64,000 nt of DNA from NCBI RefSeq assembly GCF_035594765.1, contig NC_085845.1, positions 64,784,024 through 64,848,023 on the forward strand, written 5' to 3'. The first letter of the stretch is position 1; each line of letters begins with the position of its first letter. The notes under the pieces are model-generated. The model was not told the origin of the DNA. It saw only the letters and a program-made list of their open reading frames with translations, and made no database searches. The DNA comes from Anolis carolinensis. Lineage: Eukaryota. Shown here piece by piece: positions 1 through 64,000 of the stretch. The position numbers and the translations under genes were made by a program.

Positions 1-607
1 AACAGCATGTGACTTCCGCTTTGATGTATCATGGTTCAACCAAAACAAGCATGGGTTTTTTTTGTTGCCTCACTATGTCATGGTTGGAACAAAAAAGTTT
101 TCAGGTGGCAAAAATAAACAGATTTTTGGAACATTGTTCATTCTATATGTTTTTTCTTTGTAAAACAAAATATTCATGCCAGCCACTGAATTCTGGAGAA
201 ATATTATGTGTGAATTCTGCAAAAATGTATGTCTCTGCGAGAACGAAAAATGCTCCATCCTGATGAAATAGAGTTAAACAAATGTGTGTGCTGACTAACT
301 ACTGAAACAAGCAACACTAGGATTAATTCTGCATTTGCAAGATTTTATCAGGATACCTTGCTGAAAGAGACAGTTGGTACCAAAGAGCACAGAGTTATAG
401 CAGTCAGGCTCTGAAACCCACTATTAAACTTGACAGTATGTGCTATTACTTGGTGACACTTTCAGTATGTGTGCGCACATGTAGAGGGATAGTGATATAT
501 GGATAGATGTGTGAGTAGATGGATAGATAGATCTAAATTCATAACAAGTATTTCTGCTTAATCATACAGGTAAGGCAAGATTTTTTCACAGTTCGTCTTT
601 ATACATA

Positions 608-609
<2 letters not shown>

Positions 610-642
<33 letters not shown>

Positions 643-648
643 ATACAT
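610..648. repeat. (CA)n microsatellite
   Basis: Run of CA dinucleotides decaying into CATA. Confidence 0.95.
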
Positions 649-1260
649 CTTGTTCTCATCAGGGTTGGGAATGTTTCCACAAAATAAAACAAATTAGGTT
701 AGAAAATATATGTGGAGTAGGTAAGGAAGATGTGACAAACAGAAAATATAATTGGGGAGAGTGGGACAGCAAAATGCTGAAGCTGAAGTTATCACATACA
801 GGTGTATCCTAATTTAAAGTGAACATCTTTATGTTTTGTTCATTAGAGTCAGCATTGCTTGCTGTCTGACAAGCACAAAACATTGATCTATGGTTGCTGA
901 TTAATGATTTCCAACAGCCACATGGGTCCTGTTAACTCAAAGGAATCATATTCAAAATAGTCCCAGGGTTGCCAAAACCCGAAGTTGTCCTTACCTCTTC
1001 TCAAATAGTTGTCCATGAGACATTTCCATGTATTAATACCCAACATCATTCTCATATGTTTACAAAACTACTAATTCTTTATTTTCTCTCTTTCTGTGCA
1101 TATGGAACTTTGGGCTCTGTAGAAATTGCTTGTGTCTTGCTGAAGAATAGAGTGATTTGCTTTAAGCGGAAAAGCTTAGTGATGGGTGAGAATGTCAATT
1201 GGTTCACTTTGGGATGAGACCTTTTGGGAAGTGGCCATTATAGAGATGTCATAAAGAATG

Positions 1261-1495
1261 TACAGGCAGTCCCCAAGTTACAAACTAGATAGGTTCTGTA
1301 AGTTTGTTCTTAAGTTGAATTTGTATGTAAGTCAAAACAGATACATTTTAAGTGTAACCAGAATACTCTCTCTCTTTCTCTCTCCCTCTGATTTGGATAG
1401 CGTAGGGGAGGGTTAAGACCCTTGTGATGTTAGTTTTGCCATCTGTGCCTGTTCAGAAGTTTTCACCTCACTTTCTGTCCCTGTGATAATAGGAC
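1261..1495 (+). mobile_element. Tc1/mariner (Tigger/pogo-like) non-autonomous DNA element, left-end fragment
   Basis: Starts TA|CAGGCAGTCCCCAAGTTACAAAC, a Tigger-like terminus. No matching right end seen. Confidence 0.6.
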
Positions 1496-1804
1496 CAACT
1501 GAAATGTACAGATCTGCAGGGGGCTTTTAGTACTTATTTTTTAACAAATTGACTTTGAAATCCTGTCTGTGTTTGTTAAGTAATACATAAAACATATAAA
1601 AGCATAAACTCAACAACAATTGATAACCAATAGCCAGGTGCAATGGGTGTGTTCAAAAATTAGAGACAAGACAATAAATTTTACATGTGAAATATATTGC
1701 AAGGTCACTAATAAGATAGACCAGTAATAAAGTGCAGTGGCTGGGTATAGCTGGAGGTAAAAGGGCTCTGTCAAATTGTGCCAAATTAGTCAAAAGCATA
1801 TTGA

Positions 1805-2045
1805 AATAATCAGGTTTTCAGGTCTTTCCGGAATGTGGCCAAGGTAGGGGCTAATTTAATTTCTCTCTGGAGGGAGTCCCAGAGCTGGGGGGGGCACCAC
1901 TGAGAAGGCCCTCTCCCTCGTCCCCACTAACCATGTTTGAGACGGCGGCAGGAGTGAGAGAAGGGCCTCCTCAGGAGATCTTAAAGTTTGCACAGGTCCA
2001 CATAGTAGAAAATGCGGTCGCAAAGATAGGCTGGACCGGAACCAT
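1805..2045 (-). mobile_element. L2-clade LINE 3' ORF2 fragment
   Basis: Minus-strand translation TLRSPEEALLSLLPPSQTWLVGTRERAFSVVPP resembles the L2 ORF2 C-terminus (compare RRRAFTAVAPSLWNTLP at 25.0-25.1 kb). Confidence 0.8.
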
Positions 2046-2907
2046 CCAGCTACCATCCAGGATTGCTACCCCTTCAGATATTCAGATATTTAACACCAGT
2101 GTGATAAGTACAGCATAGTTGAGATTTTAAAAACTGAATGTAGCTGAGATTATAGAAAGTTGAATGTCGGGAGAAAGTGGTCAGATTCATCAATTTCTAT
2201 AATAAAGTGAACTGCTTCATTTTATCAGAGATGTTCAGTATAACCCCCAAGACAGTAAATAATGACTGTATTACATGGAGGAGTCATGATAAGCCATTGC
2301 TATATATGAGCATTTGCTGCAAAGTTTACAGAAGGTTATAATACACAGACACCTCTGAGGCAGCTGTGATGTCCACACATCCTGGAATTCTTTCTGTCCA
2401 GTGCTAGTTTCCAGGAATCCCCTTCAGTGATATCTGTCAAGGAATTGACCTGGAAAACTACATCCAACTATGCTGGACGACCTAATTGAAGATCTCTGTT
2501 GGGCCAGATATCAGATTATATATCCTATTCTCTACAAGAAATTTCAGGTCATGTTTGCTCACTAATTTAGACAGTAAGGTGAGACCAGCTCTTGATGTCT
2601 GCAAACACATATATCTTGTTATTTTTCTTTTCATAGCCCCACCAGTTTTGCCCTACTTCACCCTAGTTCATCCACTGAGTGCATAGAACCAATCTGACAT
2701 GAGCCAACACAAGCCAATGCGGCACTCAGCTAAAGGTGGATATGCATCCTATAAAAAGTACAGTGGATTATGAACTATCTTCCTAACTGTTATGAAAAGC
2801 ATTGTTTCCTAAAAGTGGGTGTACATAGGCTTTCAGAATTTTTATACCTAATAAAGAAGCATAAAAAACTGCAGTTGAGAAATTCACCCTAAGAGGGAGA
2901 GTTTACG

Positions 2908-2911
<4 letters not shown>

Positions 2912-2990
<79 letters not shown>
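2912..2990. repeat. compound (TC)n(AC)n microsatellite
   Basis: Directly visible. Confidence 0.97.
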
Positions 2991-2995
<5 letters not shown>

Positions 2996-5184
2996 TACTT
3001 GATTTATGTATCCATATTGTTCTGAATGGGAACTTATATTTTACTGAATTTCCCATTGCTCCTTATGTGTTCTAATATTTTTTTTATATCACACAAGGAT
3101 TTATTTTAGTTTTAGTTTTAGACACAAACTAGGCTAACGGGCATATTTCTTCCATGTGACAAAAGTACATTTAGATGAATCCATCTACTTCTTATAATTA
3201 TTTCATGGCAGCACATGATGTCCAATGGTTCCCAGCATGACTCATTTAGAATATTTAGTACCACAGTGTTGACATTCTGCCAGGCACTTGCTGATAGCTG
3301 TATGTAAGGGGTTTTGTTGCTGAATCTGATTTGCCTCAAAGCAGGTCACAAATCTCAGTCACAGTTCAGTAGATCATCGAGATTTTATTGTTTGAGTTAG
3401 GCTTGCTTTTCTGGCTTTCTTCCAAAGCCACAAGCTCAGAGCGTGGGTTCAGAGAGAAACATGAAGGGAAGGTCTGAGAAGACAACCTGCTGCTAATATG
3501 TAATTCCTAACTTAGTTCAGTTTTAACATTGTCCCCTGTGAATGACAGCAATTTAAATGGTTATAAAATTCATATCCTTGTTTAGAAGAACAAAGATTTA
3601 CTGTCAGTTCTGGAGTTTGATGTGTTTCTTATTCCTGTCATATTCTTAATTAAGAGATGCAACTGACATGGATTGTACTAAATATGGCATGGGTTGTACT
3701 AAATAAATAGCAGGGAGCTGCAGATGAGAAGACTCTCAGTGTTAAGTGAAAATGACAAATCATTGGAACACCTGGTAAAAGAGAAACTGTTTGTGGCATC
3801 ATTGTCCAAAGCCAGGTAGAGAAGAACAGGATATTTTACAGTATCTTGTACACAAAAAATATTTCTGGAAGAAACACCATTCTTTATCCTTTATCCTTAT
3901 TTCTGAGTATGGCATATGTCCAATAATGTAGATGATAACCAGTTCTTTTTATTCCAGTAAACACTGTGGAAGAAGGTTCATGTGTCCTATATTTAGTCAA
4001 TGTGCACATGGGAGTTGCAGCCAATTTGGCTTCTGCTGACATTGTTTGTCTCTGTTTGGCTTACTATATAGATCAGCCTATGCTTTTTTTTTATTCCAAG
4101 CACAGCAGTGGCTTGCAGAAGCAAAGCCCATGCATTTGAGAGTGCACAGGAATTTGGCCCTAAAGGCCACTGGTATGACTCATTCTCCCCAACTGGCCTT
4201 CGTTATTCAGAAGGAAATTGCTCTCACAATAACCCATTCTTAGATGAAACCAGCAAAACAGCAGTCAACGCCATTGAGGTTGACTGTTTTTTCAACCTGC
4301 TTGGTGAACCCTGTGGTTACCTGAAGAATGGCAATTGTGATAAAAAAGGGAGGTAATAATTAAAAAAAACTTTGTGCTTTCTTTTAAATTTGTTGCTATG
4401 TCAGGACTCAGTTGTGAATATGAGCCTGGAAAAATCTGAACAGATGGTCACATTGAGAAATGTCTTCTGTTGTATCATCCGGTACAAGATAATAATAAGC
4501 TGATTTCTAAACAAAATCAAGACATGACTTACTAATTCACCCACCTACAATCCTTATTTCTAACAGTGCCATCCACGTTCATGTGGAATGTGTTTATAAG
4601 CAAATAGGGCCAGTTTTATCATTCAACAGAATGAGGCAAGTAGATGCTAGGAGAAGCACTAGAAACCCATTCCTACTGAGTCCCCTGGTCATAAAACCTG
4701 TGTTGGATAAAACTGCTATTATCAAATAGTCTATCTTGCGCACACGAACACACATAAATACACACCAAAATAACCAACTATCCCCAGAGTCAGTGGAGTT
4801 TGGTTCTTGCTATGAAGTGTGAGGCACCATCCATTTCTTCATCTCAAAGACCAGAATATTTTAGATTGACATCTAAACAAGTATAAGATATTTATCACAC
4901 TCACAAAATTCAGCATTTTAGGACACGTCCTGTTTATTTGGGGGCACAGAGCCACACAGTGTCCAATGAAGCCAGCAGAGACCCCACAGAAGTGCGATGC
5001 TTCCCTTATGTGATGAGGTGTCACCAAGAGGAAGCTACATTCAGGGTGACAGATTCGCCCCGCTGGCCCTTTCTTTCCTCCATGAAGCCAGACATCTTCA
5101 AGAGCTTTGATAAAGAGCATAGACAGGATAAATCTGTGTAATCATAGAGAACACAGCTGGCAAGTCAAATCAAATAGTTTTTAG

Positions 5185-5416
5185 TTTATTTATTTATTTA
5201 TTTACAGTATTTATATTCCACCCTTCTCACCCTGAAGGGGACTCAGGGCGGATCACATTACACATATAAGGCAAACATTCAATGCCTTAACATAGAACAA
5301 AGACAAGACAAACATGGGGCTCCAAGCTGGCCTCGAACTCATGACCTCTCGGTCAGAGTGATTTGTTACAACTGGCTGCAGCTGGTTGCTCAACAGCCTG
5401 AGCCACAGCCTGGCCC
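5185..5416 (-). mobile_element. tRNA-derived SINE with L2-type 3' tail
   Basis: Minus strand has A-box-like TGGCTCAGGCTG, B-box-like GAGTTCGAGGCC, a tail CCGCCCTGAGTCCCCTTC...GGAATATAAATAC and a (TAAA)n end. Confidence 0.8.
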
Positions 5417-6159
5417 AATACAGTAACTAGTTTGCAGTTACTGTATTGGTTTGTGATAATGCCATATGTGAACACTGAACCCAAGGGTATTTTGTTAGCT
5501 GGCATCTCCTGTGTTTCCTTTTTAAAAAACAATTTTCCATAGTACCCCTACCTATATGCCACAATGCAAATGGGAAAAGGAAACGGTGGCAAGAAAGGAA
5601 GGATAACAGAGGGCAGGACCAATTTGAAGGAGTCCACAACTTTCAGGAGTCTGAATTTTATGTGGAAGGAATTTGGGGCACTGCAATATATACATCCTAT
5701 TCTGAGTCTCTTCATTCCAGATTTCATATAATAAAACATATTGGACTGAATCTGGATTTAGTCATAGTTCCAGCAAACCAACTGAAGTAAGATTAATTGT
5801 TTTCAATGTGCTGGCTCCAAGTATGATAAAAGCCTCAAACCAGTGGATACAACAATACCAGCAATACATTTATAAGAAAACATAACTTTAAAGCACAAGC
5901 TACAAGGATGTATTATCAAGATATTTTAAAAATACAGTTTTCTTTTAAATTAAACCCATGCCAAATAAATGACAAGGCCCAATGCAAAGTGTTAACATCT
6001 CTGGTCATCCTCCCTCTATAAGATTAGTTTCATAGCAGCTGTACCACCAGGCACAAGGCTGAGAAAAAGGTAGGATAAATCTTGCTTTTTCAAGAGGATA
6101 GAGAAAGAACATGAGTAACATGCACACATACCTTATATACAATAGCATATTATTTAGAC

Positions 6160-6286
6160 CAGTCAGTCTCACTTTTGGTTTGCCAGATGTTTTTGATTGC
6201 AGCTCCCAGTTTTTCTTACCATTGCTCAGGGGCTTCTGGGAACTGACATTCAAAATATCTGGAGAACCCAAAGATGAACACTACTG
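6160..6286. mobile_element. degenerate hAT (Charlie-type) MITE
   Basis: Decayed match to the palindromic ~135-bp MITE at 53178 and 56538. Confidence 0.5.
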
Positions 6287-7573
6287 TTTTATCCAAAATG
6301 AGTTCTCAAAAAGTACCTGTAAAAACAGAATTTGTTTTGTCAGATTGCAGCTGCTATTCAGTTTATAATATCTATGCTAGTTTAAAAGTGCCTTTATAGT
6401 GTGCACGATGGCTGTTTCTGAAAACATGCTTGCTTTTTAAATAGCCAGACTGCAAAATGTGATAGCTAGAAGAGCATATACTCTGTTATTTTAGGATAGC
6501 TAGTTAATCTCTTCCACATTCTGGTATCTTCCTAGTGTGCTATGTTGTTCTTGGAAAATTGCCTTTAGAATCATTATTAATTGCGTCATGTAAATAGCAC
6601 ATTTTGTGATTTGATTCCTGAAATATTTTAGAGGTGAAATCCTATTTTATTTCTTTATATTTTTGTTCCAGAATTTAGCTCGCACTTCTTTCTTTGATTT
6701 TAAAGTTTGTAAGGTCCTTATTTCATGTGGCCACTGCCAAACTAATTTGTTATTACATTTCCAAATGTAATTTTAACCCACCCACCCCCCACTTACCTCC
6801 CACCCCACTTTTGCTACATATGAGCCATTAGCTGACATGTTTATTTTCTGGAGTCTGGACCAGCTTTTAAAATTTGTTTTGCCTCCTTCAATTTATAAAT
6901 GTGATAATCAATTATTTAGGGATTGTTTCCCAAGTGAGTCCTAAGCAGAAGAGTTGATAGCCCTCACACAGGCCATTCAAAGAGACAGGCGTCTCTGAAG
7001 CAGCTGACACTAGTGAGCCCAGCTAGTTTCCAACTCTCTCTCGAGCACTAGGATTCTGTGGGCCAGCCAGCAATTACGTTTCCTGCATCACTCAACAAAG
7101 AAAAGGGATGTGTTGTGCAAATCTATGTACTCGCCTTCGCTGAGTTTGCATTGTTTTGCCCATTGCATATTCAGCCTCAGGGTAGCACTGAAAGAAAAAG
7201 CTGGCCATCAGAGAGAAATACCATGGAACAACAGCAATATAATTGCATTCAGTCAACATCAGCTCAGCATCAGTAATTAGACAGGGGCCCAATAAGAAAG
7301 TTGGTATCAAGTCTGCCCATGAAACCATGAATTGTGTCCATGTTCTACCACTGTAGAACTGAGATGCAAATTCTTCCATGTGAAATTAACTTTATACAAG
7401 GAAGTCACTTTTCCGTTGAACATGAGCATGGGATTCATGGCGTTAACATGGTACTTGTATTAATAATGTCCTCTTTCGCCTCCTTCTTGAACTTTCAGCT
7501 AAAGAATTTTCTTATTTTGCTGGTGACATGCTGTCTTTTCGAATCTAATTAAAACTTTCTTTTTGGTCCTTAG

Positions 7574-7732
7574 GTGGAAAGAGAACTCTGCAGAGATGAG
7601 CTCTTAATTAATGCACAGGGTCCTTGCGAGTCCCACCTCTCAACAGCAGTGATTGACACCCAAGGATACATAAATTACACTAATTGAGCTTTGCAACTAT
7701 GCAGTCTTTTCACAACCAACTCATCAGAGAAG
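7574..7732 (+). other. candidate non-coding or poison exon (159 nt)
   Basis: CTAAT branch-like site, pyrimidine tract, TAG|G acceptor and AAG|GTAAGT donor. Stop codons occur in all three frames. Confidence 0.35.
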
Positions 7733-8100
7733 GTAAGTGAGCAGACCAGCACAAAAATGTTACGTCTGTATGCCTGTGTGTTCTCCCTTAGGGGAAAAAT
7801 CTTTCCAGATTACTAAGCATATGTTAGCATAGGAGACAGATTTTTCTCTTCACTTCTAAGAAGTAGTCTTTGCATTTTCTTTAAATCTGTTAGCATTTTA
7901 ATACAGCCATTTCCTAAGCATGCTTGGTGTGAATGCCAGCAGCAAAAGGATTACAAATCAATAACTTTATGCAAATAATCACTCAGTTGCATTGGGTGAT
8001 TTTCAGTTTTCTTGGATTACAGTAGGCACATTTCAACTTTGGAAGCGGAGTTACAAACCAGCCTGACCACAGATAATCTCTCCTCAGTTTATGCTAAATG

Positions 8101-8351
8101 CAGGGATGTAGCTGGGGGGGGGGGTGTTAGGGGTTCACCCCCCCCCCCAATTTTTCAGGTTAAAAAAAAACCTGGTTTACTCATGAATTTTAACTGATTA
8201 ACCAAATCCCCATGAGTGTCCACTGAAGTTTATCAATGGAGCCTGATTTCTAAATTATTTTGCGTTATGGAACTCCTCTTCATGATTCGCTAAAAAAAAT
8301 TCAACCTCCCTCCCCCCCCCCCCCGGAATTTTTTTTATGGCCATGGCTCTG
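8101..8351. mobile_element. hAT MITE with perfect 8-bp TSD
   Basis: GCTAAATG at 8093-8100 and 8352-8359. Imperfect TIRs CAGGGATGTAGC / GCCATGGCTCTG, with subterminal G and C runs. Confidence 0.85.
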
Positions 8352-10179
8352 GCTAAATGTCATGAACTAAATTAGAAGTCAAGAACAATTCTTGCCTTTT
8401 GGAATTTATGTTGCTGGTAAGGATAGAAGATACATTTAAGGTGAAAAGATACCAGTCTTTTGGCCACAAACAAGAACTACCCTACTGTAAGCAAAAGTAG
8501 GCCAAATTGGCATCTGGCCCTTCCAAGCCTACTGGGAAGCCTGATCCCAAGGCTTGGGATCTCTGAAACAGAGATGTTTTCCCTTTTTTGAGTCATCTTT
8601 ATGGGGAAGCTAAACAAGATATTTGACAGGAAAATTTGAGGTGTAGATCTGGCCTTTCACACCTCAGTCAGTCAGATTCTAATCCGAAGTGGTTTTTCAT
8701 GAGCAAAAGAATGCCCTATAGTGCAAGCTTGACTTGGAGGCTGGCAAAATAATAGGAGCTTCTGCAATCAGTTCCTGCATTTGCTGGAGACATAAGGTTC
8801 CTTGGCACCTTTCTATTCACAGAAAAGACATGTGCCAGCATTCTATCTACCTAATTTGCTACCTTTGCCCAGTCTCCTTTTTAGGCTAAGGTATATTGGT
8901 CTTATTTAGAGCCTTACTGTTGAATAATTCAAAAATTCCTAAGGATGAATGGCTTGAAACATCTATAAAGCATACCTGCATAATACTCTCCTTTAAAGTT
9001 TTGGACCAATTGCCCAGTTTTACAGCAAACTTTGATCTTCTTGTAGTTTTAATAATGTGGTTTAATGTTGTTTAAATAGTGTTTGGGTTGCATTCATTAA
9101 ATTTAACTAGATGGCTTTTCTGAGATTAAGTCAACAGTACACTGCAGTAAGGATGAAATCATTACATATTTTGAGAGAAGGATACCAGCTGGAACAGAGT
9201 GGTTAGAAAGATACGTTGGAGGGACCTGGGTTTTTTCAAGGCAATAGTTGGTAGAAAAAAAGGAAATATAAAAGGAGTGTGGTGAGTGCTGGAAGCAATC
9301 AGGGAGGAAAATAAATGGAATCCAAAACATGCCTACTTAGAACTTTCTCTGTGGCTTAAGTGACGGCTCTAGCAATAATCAGTTTGGTCTGGGAAAATGG
9401 CTTTTGTCCAGCTTTGTGCTTTTGTCTAAATAACTTAAGATCATCTTAAAAGGAGGTTTTGCTTTCCCCTGTTTTGACATTTCTTTTCATTCACTAAAAA
9501 TTTTCCCAGTGCTTTATGTTACATTCTCAGCGATAAGCATGTCTCAGTGGTAGAGTTTCGGTTCCAATTTGGCACTTTGACCTGCTGTTCTTAGAGCCTT
9601 TCATTGATGGGTTTGCAATTTCCTAGAAAGTGTGAGCTAGGGGTGTGCGTGTGTTGCTAAAACAATAATGGGGTATGCATTTTTTGAGCTGCCAGTATGG
9701 AAAAATCAAAGTGTGACATATCCCATGCATTTTTTCCAATTTATTCCAGATCCAGACTTAGGTTTTTTTAGCATATAATTTGAAAAACGGTGGCAGTAAA
9801 GTAATGTTTTGAAGTATCTGTGTTGTCTGAATTTGATCCTGTCTGCCTTTGGTCTTCTTATTCATTGCAGGATCCTAGCCAATTGAGTCATCATATTGTT
9901 GCACAAATTTGGAACTGACAGAAGCTTCAGTGGCCAGTGGGGAGGGATTCTAGGAGCTGATGATCAAAATATCTAGAAATGCTAAAGATTCAAAACCATG
10001 AATCTAGTCAGTGTAGGAATATAAAGAGCCTTGTCTGTGTGCTCTGAGTGAATATGTGTATACAGGCAATTATAGAAGCCCCTTTTCCCAGTGATCACAT
10101 CTCTCATGTAAGGGGTATTGGACATTTGTATATTTACACATTAGGAGTTGTGGACTTCTGATTCTATATCCAAATCTCC

Positions 10180-10850
10180 TAGAAGAAATAGATCCAAAAA
10201 TGGTTGCACAAAGAAAACTGGATATAGAAGCTAAGTAAGACACTGCTACACCCAGTAAAGCTGACTCATTGAAATGGCTAAGTTGTTTTAAACATACTTT
10301 TCAAACAGTCCAGTATCTAAAGACAGAAATACCTAAACACCTCAGGAGGGTATTTACCAGAACTAGATTTGAACAGCTGGATACAATGGTCAAACATGGA
10401 AGGATTAACCACGTTCCATATAATGGACGATTTTGTATCTGTGGAGCAGCAGAGGTAGAAGATATCACACATGTACTGTTTAGTTGTAACTTGTATAAGA
10501 AAGAGAGAAGCCAATACCTCGAGCCATACACTATACAAAAGACACATTGGGATCCTTATATTAAAACTACATTTTATTAGCCCGCCAGAATGCTAAAATA
10601 ACATACAAAACACCCCTTTTTCTACTTAAAGCAACTCAGCTGAGAACTGCATATTTGGAGTCAATTGGTGTAAATTTTAGGAGTGATGCAGATGTTTGAT
10701 CTGAATCAGGATCTTGACCCCTTGTTAACAGTTTGTTTATTTTAATTTTGGTTTTATTGTGAGTTGAATGCTATATGGGTATGTGTTAAATGTATTTGTC
10801 AAATATTTTGATATGGTCGATGGGCTAATCAATAAAATGTATTTTATAAC
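10180..10850 (+). mobile_element. LINE 3' fragment (RTE-X-like) with C-terminal CCHC zinc knuckle
   Basis: ORF 10269-10580 reads RRVFTRTRFEQL...PYNGRFCICGAAEVEDITHVLFSCNLY (C-x-C...H...C). AT-rich 3' UTR with AATAAA near 10831. Confidence 0.75.
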
Positions 10851-12223
10851 TGTATATTTAATGTGAACATCTGAATGTCTTGTTTGTACAATCAGAAAAG
10901 TTGCACTTAGTAGCCTGTTTTAAACATTCAAGCTGAATATGCAAACATTTCAAGTGCATCTCATAGGTAACAGTGAGGACAAGGTTAAAACATGTAATCA
11001 ACAAATTTCAGTTCTCCTTATTTTGCATGCTCAGTCTGAAGCATCATTCAAATGAAAATGAAATTTAAATTTAAATCATTTTAAAAAGTTTATAAAGTTG
11101 AAAGAGCTCTTCCAGGTAGGCATAGTAAAATTTGCATCAATACCATGTGTGGGTTTTATTTCATTGGTTCAATCACTTGTTGATATCATCATTTCTATCA
11201 CCTAGGCAATGTGTGTGTGTTTGTGAGGAGGAGAGGGCATTTTGGATCATACATATTCCTTCTTAACATTCTAGTAATTGCAATCTTTGCAGGTTGGTAA
11301 GCAGACTCACAGTGTGTTGCAAACGATTTGGGAAAAGTCTTCTAATTGGTTTTCCAGTCTAAAATCGTCTACAATCTCAAGATCCTATATTATATACAGC
11401 TATAGAAGTCTTAGTAGAATATCATATTGAAGGATGGAACAATTGTCTCCTTTTTTCATATGGAACTATATCTAAGGATGAAGAATGTTTTCTATTTTAG
11501 AAACAAGATCCACATTATTTTCCTGCCAAAATTATTTTAAGGGGCAAATAACACAAATGTTGTTTGGAAGTTTACAAAAATTGAGTTACCTCTACTTTGA
11601 GATGCTTTTTGTTTGTTCTCTCTTATTTCATCATAATCTCAGATGATTGAGTTTTGTTCTGCATCTGTTGTACTGTTTGTGCAAAAGAGTAATTTTTATC
11701 CATATAAAATTACAAAAGCTTAGACTGAGATTCATTGGGCCCATTGTCTTCTGTTTACTCGGAGAAAGGGTATTTATTAGGGGAAAGATCTTTATGTTAG
11801 TTGCTAGCTTAATTTAAATTCCAGTGTCTTTGTGTATAGATAAATTATATTTCAACTATAACATTTATAAAAATATTCAAAAATATTTTGAGCCATGAAA
11901 AATACTCTGGAAACTTTTCATCTTTCAAAATAAGTAATTAAAATGTACCATGATCACTTTTTACTACTCTAATAGAAGTGGAAATGTGTTTTGGTTTTTT
12001 TTTGGGGGGGGGGGGGGTTAAGCTCAGAAGGCAGGCAGATTTCAAGGGGAAAAGGGACAATGGGAAGAAAGTGAGAGGAAGGAGGACAGACCTGAATATC
12101 CCAGCATGCTGAGAAATTTAGTATTTTATTATTTATATACTGGGACTGAGAGACTGGAAATGAGCATAATAACAGAATATCTTTACATATTTCAGAAAAG
12201 AGTTGTTATCTAATAGGACAACT

Positions 12224-12505
12224 GTTTATCTACAAAGCAGAATGAATGTGGTTCCACAGCACTTTAATAGCTATGGCTCCATGCAATGGAATCATTGCCT
12301 ATGTGTAAAGCTGCCTTGAATCCCCTACGGGGTCGAGAAAGGCGGCGTATAAATGTTGTACATAAATAAATAATACATTTTAGTTTTACAGGGTTTTTAG
12401 CCTTCTCTGCTAAGAGACCTGGTGCCTCACCAAACTACAGCTCCCTAGATTCTATGGCACTGAGCCATAATAATTAAAATGGTGTCACACTGCATTAATT
12501 CTACT
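12224..12505. mobile_element. Harbinger-type palindromic MITE interrupted by an L2-type 3' tail (12302-12374)
   Basis: Arms AGAATGAATG...CACTTTAATAGCTATGGCTC and GAGCCATAATAATTAAAATGGTG...GCATTAATTCT are complementary. Central insert GTAAAGCTGCCTTGAATCCCC...(TAAA)n. Confidence 0.7.
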
Positions 12506-14404
12506 CTAATCTCCTAGGAATATGAAACTAGACTTCCATATACAAGGGTTCATCTTCCTGTCACCTGAAAGACTGCAATATCCTTATGTGAAGAGCCTGG
12601 CAGAATTTTGGCGACAATAGACAATAGAATTTTGGTGACTAAAAGAGTTAAAACCCAAGGGAATTTGTGTTAATTGGTGAGACAGAACACCATAATCCTG
12701 TCTGCCAGTACAAGACGTTTTCAGACACTTCCCTAGGACTTCAATTTTTAGCTACATATAAAGTGCTTTTTAATGACAACTGTAACAACTGTGTAATTAT
12801 TCTTTTTTATATAGGTTTTGAATAACTATTGAGAACACACTGAATTCTAAAATTTATAAGACATTTCCACTGAAACACATTAGGAACTACCACAGATCAT
12901 AAAAGCCTGTAATTTCAGGGCACCTTAAACCATGTATCTTAGTAGAGAAAGTTCGAATGATGCAATTCAGAGTAATTTGCAGGTTGTACTTTAGGTTTAC
13001 CAAACAATTTACTTCAAAGTAATCATTGAGAAGCCCTCAAAAATAGGAAGAAATTGTTAGGAAGGTTGCTTAGGGTACCGTAGATAACGTCTAGATTATA
13101 GGTCAGAAAACAGATTGGGTGTTATTCACAGAAGTGAGCAACACATATATACAAAAGAAGACTGGGTTGTAAAGGTGAAATATGTCCAGTCAGATAACAA
13201 TCTATTATCGTAACTGTCCAATTGCTTGTCATGATAAGAAGGGGATTGCTTTAATTAACCAATGTGACATGACAGGGTGTGAATTACTCTCTAATAATTC
13301 TTGTACAAAGTATTGTTAGGCAAGAGGCCAAAGGCCAAATGCCATTCAGTGGAGGAGGCATAAATTATTACCCTGTCATTTACATTTTGAAATGCAATAT
13401 TGCAATTATTTTTAAAAGTTTGTTTTATCTTTGAAAATTAAGGATGAAAAGAAATATTTATGAACGCTATGTTTTTCTATGCAGCCACATTCCTCACCGA
13501 TCACTCGCTCACCTCTTTGAAGGCCTCTCATTTGTAAAGCCCTTAAAATTCATCTCAGGTCACATAGAAAAGTAAGTTGTTTTAAAAACCTGCATTTTAA
13601 AAATCTCTCTTTCTGGCAGCATCAAAGGCGATGTCAATGGGGAGAGAACTGAACAGCAGGAAAGAGAATGCTCCTACTGGCTTTATCTGCTACAGAGCCC
13701 TGAAGACACTAAAACTTCAAATAGGGGCAATCATTTTGAAAAAGTTTTTCAGTTGGTATAGTTTTGTCTCCTTCTACTCAGATGGGGCTAACAATGAAAA
13801 AAGTGCCATGTATGCTACATATCATCACTTTCAAATTGTGGTAGCTGGTCGATATAATACTTCCCTCACTCCCACTTGGTTTGTTTCATATAATTTTTCA
13901 AGACATATGGATACTTAAAAGACATATGTGATACTTTTGATCATGCAAATATAGACTGCAAATAATTTACATCATATTTGTTGTTTGATGCAGAATATTT
14001 TGCATTGTACAAAAAAATTGGGGACTAGATATGTCCCCCATTAATTTCCAGAGTCAGTGTGGCTTATTTTACTGGCTAGGTGAGTGTCCCTTTCCTCCCT
14101 CATCACTCCATACGGCTATCCTATGTAGTAGTTGTGTACTGTTTTTAATAGTTGCACTCCATTGCTAAAACTTTAAAAAAGCATGCTCAGGTATAGCAAT
14201 GAGATGAATAATGACAGCATTCCTTTGCCTTGATGAAACCCTTGGAGTTATTAATGTCAGCTTTTTGTGGAGTCGAATTAGGTCTCTGATGCTGGAGATA
14301 ATGGGAGAGTAGCCCAAAACAAAATCCTCTTAAACTTTCTACCATTCTGCAGAAGCAATGCATAAGGGGGACATACAGTTGTTTTATTTAGATATAAGAG
14401 ACAT

Positions 14405-14645
14405 GGGGCACATCTACATTGACAATTTAATGCAGTTCAAATCAGAAGAAAATGTTTTCACTGTACAGATGATTAAATAGGAAATCCTGGAACCAGTTTG
14501 AGGCCCAGATGGTTATTATACAAACCACAGAGCACTGGTGCTCATTAAGGGCTTTCTTTTGGGTGCTTTTGTGAGTTTGTTTTCTGGCTACCGTAGTTTG
14601 AAGCTAACTTCAAACAGCATTAAGTGGTCAATGTAGATTGGGTCC
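14405..14645. mobile_element. Harbinger-type MITE
   Basis: TIRs GGGCACATCTACATTGACAATTTAATGC / GCATTAAGTGGTCAATGTAGATTGGGTCC. Confidence 0.75.
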
Positions 14646-14841
14646 AAGAAAGTCTTCCTGAACCTAATAGGGTTGATAACTTAGAAAAAAATTAGAGGAA
14701 ACCCAGAATGAGAGGACAAGAAACCCGCATATCTGAAATTAGGTTACAGTTGTTCTCATACATTGACTATCCAGGTAGTACATTTTGTAGCAACAGTTTG
14801 TTGACAAAATGTTATACTGTATATGTGTTTACAGTTATATA

Positions 14842-15069
14842 ACCCACATCAGATGGAGTAAAAATTGGCAGCATACACCAGTTCCTCTTCAGTTTTGCGA
14901 AGGAGCCCACCGGCTCCCATCCCATGACACAGAGCTTCCCCCATGGGATGGAGCCTGGGATCAGCCAGGCAAGCCGTTCCATGAGACAGTGGTTCCCCAT
15001 GCCCGACGCTGGGCACTGCCGGATTCACCATGATCCGTAGCAATTCAGGTGGCACATATTACGAGGTCC
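14842..15069. mobile_element. Harbinger-type MITE, same family as the 45158-45465 copy but opposite orientation
   Basis: GC-rich insert with ends ACCCACATCAGATG / ACGAGGTCC. CTGCCGGATTCACCA is shared in reverse with the copy at ~45.2 kb. Confidence 0.65.
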
Positions 15070-18000
15070 CTAGATTACTTTGGGTGCTGTTGTGGAAATG
15101 TATCAAATTGCTGATGAAAGCTGAAGAATTTTGTTATGGTGAGGAAAATTTAAGAAATTAATTATTTCAGAACTACTCCACCAAAGAAGCCTTCATACTG
15201 TACCCCAAACTGACAAAGTTACAACTAGGAAGAATTCTGGGAAAGGATCCTAAGTCTAGTGGTGCTGCTCAAAGCCATCTCTATGCCTTCCCATCACCTT
15301 TGTGGCCTTATGATGAAGCAAGCAGAGTGTGGAGGGGCAATGAAAACAAACTTGCTAGAGTATAAATAGCCACAGGTGTATTGAATACAGCAAAGTATCT
15401 TGATACAGCATGTGTGTGCATTGGATGCAGACATCAGACAACCAAAATGCCAATCAATGAACCCACTGAGCATGCCAGTTAGGTAAAAGCCCTGGAATAG
15501 GAGAATATACGAGGGGAGGTCAGAGGTTTGTAAGCTACTGTCATCTGGGAATGATGTAGGTCTAACAGCTTCTGAACTAGATGTTTTTTTGAAAGCCTTC
15601 ACCCCAAGATCTCCAAAATGGGGAGATATACACTCTGCTTATAAGCTCTAACACTGAATCAGGTTGAGTGTCCTAAAAGCCTTACCAAAACTCTGACAGA
15701 ATGAATTCTATAGCAAAGAAACCCAAGTTAAGTGTGAAGGGGATAGCCTTATCAGACTCTAAAATCAAAACATAACTTTTCTTCCCTAGGCTTATTGACC
15801 CCTTATAATGCACAAAACAATGCAAGAAAGGTTATTCAGAAAGACCAGATAAAGACCAAAGGAAAACTGGCCTATCAAGTTTGGCCAAGCATACCAGTCA
15901 AAGGGGGAATTATCCCACGTCCATCTCACAAGACAGTTAGTTAATTGGACTAACCAAGCAGTTTATCTTAGAAAACAATGTAAGATGTATCTGTTAGGGA
16001 AGGCAGCAACAAAAATCCACCAAAGATTATAGAATGGTTCTCATTTAATTCCCTGCACTGCAGTGCAGAACAGTGACAGAAACAAGCTGAAACCCATGTT
16101 TGCACTTGTGGTTAAATAAAGTAGTTAGCCTCCACATCCTGGGATGCTAAATGGAGAAAGGATTTTAATGGAAGAGCATTGTAGAACATGATCATCTCTA
16201 GCTGTATATAGAAACCATATTTATGCCTATTTGTATAGGAATAGAGATGGTTTTGAGCAGCACTTCTAGATTTTCCCAGCATAATGCAACTATTGTCCCT
16301 AGTTTTAACTTTGTCACTTTGAGGTATAGTATGGAAGCTAGGAGAGGGAAAAATCCAGAAGCACAAAAACTGAGTATGAGAATAAAGGGACATTGTCTCA
16401 AGGTGCTAGAAAGATTGATGTTTTGTAGTTAAAAGACCAAAATGCCTTTGCTTTTCTCTCAGGGTAAGATTATGACTTGCCCAAGCCCCGTTGGTTTCCA
16501 TTGCTCAGTTGAGATTTCAGCACTGGTCTCCAGAGTCTTAGTTTAATACTCAAAAGTATTACAAGGAGAAAAAGATGTAGAAAACATGCCTAACCTCTTG
16601 AAGCTCAATGAGATTCAAATTTAATATATATGTGAATAAACATTTTAGATGTCTTAAATCTGCCCATTACTCACCTCTCTTTGTACTTCAGAATATTTGG
16701 CAACAGATATTTTAAACTATCCATCTCCAGAATTTCTAGCTGGACTGAAAAAAGACTTTATTAAATAAAGTTAGGGAGTACTATTGATAATAAAATGCCT
16801 GTAGTATATACTTTCTTTCCAAAATAGGAATGTGTTTAAGATTTGATTTTTTCTGACATATCTTCTAACAAAAGAAGAAAGGAAAGGATTTGGATATTGA
16901 AACTAAAAATAGTTCCATGCTAATTTAATAACTAGGCAGATTTTTTTCCATCTGCCAAGAAGAATTTGAAAACCATTTCCTGCTGCCAATCACACTGTGG
17001 AAATGTAAAACGTCAGTGATAAAATCCAAGAGTCAATGATAAAAGTTGGATATTATGATTTATTTCCTAAAATTCATATCAGTTACTATGAGTGGTAAGT
17101 TGTAAGAGGTTGTGTAAAACAGTTCATGTACAAGAAGTGGATGTCTGTCCATTTTGCTTTGTTGTTAATTTTAAAGATAACCCCTCCCCAGAATTACCAT
17201 TGAAATTAATAACAAAGCAAAATGGACTGACATTCATTTCTTCTAGCTGCATATTAATGATTCCACAATTTCTTTGTCCCACCAGAGGCTACTATCCCAA
17301 ATACATGAAGCCAGGTATTCTGCATCCATAGATTCATTTCCATCATAGTTTTATGTTTTTGAATTAAGTTCTGAATTATAATTATGATTACCAAACTTTG
17401 AAAAGCAAAGAACAATATTTCACGCTTACCCAAAAACTAGTATGAAACATAATGACTACAACATAAATGCTAATACTGGCTTGAATGAGCCCATTGAATC
17501 AAAGGGACACTTTAGTCAACACTCAGGAGAATTTCAATCATTTCATGAATCTTCTATAGTTGTTGACTTTGCATACAGCAGTTACTTCAATGGATCGGTT
17601 TTAGTAAAGAATAACAGCTGGCTATATGATTGACAGGTTATTTTCTATGTGTGTATTTGCTGATTTAAAATGTTAATAAACTCTGACATACCTAATTGAC
17701 AAAATTAAAGAGAGATGTAAAAATTCATTAAACAGTGCTTACAGTCAAATACAAAGATACTCTGTAGACACCAAACTACATTAGTTATTAAAATCAAGAA
17801 AAACTAAATGTAACTGTTTGCTTCTGAATGGCATGGTTTTACAGGCGTGGTTTTAATCTTTAACCAGTGCCACAACACTACTGAAGCTAGCAACTTGACA
17901 TACTGGTGGCAGGATGTGTGAAGGAGAGATTGAATTTGAATTATAAGGTACCATCACAGAGAAGATCCTTTTCTTTAGTTCCGTTCATGTAAGCATGATT

Positions 18001-18554
18001 GTCTTGTTGGTACAGAGAGTGGAATTATGAGTTGCTGTAGTATACTTATTCACTCCACAACCAACAAATAACAGCTGAGAGGCAGGGATCAGATTTGCAT
18101 AGAGTTCAACAATAGTATTAAAAACAAAAGGAGGACCTTCAGAGAGAAACTTCAATAACCTTTTCAGTTCGAGTTTTTAGCAAGCAGAAGAATGAATATT
18201 AAAATATCTTCATCAGCTTTCTGGATAAGCTTCCTGGATCAGGGGCAAAGAATAGCATCATTCCTAGCCTTACTACTTCAAAACTACATGTTTTAAGTGT
18301 CAAGAGAGCCCATCTGAACCATCTGAAGTGAGGGTACTGTTCCCATTCCTTGTAGCCATTCAGCCCAAACCAGCTGTAATGAAACCTTCCTTCAGCCCCA
18401 TTTTCCATCTAGATTACCCCCTCCTTCTGATTCTCCAAAAGGATCTTATACTGCAGCATCCATGCAAGTACCCAAGCAAGAAGTGTTGGGCAATGACCAA
18501 TTAGATGAAATGCAAACAAACTCTTCCTCTCTCCATCAGGCAAAAACCAAATTG

Positions 18555-18708
18555 TGTTGGGTATTTGTGCCAAATGTGGTCCAGTGAATACATCCTGCTT
18601 ATCAGATATTTACATTACGATTCATAACAGTAGCAAAATTACAGTTATTACCACAGCATGAGGAACTGTATTAAGGGGTCGCAGCATTAGGAAGGTTGGG
18701 AACCAATG
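18555..18708 (+). mobile_element. SPIN/URR1-type hAT transposon right end
   Basis: ATCAGATATTTACATTACGATTCATAACAGTAGCAAAATTACAGTTAT...CATGAGGAACTGTATTAAGGGGTCGCAGCATTAGGAAGGTTGGGAACCAATG matches the recalled SPIN/URR1 3' end. Confidence 0.85.
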
Positions 18709-19612
18709 CCCTAGATGGACAAATGTGAAACAAAATTAATATAATTATTCTCCCTAATAAAACTAAAGAAAGGAAATGATATGTTCTCATGCTGCCTCCT
18801 CTGCCACCCAGTTCTTCTACTCCTGACTATTGCTTGGTAGTGGAATTATGTTCTAAAATTGGACGTGAACAAGCAGCACCATCTGTCATAGTTACTGTAA
18901 TTCAGCTATCTAGATAAAAGTCTTTTTAAATGGTTCATCCCAGAAAGGGGTAGAGAAGGAACAACCTGTCTTTGTGTTCAGCGTGATCGCTGCCTTTTCT
19001 AACCTTGGAACAAAAATTCATTGTAGTAGAAGTGCTGCTTTTGGCACAGTGTCAGAGCTCTGACAGCCACCTTGGGTTTGTACTAACATGACAGAAGGTG
19101 GAAAAGCCAAGGTACGATATAGACATTTCCCCACATTTTTGAGGTCTTGGGTCAATAATTTTTATTTAAATGTAATAGCAATGAATGCTTTTGAATAGTA
19201 ATGCTCCCATCTGTTTTACTGACAGTACATGATGTGAATCCTTGACAGCTGCATGACCAATCTGCTTTCACTCCTTGGGGATAATTAACATGAGCAGAGT
19301 AAAGTGAAGCCACTGAACAGAGTTTAGTATCCATGCATTGCCACCATGACATCGGCAGTTGCTTACAGGATGATCCTCTGCATTTATACTCAGAAGTAAT
19401 TATTACACTGAATTTGAGTAAATGCCTGTAGGAATCGTATGCCTGTGGTATTCATTTGTGTCAAGAAGAAATGGCTGCAACCCAGAGTTTAGGATCAAGA
19501 TTGATTCTCAACACTGCATGTGAAGGTGTGTACAGGTTTGAAGCATCAAGAGAAGGGAAATATTTTAGGCTCTGATCTGCCTCAGCCCAATCAGACATAG
19601 TGGACTTTCCTA

Positions 19613-19734
19613 GGCTGAATTTGCACTTCCCCATATCCCAGGATCTGATCCCAGATCATGTGTTTTTACTGGATTATATAAAGCTAATCTACATTGCCAG
19701 ATAATCTGGGATACAGGACAGTGTAAATCCAGCC
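19613..19734. mobile_element. Harbinger-type palindromic MITE with 3-bp TSD
   Basis: CTA flanks both sides. TIRs GGCTGAATTTGCAC / GTGTAAATCCAGCC. Same family as 29624. Confidence 0.8.
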
Positions 19735-20195
19735 CTAGACAGGATGCCCAATAAGGAGCTTCCTCTTTGAGTGGGAATTTACTAAGAAATTAATACTCTT
19801 TCTTGACTCGGATTATTTTGACGGACTCTCCAGTTATAACTTCTATTTTGGTCTTTTGGCTCTGATTCCTGGTACAACTCTTTTCTCAAATGCCAGTGAT
19901 TCAGTCCTGGTAATGTTCGGCTAGTGTAGACATGAAGCCACAAGTGATTATTATTTGTTCCACAGAATTCTTTTGCTACAGCATTTCCTTTTGGAGAGAA
20001 TAATGTATGGACAAATCCAGGGTTAATAGGCATCATATCACTTCTGAAGTTTCTTTCATGTCAGCTATTTGTTGAATATTTCATGATCATTTCATCTTTA
20101 TCTTCTTTACTAATTGCCTGGTCATGGTGAGTTGGTCGACTAAATGTGAATAGAAGAATCAGAGAGCACTCCAGCGTGGTAGTTTCTTATGCTTT

Positions 20196-20300
20196 CATAG
20201 AATCATAAAGTTGGAAAGGAGCCCAAGGGACATCTAATCCAATCCCCCATGTATCAGAATCTACTGCTAGAAGCATCCATGAGAAGTGGCTTAACCTCTC
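20196..20300 (-). mobile_element. old CR1 LINE 3' end
   Basis: CATAGAATCATAAAGTTGGAAAGG...ATCTAATCCAATCCCC is the reverse complement of a CR1 (ATTCTATG)n tail region. Confidence 0.7.
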
Positions 20301-20865
20301 AAATGAAGGTTCAAAGTATTTAGATATGAAGCAAACAGAACATTTCCAGATATATGGAAAGACAGGGGTAAAAATAAGTTCTCACTGTTTTCTTGGATAA
20401 CTGTTTTTCTGATGTGAATCTCTGACAGTGCTGGCTTTACAAAAAGATGGGTCATACTACCACATTCCTTTGTTTACAAATGGTAACATGAAATAATTCT
20501 AATATAAATAAGGCACTATATTGCCTAAAAATTGTCATCCATGGTCACATGGAGCATTTTGATGGTCTGAAGATAGCAGAAATACATATGGCTCTGGATA
20601 TTTTCTGGCTCTGGGATGTTATCAGAACACCGATTAGGAGAAGCAGTTACGAAAACAATGAACTTCATGACATAATACTAATTTTTGCTCACATTTGCTG
20701 GTAGAGTTTTTCTTCATTTCATCCATTCTTTTGTTACTTTCGTTACTTTAGGGAGCATGTAATGGGAAGGCCCCTCCCCATATGAAAATCAGCTCAACAT
20801 GAAAGCAAGCGAGAGCTGATCCCAGCTCCTCACCTGCTTTTCGAAAGCACATGGCGTTCCATGCG

Positions 20866-21195
20866 TCCTTGCTTTGGAGAGAGTGCGTGTGTGAGTGTGG
20901 TGTGCAGACCCAGAAAGCATGCATGCAAAGCACCTCCTCTAGAGTAAGAAACAGAATTTGCCTCCTTGCCTTGGAGGGTGTGTGTGTGTGGCATGCAGGC
21001 CCAGAAAGCACTTGCGCCCGCCTGCAGCTGAGTGCCTCCTCTAGAGTAAGAAACAGAACAGTCCTCCTTGCCTTGGAGAGTGTATGTGTGGCATGCAAGC
21101 CACACATCTCTCCTCTATAGTAGAGAAAAAGATAAGAAGCCTCCTTAAAGCATGTTCCTGCCTGCAGCTGAACACCTCTCCTCTAGAGTAAAATA
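20866..21195. repeat. ~97-102-bp imperfect tandem repeat (about 3.5 units), probably inside a DNA element spanning ~20635-21398
   Basis: TCCTTGCYTTGGAG at 20866, 20963 and 21065. Recurring CTCCTCTAGAGTAA. Confidence 0.8.
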
Positions 21196-22329
21196 GCTTC
21201 AATGCCTAAAATGAGGGCAAGGGGAGCCTGGGGATCCCCCTCCCATAATGGCCCAATAGAAAATGGGTCTTTCAACACCCCAGAGCGAAAACAAATATCT
21301 GCCCGCCTGTTTTTGGGAGGCTCCCAAAATAGATCGGGTCCCCCACTGAAAGCTGGGACATGAAACAGGTCAAGGTTTATCCTGAAAGCACAACTCTACT
21401 TGCTAGATGATTCTGGAAGCTGTAGCCCCTGAAATTAACTTTCCCAAGCTCTAGTTTAGCTGTTCACTGAGTTAGAACTCTAACATTGAAATATTCCTGA
21501 GCTAGTGTTTTGAAGGTTAAATGTATTCAATTTCAATGCTTAGTTCTTCCAGCCATAAACAAGAAATTCAGTCTGTCAACAAGAAATTGTTTTCCCATCA
21601 AGACAAATGAGTAAATGTAATATTGGGGAAACGCCAAAGAATGCATAGGAGAATTTGATCACTCTCTGTGAAAATTCAAGAAAAGATTTTGCATATGTCC
21701 AAATGTTAAAAGACTGGTACTTAGACTAATTAGAACTGTGAATTATTTTGATTTTTTAAATAACAGGGTTGCATATTTTCTCATTCCCCACCACTATTAA
21801 AAAAACATGACATTTTCTTCTCTGCATAACACTTATCTTTTTGTGTCTATTCTGGCAAACCAAGAATTTTTCTTGTAATGGCTTCTGTGTTTCTCCATTT
21901 AAAAAAGCAGGCATATGTTTTACATGCTGTTTCACAGTTTTAACAGTGTCATTGTTTTTTTAATAGAAAAAAAATAACTTCCCACAGTCATAACATTCTA
22001 TTGCACAAGCCAAGTATGCAGCCAGGATCAACCTTGTTCATCTTTATCCACTATACTAGAGATTTTGAGTTTGATTCAGAAAGAAGGAACTGTTTGCATG
22101 AAGATGATAGTTAGTAATACAACCGAGTATCTCTTCTTTGAATGGACCATACAACAATGCACAATCAAAGCCTGAAAACATTTTTCTGAAATAATTTTTA
22201 AAACATGTTCAACAATGTGGGGGGGGGGGGGGAGGGTTTAAAAAGTTAAAAACCTTAGATTATTTCACAATGCAGGGAGAAAAAAATAAAATTGAAGAAA
22301 TTATGAAATAAATAAAGATTCCCTTCCCC

Positions 22330-22500
22330 AGTTCATCTCTATGTAACACGGGAAGCTTCCCATGTGGCCATGACAGCATATGCTGGTTCACCTTCCCTGC
22401 CAGAAGTAGCTCTATTTCGTGAGATGGGAGCCGGTGGTATCTTTTTAAAAAGGGAAGGTGAACCAGCATATGCCGTCAAAAAGTACCCCGTCTGATGAGA
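22330..22500. mobile_element. partial Harbinger-type MITE (14842/45158 family)
   Basis: GATGGGAGCCGGTGG and terminal CCGTCTGATGAG are shared with those copies. Confidence 0.55.
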
Positions 22501-22512
22501 TTGTCTGTGTGT

Positions 22513-22587
22513 TTGAGGAAGTAGACTTAAGTCTATGAAAGCTTATGCTACCAACATCTTTCTCTCAGTCTCAACAGTGCTACAAGT
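22513..22587 (+). mobile_element. Penelope-like element terminal fragment
   Basis: TGAGGAAGTAGACTTAAGTCTATGAAAGCTTATGCTAC...GTCTCAACAGTGCTACAAG resembles reptile Penelope 3' ends (recall). Confidence 0.55.
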
Positions 22588-22692
22588 TGGGAAGAGGGCA
22601 TTGCTAGCATATGCTTTTGTGGGCACAGTCCCCCTCATTGGATGTATCTCAGGAACCTCATGATAGTGACTAAGAAGGCTCAGATGGCTTTA

Positions 22693-23134
22693 CTTAGGCG
22701 ATCCCTCATAGGCCGAGGATGATGGTCCTCCAGTTATAGGGTCTTGGGGGTGTGTCCGCAGGTGGCTGAAGAGACCTATTCTTGATCTGCATGTTCTCCC
22801 GCAATGAGGACATCGGTTTCCAGGTTGAAGGCGGTCCCAGTCAGGGTTGGCTTGACGCTCCTTCCTCTTGGCACGTTTCTCACTTAAGCCCTCCGTTCGT
22901 GCCTCTTTGAACTCCGCAGCACTGCTGGTCACAGCTGACCTCCAATTAGAGCGCTCAAGGGCCAGGGCTTCCCAGTTCTCAGTGTCTATGCCACAGTTTT
23001 TAAGGTTGGATTTAAGCCCATCTTTAAATCTCTTTTCCTGCCCACCAACATTACGTTTCCTGTTCTTGAGTTCGAAGTAGAGCAACTGCTTTGGGAGACG
23101 GTGATCAGGTATTCAGACAACGTCGCCAGTCCAG
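22693..23134 (-). mobile_element. 5'-truncated RTE-clade LINE (RTE-1 type) with 12-bp TSD
   Basis: ORF ...GGQEKRFKDGLKSNLKNCGI...WEALALERSNWR...CPHCGRTCRSRIGLFSHLRTH (C2H2 finger). CAGATGGCTTTA at 22681-22692 and 23135-23146. Confidence 0.92.
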
Positions 23135-23193
23135 CAGATGGCTTTAGGAAGAAAGTGAAAAGAACAAGATACTTCTTTTTTCGTGTCTTAGCT

Positions 23194-23500
23194 TTGTGTG
23201 TGTGTGTCAGGAGCAACTTGAGAAACTGCAAGTCGCTTCTGGTGTGAGAGAATTGGCTGTCTGCAAGGACATTACCCAGGGGATGGCCGGATGTTTTGAT
23301 GCTTTTACCATCCTTGTGGGAGGCTTCTCTCATGTCCCCACATGGAGCTGGAGGTGATCCGCACTCATCCGCGCTCTAGAGCTCATCCATGCTTTCCCTG
23401 GGTTGGATTCGAATGGCAACCTTCTGGTCAGCAACCCAACCTTCAAGTCATCAGTCCTGTCGGCACAAGGGTTTAACCCACTGTGCCACCGGGGGGTCCT
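23194..23500 (-). mobile_element. tRNA-derived SINE with Sauria-like head and Vingi-type 3' tail
   Basis: Minus-strand head CCCCCGGTGGCACAGTGGGTTAAACC with B-box-like TTCGAATCC. Tail ...GACTTGCAGTTTCTCAAGTTGCTCCTGACAC. TSD TGTCTTAGCT at 23184-23193 and 23501-23510. Confidence 0.85.
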
Positions 23501-23746
23501 TGTCTTAGCTATGTCGTACTGAGAGATTATTAGATTAATTGCTGAGTGACTATGGTCAATTTAGTAGTTGTATTGCTTTATAATGCCATCTATCCAAGTT
23601 AACCATAATCAAGGTTAACTTCTATATGAAGTCATTCACAGAAACTGACTAGCAATTTTTAGTGTGATGTTATCACTATGCTGACCACTTTTGGCTTTAT
23701 TTTGTTTTAACATTGTGTTCTAATAGTGCAGGTACCAAATAAGTGA

Positions 23747-25388
23747 GTGAGTATTGAATCTGTGAACAGAGATCTAGCGTCCGCCAGCTCACGCCCGGCA
23801 AAATTGTTCAAAATAATTCGATCTTTACCAATCCAAAAAGTGATGATCAGGCCCTTTCAGCCGAGGCTTTTCAAAGCTATTTTGCTGACAAGATCTCACT
23901 ACTATGCCAGGACCTCCCTGCCACAACTGATACAAGGAGAGAACTTGCTGGGCCCACCCTCGACTGGTTCATCCCACTGGACGCAGAGGCTGTCGATAGG
24001 CTCATAGCTGCAGCTAGACCGACCACTTGCTCCCTCGATCCATGTCCCTCTTGGTTGGTTAAATCTTGCTTGAAGGGATTACGTGACCCTCTGTTGAAGA
24101 TAATAAACAGCTCCCTTGAACAAGGAGTCTTTCCAGAGGGTTTAAAAGAGGCGGTGGTCTCTCCTCTGCTGAAGAAACCAGATTTAGATTGTTCGGTTCC
24201 CTCCAGCTATCGCCCAGTTTCGAACCTCCTGTTCCTGGGCAAGGTGATTGAGAGGGCAGTAGCGGAGCAGTTGCAACAGTTCCTAGATGACACAGCTGGA
24301 TTAGATCCCTTCCAGTCCGGCTTTCGTGCGGGGCATGGGGCAGCTGGTTTGAGGTTTCGGGCTTGAGTGCTACCAGTACACTGATGACACTCAGCTTATG
24401 TTGAAGATGGAAGGCCGACCGGACTCTGTACCCAATAACTTTCATCAATGCCTCAAGGCTGTTACTAGATGGCTGCATGCCAGCAGGTTGAGGGTGAATC
24501 CAGCAAAGATGGAGATCCTATGGCTGGGTCGACTGGGCAGTGGGGATATCCAGTTGCCTACTCTGGATGGTGAGGCGCTATGCCCGTCATCAGTGGAAAA
24601 GAGTCTGGGAGTCCTTTTGGACCTTCTGCTGATGATGGAAGCCCAGGTCTCCGCCATTAGTAGAACCGCCTTCTTTCACCTGCGGCAGGCTAGACGGCTG
24701 GCCCCCTGTCTGTCAAGGGATGACCTAGCTACAGTGATCCAGGCTACAGTTATCTCAAGACTGGACTACTGTAACACCCTCTACATTGGCCTTCCTTTGT
24801 CGGTGATCCGGAAGTTCAAGTGGGTATAAAATGCAGCTGCTCGACTCGGAGTCGCGATGAGATGTCATGTAACACCAATCTTACTGCAGCTGCACTGGGT
24901 ACCAATTGAGAACCGGATCACTTTCAAAGTGATGGTGCTTACCTTTATAGCCTTACATGGGACCGTCTCACCCCCTACCAACCTCAGAGATCCCTCCGTT
25001 CTCAGGACCAAGATCTGTTGGAAGTTCCCATTTTTAAGACCTTGCGTCTAACAGCAACTAGACGTAGAGCTTTTACAGCAGTGGCGCCATCACTCTGGAA
25101 CACTCTGCCACCCGAAGTTTGTGCCTTGCGGGACTTATCAGTCTTCCGCAGGGCATGTAAGACACACCTGTTTCGGCAGGCTTTTGATCTCCGTTATTGC
25201 TGTTTTTAAATTGCTTAGATTTTAGCTTGTCTTGTAAGCCACTCTGAGCCCTGGGGGAGTGTTTTTAAGATGTTTTTAAAGATGTTTTAAAGATGTTTTT
25301 AAATTGTTAGATTTTAGCCTGCTCTTGTAAGCCGCCCCAAGCCCTAGGGGAGTGGCGGCATATAAGTCTGAATAATAAATAAATAAAT
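23747..25388 (+). mobile_element. L2-clade LINE, 5'-truncated, with internally deleted reverse transcriptase and duplicated 3' tail
   Basis: YRPVSNLLFLGKVIER, DPFQSGFRAGHG, YQYTDDTQL (YTDD 24377-24388), SRLDYCN, LHWVP, RAFTAVAPSLWNTLP. Stops and frameshifts present. (TAAA)n end. Confidence 0.93.
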
Positions 25389-25829
25389 GAAATTGAATCC
25401 AGGAAAGAAAGTTCTGGAATATGAAATTAAGATTAATGTTATAGATGGCAAATGATGAACTTTAAAGTGACAACAAGAAACCAGGTCATCTGAATCCACT
25501 CTTTGCTTGTTTATTGTAATCTTCTCCACATTACTGAAATAGTTTGAGTATTGCTGGCACTCTTGGAAAAACAGTGCTCCAGGATTTTATTATGACAAAA
25601 CTGCCCAGTTAGAAAGACACTGAAAAATGTTACCTCCCACAAAGGTAATGGAGGTATAAAAGTTGTTCTCCCTTCTCTCATGCCCCTTTAACAGTACTAC
25701 AATGCTAGTCAGACTGCCCAGATTTCATTGCAAATAGCATAGCATTCTGGTTTGTAAAATAAAGACTAGAACTATACACTATCTCCTTCAAAGTGGTCTA
25801 AACAGCGAACAGGAGTAATGGGAATGATT

Positions 25830-26460
25830 AAACCCTGTCACATGGGGTTAGATCTGGTTCTTTCTTCCCACATGACAGATAGTGACAGCCAAGCACCATT
25901 GGAGCAAATCAAATGACAGTGGCAGTTTGCTGTGAGCAGAGGTACTGTCAGAACTGTTATTATGAGCAAAACATTGGATTTATCAACTAGGGAAAATCTC
26001 AACCAGACAATGCAAATTCTCTTTTCAGAAAGTTCTTAGCAAATAGTGACAGACAGTAACTGCCACAGGATTTTAATCAAAAACAGCTGGTTTTGTATCT
26101 ACTGATTTGCTATGTAGCTAATTTGTGACACACATGCAATTGTGTGGACTGTCTTTGCAAGACTTTCCTGCTTTAGAGGAATGCTGTCTTAAGTGATTGT
26201 CGCTCAGTTATAATTCAAGCATAGCTTATCATTGGTTTGTAATTGCTGTGCCTGCTTGTTATTTGGAATGATTACAGGCAGGCTGTCAGGAAGTAACGAT
26301 GTCCCCAACTGAAGCCAAGGTTTTGTCATATCATTACAAGACCGGCTCATATTTCAGCTCTACAAATCTAGTCATTGAACAGAGGGCATTAGCGTCATGA
26401 GCACTTCAAATGCATCTTTCTAATTTAGCAGAATGGAGATTAGAATGAACTGAAAGCAAA
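25830..26460. promoter_or_regulatory. candidate enhancer with homotypic TGACAG (MEIS/TGIF/PREP) cluster
   Basis: 7 TGACAG/CTGTCA sites in ~455 bp within repeat-free sequence. Confidence 0.4.
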
Positions 26461-27218
26461 AACCTGTCTCAGTAAGGCAGTTCTTAGTTATCTATCTTGT
26501 CAATTCAGGGGGCATACAAAGCCATGAATATCTCTTCTCATGCTGTTTGCTTGCATGTGGGGTTATTTCTTTTATTCTACAAGGTGCATGTTTCATCAAC
26601 TCACCTCTATGTAGATGTTGTGTCCTCAAAATTTCATCAGAATCACCATCTTGTAGGGAAGTCAATATCCTCTAAGGGAAAGCCGTTCCCTAGTAAGATT
26701 TCTTTTGCTTTGCTTGGTTCATTTTTAGTCTTAACTATTTAAAGGGTTGTCAACATGATTGGAAACAAATTGTACTCACTTTATATCCAGTACTGGCATA
26801 ACAGATAATGTTCTTGGGGATTTAGATGTTTTTTCATCTCCGTAGGCTTAAATCTGTACTTTTACTCCACACTTTTCTGGGGAAATCAGGTTATTTTATA
26901 TATGCCTGCAGTCTGAGTTGTGGTGTTGAGCTGTGGTGTGTAGGGACTCTTTCACAGGTAGATGAGAAGTCTTCCTGCCATAAAACACTACCCATTTACA
27001 TTTTGCCACTATGCAATCATCTTTTTTTTAAAAAAGGTCTATTTGTGCAGATTTCGGCACAATTATTTTTGAAGGGGTGTTTCTGCAGATACTAGCATAC
27101 TGGTTTTACTGCACCTCCATCTAACAGTATTTAAGTACCAGCCACTTCACTTAATAGTATGGTCAATGCCCTATCAAAGCATACATATGTATAACATGGA
27201 CATACATATACATGTCGG

Positions 27219-27834
27219 TGTTGGGAATTGATGAGCCACTAAGCTCTAATCACCCTCTTTATCAGGTAGATTCCCATTAAAATAGCAGAGTAAAATGCAG
27301 CAGTGAGACTTACGTGAGGTTTGAGTTTCGGAAGGCCGCTGTGTCTTCAGGAAGGCAAAGGAATGCAAAGTTAGCTTTAAAGTTTAAAAGCATTTATTGA
27401 GGTAAAAAGAAATCCATTGATGGATAGAAAAGGTTCGGAGCTAATTATCTAATCTAATCCTGTTCTAATACACATAGACTGATTAAAATAACAAAGATCT
27501 AGATAGCTACATCTTGACTAATAGGAGCTGACAGAGTGCGTCCTCTCTGGAACAAAGCAGGAAGATGGAATGGTGACCAAACCTCATGGGTCGCTTCTTC
27601 TCTAGGGCCATAAACATTCCAAAGGCCAAATTGGGAAGTTACATCAACCCTAGGAGAGATCACATTTCTAAAGCATCAAAGGGTGGGTTGACCTAAATAG
27701 GGCAGAGAAGGAGGAAACAATAGTAAAGCCTAATCAGAGCATGCATGGAACTGGGGAAGGTGTCCCTAACTCTTTTCTAGGCTTCCTATCTAACCATAGA
27801 GACTTAAGCAGTGCAGAATGACATTTTTCCAACA
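27219..27834 (-). mobile_element. solo LTR (616 bp)
   Basis: TGTTGG...CCAACA inverted termini. 5-bp TSD GTCGG/GTCAG (one CpG-type change). Minus-strand AATAAA at 27393-27398. Confidence 0.85.
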
Positions 27835-29168
27835 GTCAGGGGGTGGGGAGAACAACTACAGTTGTGTGACCTGGAATTAATATGAAGTATAGCACACATG
27901 ATCATTACAGGATTGCCCTTTAACACTGAAGTAAGCTCGCATAGGGGAAACATGTGCCTGGCAATGTTGCTCTCACTTTGATTTAATAAGGATGCATGTG
28001 GTATTAAAGTAATCGATATGGACTAGAAAAAATGTAAATTGAAGCAGATTTTTTTCACTTGTGTAAATAACACCTTAGTCAAAATATTTGCTATAGTTCA
28101 CAGATTTTGCAAGAGGCAGTAACGAAGATGTAAAAATAGATCCAGATTATTAGAAAAAATCTTTCTGTTACTGTTTATATTCATTTGCTTTCAGCAATAG
28201 TGAATGCTCCTGAATGTATAACAAGGGTACTGTTCTGACCACAAAATTTGCAATCTAAATCAGCATTACTCAAAGTGATGGTCTCTTGAGGGTTTCCAAG
28301 AAAGAAATAACAATTGTAACTGATGGGCACAAATGATACTGGTTCCTGGCATACTGGAGGGAAATTTCCAGTATCGTATACTGGATAGCTTGGAAGGGAC
28401 TGGGATACAGAGAAGGAGAGAAAGAAGAGTTAATAACTAAAAAACCACATAAGATTGTTGTCACATAAGCCAATTCTGATATTGTGACAGCCTCATGAAG
28501 TGGGAGCATACATTCATAAGAGGATGGCTACTTAGACCAGCCACGTTATACATACACGTTATGCCTTTCTTGAAACTGCTGTGGACAATGTCCATCTAGA
28601 TTCACATATCCAACCACTTTCAATGTTTATGTTTTCCTTAAAAAGACTAATTTATGGAGAAGGTTTTTAAAGGGATATGTCAGATCATTTTACCCATTTC
28701 ATAATTTGTGATAGATCAGCAGCAATATAAATATAATTTGTCTTTCAGTGGGTGCCAGTTCCTAGGAGCGATAAATAAAAGCATACCGACAGGAGAATTC
28801 AGATGTACAGCCCGAGCTGAGCCAAACCAGGTCAATTCCTTCTAATGGGCACAGTAGTAGAGCATGTTTGCAGCAAGTATATGCTCCGTGGGATAAGGGG
28901 GAGAACAGTTATTTTGGCATCTAATAGTAAGAATCCCTAAAATGCTTTAGCTTCTTCAATGACAGTAAAACTATAAGAAAAAATAAATTAATTTTATGCC
29001 TTCCAATAGCATCTGCTGCCTAAGATGGCCACCTTAGTCTGATAATATACTGGCCCTATTTCCAGCTTATATTTGAGGAGTTATACCTAGGTCAAAATGT
29101 ATTGGGAAATTTTTTTCTGAGAATTTTCTTTTCCTTATTAATTCTGAACAAATGGGTCTTTTGCATAG

Positions 29169-29367
29169 TATAGTTAGCCCTCTGTATATCCGCATATTCC
29201 ACCACTCACAGGGTAAAAGATCTTTTAAAAAATATGAATAGTAAAGCTTGATTTTGCCATTTTATATAAGGGACACAAAAGTAGTACCTCTCCATATGTA
29301 ATGAGACTTAATCATAAGCATATTTTGTGTCCTCAAACCAAATGGCAGGCATTCAAGGACCACTATA
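29169..29367. mobile_element. degenerate Tigger-like (Tc1/mariner) MITE
   Basis: Ends TATAGTTAGCCCTC / AGGACCACTATA with TA flanks. Internal CTTGATTTTGCCATTTTATATAAGGGACAC. Confidence 0.6.
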
Positions 29368-29623
29368 CTTTTTTGTGATACTTTTCCCTCCTCCTACTCA
29401 CATAAAACAACACTAGGTCTGGAGCACAATGAAGTATGTACAGTCCCATATGTAACTGCTATTTCTCTCATTTGATGGGGGGAAAGAAGCAAGCTATGCC
29501 TCTGTCTCACTTCAAGTCTGTGCAGTGGGACTGACAGGACTGTGTTTGAACTCCCTTTGAGATCCCGCATTTTTAAAAACCCATTTCTTTGCCGCGTTTT
29601 GGCGCTATCTGGTAGCACCCTCA

Positions 29624-29772
29624 GACTGGATCTACATTGCCCTATATTCCAGTATCCGAACCCAGATTATCTACTTCTCCCAGATTACTTGACAGTGTAG
29701 ACTCATATAATCCAGTTCAAAGCAGATAATCTGGGATCAGATCATGGGATATCGGGCAGTGTAGATCCAGCC
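29624..29772. mobile_element. Harbinger-type palindromic MITE with 3-bp TSD
   Basis: TCA flanks both sides. TIRs GACTGGATCTACATTGCCC / GGGCAGTGTAGATCCAGCC. Nearly fully self-complementary. Confidence 0.9.
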
Positions 29773-29899
29773 TCAGTGTCTGTTTCCAAGTTTTAAAACT
29801 CCCTTCATAGGTGATCTAGTAGCCCACCACCCTGCTTGCTTGCAAGTAAGGCATTTTATTGAAGGATAGTTTTTGTTTTTGGTGTGTTGCAGCAAATAA

Positions 29900-30140
29900 A
29901 GCTCTTAATAGGATATAGTGTTTTTATTTTATTGTGTTTTAAGCATCTCTTAATACTATTTGAACTTGTTTTTATTTTTGCTTTTAAGCTGTATTTTTAT
30001 TTAGTTTAATTGTGTTTTAACTTTTGTGTTAAGTTTTTTTTTAATTTGTATTGTGCTTTTAAAAGATTGTATACAACCCTGGATCCTGCGCTAGGGGAAA
30101 GATGGAATATAAAGTATAATTAAATTAATAAACAAATAAA
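29900..30140 (+). mobile_element. old L2-type 3' UTR/tail
   Basis: T-rich tract, then TGTATACAACCCTGGATCC...GGAATATAAAG...(TAAA)n. Confidence 0.5.
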
Positions 30141-30204
30141 GTCATGGGGCACTGATCCTCTTTGTATCTGAGGTCAGCAGGATGGTTTATAGAATGCAGC
30201 AATA

Positions 30205-30375
30205 CTTTCACACTGGACAACCATAGTGCTACAATTCTATTTTTAATTGCCAGCATCTTATGGAATCCTGGAGTCTGTAGTTTAGTGAAGCTCTTTGGTG
30301 GAGAATTAAATATTGCTCTCTAAATGGCAAAATCCAAGATTGCATAAGATGTTGCCAGTGAAATAGTAGCACTCA
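30205..30375. mobile_element. degenerate palindromic MITE (12224 family)
   Basis: ATGGAATCCTGGAGTCTGTAGTTT...CCAAGATTGCATAAGATG core. Confidence 0.5.
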
Positions 30376-31460
30376 TCTCTCTCCTCCAGTGGAAGGGACT
30401 GTCTTGTGCTGCTGGCATCTGGGGCAATTGCTTGAAATTTCTGGCAACTGTCTGCATTTATGGTTGGATGGGAAGCTATCTTTTCCAACTCAAGCTTGTT
30501 TCTATATTTACTTTTTTAATATCATTTGCTTTTACCTTCATCTCCTTCTAAAATTGTCCCCCAAAGCTTGCAAAGAAACCATCAAATCACGTGCATATTT
30601 AATTGCTGATGCAATTTACCAGATAACGTATTAGGGATTTCTTCTCCAAAATTTATAAATTACATCTCATAGTTTAAACATTTGTACTTTGAATTACTCA
30701 AGCGTTTGAATCCTGCTGAGCTCTGTTCTGATGTATAGATCTAATGTCTAGTACTAACTCAGTGGTTAAATCTCTGGCAGCCATCTGTGGATGGTCTTTT
30801 GAATCCTGTTGTGTTGACCTTTTAGGTTATAAGGTAGTACAGTTTGAACTAATTTTTCTTTTCTATTTACATTCTTTCCCATACTTTGGAACATTGGGTG
30901 ACATTTAATTTTCATCTAGATGAGCAAATAAAAGAAAAATTCAGCCCAGATAACCATTAACCCCAGTATTCTAACTGATAATAAGACAATACTGAGAGTC
31001 AAGTAGCAGAGAGCTGTAGTCATTTATCTGGCTATTTGACAGAAAACATAGAACAGCTCTACTGAACCAAAAGGAATATGATTAACAATCTCTACAATAT
31101 TAACTTGTAATATAATAGATGTGTGTGTATGTATATGTGGTAGACAAATGCATTCAACCCCTCATCCCCTTCCAACAGAACGCCATTTTCCCCTCCTCCC
31201 AAAAGAAACCAGAAGCCTTTCAGATTGTTTACATGGTTTATCTGCAACTCCCCCCCCACACACACACACACAAACAAAACTGGAATTGGACCACTGTCCA
31301 ACGTCCATCTCCAATTTGGATGAGCATTCCTTTTCTTTGGTGGAACATTTTTGGTAATTCATAAAACTCCTGAAATAATTTGAGGACCCCATAGTAATGA
31401 ATGAACCCAGCACAATTTCTGGATCCTGATGTAGATGAATAATGTTTAACATCATCATAT

Positions 31461-31600
31461 GACCTCATCACACTCATCTAAAAAAGCGTCTTAGGACACT
31501 TTCACCCTGTCTTCTGGACAGAGCCCCACGACGTCGTGTGACTTCCAGCAGGGGCTCCACCTCCAACTAGGGTGAAAGTGTTGCCGTAGGAGTCAGCACG
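31461..31600. mobile_element. fold-back MITE-like element
   Basis: GACCTCATCACACT Harbinger-like start. Inverted pairs ACACTTTCACCCT/AGGGTGAAAGTGT and GAGCCCC/GGGGCTC. Confidence 0.55.
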
Positions 31601-32018
31601 GGTCTTTCGCAAAAGGGCAATGCTTCTGCCAATAGGGAGCTGTATGTAGGGTGACATATTCGCCTAGTGGCATTTTAGCTATAGCATTCTATTGTTGTTG
31701 AGTTTTAATAATGGAAATGGTGCAATGCCATGTTTATTGTAGTCTACTGACAATAAAAGGAACTGAAATCCAGTGTGACTGTTGTAGGGACTATTAATGC
31801 TTTGTGCTTTTTAAGGATTTTCGTGAAACACCTGTACATATTATTCTATATTAAAAGTAAAAGAAACTATTATAAAACTCTAAATGGTTATTAATTGGCT
31901 GAAGTGGTTGTTAAGACCTAAATCATATATTGTTATAGGGTTTTTTTAAGTAGTACATGAAGTGAACAAATTGTTTATAGTAGAACATGAACCTATTTGA
32001 CTGTTTCTAGGATATTCC

Positions 32019-32022
<4 letters not shown>

Positions 32023-32060
<38 letters not shown>
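32023..32060. repeat. (AT)n microsatellite
   Basis: Directly visible. Confidence 0.97.
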
Positions 32061-32062
<2 letters not shown>

Positions 32063-32941
32063 CCAGCACAAAAAGCCTACACACATTATTTCATTTTACA
32101 GTTATGAATGAAAAGAGATCTCAAAGGCACTAGATTAGGTATTAGGTTTTGCTGGGAGAACCCAGCTCTTTCCATCCTCCCTTACAACTCCCACTGTTTC
32201 TCCTGATCTGTGATTTGCAAGCTATTATTATTTGTGTTCTGCAATTACCAGGAATGACACCTCCCTTTTCCTCAGCCTCAAGCTACAAATCTGAAATGAA
32301 TAAATGCTGTTTATTGTGACAGTCTGTGTTTTGCCTGGAGAAAAATGACAGAGCGCACCACTGACACAGTCAGTTACTGTTTTTTTACTACTGTTCCCTA
32401 ACCTGGTTATCAAAAACTCTTCAAAACTGTGACAAAAGATAGCATGGAGTACAATACTGAGCAAAGATGTAATTCTTGGGCCTTAAACAAGCAAGTAACA
32501 TTAATTCAAAATACTGTTCTCTACACTGCACTTTCAGTGTGTTAAAATAATATGGCCATAATAGAGGCAATGAAAATTGTCTTTAGACCAGTCTTTTGGA
32601 AGATTATTTATCTAAGCGTTACACTTTGAATGAGAATGAAATCAGTTAGGATTGTTAATGGAAGCAATTACAACAATTTGTACATTCTGGGATAAATTCC
32701 ACCCGGTTAGCTTGGGAGTGCTTCCAGAGAATCAGAGCAATACAGGAGGAAAACATTGAAGAGTAGCCATGTCGTGGGGCAAAATATAACACAATCCAAA
32801 ACCCACAAGTAGCAATAGCGTTTTGGGGAAGCTTAAAGGAAATAATATATTGTAAAAGCTTTTGAAGCTTTACTGTCTTCTTCGTCAGGTAAAGATCTTA
32901 AAAATCATGGCCAACACAGCTGAATAGTTCTTTCACATACA

Positions 32942-32943
<2 letters not shown>

Positions 32944-32979
<36 letters not shown>
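32944..32979. repeat. (TG)n microsatellite
   Basis: Directly visible. Confidence 0.97.
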
Positions 32980-32980
<1 letters not shown>

Positions 32981-35409
32981 ACTCGCATGCACCCTTTCCC
33001 AGGAAAATGGAGAAAAGAGAATAATGGGAATATGGAAAGAAAGATTCTAGCTATGTAGAAATGTGTTCTATTTATATAAGATTTCTTCATTGAGGGAAAA
33101 AGATCACCAGTCAAACTGCTGTTACTCATCTTGATCCAACATCAATTTTGTAATCACTACTTAATATTATTTATTAAGTGTGTCAACCTGTTCCTTGATC
33201 TTGCTTTCATTGACCATAGAGATTGCATACTTGCTTGGAACATAACACTGGAAATTCTTTCTAGATTCCTGATGCAGTCATGGTCAATTGATATTGTTCC
33301 TAGGGGAGAGGGGGCAGGATATAAATTCAACTTTATTATTATTCTGCCTATTTTCTGCAATACACCAACTCCACTTTTTTTTCTTTTCTTTTTTGCCAAC
33401 CTGAATTCTTATTTTTGAGATGATTTTAAATTCCTGAATGCTGCTATCTGTTGAATCATCAATAGTGACACCTGGTGTCTCCTTGTTGATGGGGTAGCAA
33501 ATGCATTCTGGATTTTAGTTACATACAGCAAAATGCACAGGTGATACCTTACAGATTTTGTATTTTGTTGTATTTCACTGCGTGGCCATACATTGTTTCT
33601 TGGATTTTAGTCAAACCTTCAAAGGAGCTATCCAAGGTGTTCAGATCTTGTACAGCTCCTTTAAAGTTCAAACTGGCCTGAAAAACAAGAGTGGATTTAG
33701 CACCCCATTGATCTCAGAGTCACTCACCTTCATGAGCTGTCAGTCCGAACTGTTCAGCTGGCAGCCCATAGTAGGGAAGAGGCAACAGCAAGGTTTGGAA
33801 TAGTTTCTCACAGGAAAAATAACAACAAAGATCGTTCATTTCTCAAATCAATTAGTAAGACTGACCTAGAAAGGAGATTGTCAGGTTGAATATGGGACAG
33901 GATCCTGTAGATCCTTGAAAATATGGTAAAATTCTGTGAGGCAAACTATGGCAAATATCCTGTGTCACCCTGCATTTTTAGCTTCTGCATTCCTCTCCCC
34001 AACACTAGTATTAACTGGTTGGTGAAGAATGAGAGAGGAGCATGTGGCTCTTTCCCCATGGCTGGATAGTACACAGCAATTGAATTCCCACTGTGAAATG
34101 AAGAGGTCAAACACAAGATATGAAACTAAGGGCCATTTATTTACTTATTTATTAGTTGAACTTCTGTAAACCTGTAAGGAAAACTAATGGGATTGTAAGC
34201 CACCGAGTTATTCTAGTCCTTGGGCAGATGTCACTTCCTGGACCATTTTTGGGCAAACACCAAAATCCCAAGGGTCATTCAAACTAAAATAAAATTATTA
34301 TTATTATTAAACTAATTTGGTTGCACACTCCACCAGTCTTAAGTGGAAGGCCATCCTGAGGTTGCTTCCTCCTAAAGTGCAATTTTTACAAGAATGTGAA
34401 ACCCCCATTCTTGTCCCAAAAAGAGCCCTGTTTGCAGCTCCAAAGCCATGAAACTTAGAGAGACTGCTATAGAAACCCACCCTTTACCCACAGAGGGGTT
34501 CCATAGTGCCCTCCAGATCTGCATGATCTTTTAACATGCCATGACTTTCTTAAATGATGCTATCCTATGCCAGTTACCAAACCCAATAATAACAGCATGG
34601 GGTTTCACTCCAGCCACAAAAAAGACTGAAGAGATGTGGACTGCATTAAAAAGCCTCAGTCTACCCCCCCCCCCCACCGCCACATGTTCTTCTAAGCTCC
34701 CCGTGCACTTCATGGTTTTCTCTGTTGACTGTGGATGGAGTTAATGTCTCTATAAGATAGCAAATAGCCATGTTGGATTGCTATTTCCAGCAGCTGACAG
34801 GTGACAATGTTGTAGGTGGCAGAGTTAGTCACTCTCAATATTTAGTGTCTGCCCACCTTTGAATCCTTTTTTTCATAAGATCTATCAACTATTATGTATG
34901 TCACAGAATACAGCTTGCTCACATCACCTACCTTGCCCTATTATGTGAATATTGAATTTGAGAACTAATTATGGGACAAATGTTATGTTTATTTGACCTT
35001 TAGTAACAGGCCAAAATCCTATCTCAATTTGGCAGTGTTGAGCTCTGTCAAACATCCTCCCAAATTATATCTTTGCATCCTCCCCTCTGCCCCCATATCA
35101 TTTTCAATTGCTGTACTATGGACCTATGGCCATTTTGTAGCTGGGGGAAAACAAGGGTATCCAAATAGCATTAGCTAAATTTTAAATTTAAAAGGGAATC
35201 ATTCTGTGTGCCTATAGAATGTTCTCTCTTTCTACAAAATCCTTAAAGCTATATCAAAGGCAGAATGGGAGTTTATGCCTGTATATATGACACCCAGAGG
35301 ATTCCACCACAGACTTAAGCCATGACTACTGCTCGTTCAATGTGACATCTGGAGTTCCTGATACTTGACTAATTTATTTGCAGGCATCCATGCATTCTCT
35401 TTTTAGATG

Positions 35410-35800
35410 TATAATTAAAGAGAGTGTGAAAGTCCCACTTCCATTATTAGCATACTTCCAGTATATTAACTTTGTCATGATTATTGATGTGTCCCAGATT
35501 TTAAAAGTAGTTTACACAGTGACGATGGATTATCTCTCAAAAGCTTTAATACAAAGACAGTTCCAGTTGTGGCGTTTAATAATGAGAGGTACCGCAAACA
35601 ACTGCTTTGAGATCTAATAGGCTATTTACTGTCATTTGCGTGTGTTTGCCATGATTGATCAGCATTAATAACAGTGTGGCATTGAATATGTAAGAGATCA
35701 CTTGCTGATTTAACAGAGATGTGCCACTTGTTTGCTATGAGCTTCTGTCATCAGTAACAAGGTCTCAAGTTGAGCACTATGGGAGCTGTAAACTAATCAC
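35410..35800. promoter_or_regulatory. candidate conserved non-coding element with PBX-HOX and MEIS motifs
   Basis: TGATTGAT at 35652, CTGTCA at 35629 and 35745, TGATTTAA at 35706, several TAAT cores. Repeat-free. Confidence 0.35.
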
Positions 35801-36024
35801 TCTTCATTCAGGAACAGAACTACACATTTCATCCTACAAATGATAGATTCCATGCAAGTCTTTAAAATATATTATTGCTTCAATAAACTCTGTTGTGAAG
35901 TGTAAATGCTTTAGGGTTCTTTCTTAAAAGCTGTATCATGCTTCATATTGTTATAGGCATTTTCTAAGACAATGCACTTCTTAACACCTAACTCTGGGAT
36001 CCTTTCATACAATATAGTAATAGG

Positions 36025-36175
36025 CAATTAATCCACTTCAGCTGCCATGGTTTTCTTCTATAAAATCTTCAGATTTGCAGTTTAGGGAGGGGTTCACCCC
36101 TGATTCCATAGGATGCATTCATGGCAATCAAAATAGAACCATAGTGCTATAATTTTGTAGTGCAAAGGGATCACA
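36025..36175. mobile_element. degenerate palindromic MITE (12224 family)
   Basis: CTGCCATGG...TGCAGTTTAG...GATTCCATAGGATG...CATGGCA. Confidence 0.45.
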
Positions 36176-36732
36176 GGATTAAGGGAAATGAAATTTTCCA
36201 AATATTGGCAGACCAAAACACTCATCATGCCTAATCAGTATAACCAAGTGTGAGGGATAATGAAGGACTGTTCAGAGGGGACAACTAGAGACATTTGGTC
36301 ATTTGGTTCAAATTCCACAAAAGAAGCCCCCTTTCCTTAATTCATTGTGGACTAATATTACCCAGCAATATTGATTGCTAGGGCCCACCTTCCATATGTG
36401 TCAGCTCTTGCATCACACTCCCATCACACTCCATCACACTCCCAACATCATATTTGTCCCTAGTCGCATGAAGACCCCTGAGTGGTCTAGTCCAATGCTT
36501 CTTAAACTTTTTCAACTTGAATCTTCTTTCTGCCCATGAAATTTTTATATGACTCCATACGGGTGGATTCCAAGCCACACACTGCAAGAAGATTAAGGTG
36601 CAGATTTCCTTCAAGCAGGAGAGAAGGAAGGCAGTAAATGTCTGCAGGGGCTGGCAGGGTTTTGTTTCTCCTCCTTTTTCCTTATGTATGCCCCTCCACC
36701 TTTTCTTGACCCACACACTCCTAGTCCTTGTG

Positions 36733-37149
36733 GGGTGCTTCCCAAGGGGTGAGGGCTTGCAGAGGGACGTCTCCCCGGATCTCCCTCGGCCAGGCCATTG
36801 CTGGAGGAAACTTTCCTCCAGCAAGGGCCTGGCCAAGGGAGATCCGGGTCACGCTCAGCGTTTCTCAGAGGGACAGGCCCTTGCTCCAGCACGGGCCTGT
36901 CCCTCCGAGAAACAAGGAGCATGCTGCAAGTTTTCCTCGGCCAGGCCATTGCTGGAGGAATCCAAGGAGACGTCCCTCGGTGAGCCCTCGCCCCTTGGGA
37001 AGCTCCCGCTGCTGCCTAGCAACACTCACAGGCACTTCCCTAAACAGGATTGCCAGGAGGGATAATAGGGCCTCCCGGCAATCTGAGCGGTTCTGGTTAT
37101 CCTAGATTGGGCCCGCCCCTTTATCTTGAATAACCAGGACTCTATTGTA
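36733..37149. repeat. GC-rich nested inverted-repeat (fold-back) cassette ending in a mariner/Tigger-like terminus
   Basis: Five stems of 42, 37, 26, 13 and 16 bp (see findings). Right end GAATAACCAGGACTCTATTG|TA. Confidence 0.85.
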
Positions 37150-37287
37150 TTTGTTATTTTAAAAAAACCTGTATTAAATACTTGGATTTAGGGGAACTAT
37201 TTTTCACATTTGAAGTTTTTTCACTGTTTCTGTATTAATATGTAACATATCAATTATATGGGAGCTGAGAAATACTGAGTTAAATCA

Positions 37288-37567
37288 TTTTTTTCTGTGT
37301 CAGGAGCGACTTGAGAAACTGCAACTTGCTTCTGGTGTGAGAGAATTGGCCGTCTGCAAGGACGTTGCCCAAGGGATGCCCAGATGTTTTGATGTTTTAC
37401 TCTCCTTGAGGGAGGCTTCTCTCAAGTCTCCACATGGAACTGGAGCTGATAGAGGGAGCTCATCCGCGCTTTCCCTGGGTTGGATTCGAACCCGCAAATT
37501 TCAGGTCAGCAAGCCAACCTTCAAGTCAGCAGTCCTGCCACCACAAGGGTTTAACTCGCTGCATCCT
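37288..37567 (-). mobile_element. SINE with Vingi-type tail (second copy of the 23194 family)
   Basis: Near-identical to 23194-23500. Flanks AGTTAAATCA / AGTTAATTCA form a probable 10-bp TSD. Confidence 0.85.
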
Positions 37568-40500
37568 AGTTAATTCAATAACTGGTCAGAAACTCAAGTA
37601 AATTGGAAGCAGATTATATGGTAGCTGCCATTAACAGGAAGTTGAAACGGAAATCAAAGAAGAGAGAATAGATGGGCCCCAAACATCATTATTTTGGAAT
37701 CACAACAAACATGCCCTCACCCTTATGACCGAGGCAAAAATAGATTACTGGTAGTGTTCTTTTGTTTCATCATTAATTCATTCATCCTAACTTACTCTCA
37801 CCAACTGGACTCAAGGTATTTTACAATAAACTGGTATAAATACTACTGAAACAGAAGACAAATAATAGCATGAAAACTAAAAGCACAATTTTAAAACATA
37901 GCAGTAAAAGCATATGCAAGATCCATCCACTTAAAAGGCTCTTTCATAAAATGTAGAGTTTGTTGCCAAAGGCATGTCTGAGTCAATTTCTACAGACTTC
38001 CTCCTTTGCCTACAAAAACCACTATTGTGCTGATTCCATGAGGTTCCTATTTAATTGTTTTGTTGAAGTGGAGGGTTACATGGATTCTTGTATACCTTTT
38101 TCAGATGGACACATATATTTCAGATAGTTAGTGCCATTATTAACTAGCACCTGTTTATTAGCATATTAGAACTGATTTTTTGTACGTACGTTTTTTCCAA
38201 AATGCTCATGTTGCTCAACATATTTTCTTTTGTGAATCATAATGTGAGTCTAAAAATCTATGGATTCTGAACACATATTATACCCATGTTTGTGTCCATT
38301 ATGTGAGCTCTGAATAAGGCAAATCCATTTTAAATAATCCTGACATAGTGAATTTCTAATAATTACCATATCATCTTTATTCCATTGGTATCTGTCTCAG
38401 TGATATAGTGGTCCCCCACAGCTCCTACATTCACTGCTTCTTGGTGAAGTCTTTCTTTAAAGTCTAGCCAGGCAAAAGCATTGGAAGAAAACATGATAGA
38501 TGTTGTGATGTTCCTTTGACTGCCACAGGTTTTGTTGTAGCAGTCACTTGGGTAATAGATTCAGACCTCATGGAGTGCCAAAATATACACTACATAAAAG
38601 TGCACTCAACAACCACTCTGTTTACAGATATGACAATGACAGAGGTCAGTCACTAAATAGTTGAGATGACAGAGCTTAGTGCTCAAAATCTACTCATGCC
38701 CTAAAAAACAGGGGGAAAGGCAAAGGTCCAGGACTCCAGCTGTTTTGTACCAGTTCTCACTTTTTTTTGCCCTGTGTTAACATAAAAACTGATGTTGAGC
38801 CTTATTCTATATGAGGAAAACTCCTGTTTGGCAAGTATGATGATCTTATAATGCAAAAAATGTGACCATTCATGTGTTTTAACAGTTCAATCCAACATAA
38901 GTATTTTTTGTATGCTAGTGATGGAAAACACTGTTTTCAATTCTTGAGATGAACATAGTTTGGCAGGAAGCTTTACTTAGTGGCATAGTATATATGCTTT
39001 GTCAAAGGTTCAGTTTTCAGCCTTGGATGTCTACATTTGGACATCTGATCAGAGAAAGACCTCTGTAAGAGGCCCTGAAATGATTGACAGAGTACTGGCA
39101 TCTTGATGGACTAATGAGCTGTCCCTTTTGGTGGCATACTAAAGATGAAATAGTACTGGTAGGCACCATGACACCCCTTTTTAGGGGGTGAAGGGTGAAC
39201 TTCCATAACAGTTTCTATAAGCTTTGGAGGTTGGGAGCCTGAAAAGGGGGGTTACGCTTGGAGCTGGAATGAGGGTTCTCAATCTTTCAAAGAACTGAAG
39301 TTTGGGAGTGCGTGCCCTCAGAATGGCCTTCCAGTTATGCCAAGAGGTGCAACCAAAAAATTTTGGATAGCCTTCAGGTAGTCAGTGATACCTGGTCCAA
39401 GGACAGTTCTCACTAGGTAGCTAATAAACCATGAGTTAAATGTTACAGATTAGACTCCCTTAACAGTGTTTTTTTTTCTTCACAGGTTATTCCAGAAGTT
39501 CTTATAAATAAAAAGGTCAGAAAATTGCCCTTTAGATCCATTTTCCTGTGTCTGGTCTCTTTATTTCATGGTGGGAATAAAGTAGATGGACTGAATCATA
39601 TGGCATAACACAATTAGCTGAAACATTCCATATATCTTTTAAGTCTATAAGGACATGAAATTGGCAAAAATATATTACTGGTGGGCTATATTTACTTTGG
39701 TGAATTACAAGCAGGAGCAGTTTTCCTGTAAACATACCTTTTATTTTCTCTTTCACACGGAATTTAATGCCTGTGCACTAGATCATGTAAGTGATTCAGT
39801 CAATTTCTTGTCCTGAAAAGATTTAGATATTCAAATTCACACAAAATATATCTATAGTTCTCTCCTTCTCTCACAGCAACCTAGGTTTTTCGAAAGAGAA
39901 CTGCATTGGTATTAATATACTACAGGCTATTCCAAAGTGTTCATTATGATAGATTATTACCGTGCAAAGGGTTGACATGGTTACCATCTAAGAGTAATGA
40001 GCATCATGTGCAGGGGAGAGAACTAGAAGTAAACAGTCTATATGTTTTATGTCTTTATTTACATAAATAAGCAGGTACAGTAATTAAAGTTTATTTTTAC
40101 TAATGGAAGGTCATCTCAACTTAATTACATGAATAATTAAGTTGAGCAGACCACATGTATTTATCAGGGATAGCCAAAAAAAACCATTTCTTTAGCCTAC
40201 ATTTCAGGATAAAGAAATGTACTGTTGAAGAATAATGAAGATCAGTTATATCATTCAGTATTGTTTGTGGCTATGATCTCACAGGATGAGTGAATAATGA
40301 AAAGGAAACAAATCCTGACAACATAAATTTGAAATTACACTTATTGACACCACAATGTGAAGAAGACCCAAATCACTGTGCTAAAGAAAAGAGCAATGGA
40401 TGCATGGATGAAGTACACCTTTGTGGAGCTTGTTTCCAAAATGTACCAAATCAATTTGAACAATTTTTACAGATATTTAAAAATGTGCTAAGAATATGCA

Positions 40501-41334
40501 ATCTTTTGCTATAAAATGCAATTTTCCAAGCCCTGTACTGAAGTGATTTGATACATTTTGATAGTTTTGATTTGTACCTAATATTCTACTCCTAGCCAGC
40601 TATTGTGCTGCCATCTATAATTTGCTTTCCTTTTTTGGATTTGGTACTTTTTGGAAACAAACTCTACATTTAAAGTGCACTTTGGACATTGGTGGGTTAT
40701 GATTTAAATGTAACCTCTCTGGAAAAAGTTCCAATACATCATTCCAAGACAGTTTAGTGATAAGATCTGTTTAATGCAAGGTCAGAAAAGTGAATAATAT
40801 GTTAAGGTGCATAGGGATTCATATGGAAAATATTATAATGTCTTTATGTCATTTGATAGTGGTCTTTACCTATGCTTTGAAAGTTTGGTCACTTTACTTT
40901 TTGAAAGTATAAAAGGGTAATGCCTGCAAAAGGCATCTTCTTTTCTTTTTAAAAAATAAGAAGAAAAACTAGAGAGAAAATGACATAAAGTTTGAAAAGA
41001 GAAAGCAGGCATCTTGATTTAAACAATTAAATAGAAATACTTTTTAATAGGGCAAATCATAGAAATGGGAACAAAATAAAAATATATTACATGTATATGC
41101 CTGCTTTGATAACTAGTAGGACTGAATAGTATCAGCACTCAATAGCTTTTTGTGGAAGTACAGATACTTCTTGTGCATGTCCACTTCAGTTTGTAGCTAC
41201 AGTCAGCTACACTTCAGCAACATTTTTAAAAGTCAGTTAAAAATAAATAGCTTTTTTGTATTCCCTATCTCCCCAAGGGGACTCAGGGCAGATTCCAACA
41301 TGCAAATATTTAATGCCTTGATAAACAATAAATA

Positions 41335-41666
41335 ATAAAGGTAAAGATTTCCCCTTGAAATTAAGTCTAGTTGAGTCCGACTCTGGGGAGTGGTGCTCAT
41401 CTCCATTTCTAAGCCAAAGAGCTGGCGTTGTCCACAGACACCTCATAGGTCATGTGGCTGGCATGACTGCAGGGAGCACTGTTACCTTCCTCTCTGAGTG
41501 ATACCTATTGATCTACTCACATTTACATGTTTTCGAACTGCTAAGCTGGTAGAACCTGAGGCTAACAAAGGGAGCCCACCCTGCTCTACAGATTTGAACT
41601 GCTGACCTTTTGGTCATCAAGTTCTGCAACTCTGCAGTTTAACCCGCTGGGCCATCGCAGTCCCAG
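41335..41666 (-). mobile_element. Sauria SINE, inserted into an older L2-type tail
   Basis: Reverse complement of the 53905 copy with (ACCTTT) tail. 12-bp TSD AAACAATAAATA at 41323-41334 and 41667-41678. L2-tail remnant GGGGACTCAGGGC at ~41277. Confidence 0.92.
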
Positions 41667-42132
41667 AAACAATAAATACAGATATAATAAAAAGAAAACA
41701 TGGCCTATCAATTAAATTATATATAACACAAAACATAATTATCAATTTAAAAAACCCACCAAGAAATCTTTTAAAAATAGTCTTAAAATTAAATTCTTCA
41801 ATAACAGCAGTGTCATTAAAGAGCTAAGTATACTGACCTTATAAAGATAGTAATAAAGGCAAAGAGCTCCAAATGGGAGCTATTGTTCTTTTAAAAAGTA
41901 AAGTAGCAAAGTGTTGCTTTTCTTTTCATAAGAGAAAAGAAAACTTCACCATATTATTTAATAGGGTTGGGCAAAAAATTCGAATCCTTCTGATGTCGTA
42001 TCCAATTCGTATGTTTTCTCACTTTTGAACTGTGTTTAGAAAAAGGTTATCCTGTCGTATGTATCCCACGATATCGAACCCTTGATTGCCAATTTTTCGA
42101 ATGGTGTCGAATGTTTCGGAGGGGGCAAGCAT

Positions 42133-43035
42133 GGAGAACGAGCGGGGGAGAGGTCTGGGTGTGCTGGAGTGCTTGGCTGCTGCTTGCAATGGGCCGCTTT
42201 AATCTGCTTTGGAGAACGAGCGGGGGAGAGGTCTGGGTGTGCTGGAGTGCTTGGCTGTTGCTTGCAATGGGCCGCTTTAATCCGCTTTGGAGAAGGAGCG
42301 GGGAGAGGTCTGGGTGTGCTGGAGTGCTTGGCTGTTGCTTGCAATGGGCCGCTTTAATCTGCTTTGGAGAACGAGCGGGGGAGAGGTCTGGGTGTGCTGG
42401 AGTGCTTGGTTGCTTGCAATGGGCCGCTTGAATCCGCTTTGAAGAACGAGCGGGGGAGAGGTCTGGGTGTGCTGGAGTGCTTGGTTGCTTGCAATGGGCC
42501 GCTTGAATCCGCTTTGGAGAACGAGCGGGGGAGAGGTCTGGGTGTGCTGGAGTGCTTGGTTGCTTGCAATGGGCCGCTTGAATCCGCTTTGGAGAACGAG
42601 CGGGGGAGAGGTCTGGGTGTGCTGGAGTGCTTGGTTGCTTGCAATGGGCCGCTTGAATCCGCTTTGGAGAACAAGCGGGGGAGAGGTCTGGGTGTGCTGG
42701 AGTGCTTGGCTGTTGCTTGCAATGGGCCGCTTTAATCTGCTTTGGAGAACGAGCGGGGGAGAGGTCTGGGTGTGCTGGAGTGCTTGGTTGCTTGCAATGG
42801 GCCGCTTGAATCCGCTTTGAAGAACGAGCGGGGGAGAGGTCTGGGTGTGCTGGAGTGCTTGGTTGCTTGCAATGGGCCGCTTGAATCCGCTTTGGAGAAC
42901 GAGTGGGGGAGAGGTCTGGGTGTGCTGGAGTGCTTGGTTGCTTGCAATGGGCCGCTTGAATCCGCTTTGGAGAACAAGCGGGGGAGTGGTCTGGGTGTGC
43001 TGGAGTGCTTGGCTGCTTGCTATTGGGGCGCTTTA
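42133..43035. repeat. GC-rich minisatellite, 12 units of 75-78 bp
   Basis: Units start at 42133, 42211, 42289, 42366, 42441, 42516, 42591, 42666, 42744, 42819, 42894 and 42969. Confidence 0.97.
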
Positions 43036-43247
43036 AACCTATATCCCAGGATCTAGTTTCAGATTATCTGATTTAAACTGGATTATATGAGTTCTCTCTG
43101 CAGATAATCTGGGATAAGAAGAAAAGTGATGGATCTGGACCAAGCTTGGCACACACCAGCTGTGAATCCTAGGGGGGTTTTGGATGGTTGACCCAAGACT
43201 TTTGGGAATTGTAGTTCACCCATACATTTTCTCATGGGAGCATTCAT

Positions 43248-43253
<6 letters not shown>

Positions 43254-43280
<27 letters not shown>
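43254..43280. repeat. (GA)n microsatellite
   Basis: Directly visible. Confidence 0.95.
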
Positions 43281-43298
43281 CCATGGTGTAATGTAGTG

Positions 43299-43494
43299 CA
43301 GGGGTTCATAGTCCCTCAGACTGTTGAGGGGCCAGACTGTGGTGAAATAGTCCAAAATTAGGATTGTTGTTGTTGTGTGCCTTCAAGTCATTTCAGACTT
43401 AAGTCAACCCTAAGTGTAAAGTTTAGGACAGGGGCCAGGTCAATGGCATTGGAGGGCCGCATCTGGCCGACGGCCCTTAGTTTGGGGACTCCTG
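43299..43494. mobile_element. nested hAT MITE with OposCharlie/OC1-like ends
   Basis: Termini CAGGGGT / TAGTTTGGGGACTCCTG. 8-bp TSD ATGTAGTG/GTGTAGTG (7/8). Confidence 0.75.
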
Positions 43495-45141
43495 GTGTAG
43501 TGCATTATGGTTTCCTGAGTCCACCAATTTAACAAAGTTTCAGCCACAAAAATAAAGTTTCTGAAGTAGAACAATGACTTTCAAAGTAAAGACAACCCAA
43601 TGAAACAGGAAATAAGACTTCCAAACCAGGAACAGATTTCTGCAATTATTATAAAATGGTTTATTATAAAAGCTATAAAAATTTGCCAAAAATCAGAGGA
43701 TAAGAGAAATGTTCTGAATTTTTGTGAGCTATCAGTGTTAAATGTGTTCTACCACTGTACCAAGTTTGAAGAAGATAGCTCAAAAAATGAGGGTGGGAGA
43801 GACCTGCAAAGTCTCCCCCCTGCTGTGTTTTTTTTGCCACTGCGCATGCGCGTCCGCCATTAACGAATTACTTTTGAAATTAACGAATTTTCATTAAATT
43901 TCGAAATTTTTGAGGGGCAAAATTCAGAAATGACATCAGAAACTAAACGCTAGCGCCCCCTACTTTTGAAGCGAGTTTAGAATCCATTTTTTCATGGATC
44001 GCTCAAGCCTATTATTTAAGTGGCAAGTTAAAACCTGCCTGTTCCTCTCCATGGTGTTGGGAAAAAGGGGTCGGTCTAACCAGGGCCCTTTTTTGTCACT
44101 GTGGCTGCCACTGTGACAGCCAGCCACAAAGCTCTGGAGAGCTCCTGGCCATCACCGGGTGTCTGCGCAACCTGGGGAAATGAAGGGATTGCCCCCTTTT
44201 TTTCACAGGTCATATGGGCACCTTTATTAATTTCAGCTAAAGCGCCAGGATGTCAACTAAAGTGATGGCCAGGAGATCTTTGTAATACTGTGGTCAACTG
44301 CCGTGACAACAAAAAGCAGTTCAGCTAAGGGTGGCCTCCCAGGAGGGCAAACCAGGTTCAGTCTGACTGGGCAGTCTGGACTACAATCCCATTGCTGCCG
44401 TAAATTAGGAGCAGAGCATATAAACAACTTTGCTGAATGTGAGACTTGTACAAAGCAGCAATGCTCTGAACTGGCCCCGAATTTAGGTGACGGTGGAGGT
44501 GAACTTTCTGTCAGCTCCACACTACATAATTGTATTGACCATTCTAACTGCTGGGGGGAGGGGTACAATTCCAAAATGTAGACAAACATCTTGAAAGATC
44601 AAAATTCTCAAAGCACCGCAACACAGAAATATCACCATACTGATTAAATCAGGACAAAGAAAGATGTGCTAAACTGCCAAGAAAGCTAAATGACAGAAAA
44701 GTGTGAAAAAAAACTTCCTTGGATTTGGCAGACTTGATAAAAGTAGTGTTTTCACACTTCTCAGAATTCATTGCTCCACTTTACACATTTTCAAGGTTTA
44801 CACAAAATGTAAGAGAAATAAATGTGCAAGGAACAGTGTGCACACTTTTAAATGTAAACAGATAGAACTGGGAATATGGCGGGATGCACACACACATGCT
44901 TTAATAGAGGAAAATATATAAATTAGGGAAATGCATGGACAAATATGTGCAGTGGGAAAAATACATTTGCAAAACACTGAATTTCACATGGGGATAAACA
45001 AGCTCTCACAACCCAGTACAATACAAGGATGGAAGAAATAACAGGTGGAATTTAATGAAATCTAGACACAATGAAATCTAGACTAAAAGATTTTTACCTG
45101 CCTCATTTGAGTTGCAAATGGTCAGTGGGGAGGAAGACTGA

Positions 45142-45585
45142 GGGCTCATCAACACTTGACCTCTTCACATGTGCTGTCAGAATCGCCACTCATCGTGGTG
45201 AATCCGGCAGTCCCCAGTGTGAGATGTGGGGAATCCCTCACTTCACACCTCACATCTCCCAACTCACTTGTTGCCCTATTCAACAGGAGGAAGCGGTGGC
45301 TGCCCAGCCTCCCCTTGTTGATTGCCATTGAACATGGGACTCCTCCTGTGTTGCCACTGTGGTGGCATGTAGTTCAGCATTGTGGGATGGGAACCTATGG
45401 ACTCTGTCGTAAAACTGTAGAGAAAGCAGTGCATGCTGCCAAAAAACATACCGTCTGATGAGGTTGTAAGACTGCATAATGTAGTTTGAAGCTTGCAGTA
45501 GCTAGATCATCTATCATCTGCACAGCAAAACAGATTTCTGCCAACTGATTTCGAACTGACCTAAGTGGTCATTGTAAATGTACCC
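45142..45585. mobile_element. Harbinger-type MITE (TSD TGA) with a second MITE (~45158-45465) nested in its left TIR
   Basis: TGA|GGGCTCATCAACACT...AGTGGTCATTGTAAATGTACCC|TGA. Inner ends GACCTCTTCACATG / CGTCTGATGAGGT. Confidence 0.75.
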
Positions 45586-45772
45586 TGAGATGAGATTTCC
45601 AATAAATTGGAGAAGGAGGGAATAGTAGGTAGTCAGTGAGCTGAAGAGCTACAAAAGGAACTGAAATGTTATAGAATGGTTGCATAAAAGATCATGTACA
45701 GACAGATATCTGCATGCACTCTTAGGTTAGGAGGGGGCATGTGTTGCTAGTGGGGAAAATGAAGCTTTATAG

Positions 45773-45890
45773 CAGTGCTTCTCAAATTTTAGTCTTTCAG
45801 GTGTTTTGAGCCAAATTCCCAACTAAATTGGTCAATGACCAGGGAACTGAAGACCAAAATATTTGGAGGACCAAAAACTAAGGGCTACTG
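45773..45890. mobile_element. degenerate hAT (Charlie-type) MITE
   Basis: CAGTGCTTCTCAAA...GGGCTACTG, same architecture as 53178 and 56538. Confidence 0.6.
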
Positions 45891-47239
45891 CTTTAGCAGA
45901 ACATATAAGAAACAATGTGGGATGAGGTGATAGTAGAAGCTAGATGATACATGTGCATTAAATCTTTGTCTGAACATATGGTATCTATTGCCAGAGCATC
46001 TATTGATCTTCTGGGCTTACTTTTGAATTGTTTGAAGTGTTTTAACACCATTTAATAGCTCTGAAAATAGTTTTTGTTCTACCTGAAGTGTAATCCTGTT
46101 TTGGCATTTTATAACAGATAAAAGCCAAGGTTAGTTGATTGGTCCACAATTACTCTCAATGAACAAGTGCATAATATATAGTCCAAACTTTGTCAAGTAG
46201 GGAAGGCAATGAATCGGTAGTATGAGTGCTAGAATAATAAATTCTTTATATTTGTTTATGGAAAAGTGTGATGAACAATATGAGTTACAATGGTTGAATC
46301 TTATCTATCTATCAAGCACAATAAATCATCAATTTTGTTATGAGAGAATATATGCTTTCGTTACCATGATGGGTACATTTGAGCAAAAGACACAAACATT
46401 ATCAAATGATTTATTATGATGTGGTAAGTTGGAGATAAAATATTAATGGTTAGAGATATTGTAGTAATCATTCTGGGCAATTAAACTTTAGGAGTTTAAA
46501 GGAGATTAGAAGGCCCATTTTGCCATTTCCTGTGCCTTTCTTCTTTTTACTTTTTAAAAGTTTTTTGTCCATGTGGGTTCATTGCAGCTTCCTTCTTTTT
46601 GTCAGCAAACAGACACCAATTGCAATACTATGAGTGCAGCAATGTTTCCAAAAACAATATTCATTTATTATGTTGTTGGTGATACAGTTGATGATATTAT
46701 TACAACTATTCTAAACTCTAATGCAAAGAAAGCATCTCCCATAACACCAACTCCTTGGAAGCATCTGCTGATTTACAAATACTACTTGCGCCATTGACCA
46801 GTGTAAGGAACTGTCTTGGGGTTTAGGAGATAATAACTGAAAAAGCTTTGGTTTCTTCACCTGTTTCTACCTGCTGTGAAAAATAGAGAGGGAGAAAGAG
46901 ACTGTGACTTCCTTCTTGAGATTTTCCATTCTTAATAGACTTTCTCCTCTCTTCTGAAAATGGAGGGTACACTTTGTAAAAGGGGGAAAATAATCCAGTA
47001 AAGTATGGTGAAAATTCAGAGCTCACTGTTTTTCAGGGATGAAATAGAAATAAATATTGATAAGAAACTTATTTTAATTAGATAATACATTGTTAATAAA
47101 TAAATAAGTAGAAGGACTGTGTCTCTTCTTGGATTCATGTCAACAGGACACCAGAATTCTCTGAGAATTCTACAATGTTCATGTAAGGGATGTATATAAG
47201 CCACATAGCCAATAAAGCATATCCTATATAGTCAGACAG

Positions 47240-47530
47240 TCACAAACATCCTCTCTAAATTTGATAAAATTCCATCCAACCGTTTACCTGTGATGTGGTA
47301 ACAAACCCATATTTATTTACATAAGTAGAAATCTTTGAAATCATGCACAAATAACCAAATTAAACTGAGTGCCTCCCAGTGCTCCATGATCTTGTGCACA
47401 TCATATCACCTATTTTATAAGTCATACAATTTCAAGTATTTCCTCACATTTGGTGAAAATCTATCTACTCATTTTTGTATGACGCAGTAAACAAACAGGC
47501 AGAAACTTATATTTGTTTATATAATTATGT
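47240..47530 (+). mobile_element. possible Helentron/HINE-like remnant (two tandem 3' modules)
   Basis: AAATTTGATAAAATTCCATCC...GTGATG...ACAAAC and ATTTGGTGAAAATCTATCT...AACAAACAGGCAGAAAC...TTTATATA. Confidence 0.35.
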
Positions 47531-48597
47531 CTGTGCTATGACAATAAATATTTGTATATTTCATTGAGTGAGTAACTCATTTATTCATTCATATAATTAT
47601 ATTGATTTAGAATAGTTGAAGAACATTTTAGGGTGTGTAATGCATGACACCATGTGATGCGCTCATGTAATACTCAGCCAATGAATACTGCATTATGTTC
47701 TCCAATTAATAAAATACACTCTTCAAAGGTTTTTTTGTTGTTGTTTTATCAATTTCCTTTCTTAGCTACAATTTGGAAGAACCTTTTGGGATTATAAGCA
47801 CTTCTTGGGCTTATATTAAAAATTAATAACATTTTCCTAGCTCTCTCTTTAACTGTTTAAAGAAATTGAAGGGATTTGAGTTTTCATGAGATATGTTTTC
47901 ATATAAATAATTTGAATCTGGTAAATTTGACAAGAATTTGTTAAATTCAAATATTGTATTGTTCTGCTTTGACCGCATTGTCTGCATTTCCCTCTCTTAA
48001 AATAATTCTCTTTCTTTCTTCTAAGGAGCAGCACATATAATCATGCACCCTGAAGAATGCTTTCATTGAAAAAGCTAGGCTTATGGTTATTAGAAATCTG
48101 ACAGCAACCCTATCCCAATGATGTACACAAGCAGTCTTAGTTACTATATCATGGCCATAACATCAACAGTAAAGGCCATTCTTAGATGTGTCAATTTTCA
48201 CATAATTAACAGTTCTATAAATTTTAAAATATAAAAAGAAGGCACATCATATATTGGGAAATTGTTGTGGTATGTTCCCTCCTTTGCCCATGCTTTTTAT
48301 TTGCTTTGAAAGGAAAGCTTCAGTTATCATAAATTTGATCAAATAGCAAGTGGTTTTTTTTTTTTGGTTTTTTTTTTTTTGGGGGGGGGGGGGGGGAGAG
48401 ATGAAGTTCCAGATCCAAATTGCAGTGAGGAGGCAAATTCGATCTAAATGCAAAGTGTAGGGGCTACACATTATCTACTTTTTAATAAAGCAATCACATG
48501 CATAATTGCTAGTTGTGTCACTTTTAGTTTGACAGTAAATCAACTCTAATAAATGCACTAAGATTTAAGGAATCATAAAACATTTATTGTGAGTTTA

Positions 48598-48736
48598 GGG
48601 CCCCTTCCACACAGCTGTATAAAACCCCATTGAACTGGATAATATGGCAGTGTGGACTCAGATAATCCAGTTCAAATCAGATATTGTGGATTATCTACCT
48701 CAATATTCTGGATTATATAGCTGTGTGAAAAGGCCC
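48598..48736. mobile_element. Harbinger-type palindromic MITE
   Basis: TIRs GGGCCCCTTCCACACAGCTGTATAA / TTATATAGCTGTGTGAAAAGGCCC. Confidence 0.85.
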
Positions 48737-51700
48737 TAGGAGTGCTTTAGATTTGTCACAGAGTGAACTGATCCCCAAACTGGAATGAGGTGGTGGGAAG
48801 ATACGGGTTTGACAAATAAATCAAAATTACTCTTAGGAATGAGTTCTTTTCATGAAACACAGCTTATTTTAATCAACCAACTGCATTCTAATGGTTTCTA
48901 AGGCTCAGCTTCTTTATCATCTTCTTGCTTATTTCTGGAATTAACTACAGTTTTTTGCAATATTTGCATTCACATACTACTAGTAGTTCCCCCTACTATT
49001 GAAGAACTCTCTCCAATGAAAAAATAATACTGGATGAATACTGGCATTGTAATTTCACAGATTGTAGTTAGGGCCTTGTGGTTTTATACTTTGAAACTCT
49101 TGCACAAAATATTCAGTAGAACAATTCCTTCAGATATCTTTGTAATGTCGAATAGAAGCTTTCTATTTTAATTACAGTCCATAAAAATAAAGGATGTCTA
49201 TCATGTTCAAACTGCTGATCTGACAATGCATTTGTACTCAAATATCTAAAAAAGAAAATTAGGGACAAGTGCTTAGGAGTTTCAGAATTTTATACGGCAG
49301 TTTCATTTGAGACCTTTCACTAAAAATCAAAAACTGCAAATGGAAATATCATCCGTAAGTACTTGAATGCAAGATTATTGTAGGACCTGTCAAAATAAAT
49401 AGGAAAATATTTTTCACTGTGTAATTATATGTCAAGATTTGGTAGCTAATGGACTTTTTGTAGTCACATCAAGGTCAGAAGAGCAATTACTGTTTATGAA
49501 TTATCTGAAATCTTTTATAGCCTTTTCCAACAAGTTTTATAGCGTCTGTTTATATTAGACATCTTTGCTATTTCGTGTATTTCTTTCCCATTGTTTTCTG
49601 GTAAAAGCATTGTAGAGCATTTTGTCAATGTTGTAGTTGTTTGCAAAACCTTCCTTTATTTCGCCAAAGAGCTTGCAATTAGCCCACTTCTTCCTATTGA
49701 GACCCATCTTTGTAATAATAGCTTTGCTGGCAGATCTTTTGTCAGGCAGATTTTAAAATCAAGAGCCTACAAAGGAGAGGAGGAGGGGACCCATTCTGAG
49801 AAAAGTTCAATAAATCCCCCTTCAAGGTCATATCAGTTACGATTACATAGATTTTCCCCTTCAATGAGCACTACAGTTTGGGTCTTTTTCTGGGTGCTAA
49901 TTTGGAACAATTAAAATAGTTGAATAAACTTTCAGAAGAAGGTGATTGCTAAGCCCAGAGAAGAGCCTAAAATCTTGTTTTCCATGTTTAATAGGGTTAC
50001 CTTCCATCTTTCTTTCTCCCCAGCCTTTCCCCTGCCGCTTGCTGTATCACTTCCTTTGATGCAGAGCAAAGTGTATACTTTGACAGGCCCTGGTTGTGGG
50101 AAGTATAAAACTGTAGCAAGGCTCCATATAGTATAATCCACCCAGTCGCTGTTGGTCACTGATCCAGCTGCATGCATCAGCTTAGTAGTCAAAGGGCATG
50201 GTAATTCCCTCCTTCTGCCTTTTCTTTCTTTGGAGGCAAAATCTTCACCTGGTGTTTTTGATTCATGGATTCTAATTATGATGGCTGCCATCATCAGCCC
50301 TGTGGGTGACAGTGGAAATTCTGTGAGCCAAGAGCTAATGCCGCAGCTTGTTAAGCAACCATGTCAGACTGATTTTAGGGCCCATTTTGCAGTTCACCAC
50401 AGGCCTATCTAAAAGCATCAGGAGCCTCCGTCTAGTGGGACAGACTCATTGTCTTTCTAAATGTCTCCTTCTGATAAGCAGATCCAAATATGGTTCATTC
50501 ACTGTGGATTTGAAGGCACAGTGGGGAACTTGGCTCACAGAGTTGATACAACAAAATGCTTAATATTTTCACTTGGTTGAGAGATAAAGAACCTATTTCT
50601 AATATTTAAAAAAAAAGAAAAAAGAAAAATACTTCTCCCACTATGATCAAGAGTTTTAAAATTTAAATCAGAAGTCTTGAAAAGCTATTCCGACATTCAA
50701 AGGAATCTCTCTCCGAACAAAGAATACGCCGAGGTTACGCTAATGTTTGCATCAGGCAGAATGCACATAATGACAAGAAATGTGGTTGCTCATCATTGAC
50801 TCTTGAGATTTCTTTAATATTTTTTTCATGATCTTGACAAGCAAGTATGAAGCTTGCTACTTGAATAATTGCAGCCAAGCCCAGCAATTGTTGCTTTTGG
50901 TTTTGTTCAAGAACCATTAGCTATTAATTCTTGATACTTCTCTCTCTCTTTTATTTATCTCTCTTTTCCTCCATCTCTCCCTCCCTCTCTTTTAAACAGT
51001 TCAGCTAAAGAGAATCTTAATGACAAAAGGAATATGGGCTATAACCCAAGGTAGACTTAAGGGTAAGGGAATATAAAGATGCATGGGTTTGCGTTTTTCA
51101 CTCTTCCTAACTTTTTTTACTCATGTTTTTTCCAGCTTCTGTTGTTAGAAATATTATTTGTCAGATGTGGTATAATTATGGTGCATCGTGTCTGATTCAG
51201 ACTGAATAGCTATGGTTCTCCACAGAGTTGCGTATACATCCCATTGGAAAGCAGCCAATGAAAGTTATAGTATCATTATCTTTCTGCTTGGTCCTTATGA
51301 CCATTTCAACCCTGCGGCTGCCATAGTTTTCAGTCAGTCTGTGATAAATTCCAGCTGCGTTGCCATAGGCTGAACTGGTTGTATACATGCCAACACCATA
51401 TGCTATTCTGGAATGCTGGCAGTTACAAATGCATGGCAAAACCCTATCTATGTGAAGTTTAATCAGAATATGCATGACAGTCTTAGAACATGGCACCTTG
51501 GCTAGAATTCAGTGTACACTCACCAATAGTCACAGCTGCCACATGCTGAAATGTGTTATGAGAATTGGTTTCTATTCATGTTTTGTATCAATACAGCCAA
51601 AAAATGGGGGATAACATAATCCAGCAATTAGATTTGTGAATAGTTAATGTTAAACCTTTATTTTGAAAGAAACGAGGAAAGCAACCTTATGATTGCCTCA

Positions 51701-51869
51701 CAGGAGAGATACCAGGAACCCAAATGTAAGTCATTGCTATAATGCACAGTTTTGTGTTGTGTTCACATCATTGGTGCGATTAACAATCATGCTATACAAT
51801 TGCTTGAGGAAAAACAATTACAACTGTTCTTCCTGCGTTGCAAACCCACACGAAGACATTTGGCTGACA

Positions 51870-52678
51870 TATTAGAGAGATGGGATGAAACTAACAAAAT
51901 GAAGTTCAACAGGGACAAATGCAAGATACTCCACTTAGGCAGAAAAAAATGAAATGCAAATATACAGAATGAGGGACGCCTGGCTCGACAGCAGTATGTG
52001 TGAAAAAGATCTTAGAGTCCTCATGGACAACAAGTTAAACACGAGCCTACAATGTGATGCAGCAGCAGCAAAAAAAAAAAAAAAAGCCAATGGAATTTTG
52101 GCCTGCATAAATAGGAGTATAGTGTCTGGATCCAAGGAAGTCGTGCTACCCCTCTATTCTTCCTTGGTCAGACCACACCTGGAATACTGTGTCCAATTCT
52201 GGGCACTGCAATTGGAGATGTTGACAAGCTGGAAAATGTCCAGAGGAAAACGACTAAAATGATTAAGGATCTGGAGAACAAGCCTTATGAGGAGCGGCTT
52301 AAAGAGCTGGGCATGTTTTGCCTCCAGAAGAGAAGACTGAGAGGAGACATGATAGCCATGTATAAATATGTGAGGCAAAGTCATAGGGAGGAGAGAGAAA
52401 GCTTGTTTTCTGCTGCCCTGGAGACCGGGACATGGAAGAATGGCTTTAAACTACAGGAAAGGAGATTCCACCTGAACATTAGGAAGAACTTCCTCACTGT
52501 GAGGACTGTTCGGCAGTGGAACTCTCTCCCCTGGACTGTGGGGGAGGCTCCTTCCTTAGAGGCTTTTAAGCAGAGGCTGGATGGGGGTGCTTTGAATGCG
52601 ATTTTCCTGCTTCTTGGCAGGGGGTTGGACTGGATGGCCCATGAGGTTTCTTCCAACTCTGTGATTCTATGATTCTAT
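51870..52678 (+). mobile_element. CR1 LINE 3' fragment (pseudo-ORF2)
   Basis: [59 protein letters not shown]. (ATTCTRTG)n tail. Confidence 0.96.
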
Positions 52679-53177
52679 TATTCCATGTCAGACAGTTGAA
52701 TTTTCCTTCCTCCCTGCTGATGGAATAGCATCCTCTACCACAGTTGATACTAACAGGCATGGGCCAGGAGACATAGTGCACAATGCATTTCTGTCCCAAA
52801 TCTCACCAATTCTCCTAGACTTCCAGCATTTCTGCCAGGCAGACAATCTCACTGCCAATGCTTGGATATTTTGCCTCTCATTTTTAAATTAGACCTCCTA
52901 CATATACTGGCAGGGACTTTGGTAACTGAAGGCTAAGATCCATTGATTCCTGTCCAATTCACTGTAGTATAAATGGTTCCACCATTTTAAAGCTTGCACA
53001 AAGAGCCATCTTATACATCCTCTCACAAGCAGCCTTCATTCCCTATCCTTGGCTTTCATGCAGGTCCATGCCAGCAATGAACAGGGATGACCACTGATTG
53101 TGCCCCAAAGTAGTATATAAGAAGCTTCCAGCCATAATTGAGAACAGTGCTACAATTCACCATTCTTCTTGCTAAGT

Positions 53178-53312
53178 CAGTGGTTCTCAACCTGGAGTCC
53201 CAAGATGTTTTTGGCTTACAACTTCCAAAAATCCCAGTCAGTTTGCCAGCTGTTAGGGTTTCTGGGAGTTGAAGGCCAAAAACATATGGGTACTCCAGAT
53301 TGACAACCACAG
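53178..53312. mobile_element. hAT (Charlie-type) palindromic MITE
   Basis: TIRs CAGTGGTTCTCAACCT / AGATTGACAACCACAG. TSD TGCTAAGT/TACTAAGT. Confidence 0.88.
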
Positions 53313-53904
53313 TACTAAGTCCTTCCTCCTCAGATCTGATATCCATCATTAGAGAAGGAAGGGCTGAATTGCAGCCATGGTTCTAAATCATTGAAGAACA
53401 CATGTAGAGCAGATTCTCTCTTCAGACTTTTCCCCCTCTAAACATTTAAGGCGACAGGGATGTCAATGTGGGGCCAGAGAGCACAACCTCACTCTGCCAC
53501 CATGCAGGTGAGATTTCCTGTTAGAATAACAGAAGACTCCAGTGTTACTGCACTGTACCAAAAGGATGGAAGATTATTTTATCACAAAGAACTAGAAGTA
53601 TACTTATAGTTAATTAGGACACTTTTTATATTTTTGTCTCTATTTTCCTCTCTCTGTGGCTATGACAGTGCTCAGTGGTGTACTAATTGTTAGCATGTGG
53701 TTATTAAGCAAGTTAATTATCCACATTCCAATTAGGAAGAAGCTGAAAGTAGTGTAGCTTGTTTAGCGTTTCATATTTATGTATATCTTTATTATGGTCA
53801 TAGACTGGCCTTTATATTTTCAAAATAAACTAGTATAAAATGAAAGGCACAAATTGCAATGCCAGGGGAATTCACAGATATTTGCATATTATAACAGATA
53901 CATA

Positions 53905-54237
53905 GGAGCCCCCAGTGGCACAGCGAGTTAACCCACTGAGTTGATGAACTTGCTGACCAAAAGGTTGCTGGTTCAAATCCGGGGAGCGGGGTGAGCTCCT
54001 GCTGTTAGCCCCAGCTTCTGCCAACCTAGCAGTTCAAAAGCATGCAAATGTAAGTAAATCAATAGGTACTGCTCTGGCGGGAAGGTAACAGTGCTCTATG
54101 CAGTCATGCTGGTCACATGACCTTGAAGGCGTCTACGGACAATGCCGGCTCTTCGGCTTAGAAATGGAGATGAGTATCGCCTCCCAGAGTTGGACACAAC
54201 TAGACTTAATGTCAAGAGGACACCTTTACCCCTTTAC
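53905..54237 (+). mobile_element. Sauria SINE whose tail is interrupted by a solo LTR
   Basis: Head GGAGCCCCCAGTGGCACAGCGAGTTAA, B-box GGTTCAAATCC, BovB-like 3' end and ACCTTTAC tail resuming at 55337. Confidence 0.92.
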
Positions 54238-55336
54238 TGTCAAGAGTCAGACGCCAGTTAACATACAAAACAAAGTTTATTCCAAAGATAAGTCAAAAAA
54301 TAACATAAACACAGGAAATATCCTTGAAACACTTCACTTTTCAGTGTTTCGAGAGTAGATTGGACAATACTAACTCAAAAACGAGCCACGCTAATTTCCC
54401 AGGCTGGCATTCAATAAAAAACTAAATAACGCTTCAATTCAGCTTTGGAAAACAAATAGAGTTAATTGCTGGAAAATAAACAAACTAGAAAAGCAGTAAA
54501 GCTGCTCCCACGGTGCAGATAAGCCAAGAGCCTCAAAGGGATGATGAATAGCCGTCGTCAGAAGAATCCAAGGTCAGGTCAGGAGGCAGCAGAAATTCCG
54601 AAAGACAAACCAATAGTCAGAAGCCGGGAGTAGCCGTCAGTCAGAGGGCGTAGACAGAAGCCAGGTCAAATTCAATCCAAAGTCCGAAGAGGGTGCAGTC
54701 ATCCAAAACAGGTCCACGATAAGACACAGCGAGAGCCAAGCCAGATGATATCAGCAGATCCGAATCACAGTCCAAGTCCAGAAACACAGAGATCCCAATG
54801 GCGCCTCAGCAACACCTTGCCACACGCAAAGTGCAGTGGCCAAACATTCCCATTTTATTCCCCTTCCTCCTGGGGGTGACCAAACACTCACACCCAAACA
54901 CCAGGTGTCCCAAATCTACTCAGAGTCTGAACTCCACACAGCTAGAGCTCGTGGATCTGGAGTACCTAGCAATTCGTCGGAGTCCCAATCATCCTGCCCA
55001 CACTTAGCCCCATGAACACTTAAAGAACCATCCTCCCTTCTCCAAGCATCCCAATTGGGATCAGCTCCTGCAGAAACCCCAGGTTCAGAAGTATCCATAA
55101 GCCCCAAATCCCCAGACATGTCCGGTGGCTGTGCCCATTCAGTGCCCGCTTCCCCAGCCACCACCTGTTCCTCAGCATCCATCTCCCCATCTGAATCTTC
55201 CTCAGAAGATTCCCCATATAGCTCTCTAAGTCGCTTCCTGCGCAACTCCTCCAGTGAACCCTCATCACGAGGGTTTTTTCTTCCTCTCCGAATTCCATCA
55301 CCATCAACCATAATCCCCGAAGGCGCAGTCACAACA
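54238..55336 (-). mobile_element. solo LTR (1099 bp), probably Gypsy-type
   Basis: TG...CA termini (TGTCAAG / CACAACA). Perfect 5-bp TSD TTTAC at 54233-54237 and 55337-55341. Minus-strand AATAAA at 54276-54281. Confidence 0.88.
54916..55311 (-). CDS. putative LTR-encoded 131-aa basic/acidic low-complexity protein
   Basis: Uninterrupted ATG-to-stop ORF MVDGDGIRRGRKNPRDEGSLEELRRKRLRELYGESSEEDSDGEMD...WSSDSE. Function unknown. Confidence 0.35.
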   Translation of the reverse strand: MVDGDGIRRGRKNPRDEGSLEELRRKRLRELYGESSEEDSDGEMDAEEQVVAGEAGTEWAQPPDMSGDLGLMDTSEPGVSAGADPNWDAWRREDGSLSVHGAKCGQDDWDSDELLGTPDPRALAVWSSDSE

Positions 55337-56537
55337 TTTACCTTACTTATTACCTCCCATATGTCTAATCTAGACTAACACATATACACAGTTGTTGTTG
55401 ATACACATATATATGTGCAGGATTCACACATATACATGGCCCTATATAGCTGTATATCTCCTCTATCTGTATTTATAGATATACACATAAAGTGTAAAAT
55501 CATGCTCTAGACTTGATTCAGAAAATAATTCTTGACATTTTAGCCTCTTTGACATGTTGCTTGTTATTATGTACCACATGAAAGTTCTTTCATATATAGA
55601 AAAAGTGGATGGCATGTCAGACAGAAAGAGACAGATGGTACACACTTCCTTTCCTTTTCGCAGTATACCAGATGGAGAGGGATATTATCCCGCTCAGCCC
55701 TTATTGTCTCTCACCCCGACCCATTTACTCCCTGTTCTGTGAATACTGTTAGAAGTGAAGTCTTGGAAGCTGCTCTGATTTGGGACTGATGTTGCATCTT
55801 AATGCTAATTGTCAATAATGAAACAAGACATCCATTTTTCAGCAGCTTAGGAGACAAATGATCTTGCACAAGAGATATATAGTGTATGTTCTTGCTAGAG
55901 ATGAACATTGGCCAGTTTTCTTCTCCTCATTTGTGACTGAGGGAATTGAAACCAAGTAGACAGGTGTTACTGTGTACTGGCCATAGCTCATAGTAATAAG
56001 AAAATGTACATCTCAAGAGCAAGATGTCTTTAACCTCAATAGTACAAATCACTGCTTGTGCACTGTAGCTGGAACTGAACCACTGGGTACAGAAAGGTCA
56101 GATGTTTAAATTCTAGAAGAATACATGCTTTGCCTTTGACAACTTACTACTAGTCTTACAGGGATTTTGCTATCTATATTTCTATAACAGGGCAGTGCAC
56201 ATCGCTGTCATCAAGGCATATTTCTTTAAACATCTAAGCAGGATATGTAATAGCTCTGACTCATTTGTGGCTGAAAGGAGAATGAAATTCAAACATTGTT
56301 CCTCCTCAATTGATGATTCATTATTTAGCTGTGCACTTTCATGCTTCATTCAACTACCTATTACTCAATCAAACTATTTCCCCTTGGTTATGTATGTAGA
56401 TTATATCTATTTTTTAAAAGAAATCTGCCTTCATTCACCCTTAAATAATCGCAACTATATATGAATGTGTGCAAGAAAACATATTTCAGTTTAAAGTATA
56501 AAACTAAGTATATTAAATTCTTTCATATGGTTTAAAT

Positions 56538-56672
56538 TAGTGGTTCCCAACCTTTGGGCCTCGAGGTGTTTTGGACATCAGGTCCCACAGTTCCTAACAG
56601 CTGGTAAGCTGGCTGGGATTTCTGGGAGCTGAAGTTCAAAACACCTGGAGGCTCAAAGGTTAGAAACCACTG
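56538..56672. mobile_element. hAT (Charlie-type) palindromic MITE
   Basis: TIRs TAGTGGTTCCCAACCT / AGGTTAGAAACCACTG. Perfect TSD GTTTAAAT at 56530-56537 and 56673-56680. Confidence 0.92.
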
Positions 56673-57108
56673 GTTTAAATGCTGTACTGTCTTGAGCAAG
56701 AAATGTTACCCCCAGCTACTCTCAGATTTCTATATCATTCTTCAAATGATGTTCAAGTTACAGTCCTCCACAAAGGGCCATGATAGCTAGCTTCTGGGAT
56801 GATACCTAATAGGATAAACTACACCAAGCTATACTGTAAACAAGGGCTACAAATATGCCAAATATTGGAGCAACGTGTTTATCTGATCTATTGGTCGTCA
56901 TCTGAGTGTAGACTGGCATTTTCATATCCTGCCTTTCCTAATATTGGGAATCTAAATGGTTTGGTTTTTTAAAACAACTCCCACTAAAACACACAAAGTC
57001 ATAGCTTAAAAATACAAAAAAAAAATGTAATTAATTACCCATAGAATTAAAACCAATTAAAACAAGTTGTGGCCTTTTGTTGTTCCAACACCATGTGTTT
57101 GTGTTTCT

Positions 57109-57935
57109 CAGCCAATACTCCAGAAAACAGGAGCAGAATTCAAAACGATCTTAACAGATTAGAGAAATGGGCCAAAACTAACAAAATGAAGTTCAACAGG
57201 GACAAATGCAAGCTACTTAAGCAGAAAAAATGAAATGCAAAGATACAGAATGGGGGCATCCGGCTCAACAGTAGTATGTGTGAAAAAGATCTTGGAGTCC
57301 TCGTGGACAACAAGTTAAACGTGAGCCAACAATGTGATGCGTCAGCAGAAAAAGCCAATGGGATTTTGGCCTGCATCAATAGTAGTACAGTATAGTGTCT
57401 AGATCCAGGGAAGTCATGCTACCCCTCAATTCCACCTTGGTCAGACCACACCTGGAATACTGTGTCCAATTAGGGAGATGTTAACAAGCTGGAAAGTGTC
57501 CAGAGAAGGGCAACTAATGATCAAGGGTCTGGAGAACAAGCCCTATGAGGAGCAGCTTAAAGAGCTGGGCATGTTTAGCTTGCAGAAGAGAAGACTGAGA
57601 AGAGAAATGATAACCATGTATAAATATGTGAGGGGAAGTTATAGGGAGGAGGGAGCAGGTTTGTTTTCTGCTGCCCTGGAGACTAGGACATGGAACAACG
57701 GCTTCAAATTACAGGAAAGGAGATTCCACCTGAACATTAGGAAGAACTTCCTCACTGTGAGAGCTGTCCAGCAGTGGAACTCTCTGCCCCAGACTGTGGT
57801 GGAGGCTCATTCTTTGGAGGCTTTTAAACAGAGGCTGGATGGCCATCTGTTGAAAATGCGATTTTCCTGCTTCTTGGCAGGGGCTTGAACTGGATGCCCC
57901 ATGAGGTCTCTTCCAACTCTATGATTCTATGATTC
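57109..57935 (+). mobile_element. CR1 LINE 3' fragment (same subfamily as 51870)
   Basis: Same ORF2 C-terminal motifs and (ATTCTATG)n tail. Confidence 0.96.
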
Positions 57936-59556
57936 TTCTGGTGCTGTGGTGGAAGGTGGGTGATTGCCCCTGCCCGCACAAGTGACATTTCAGAAATCCT
58001 TCTTATTACAGACTCATGGGAGCAAGCATAACTATTCCATGTTCAAGAGAGTTACTTCCCCTTGGATTAAAAAGACAGGCACACTAGAAACTATTAAAAG
58101 AAAGAAGCTGACTTTCAGGGACTATTAATAATGGTCAAACCCCTTAGTTGCTATGTAGGCAATTAATGATCTGCAATCAGAGAGAAGGTAGATGATTTCA
58201 GTATCTTGCCCACTGCTAAGGTGATTTAGCAGCTGTCTCTGTTACTCATGTCATTTCCTAATTTTTATATTAACAATAAGGTTATGTTTTAAAGAAGCAT
58301 TAACATTTTCTGTTAAAATTGAATTGATAGAAATGATTTTTTTAAAAGGAAGGCCAAGTTCACAAAGGTTTTCTTGTTTCCAATGAGAAATGGTTAAAGA
58401 TAAAACTGCTCTCATGTGCTTTTGTAAACACATCACTGTTTTTTTATTAGGAGAATAGGAGCACAATTATATAAACTTGAAAGGGGTGGTTATATAATCT
58501 GCAAGGTTGGGTTTGATTACTACAATATACACTAGCCTGCTGCTTCCAAAACAAAAAAATCAGAATAAATGCATGCTGCCATGTTCAGCAGTAAAGTAAT
58601 AAGCACATTGCAGTAAATGTGATTGGCATAAAACAATAAGGGAAATAATGTGAAATTCATTAAGGAAACAGCAATTAACTCTCCAAAGCAAATGGCTTTT
58701 TCAACAAAGGTATCCACAGTTTAAATCTGCTAAAAATGAGTCAGTAGAGATTCTAACAAATTATTCATGTCATAGTTAAATTATGTGCTATATCTGGTGC
58801 TACAGTGGCATATTTAGTTAATCAAACCATGATCATTATTTGACTTTTACAAACTTCCATCAAACCAGCTTGATAATGTTTTCCTATTGTATTAGCTAAG
58901 CTGTGCAAGCAAATGCTAATCCTATACAGTCCAAGAGACTAAAGAATCGCTAAAAAGTTTGCCATTGCAGAATACAATGCAGCTGAAGTACATGAGGTCA
59001 TTAATGTTTAACTAATATCAAACTTAAGGAAGAATTCCAATTGCAAGAGTACACTGATGAAATATAAGAACCCCAGGAAGAACAGGGGTTCCTAAAACAA
59101 TCCCTGTGCGATTTTTAGCAAATGTAATGTGCACTTCCATGGAGTGTTACATCATATGGTTTGCTTTATTAGCTATCATGGTCTCCGTAGCCCTGTAATC
59201 ATCTCACATTTCTATTTATATGTTGGAAAGCTGGTTACATTAATATAAGATAGGTAATGAAATAATATATTTTTTTCAATAGTTGGTTTCTTCCTGTTAT
59301 GCTATTATCAGTCACAATATATTAACTGAGGGTTTGTTTTTATGGTTGCCAACAGAGGTTTTCAGATATATATGTATATAGCGAGGAAATGGTTTTTGTT
59401 GCAGACACACTAGGCACCCAGTCAGTGTTAGGAAGTTTCTTCACAATTTTTAGGAAGACCTTTTAAACTGCTGTGAAAAACCAGAGCCCAATGGGGACTG
59501 GAGGTACATATTTGGGGAGCTGTAGTCCAAAATGAGTAACTTTTCAGAGCCTCTAT

Positions 59557-59662
59557 GAACGCTTCCACACAGCTGTATAAAATCCACATTGAACTGGATT
59601 ATATGGCAGTGTGGATTATCTGCCTTGAAATTCTGGATTATGTGGCTATGTGGAAGGGTCCC
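59557..59662. mobile_element. internally deleted copy of the 48598 Harbinger-type MITE
   Basis: CTTCCACACAGCTGTATAAAATCCAC...GGCTATGTGGAAGGG. Confidence 0.8.
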
Positions 59663-62600
59663 AAATTGATAGGGACAGATGCTGGAGACTCAAAGCAAAT
59701 TGGGGCTCTCTCTCTTCTGGCCTGTATCTTAGCTTCCCGTAGGTATTTGATTTTCCTTGCCTAAAAGCACAATAGATGAGGCAAACTACTTATCCAGAAC
59801 CATAAACTGAGCTACAAATAAAGGTAACAATGAAAACAACTACAACTTTGTTCCGAAAATTTGTACTCATGTTCTATCATACCTGTGAAAGTAAACGCAA
59901 TAATAGTTTATCTTACCTCTGATTTTCTCACCTTCTACAAAAAATATCCTTTCTTTCTCAGTCTCTCTATGGATAATGAGGTAGATAGTATGTGTGTGAA
60001 TGGCGTATTGGAGTGTCACTGTACTAAGTAAATAATTGGTTATTGGGAGAGCTTGGGAGACCAAGACAGTAATAGTTATGTTGACAGCAGGGCTTGATCC
60101 AAGTAGTGATGGGCTCTGGCGTTATCTATACAGCCCCAGCACTTAGGCAGATAGGGAAATAAATTTACTAAATAGTATTTTGTGCACCTGATAAAGAGGG
60201 CTATTGTTCATGGGAACATATGATATTGTGGATTTATTAGCTCTAAATCTGGTCATTAGTACTACCTAGAGTTGATTGACTTAACATAAATGTTAATTTT
60301 CCAAGTTTGTATTTATTAATTTCAAATTGAACCTAACAACTAGATGTTGGCTTGTCCAGGACAAGTCAGTAACACTATCCCTTTGAAAATCCAATACATA
60401 TATATTCAGAAAAAACCTAATTATATTAAAGGATACTTCGACTAAAGCATTCAAAGACTGCAGCCTGAACCTTCCAAGGCTATATAATCCTTAACATTGC
60501 ATGCCCCACCCAACTCCGCATCCCTAAAAGTACCCAAAACACAATTAAAATAGTCCAAGAGCTGTTTTTCCTATCTCATTCCTGCTGTGCTTGCAGGAAT
60601 TGCAATAATTCTGTAGTTTTGAAAGTATTCACAAGTGACCATTCCAGATACTGAAGAACAGAGTGGAAAAATAAAATTTCTTCAATATCTATGTAGGGCC
60701 AAAATATGAGAATTTGTGCCCAAAATTAAGCACGTATAAAGGCTATTAGCTTCATCTCGAGTTCCATAAATGTTAGACTGTGCATTGTGAACAAAAACGG
60801 GGGGGGGGGGTTTACTTAAGGTCTTCAGTACATATCCTTTTATACAATAAAATGCTTAGGGAGATCTTTACAATTCAGATGGAAAAACTTATAACAATTC
60901 CTAGGTCAGTCTTCAGGCATCCCCTGTCAAAATGAACAGGTAGAAAATGATGTCGAAAGCCTTTCCTGAAGATCTGCTGCCAGTGAGAAAAAAACAATGT
61001 GGACTAAATGAATCAGTGGCATGATTTTTAAAGGTATTTTTCTGTGTTAGTCCAAGAGTTTTGTATCCTCAAGGAATGTATTACATGAAGTGTGATGCAT
61101 TCTTTCATAATGTATAACAGTCTGTGGAAGTGAAGAATGCTTACTTTTAAAAAAAAATCAGACATATCCACAGAGTATGAAAAGAAACCTACAAAAGTTT
61201 GGAGTAGTCCTATTTCTCTTGAGTGTTTTGACCTTGATTAAAATGTTGGCAGTTTTATCTTCGACATCAGTTGTTACATTCCCAGATGGTATAAAAGCAT
61301 CCAGAGTTGTCAATGCAGCCCCTTGTCTTACAATGAGGGTTGCTCAGTTTTCCAGGTGAGAAGCTTTAGTTTTGATAGTGCATACATGCTGTCTTGACAC
61401 CAGGATGGCCATTCCTTGCTTGGTTGTTAAATTATGGTACAAAAACTTCTCATTGATTGCAATTTTAAAGCCACTTCAAGGCCCCGTTTTGGCCCCATGG
61501 TTTCGCTGTGCCTGTACAATTGAAGAGAATAGCTTCAGTGATGGGTACTATTATGGCCATTGTATTCCTGTGAGGTGGAATGTAAGTCACTGCTAAAGCT
61601 ATTCTGCTTGTCTAAAATGTCTGCATTTCTTGCCATTGCTAAAGGAATTATGTAGCCTCCTATGATGTAAAAGTGCATCTCACTAGATGCCACACAGGCT
61701 ATGAAAAACGTATTTGCCTCAGAGGACAGCTCTTAGCTTTTTATATTTTAACCACATCTCTAGTTCCATTCCAGAGAGATTGTATGTAAAGAATTGTTCT
61801 TTTTGAGATTTTCTGAAGCTTGATCATTAAAGAATAATCTTCAAAATGTACCAGTTCAACAGCTACTGATGCTCTTTCATATGATTATTTCGTTATGCAT
61901 TAGCATGCAGCCCATATATTGATTAATCATACGATGCTAGCTTGTATGTTGTATTGTCACTGCAAAACTCACTGTGTTCAAAGCTTATTATATTCCATTT
62001 TAAAATATTTGTATACAGTAGCTCAATGAATGAAAGGAGACTATTCAAAATAAATCTTAAGTCACTGTTAAGCTTGCAATTTTTTTGATCCTCAGCATAT
62101 TTTGCCAACAGCTGATCAAAATCTCCTGTTTCTTTGCATGCTACTCCATTCCTCAATGGTTCACTTTTTATTTCTATGCAATAACTTCCATAATTCTCAA
62201 GCCATTAACTCTAGCAAGCATGGATCTAATTATAATAAACCTTATTTACTTTTCAGGGCAAAAATAACATCTGGCCAACAAATCAATATGCAGAGTAGAG
62301 TGGCTCTTGAAAACACAAGTTGGATGAGTTCATGGTTAACTTTACTATGACTCAAATCCTGATCAATGTCATGGGTTAGGTAATGTAAAGAAGTTATAAA
62401 AATAATGGTCCTAAAATATATCAGAGTGCATTCTTTATGCTTACCCTCACACATCAAGGATTCAGTGACAAGGGTTCACAGTTTCCGGAGATGCTAACAT
62501 TTCTTCGAAATCAAGCCCTTTCTTTTGGAATGGCTGTGGAAGTGTCTGAAGTAGTGTTGTGCTATTGCATGGAATTGCTGTTCGTTTTGTGTAGTTTCAT

Positions 62601-62964
62601 TTGTGTCATCTCATTTTTGTATTTGGTTCCCGCTAACGAAAATAGACAACCTATATGACTTGAATTTTCTTCTGGCTTTCAAGGCTCAACCCCCCCCCCC
62701 TCGGTTTTTGGGCTAGAGGGGTGAAAATTGCCACACACTGAGGGCATTTCGATCCCTTTTAGCCCACCAACTTTTAAAACCTTTGGATCATCCCCAGAGT
62801 ACTATTGTTATTATTAATATTATTATTATTAACATCCATTTCCACACACATCAGATGTAATATGGAGGCTATCCTCTCCCAGGCTCAGCGTTAGATTCCC
62901 AGAGTAGCTAGCTATCGTTATAAACACACATTGGTACACATCAGCTGTAATGAGAAAACAGCTC

Positions 62965-63138
62965 TCTGTCAGTACTTGCTTATTGTTACGAGGCAGAAAC
63001 AAAAGGAAAATGAAAGCAAGCACGATTACTGTGCGGCTTTCATTTTTGTGTCGCCTCTTGTTTCCTACGAAAATGTCATCATTCGTTTTGTGTAGACGAA
63101 CGGTCAAAACAAAACGATAGCACGAAGGAAATGACAGA
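62965..63138. other. twin-hairpin, CpG-retaining structured element (candidate ancient conserved repeat or structured RNA)
   Basis: Stems AAAATGAAAGC/GCTTTCATTTT, TCGTTTTGT/ACAAAACGA and a closing TCTGTCA/TGACAGA. Confidence 0.45.
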
Positions 63139-64000
63139 AAACTTTTCACACACATCTCTAGTCTGAAGTGATGCTTCCAGTTTTTGGCAATCTACTCAAT
63201 TTTAAAATTAATCTATTTCTCATACATATACATATACACCCTAATCTGTTTTGTGGATCAATGGGAAAAGATCCTCATATACAATACTGAGTAAACGTAT
63301 TCAACTCTTCCAGAGACTATAAATCGGGCAATGATAACAAAGACCTTTTAGCAAGATTTATCTTCCCTGCAACTTGCAGCTTTCTGCGTAGGTGGCTTTT
63401 ATGTGGAGAGGGAGTTGGAGGAGTTCAAGTTCCACTTTCATGCTACTTGAATCTAGTAGTTTCTAACACCACTTTCTCTGGTAGTTGTGGAGGAAAGATG
63501 GAAGTAAATTAAAAGTTGTCTCCTTTCCTACAAGAACTAAAAAGGTCAGGATCTCTCTGGTTTATTTATTTCTAATCAAAACGTGAATTGTATTCTGGGT
63601 TGTATTCCAGGAAATTAGACAGCTCTCTTGCTGTGATATGTCAACCATGAGATGGTTTGTACTTGCACAACCAACTTTGCTTAAGCCAAAATAGACTTTA
63701 TTAATACTCTGTTGTTCACAGAGAGAATATTAAATATGGTGCTCTTTCACTTTTCCCCCATTTTCTAACCACTTTTGCTGTGTCAACTAGAATTGAAGGT
63801 GATAGCTCCATCTGCTTCCCTTCTGTCTTAAACTATCAGCCAATTAAATAAGAAAAGAACATGCCAACTTTTCCAATAGCTTTCTGAACAGTTTGTGTAT
63901 GCCACCCATTCAAAGATGTATTTGAATAATCTGGTATTGCCCAGATTATGAGTTTCGATTCACTGTCCATTCAAAAAGAGCCCTTGTTCACCCTGCTTAC

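What the first reader, a model, noticed from the sequence alone, without database searches (positions are those of the whole stretch)
36733..37007. Branched T/Y-shaped fold-back: 42-bp outer stem enclosing two near-perfect palindromes
Seen: outer arms 36733-36774/36966-37007 (5 mismatches). Inner hairpin 1 spans 36774-36848 (37-bp arms, 2 mismatches, 1-nt centre). Inner hairpin 2 spans 36860-36913 (26-bp arms, 2 mismatches, 2-nt centre). An exact 26-bp direct copy of the hairpin-1 arm (36784-36809) sits at 36935-36960. The inner arms are built from a CAGGCC[C/A]TTGCT motif. It is a GC- and CpG-rich island in AT-rich DNA. The A-B-B'-C-C'-A' layout recalls parvoviral terminal hairpins (analogy only; no rep/cap here). 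More likely it is the cargo of a non-autonomous mariner/Tigger-like element built by repeated template switching. It could extrude cruciforms or give structured/dsRNA if transcribed.
Basis: partly seen in the sequence, partly recalled or inferred. Interest (0 to 1): 0.7.

Follow-up and report, generated by a model that had tools for sequence, protein, structure and literature searches.

The report
Nested hairpins inside a lizard transposon
The branched fold-back is real, but it is the interior of a broken copy of a multi-copy, gene-less Tigger-type jumping element whose nested palindromes were likely built and flipped by DNA-copying slips and are now decaying unrepaired, so it is likely an ordinary transposon fossil rather than a viral end or a working RNA.

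Summary
The arms, mismatch counts and 26-bp direct copy are exactly as described (folding z -15.6). The stretch is the core of a TA-flanked, non-autonomous Tigger/pogo-type DNA transposon: 452 first-look candidates for the core, 129 exact left-end matches. Both ends are homologous to an intact 3.3-kb DD32D Tigger element found here. The family core is one ~155-bp-arm palindrome holding three hairpins. The T/Y shape exists because this copy lost 35 bp of hairpin 3; it also lost its left end. Flip/flop inversions are real: loops and spacers occur in both orientations among copies, and the window copy has its own inverted 18-bp spacer (0 of 29 scorable copies share it). Arms show no compensation beyond chance (32 cells vs 32.2 shuffled). 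Interiors vary widely (56 architectures in 67 copies). Template switching, a known mechanism, likely explains this. The scan noted similar hairpin-packed hAT elements elsewhere in this genome. Ordinary mechanism, family not in the one survey read.

The parts
36727..37147 (+). Left-truncated copy of a non-autonomous Tigger/pogo-type DNA transposon; about 255 bp including the left terminal repeat are missing
   Evidence: Aligns to positions 256-722 of full copy L007 at 79%; no match to the missing left part elsewhere in the window beyond short weak hits; family ends
36733..36774 (+). Outer arm A
   Evidence: 42 bp, 5 mismatches to A'
36774..36848 (.). Hairpin 1 (37-bp arms); short-loop variant shared with several other copies
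36860..36913 (.). Hairpin 2 (26-bp arms), centre of the family-wide large palindrome
36935..36960 (+).
   Evidence: Deletion seen in 1 of 41 cores and 1 of 38
36966..37007 (+). Outer arm A'
37008..37025 (.). 18-bp spacer of a fourth hairpin, inverted in this copy relative to the family
   Evidence: Of 37 copies with the downstream block: 29 opposite to the window, 0 as the window, 8 neither; bridged without differences by a contig of run X2, 36974-37076
37125..37147 (+). Right terminal inverted repeat (about 23 bp)
   Evidence: last 60 bp are 67% identical to the 3' end of the intact Tigger element
37148..37149 (+). TA target dinucleotide
   Evidence: 83 of 98 full copies have TA at both ends (the end patterns used favour TA)
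36601..36722 (+). Older unrelated repeat fused to the truncated element at the left deletion junction
   Evidence: 74-75% matches at L142, L143, L146; junction crossed by contigs of 4 of 4 runs

Best explanation
This is the palindromic interior of a truncated, non-autonomous Tigger/pogo-type cut-and-paste transposon, whose nested hairpins were likely generated and flipped by DNA polymerase template switching and which likely has no function at this locus. Shown: TA-flanked ~23-bp terminal repeats, many dispersed copies, ends homologous to an intact DD32D Tigger element, a three-hairpin/one-rod family core, inversions of loops and spacers between copies, and no compensation of point changes. 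Inferred: a related Tigger transposase mobilised the copies in trans; fold-back copying, probably in single-stranded DNA during gap repair or replication, doubled modules into a palindrome of palindromes, inverted spacers and copied one arm over the other; hairpin-skipping deletions removed arms, and one of them gave this copy its T/Y shape; after insertion the copies decay neutrally, fastest at CpG.
For: Copies: 192 matches from 40 scored of 452 candidates; 129 exact left-end hits against 0 for the reversed control. Ends: 83 of 98 full copies have TA at both ends. Helper family: five 3.33-3.35-kb elements 98.8-99.1% identical to the reference, TA-flanked, with a DDE_1 / HTH_Tnp_Tc5 / weak CENP-B_N protein and 32 residues between the second and third catalytic-position Asp. 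Median identity of 97 copies' first and last 60 bp to its 5' and 3' ends is 72% and 68%, against 55% and 58% crosswise. Template-switch marks: among 64 full copies with hairpin modules, the scored centres split 36:13 (hairpin 1, n=49), 45:2 (hairpin 3, n=47), 32:3 (hairpin 2, n=35), 35:6 (n=41) and 18:3 (n=21) for two small outer palindromes; the spacer after hairpin 1 is the usual one in 26 and a reversed copy of the opposite spacer in 16 (n=42). L025 and L028 have the whole central spacer inverted while L024 has only the hairpin-2 tip inverted, so at least two events. The window copy has its own flip. Loop inversion at stems is a described template-switch product (PMC8794818, passages); arm homogenisation and spacer inversion likewise (PMC8604942, abstract start in listing). 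Decay: non-CpG divergence from the family majority 2-9%, CpG 15-37% over 41 cores; compensated cells 32 against 32.2 +/- 4.3 shuffled.
Against: The intact Tigger's ends are only about 70% identical to this family's (up to about 80% locally) and it is much younger (99% between copies), so it is a relative and probably not the actual helper; no closer autonomous element was found among the 20 transposase loci examined of 149 matches. The rod fold shows a small excess of pairs with two-sided change (32 vs 25.2, 3 of 500 shuffles) and of pair types (120 vs 112.5, 2 of 500), though not of cells (50 vs 46.6, 143 of 500). The tool warns that relatedness alone can give this, but some arm-to-arm correction is not excluded. 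The orientation labels are a purine/pyrimidine proxy and some minority calls could be point mutations. The tree of element ends is weak (3 of 61 branches at 95 or above), so the parsimony counts of 9, 2, 3, 5, 3 and 6 changes are not firm event counts. No empty insertion site was examined. The timing of flips (during transposition or after insertion) is not resolved.
Confidence: 0.88

Rival explanations
1. Parvovirus/AAV-like terminal hairpin (endogenous viral end) with flip/flop from rolling-hairpin replication.
For: T/Y fold in this copy; flip/flop isomers exist in the family.
Against: The hairpins are internal to an element with terminal repeats and TA flanks. The T shape is present in 1 of 41 cores and results from a deletion. 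Flips occur at six or more sites of different sizes rather than one terminal isomer pair. No viral family was hit among 102 window reading frames of 78 aa or more scanned against Pfam (10 frames in the 42-43 kb tandem repeat were left out).
Confidence: 0.02
2. The hairpins are maintained because they work as structured or double-stranded RNA (miRNA/siRNA precursor, editing substrate) or as cruciform sites.
For: Very stable folds; sub-threshold Rfam matches to pre-miRNA models, best 52.4 bits against a cut-off of 62; slight excess of pair types in the rod fold.
Against: No compensation in the cruciform fold: 32 vs 32.2 cells, covariation 0.055 vs 0.055. Heavy CpG decay and frequent arm deletions. 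The best Rfam alignment is mostly pairing-only matches to a generic long stem.
Confidence: 0.06
3. The interior structure is selected at the level of the transposon: fold-back brings the ends together or aids mobilisation, so palindromic masters out-replicate others.
For: The family majority core is a near-perfect palindrome; the intact Tigger also carries repeated short palindromes upstream of its ORF, with weak similarity to some family modules (E about 1e-3).
Against: Full-length copies run from 214 to 1418 bp, and 45 of 120 loci lack the hairpin 1/2/3 modules, so they are dispensable for transposition.
Confidence: 0.1
4. Assembly fold-back artefact.
For: The core's interior (36900-36970) was not bridged by a listed contig piece.
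Against: Dispersed diverged copies; junction and flanking parts recovered identically in independent runs.
Confidence: 0.01

Closest known systems
TcMar-N7_AC, N8_AC and N12_AC, non-autonomous Tc1/mariner families of Anolis carolinensis (Novick et al., PMC3014272; Table 2 and the Tc1/mariner results read)
   Same: TA target site, 20-25-bp terminal repeats that begin with the same bases, no coding capacity. Their printed terminal repeat equals one end of the intact Tigger element found here.
   Different: This family's terminal repeat differs further in and is not among the 17 TcMar-N rows of Table 2. Its interior is GC-rich, palindromic and variable (214-1418 bp), not of fixed length. That paper has 0 occurrences of 'palindrom' or 'hairpin'.
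Tigger/pogo autonomous elements (DDE_1, HTH_Tnp_Tc5, CENP-B_N; DD32D spacing recalled as Tigger-typical)
   Same: Both ends homologous in the right polarity; TA flanks.
   Different: No transposase sequence; only about 70% end identity to the intact copies; interior similarity weak.
Template-switch mutation at inverted repeats (PMC8794818, passages read; PMC8604942 and PMC5453318, search listing with abstract start only)
   Same: Loop inversion, spacer inversion, arm homogenisation and stem extension.
   Different: Here iterated into nested palindromes inside a mobile element and recorded in hundreds of copies; no selection for pairing seen.
Parvovirus/AAV T-shaped terminal hairpins (recalled, no call)
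   Same: Branched fold and inverted isomers.
   Different: Internal rather than terminal; T shape not the family state; no viral genes found.
Foldback-type elements and hairpin MITEs (recalled; Galileo and Tm1 papers seen as listings only)
   Same: Long internal self-complementarity and structural heterogeneity in non-autonomous DNA transposons.
   Different: Short terminal repeats with an internal palindrome, not long modular terminal repeats; Tigger rather than P or Mutator superfamily.

Membership tests
Non-autonomous Tc1/mariner-pogo (Tigger) element | TA target-site duplication | tested here: met
   83 of 98 full copies have TA at both ends (patterns favour TA; no empty site examined). 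The window copy has TA on the right only, the left end being lost.
Non-autonomous Tc1/mariner-pogo (Tigger) element | Short terminal inverted repeats, about 23-25 bp | tested here: met
   25-nt arms including TA, 84% complementary, in L003; ends listed
Non-autonomous Tc1/mariner-pogo (Tigger) element | Ends related to an autonomous pogo/Tigger element | tested here: met
   72% and 68% median end identity to an intact DD32D element
Non-autonomous Tc1/mariner-pogo (Tigger) element | Dispersed copies without a transposase gene | tested here: met
   frames over the finding have no Pfam hit
Non-autonomous Tc1/mariner-pogo (Tigger) element | Mobilisation in trans by a transposase | not testable with these tools
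   Inferred from end homology
Classical MITE (homogeneous small family) | Uniform length and structure among copies | tested here: not met
   56 architecture classes among 67 left-end-ascertained full copies; largest class 5
TcMar-N1 to N17_AC | Terminal repeat as printed in Table 2 | tested here: not met
   No row matches beyond the shared first bases
Repbase/Dfam Anolis families | Match to a deposited consensus | not testable with these tools
   No such library available; the family may already be deposited
Parvoviral terminal repeat | Terminal position flanking rep/cap genes | tested here: not met
   Internal to a TA-flanked element; no viral Pfam hit
Conserved structured RNA / pre-miRNA | Compensatory base changes | tested here: not met
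   weak ambiguous signal for the rod fold
Conserved structured RNA / pre-miRNA | Rfam gathering score | tested here: not met
   0 of 20 matches reach the cut-off
Conserved structured RNA / pre-miRNA | Expression and processing | not tested
   No RNA run was laid

The most novel reading that the evidence does not exclude
A Tigger-type lineage in which the palindromic interior is rewritten so often that most new insertions carry a new architecture (56 classes in 67 copies, inversions at six or more sites, a private flip in this very copy). Rearrangement would be coupled to each transposition and gap-repair cycle, making the family, with the similar hAT families of this genome, a several-hundred-copy natural assay of template switching, palindrome doubling and hairpin deletion in a vertebrate germ line.
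Probability: 0.25. Interest if true: 0.5.

Novelty: new member of a known kind. Interest (0 to 1): 0.24.

Why it matters
As a locus it most likely matters little: a broken repeat copy. As a family it records, many times over, how copying slips build and flip hairpins in a vertebrate genome, which bears on the origin of new RNA stems and fragile palindromes. A by-product may be of more use: five near-identical intact Tigger elements whose end matches the orphan families TcMar-N7, N8 and N12_AC, for which the 2011 survey found no autonomous partner.

Tried and rejected
A CpG-masked compensation test in my own script was not run; compensation rests, which do not mask CpG sites. One search timed out. 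mis-oriented several copies and was replaced. One search (pattern search) returned an error; a shorter pattern gave 22 loci with perfect hairpin-2 arms. Looking for the missing left end elsewhere in the window found nothing convincing. Run search: no RNA holder listed. Contigs did not cover 36900-36970 at 100% identity in a listed piece. The tree of element ends was too weak to count flip events, and no shuffled-label control was printed. Literature: five searches on the family, its structure and its helper listed no paper describing this family or its hairpins; one search returned 0 papers; one search was on the mechanism. The library lacks most subscription journals and Repbase, and the supplements of PMC3014272 were not opened, so absence from print is not shown. 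Look-up of earlier findings by sequence returned nothing. The host gene context was not established: only reverse-transcriptase fragments and sub-threshold hits.

Full report
Observation. The 301-nt region folds at -121.8 kcal/mol against -58.5 +/- 4.1 for 100 dinucleotide shuffles. GC is 0.64 against 0.39 window-wide and CpG o/e is 0.43 against 0.22. It is single-copy within the window but not in the genome.

It is a repeat interior. A search of the own genome gave 452 candidates, of which 40 were scored, with 192 matches. Aligning flanks of the top loci showed an element of about 500-1000 bp with short terminal inverted repeats and TA on both sides. A degenerate left-end pattern has 129 exact hits and 0 for the reversed control. 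From core hits, 90 of the 129 left-end hits and hairpin-2 hits I assembled 120 distinct loci. Of these 98 are full-length, 83 of the 98 have TA at both ends, and 75 of the 120 carry hairpin 1/2/3 modules (2 loci without recognisable ends and 13 duplicates were dropped, two of them near-identical neighbours rather than the same locus). The window copy spans 36727-37147 plus TA. It lacks about 255 bp at the left including the left repeat and is fused to an older repeat. Contigs from 4 of 4 runs of 4 studies cross that junction without differences.

Which superfamily. A DDE_1 search gave 149 matches, and 20 loci were fetched. Five are near-identical 3.33-3.35-kb TA-flanked elements (98.8-99.1% to the reference) with an open frame carrying DDE_1 and HTH_Tnp_Tc5 and a sub-threshold CENP-B_N. 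Asp residues 297 and 330 are 32 apart; that DD32D marks Tigger is recalled. The hairpin family's first and last 60 bp match this element's 5' and 3' ends at median 72% and 68% over 97 copies, against 55% and 58% crosswise (local hits about 80%). The intact element is therefore a relative of the helper, but probably too young and too divergent to be the helper itself. One of its ends equals the terminal repeat printed for TcMar-N7, N8 and N12_AC in Table 2 of PMC3014272, which points to an anole genome. That paper found no autonomous partner for them, and lists no family with this element's terminal repeat.

True anatomy. In 41 cores the majority sequence folds as one rod with arms of about 155 bp centred on hairpin 2, with hairpins 1 and 3 as mirror-image nested palindromes. 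The window copy alone, 1 of 41, lacks the following 35 bp, which turns a three-armed or rod structure into a T/Y. Other copies have different deletions in the same hairpin (L005, L021, L024, L107), some between short direct repeats, as expected for hairpin skipping (established knowledge, recalled).

Flip/flop. Among 64 full copies with hairpin modules, loop centres occur in both orientations: hairpin 1 36:13 (n=49), hairpin 3 45:2 (n=47), hairpin 2 32:3 (n=35), two small outer palindromes 35:6 (n=41) and 18:3 (n=21). The spacer after hairpin 1 is replaced by a reversed copy of the opposite spacer in 16 of 42. The labels are a purine/pyrimidine proxy, so some minority calls may be point changes. 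Base-level alignment confirms whole-spacer inversion in L025 and L028 and tip-only inversion in L024. The window copy has an 18-bp spacer, 37008-37025, inverted against 29 of 29 scorable copies among 37 examined, and a contig of run X2 bridges it without differences. The tree of element ends is weak (3 of 61 branches at 95 or above), so the number of independent events is not firm. Among 67 left-end-ascertained full copies there are 56 architecture classes. [quoted passage not shown]

No maintenance. On 38 aligned cores (3 of the 41 left out as short or interrupted) the cruciform fold has 32 cells changed on both sides against 32.2 +/- 4.3 in shuffles, and covariation 0.055 against 0.055. The rod fold has 50 against 46.6 cells (143 of 500 shuffles as high) but a slight excess of pairs (32 vs 25.2, 3 of 500) and pair types (120 vs 112.5, 2 of 500), which relatedness and a few flips can produce. 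Divergence from the majority is 2-9% outside CpG and 15-37% at CpG. Rfam gives 20 matches, none at the cut-off. Expression was not tested.

Mechanism. Shown: element anatomy, copy variation, inversions, conversions, deletions, uncompensated decay. Inferred: mobilisation in trans by a Tigger transposase, and template switching at inverted repeats, which is described to invert loops and extend or homogenise stems (PMC8794818, passages; PMC8604942, abstract start). Whether switching happens during gap repair after excision or during replication of resting copies is open. The private flip in this copy fits either.

Novelty. The mechanism and the element class are known. The family was not found in the one survey read or in five literature searches, but Repbase and Dfam could not be checked. 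Earlier notes of this scan describe similar hairpin-packed hAT elements in the same genome; these are unchecked AI notes and are not counted as support. One of them reports arms changing in matching pairs, which was not seen here. Verdict: real, explained, a new member of a known kind; interest 0.24.

Noticed in passing
L061-L065 / L168:269-3606 (G000 C3, C1, C4): Five near-identical (about 99%) intact 3.3-kb Tigger/pogo elements with an open transposase frame and TA flanks. One end equals the printed terminal repeat of the orphan families TcMar-N7, N8 and N12_AC; likely their recent helper and possibly still active.
   Followed up: partly
L168:2900-3460: The intact Tigger carries a tandem array of short perfect palindromes upstream of its ORF, weakly similar (E about 1e-3) to modules of the hairpin family.
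   Followed up: partly
L157:964-2039: A copy with five tandem repeats of the spacer-plus-hairpin-3 module, 1076 bp in all: the interior can also expand as a minisatellite.
   Followed up: no
L066-L069, L074, L077, L079 (G000 C2, about 19-24 Mb): A cluster of long open DDE_1 frames (509-588 aa) on one chromosome arm; possibly domesticated Tigger-derived genes or younger copies.
   Followed up: no
window 42132-43039: GC-rich tandem array with a unit of about 75-78 bp at 89-96% identity.
   Followed up: no
window 36483-36557: Truncated end of a hAT-like non-autonomous repeat with many genomic matches; hAT label from resemblance to printed terminal repeats and recall.
   Followed up: partly
window 37286-37561 and 23203-23483: Two copies (82% alike) of a very high-copy SINE-like repeat; name recalled as Sauria SINE, not tested.
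   Followed up: no
window 23758-24826: Frame-broken reverse-transcriptase fragments of a LINE-like element, below the Pfam cut-off.
   Followed up: no
window 17129-17245, 29617-29779, 53180-53310: Three further degenerate palindromes (73-77% arm identity), probably other small transposons.
   Followed up: no
L059/L060 and L085/L086/L087: Near-identical neighbouring copies 6 kb to 350 kb apart, probably from local or segmental duplication rather than transposition.
   Followed up: no
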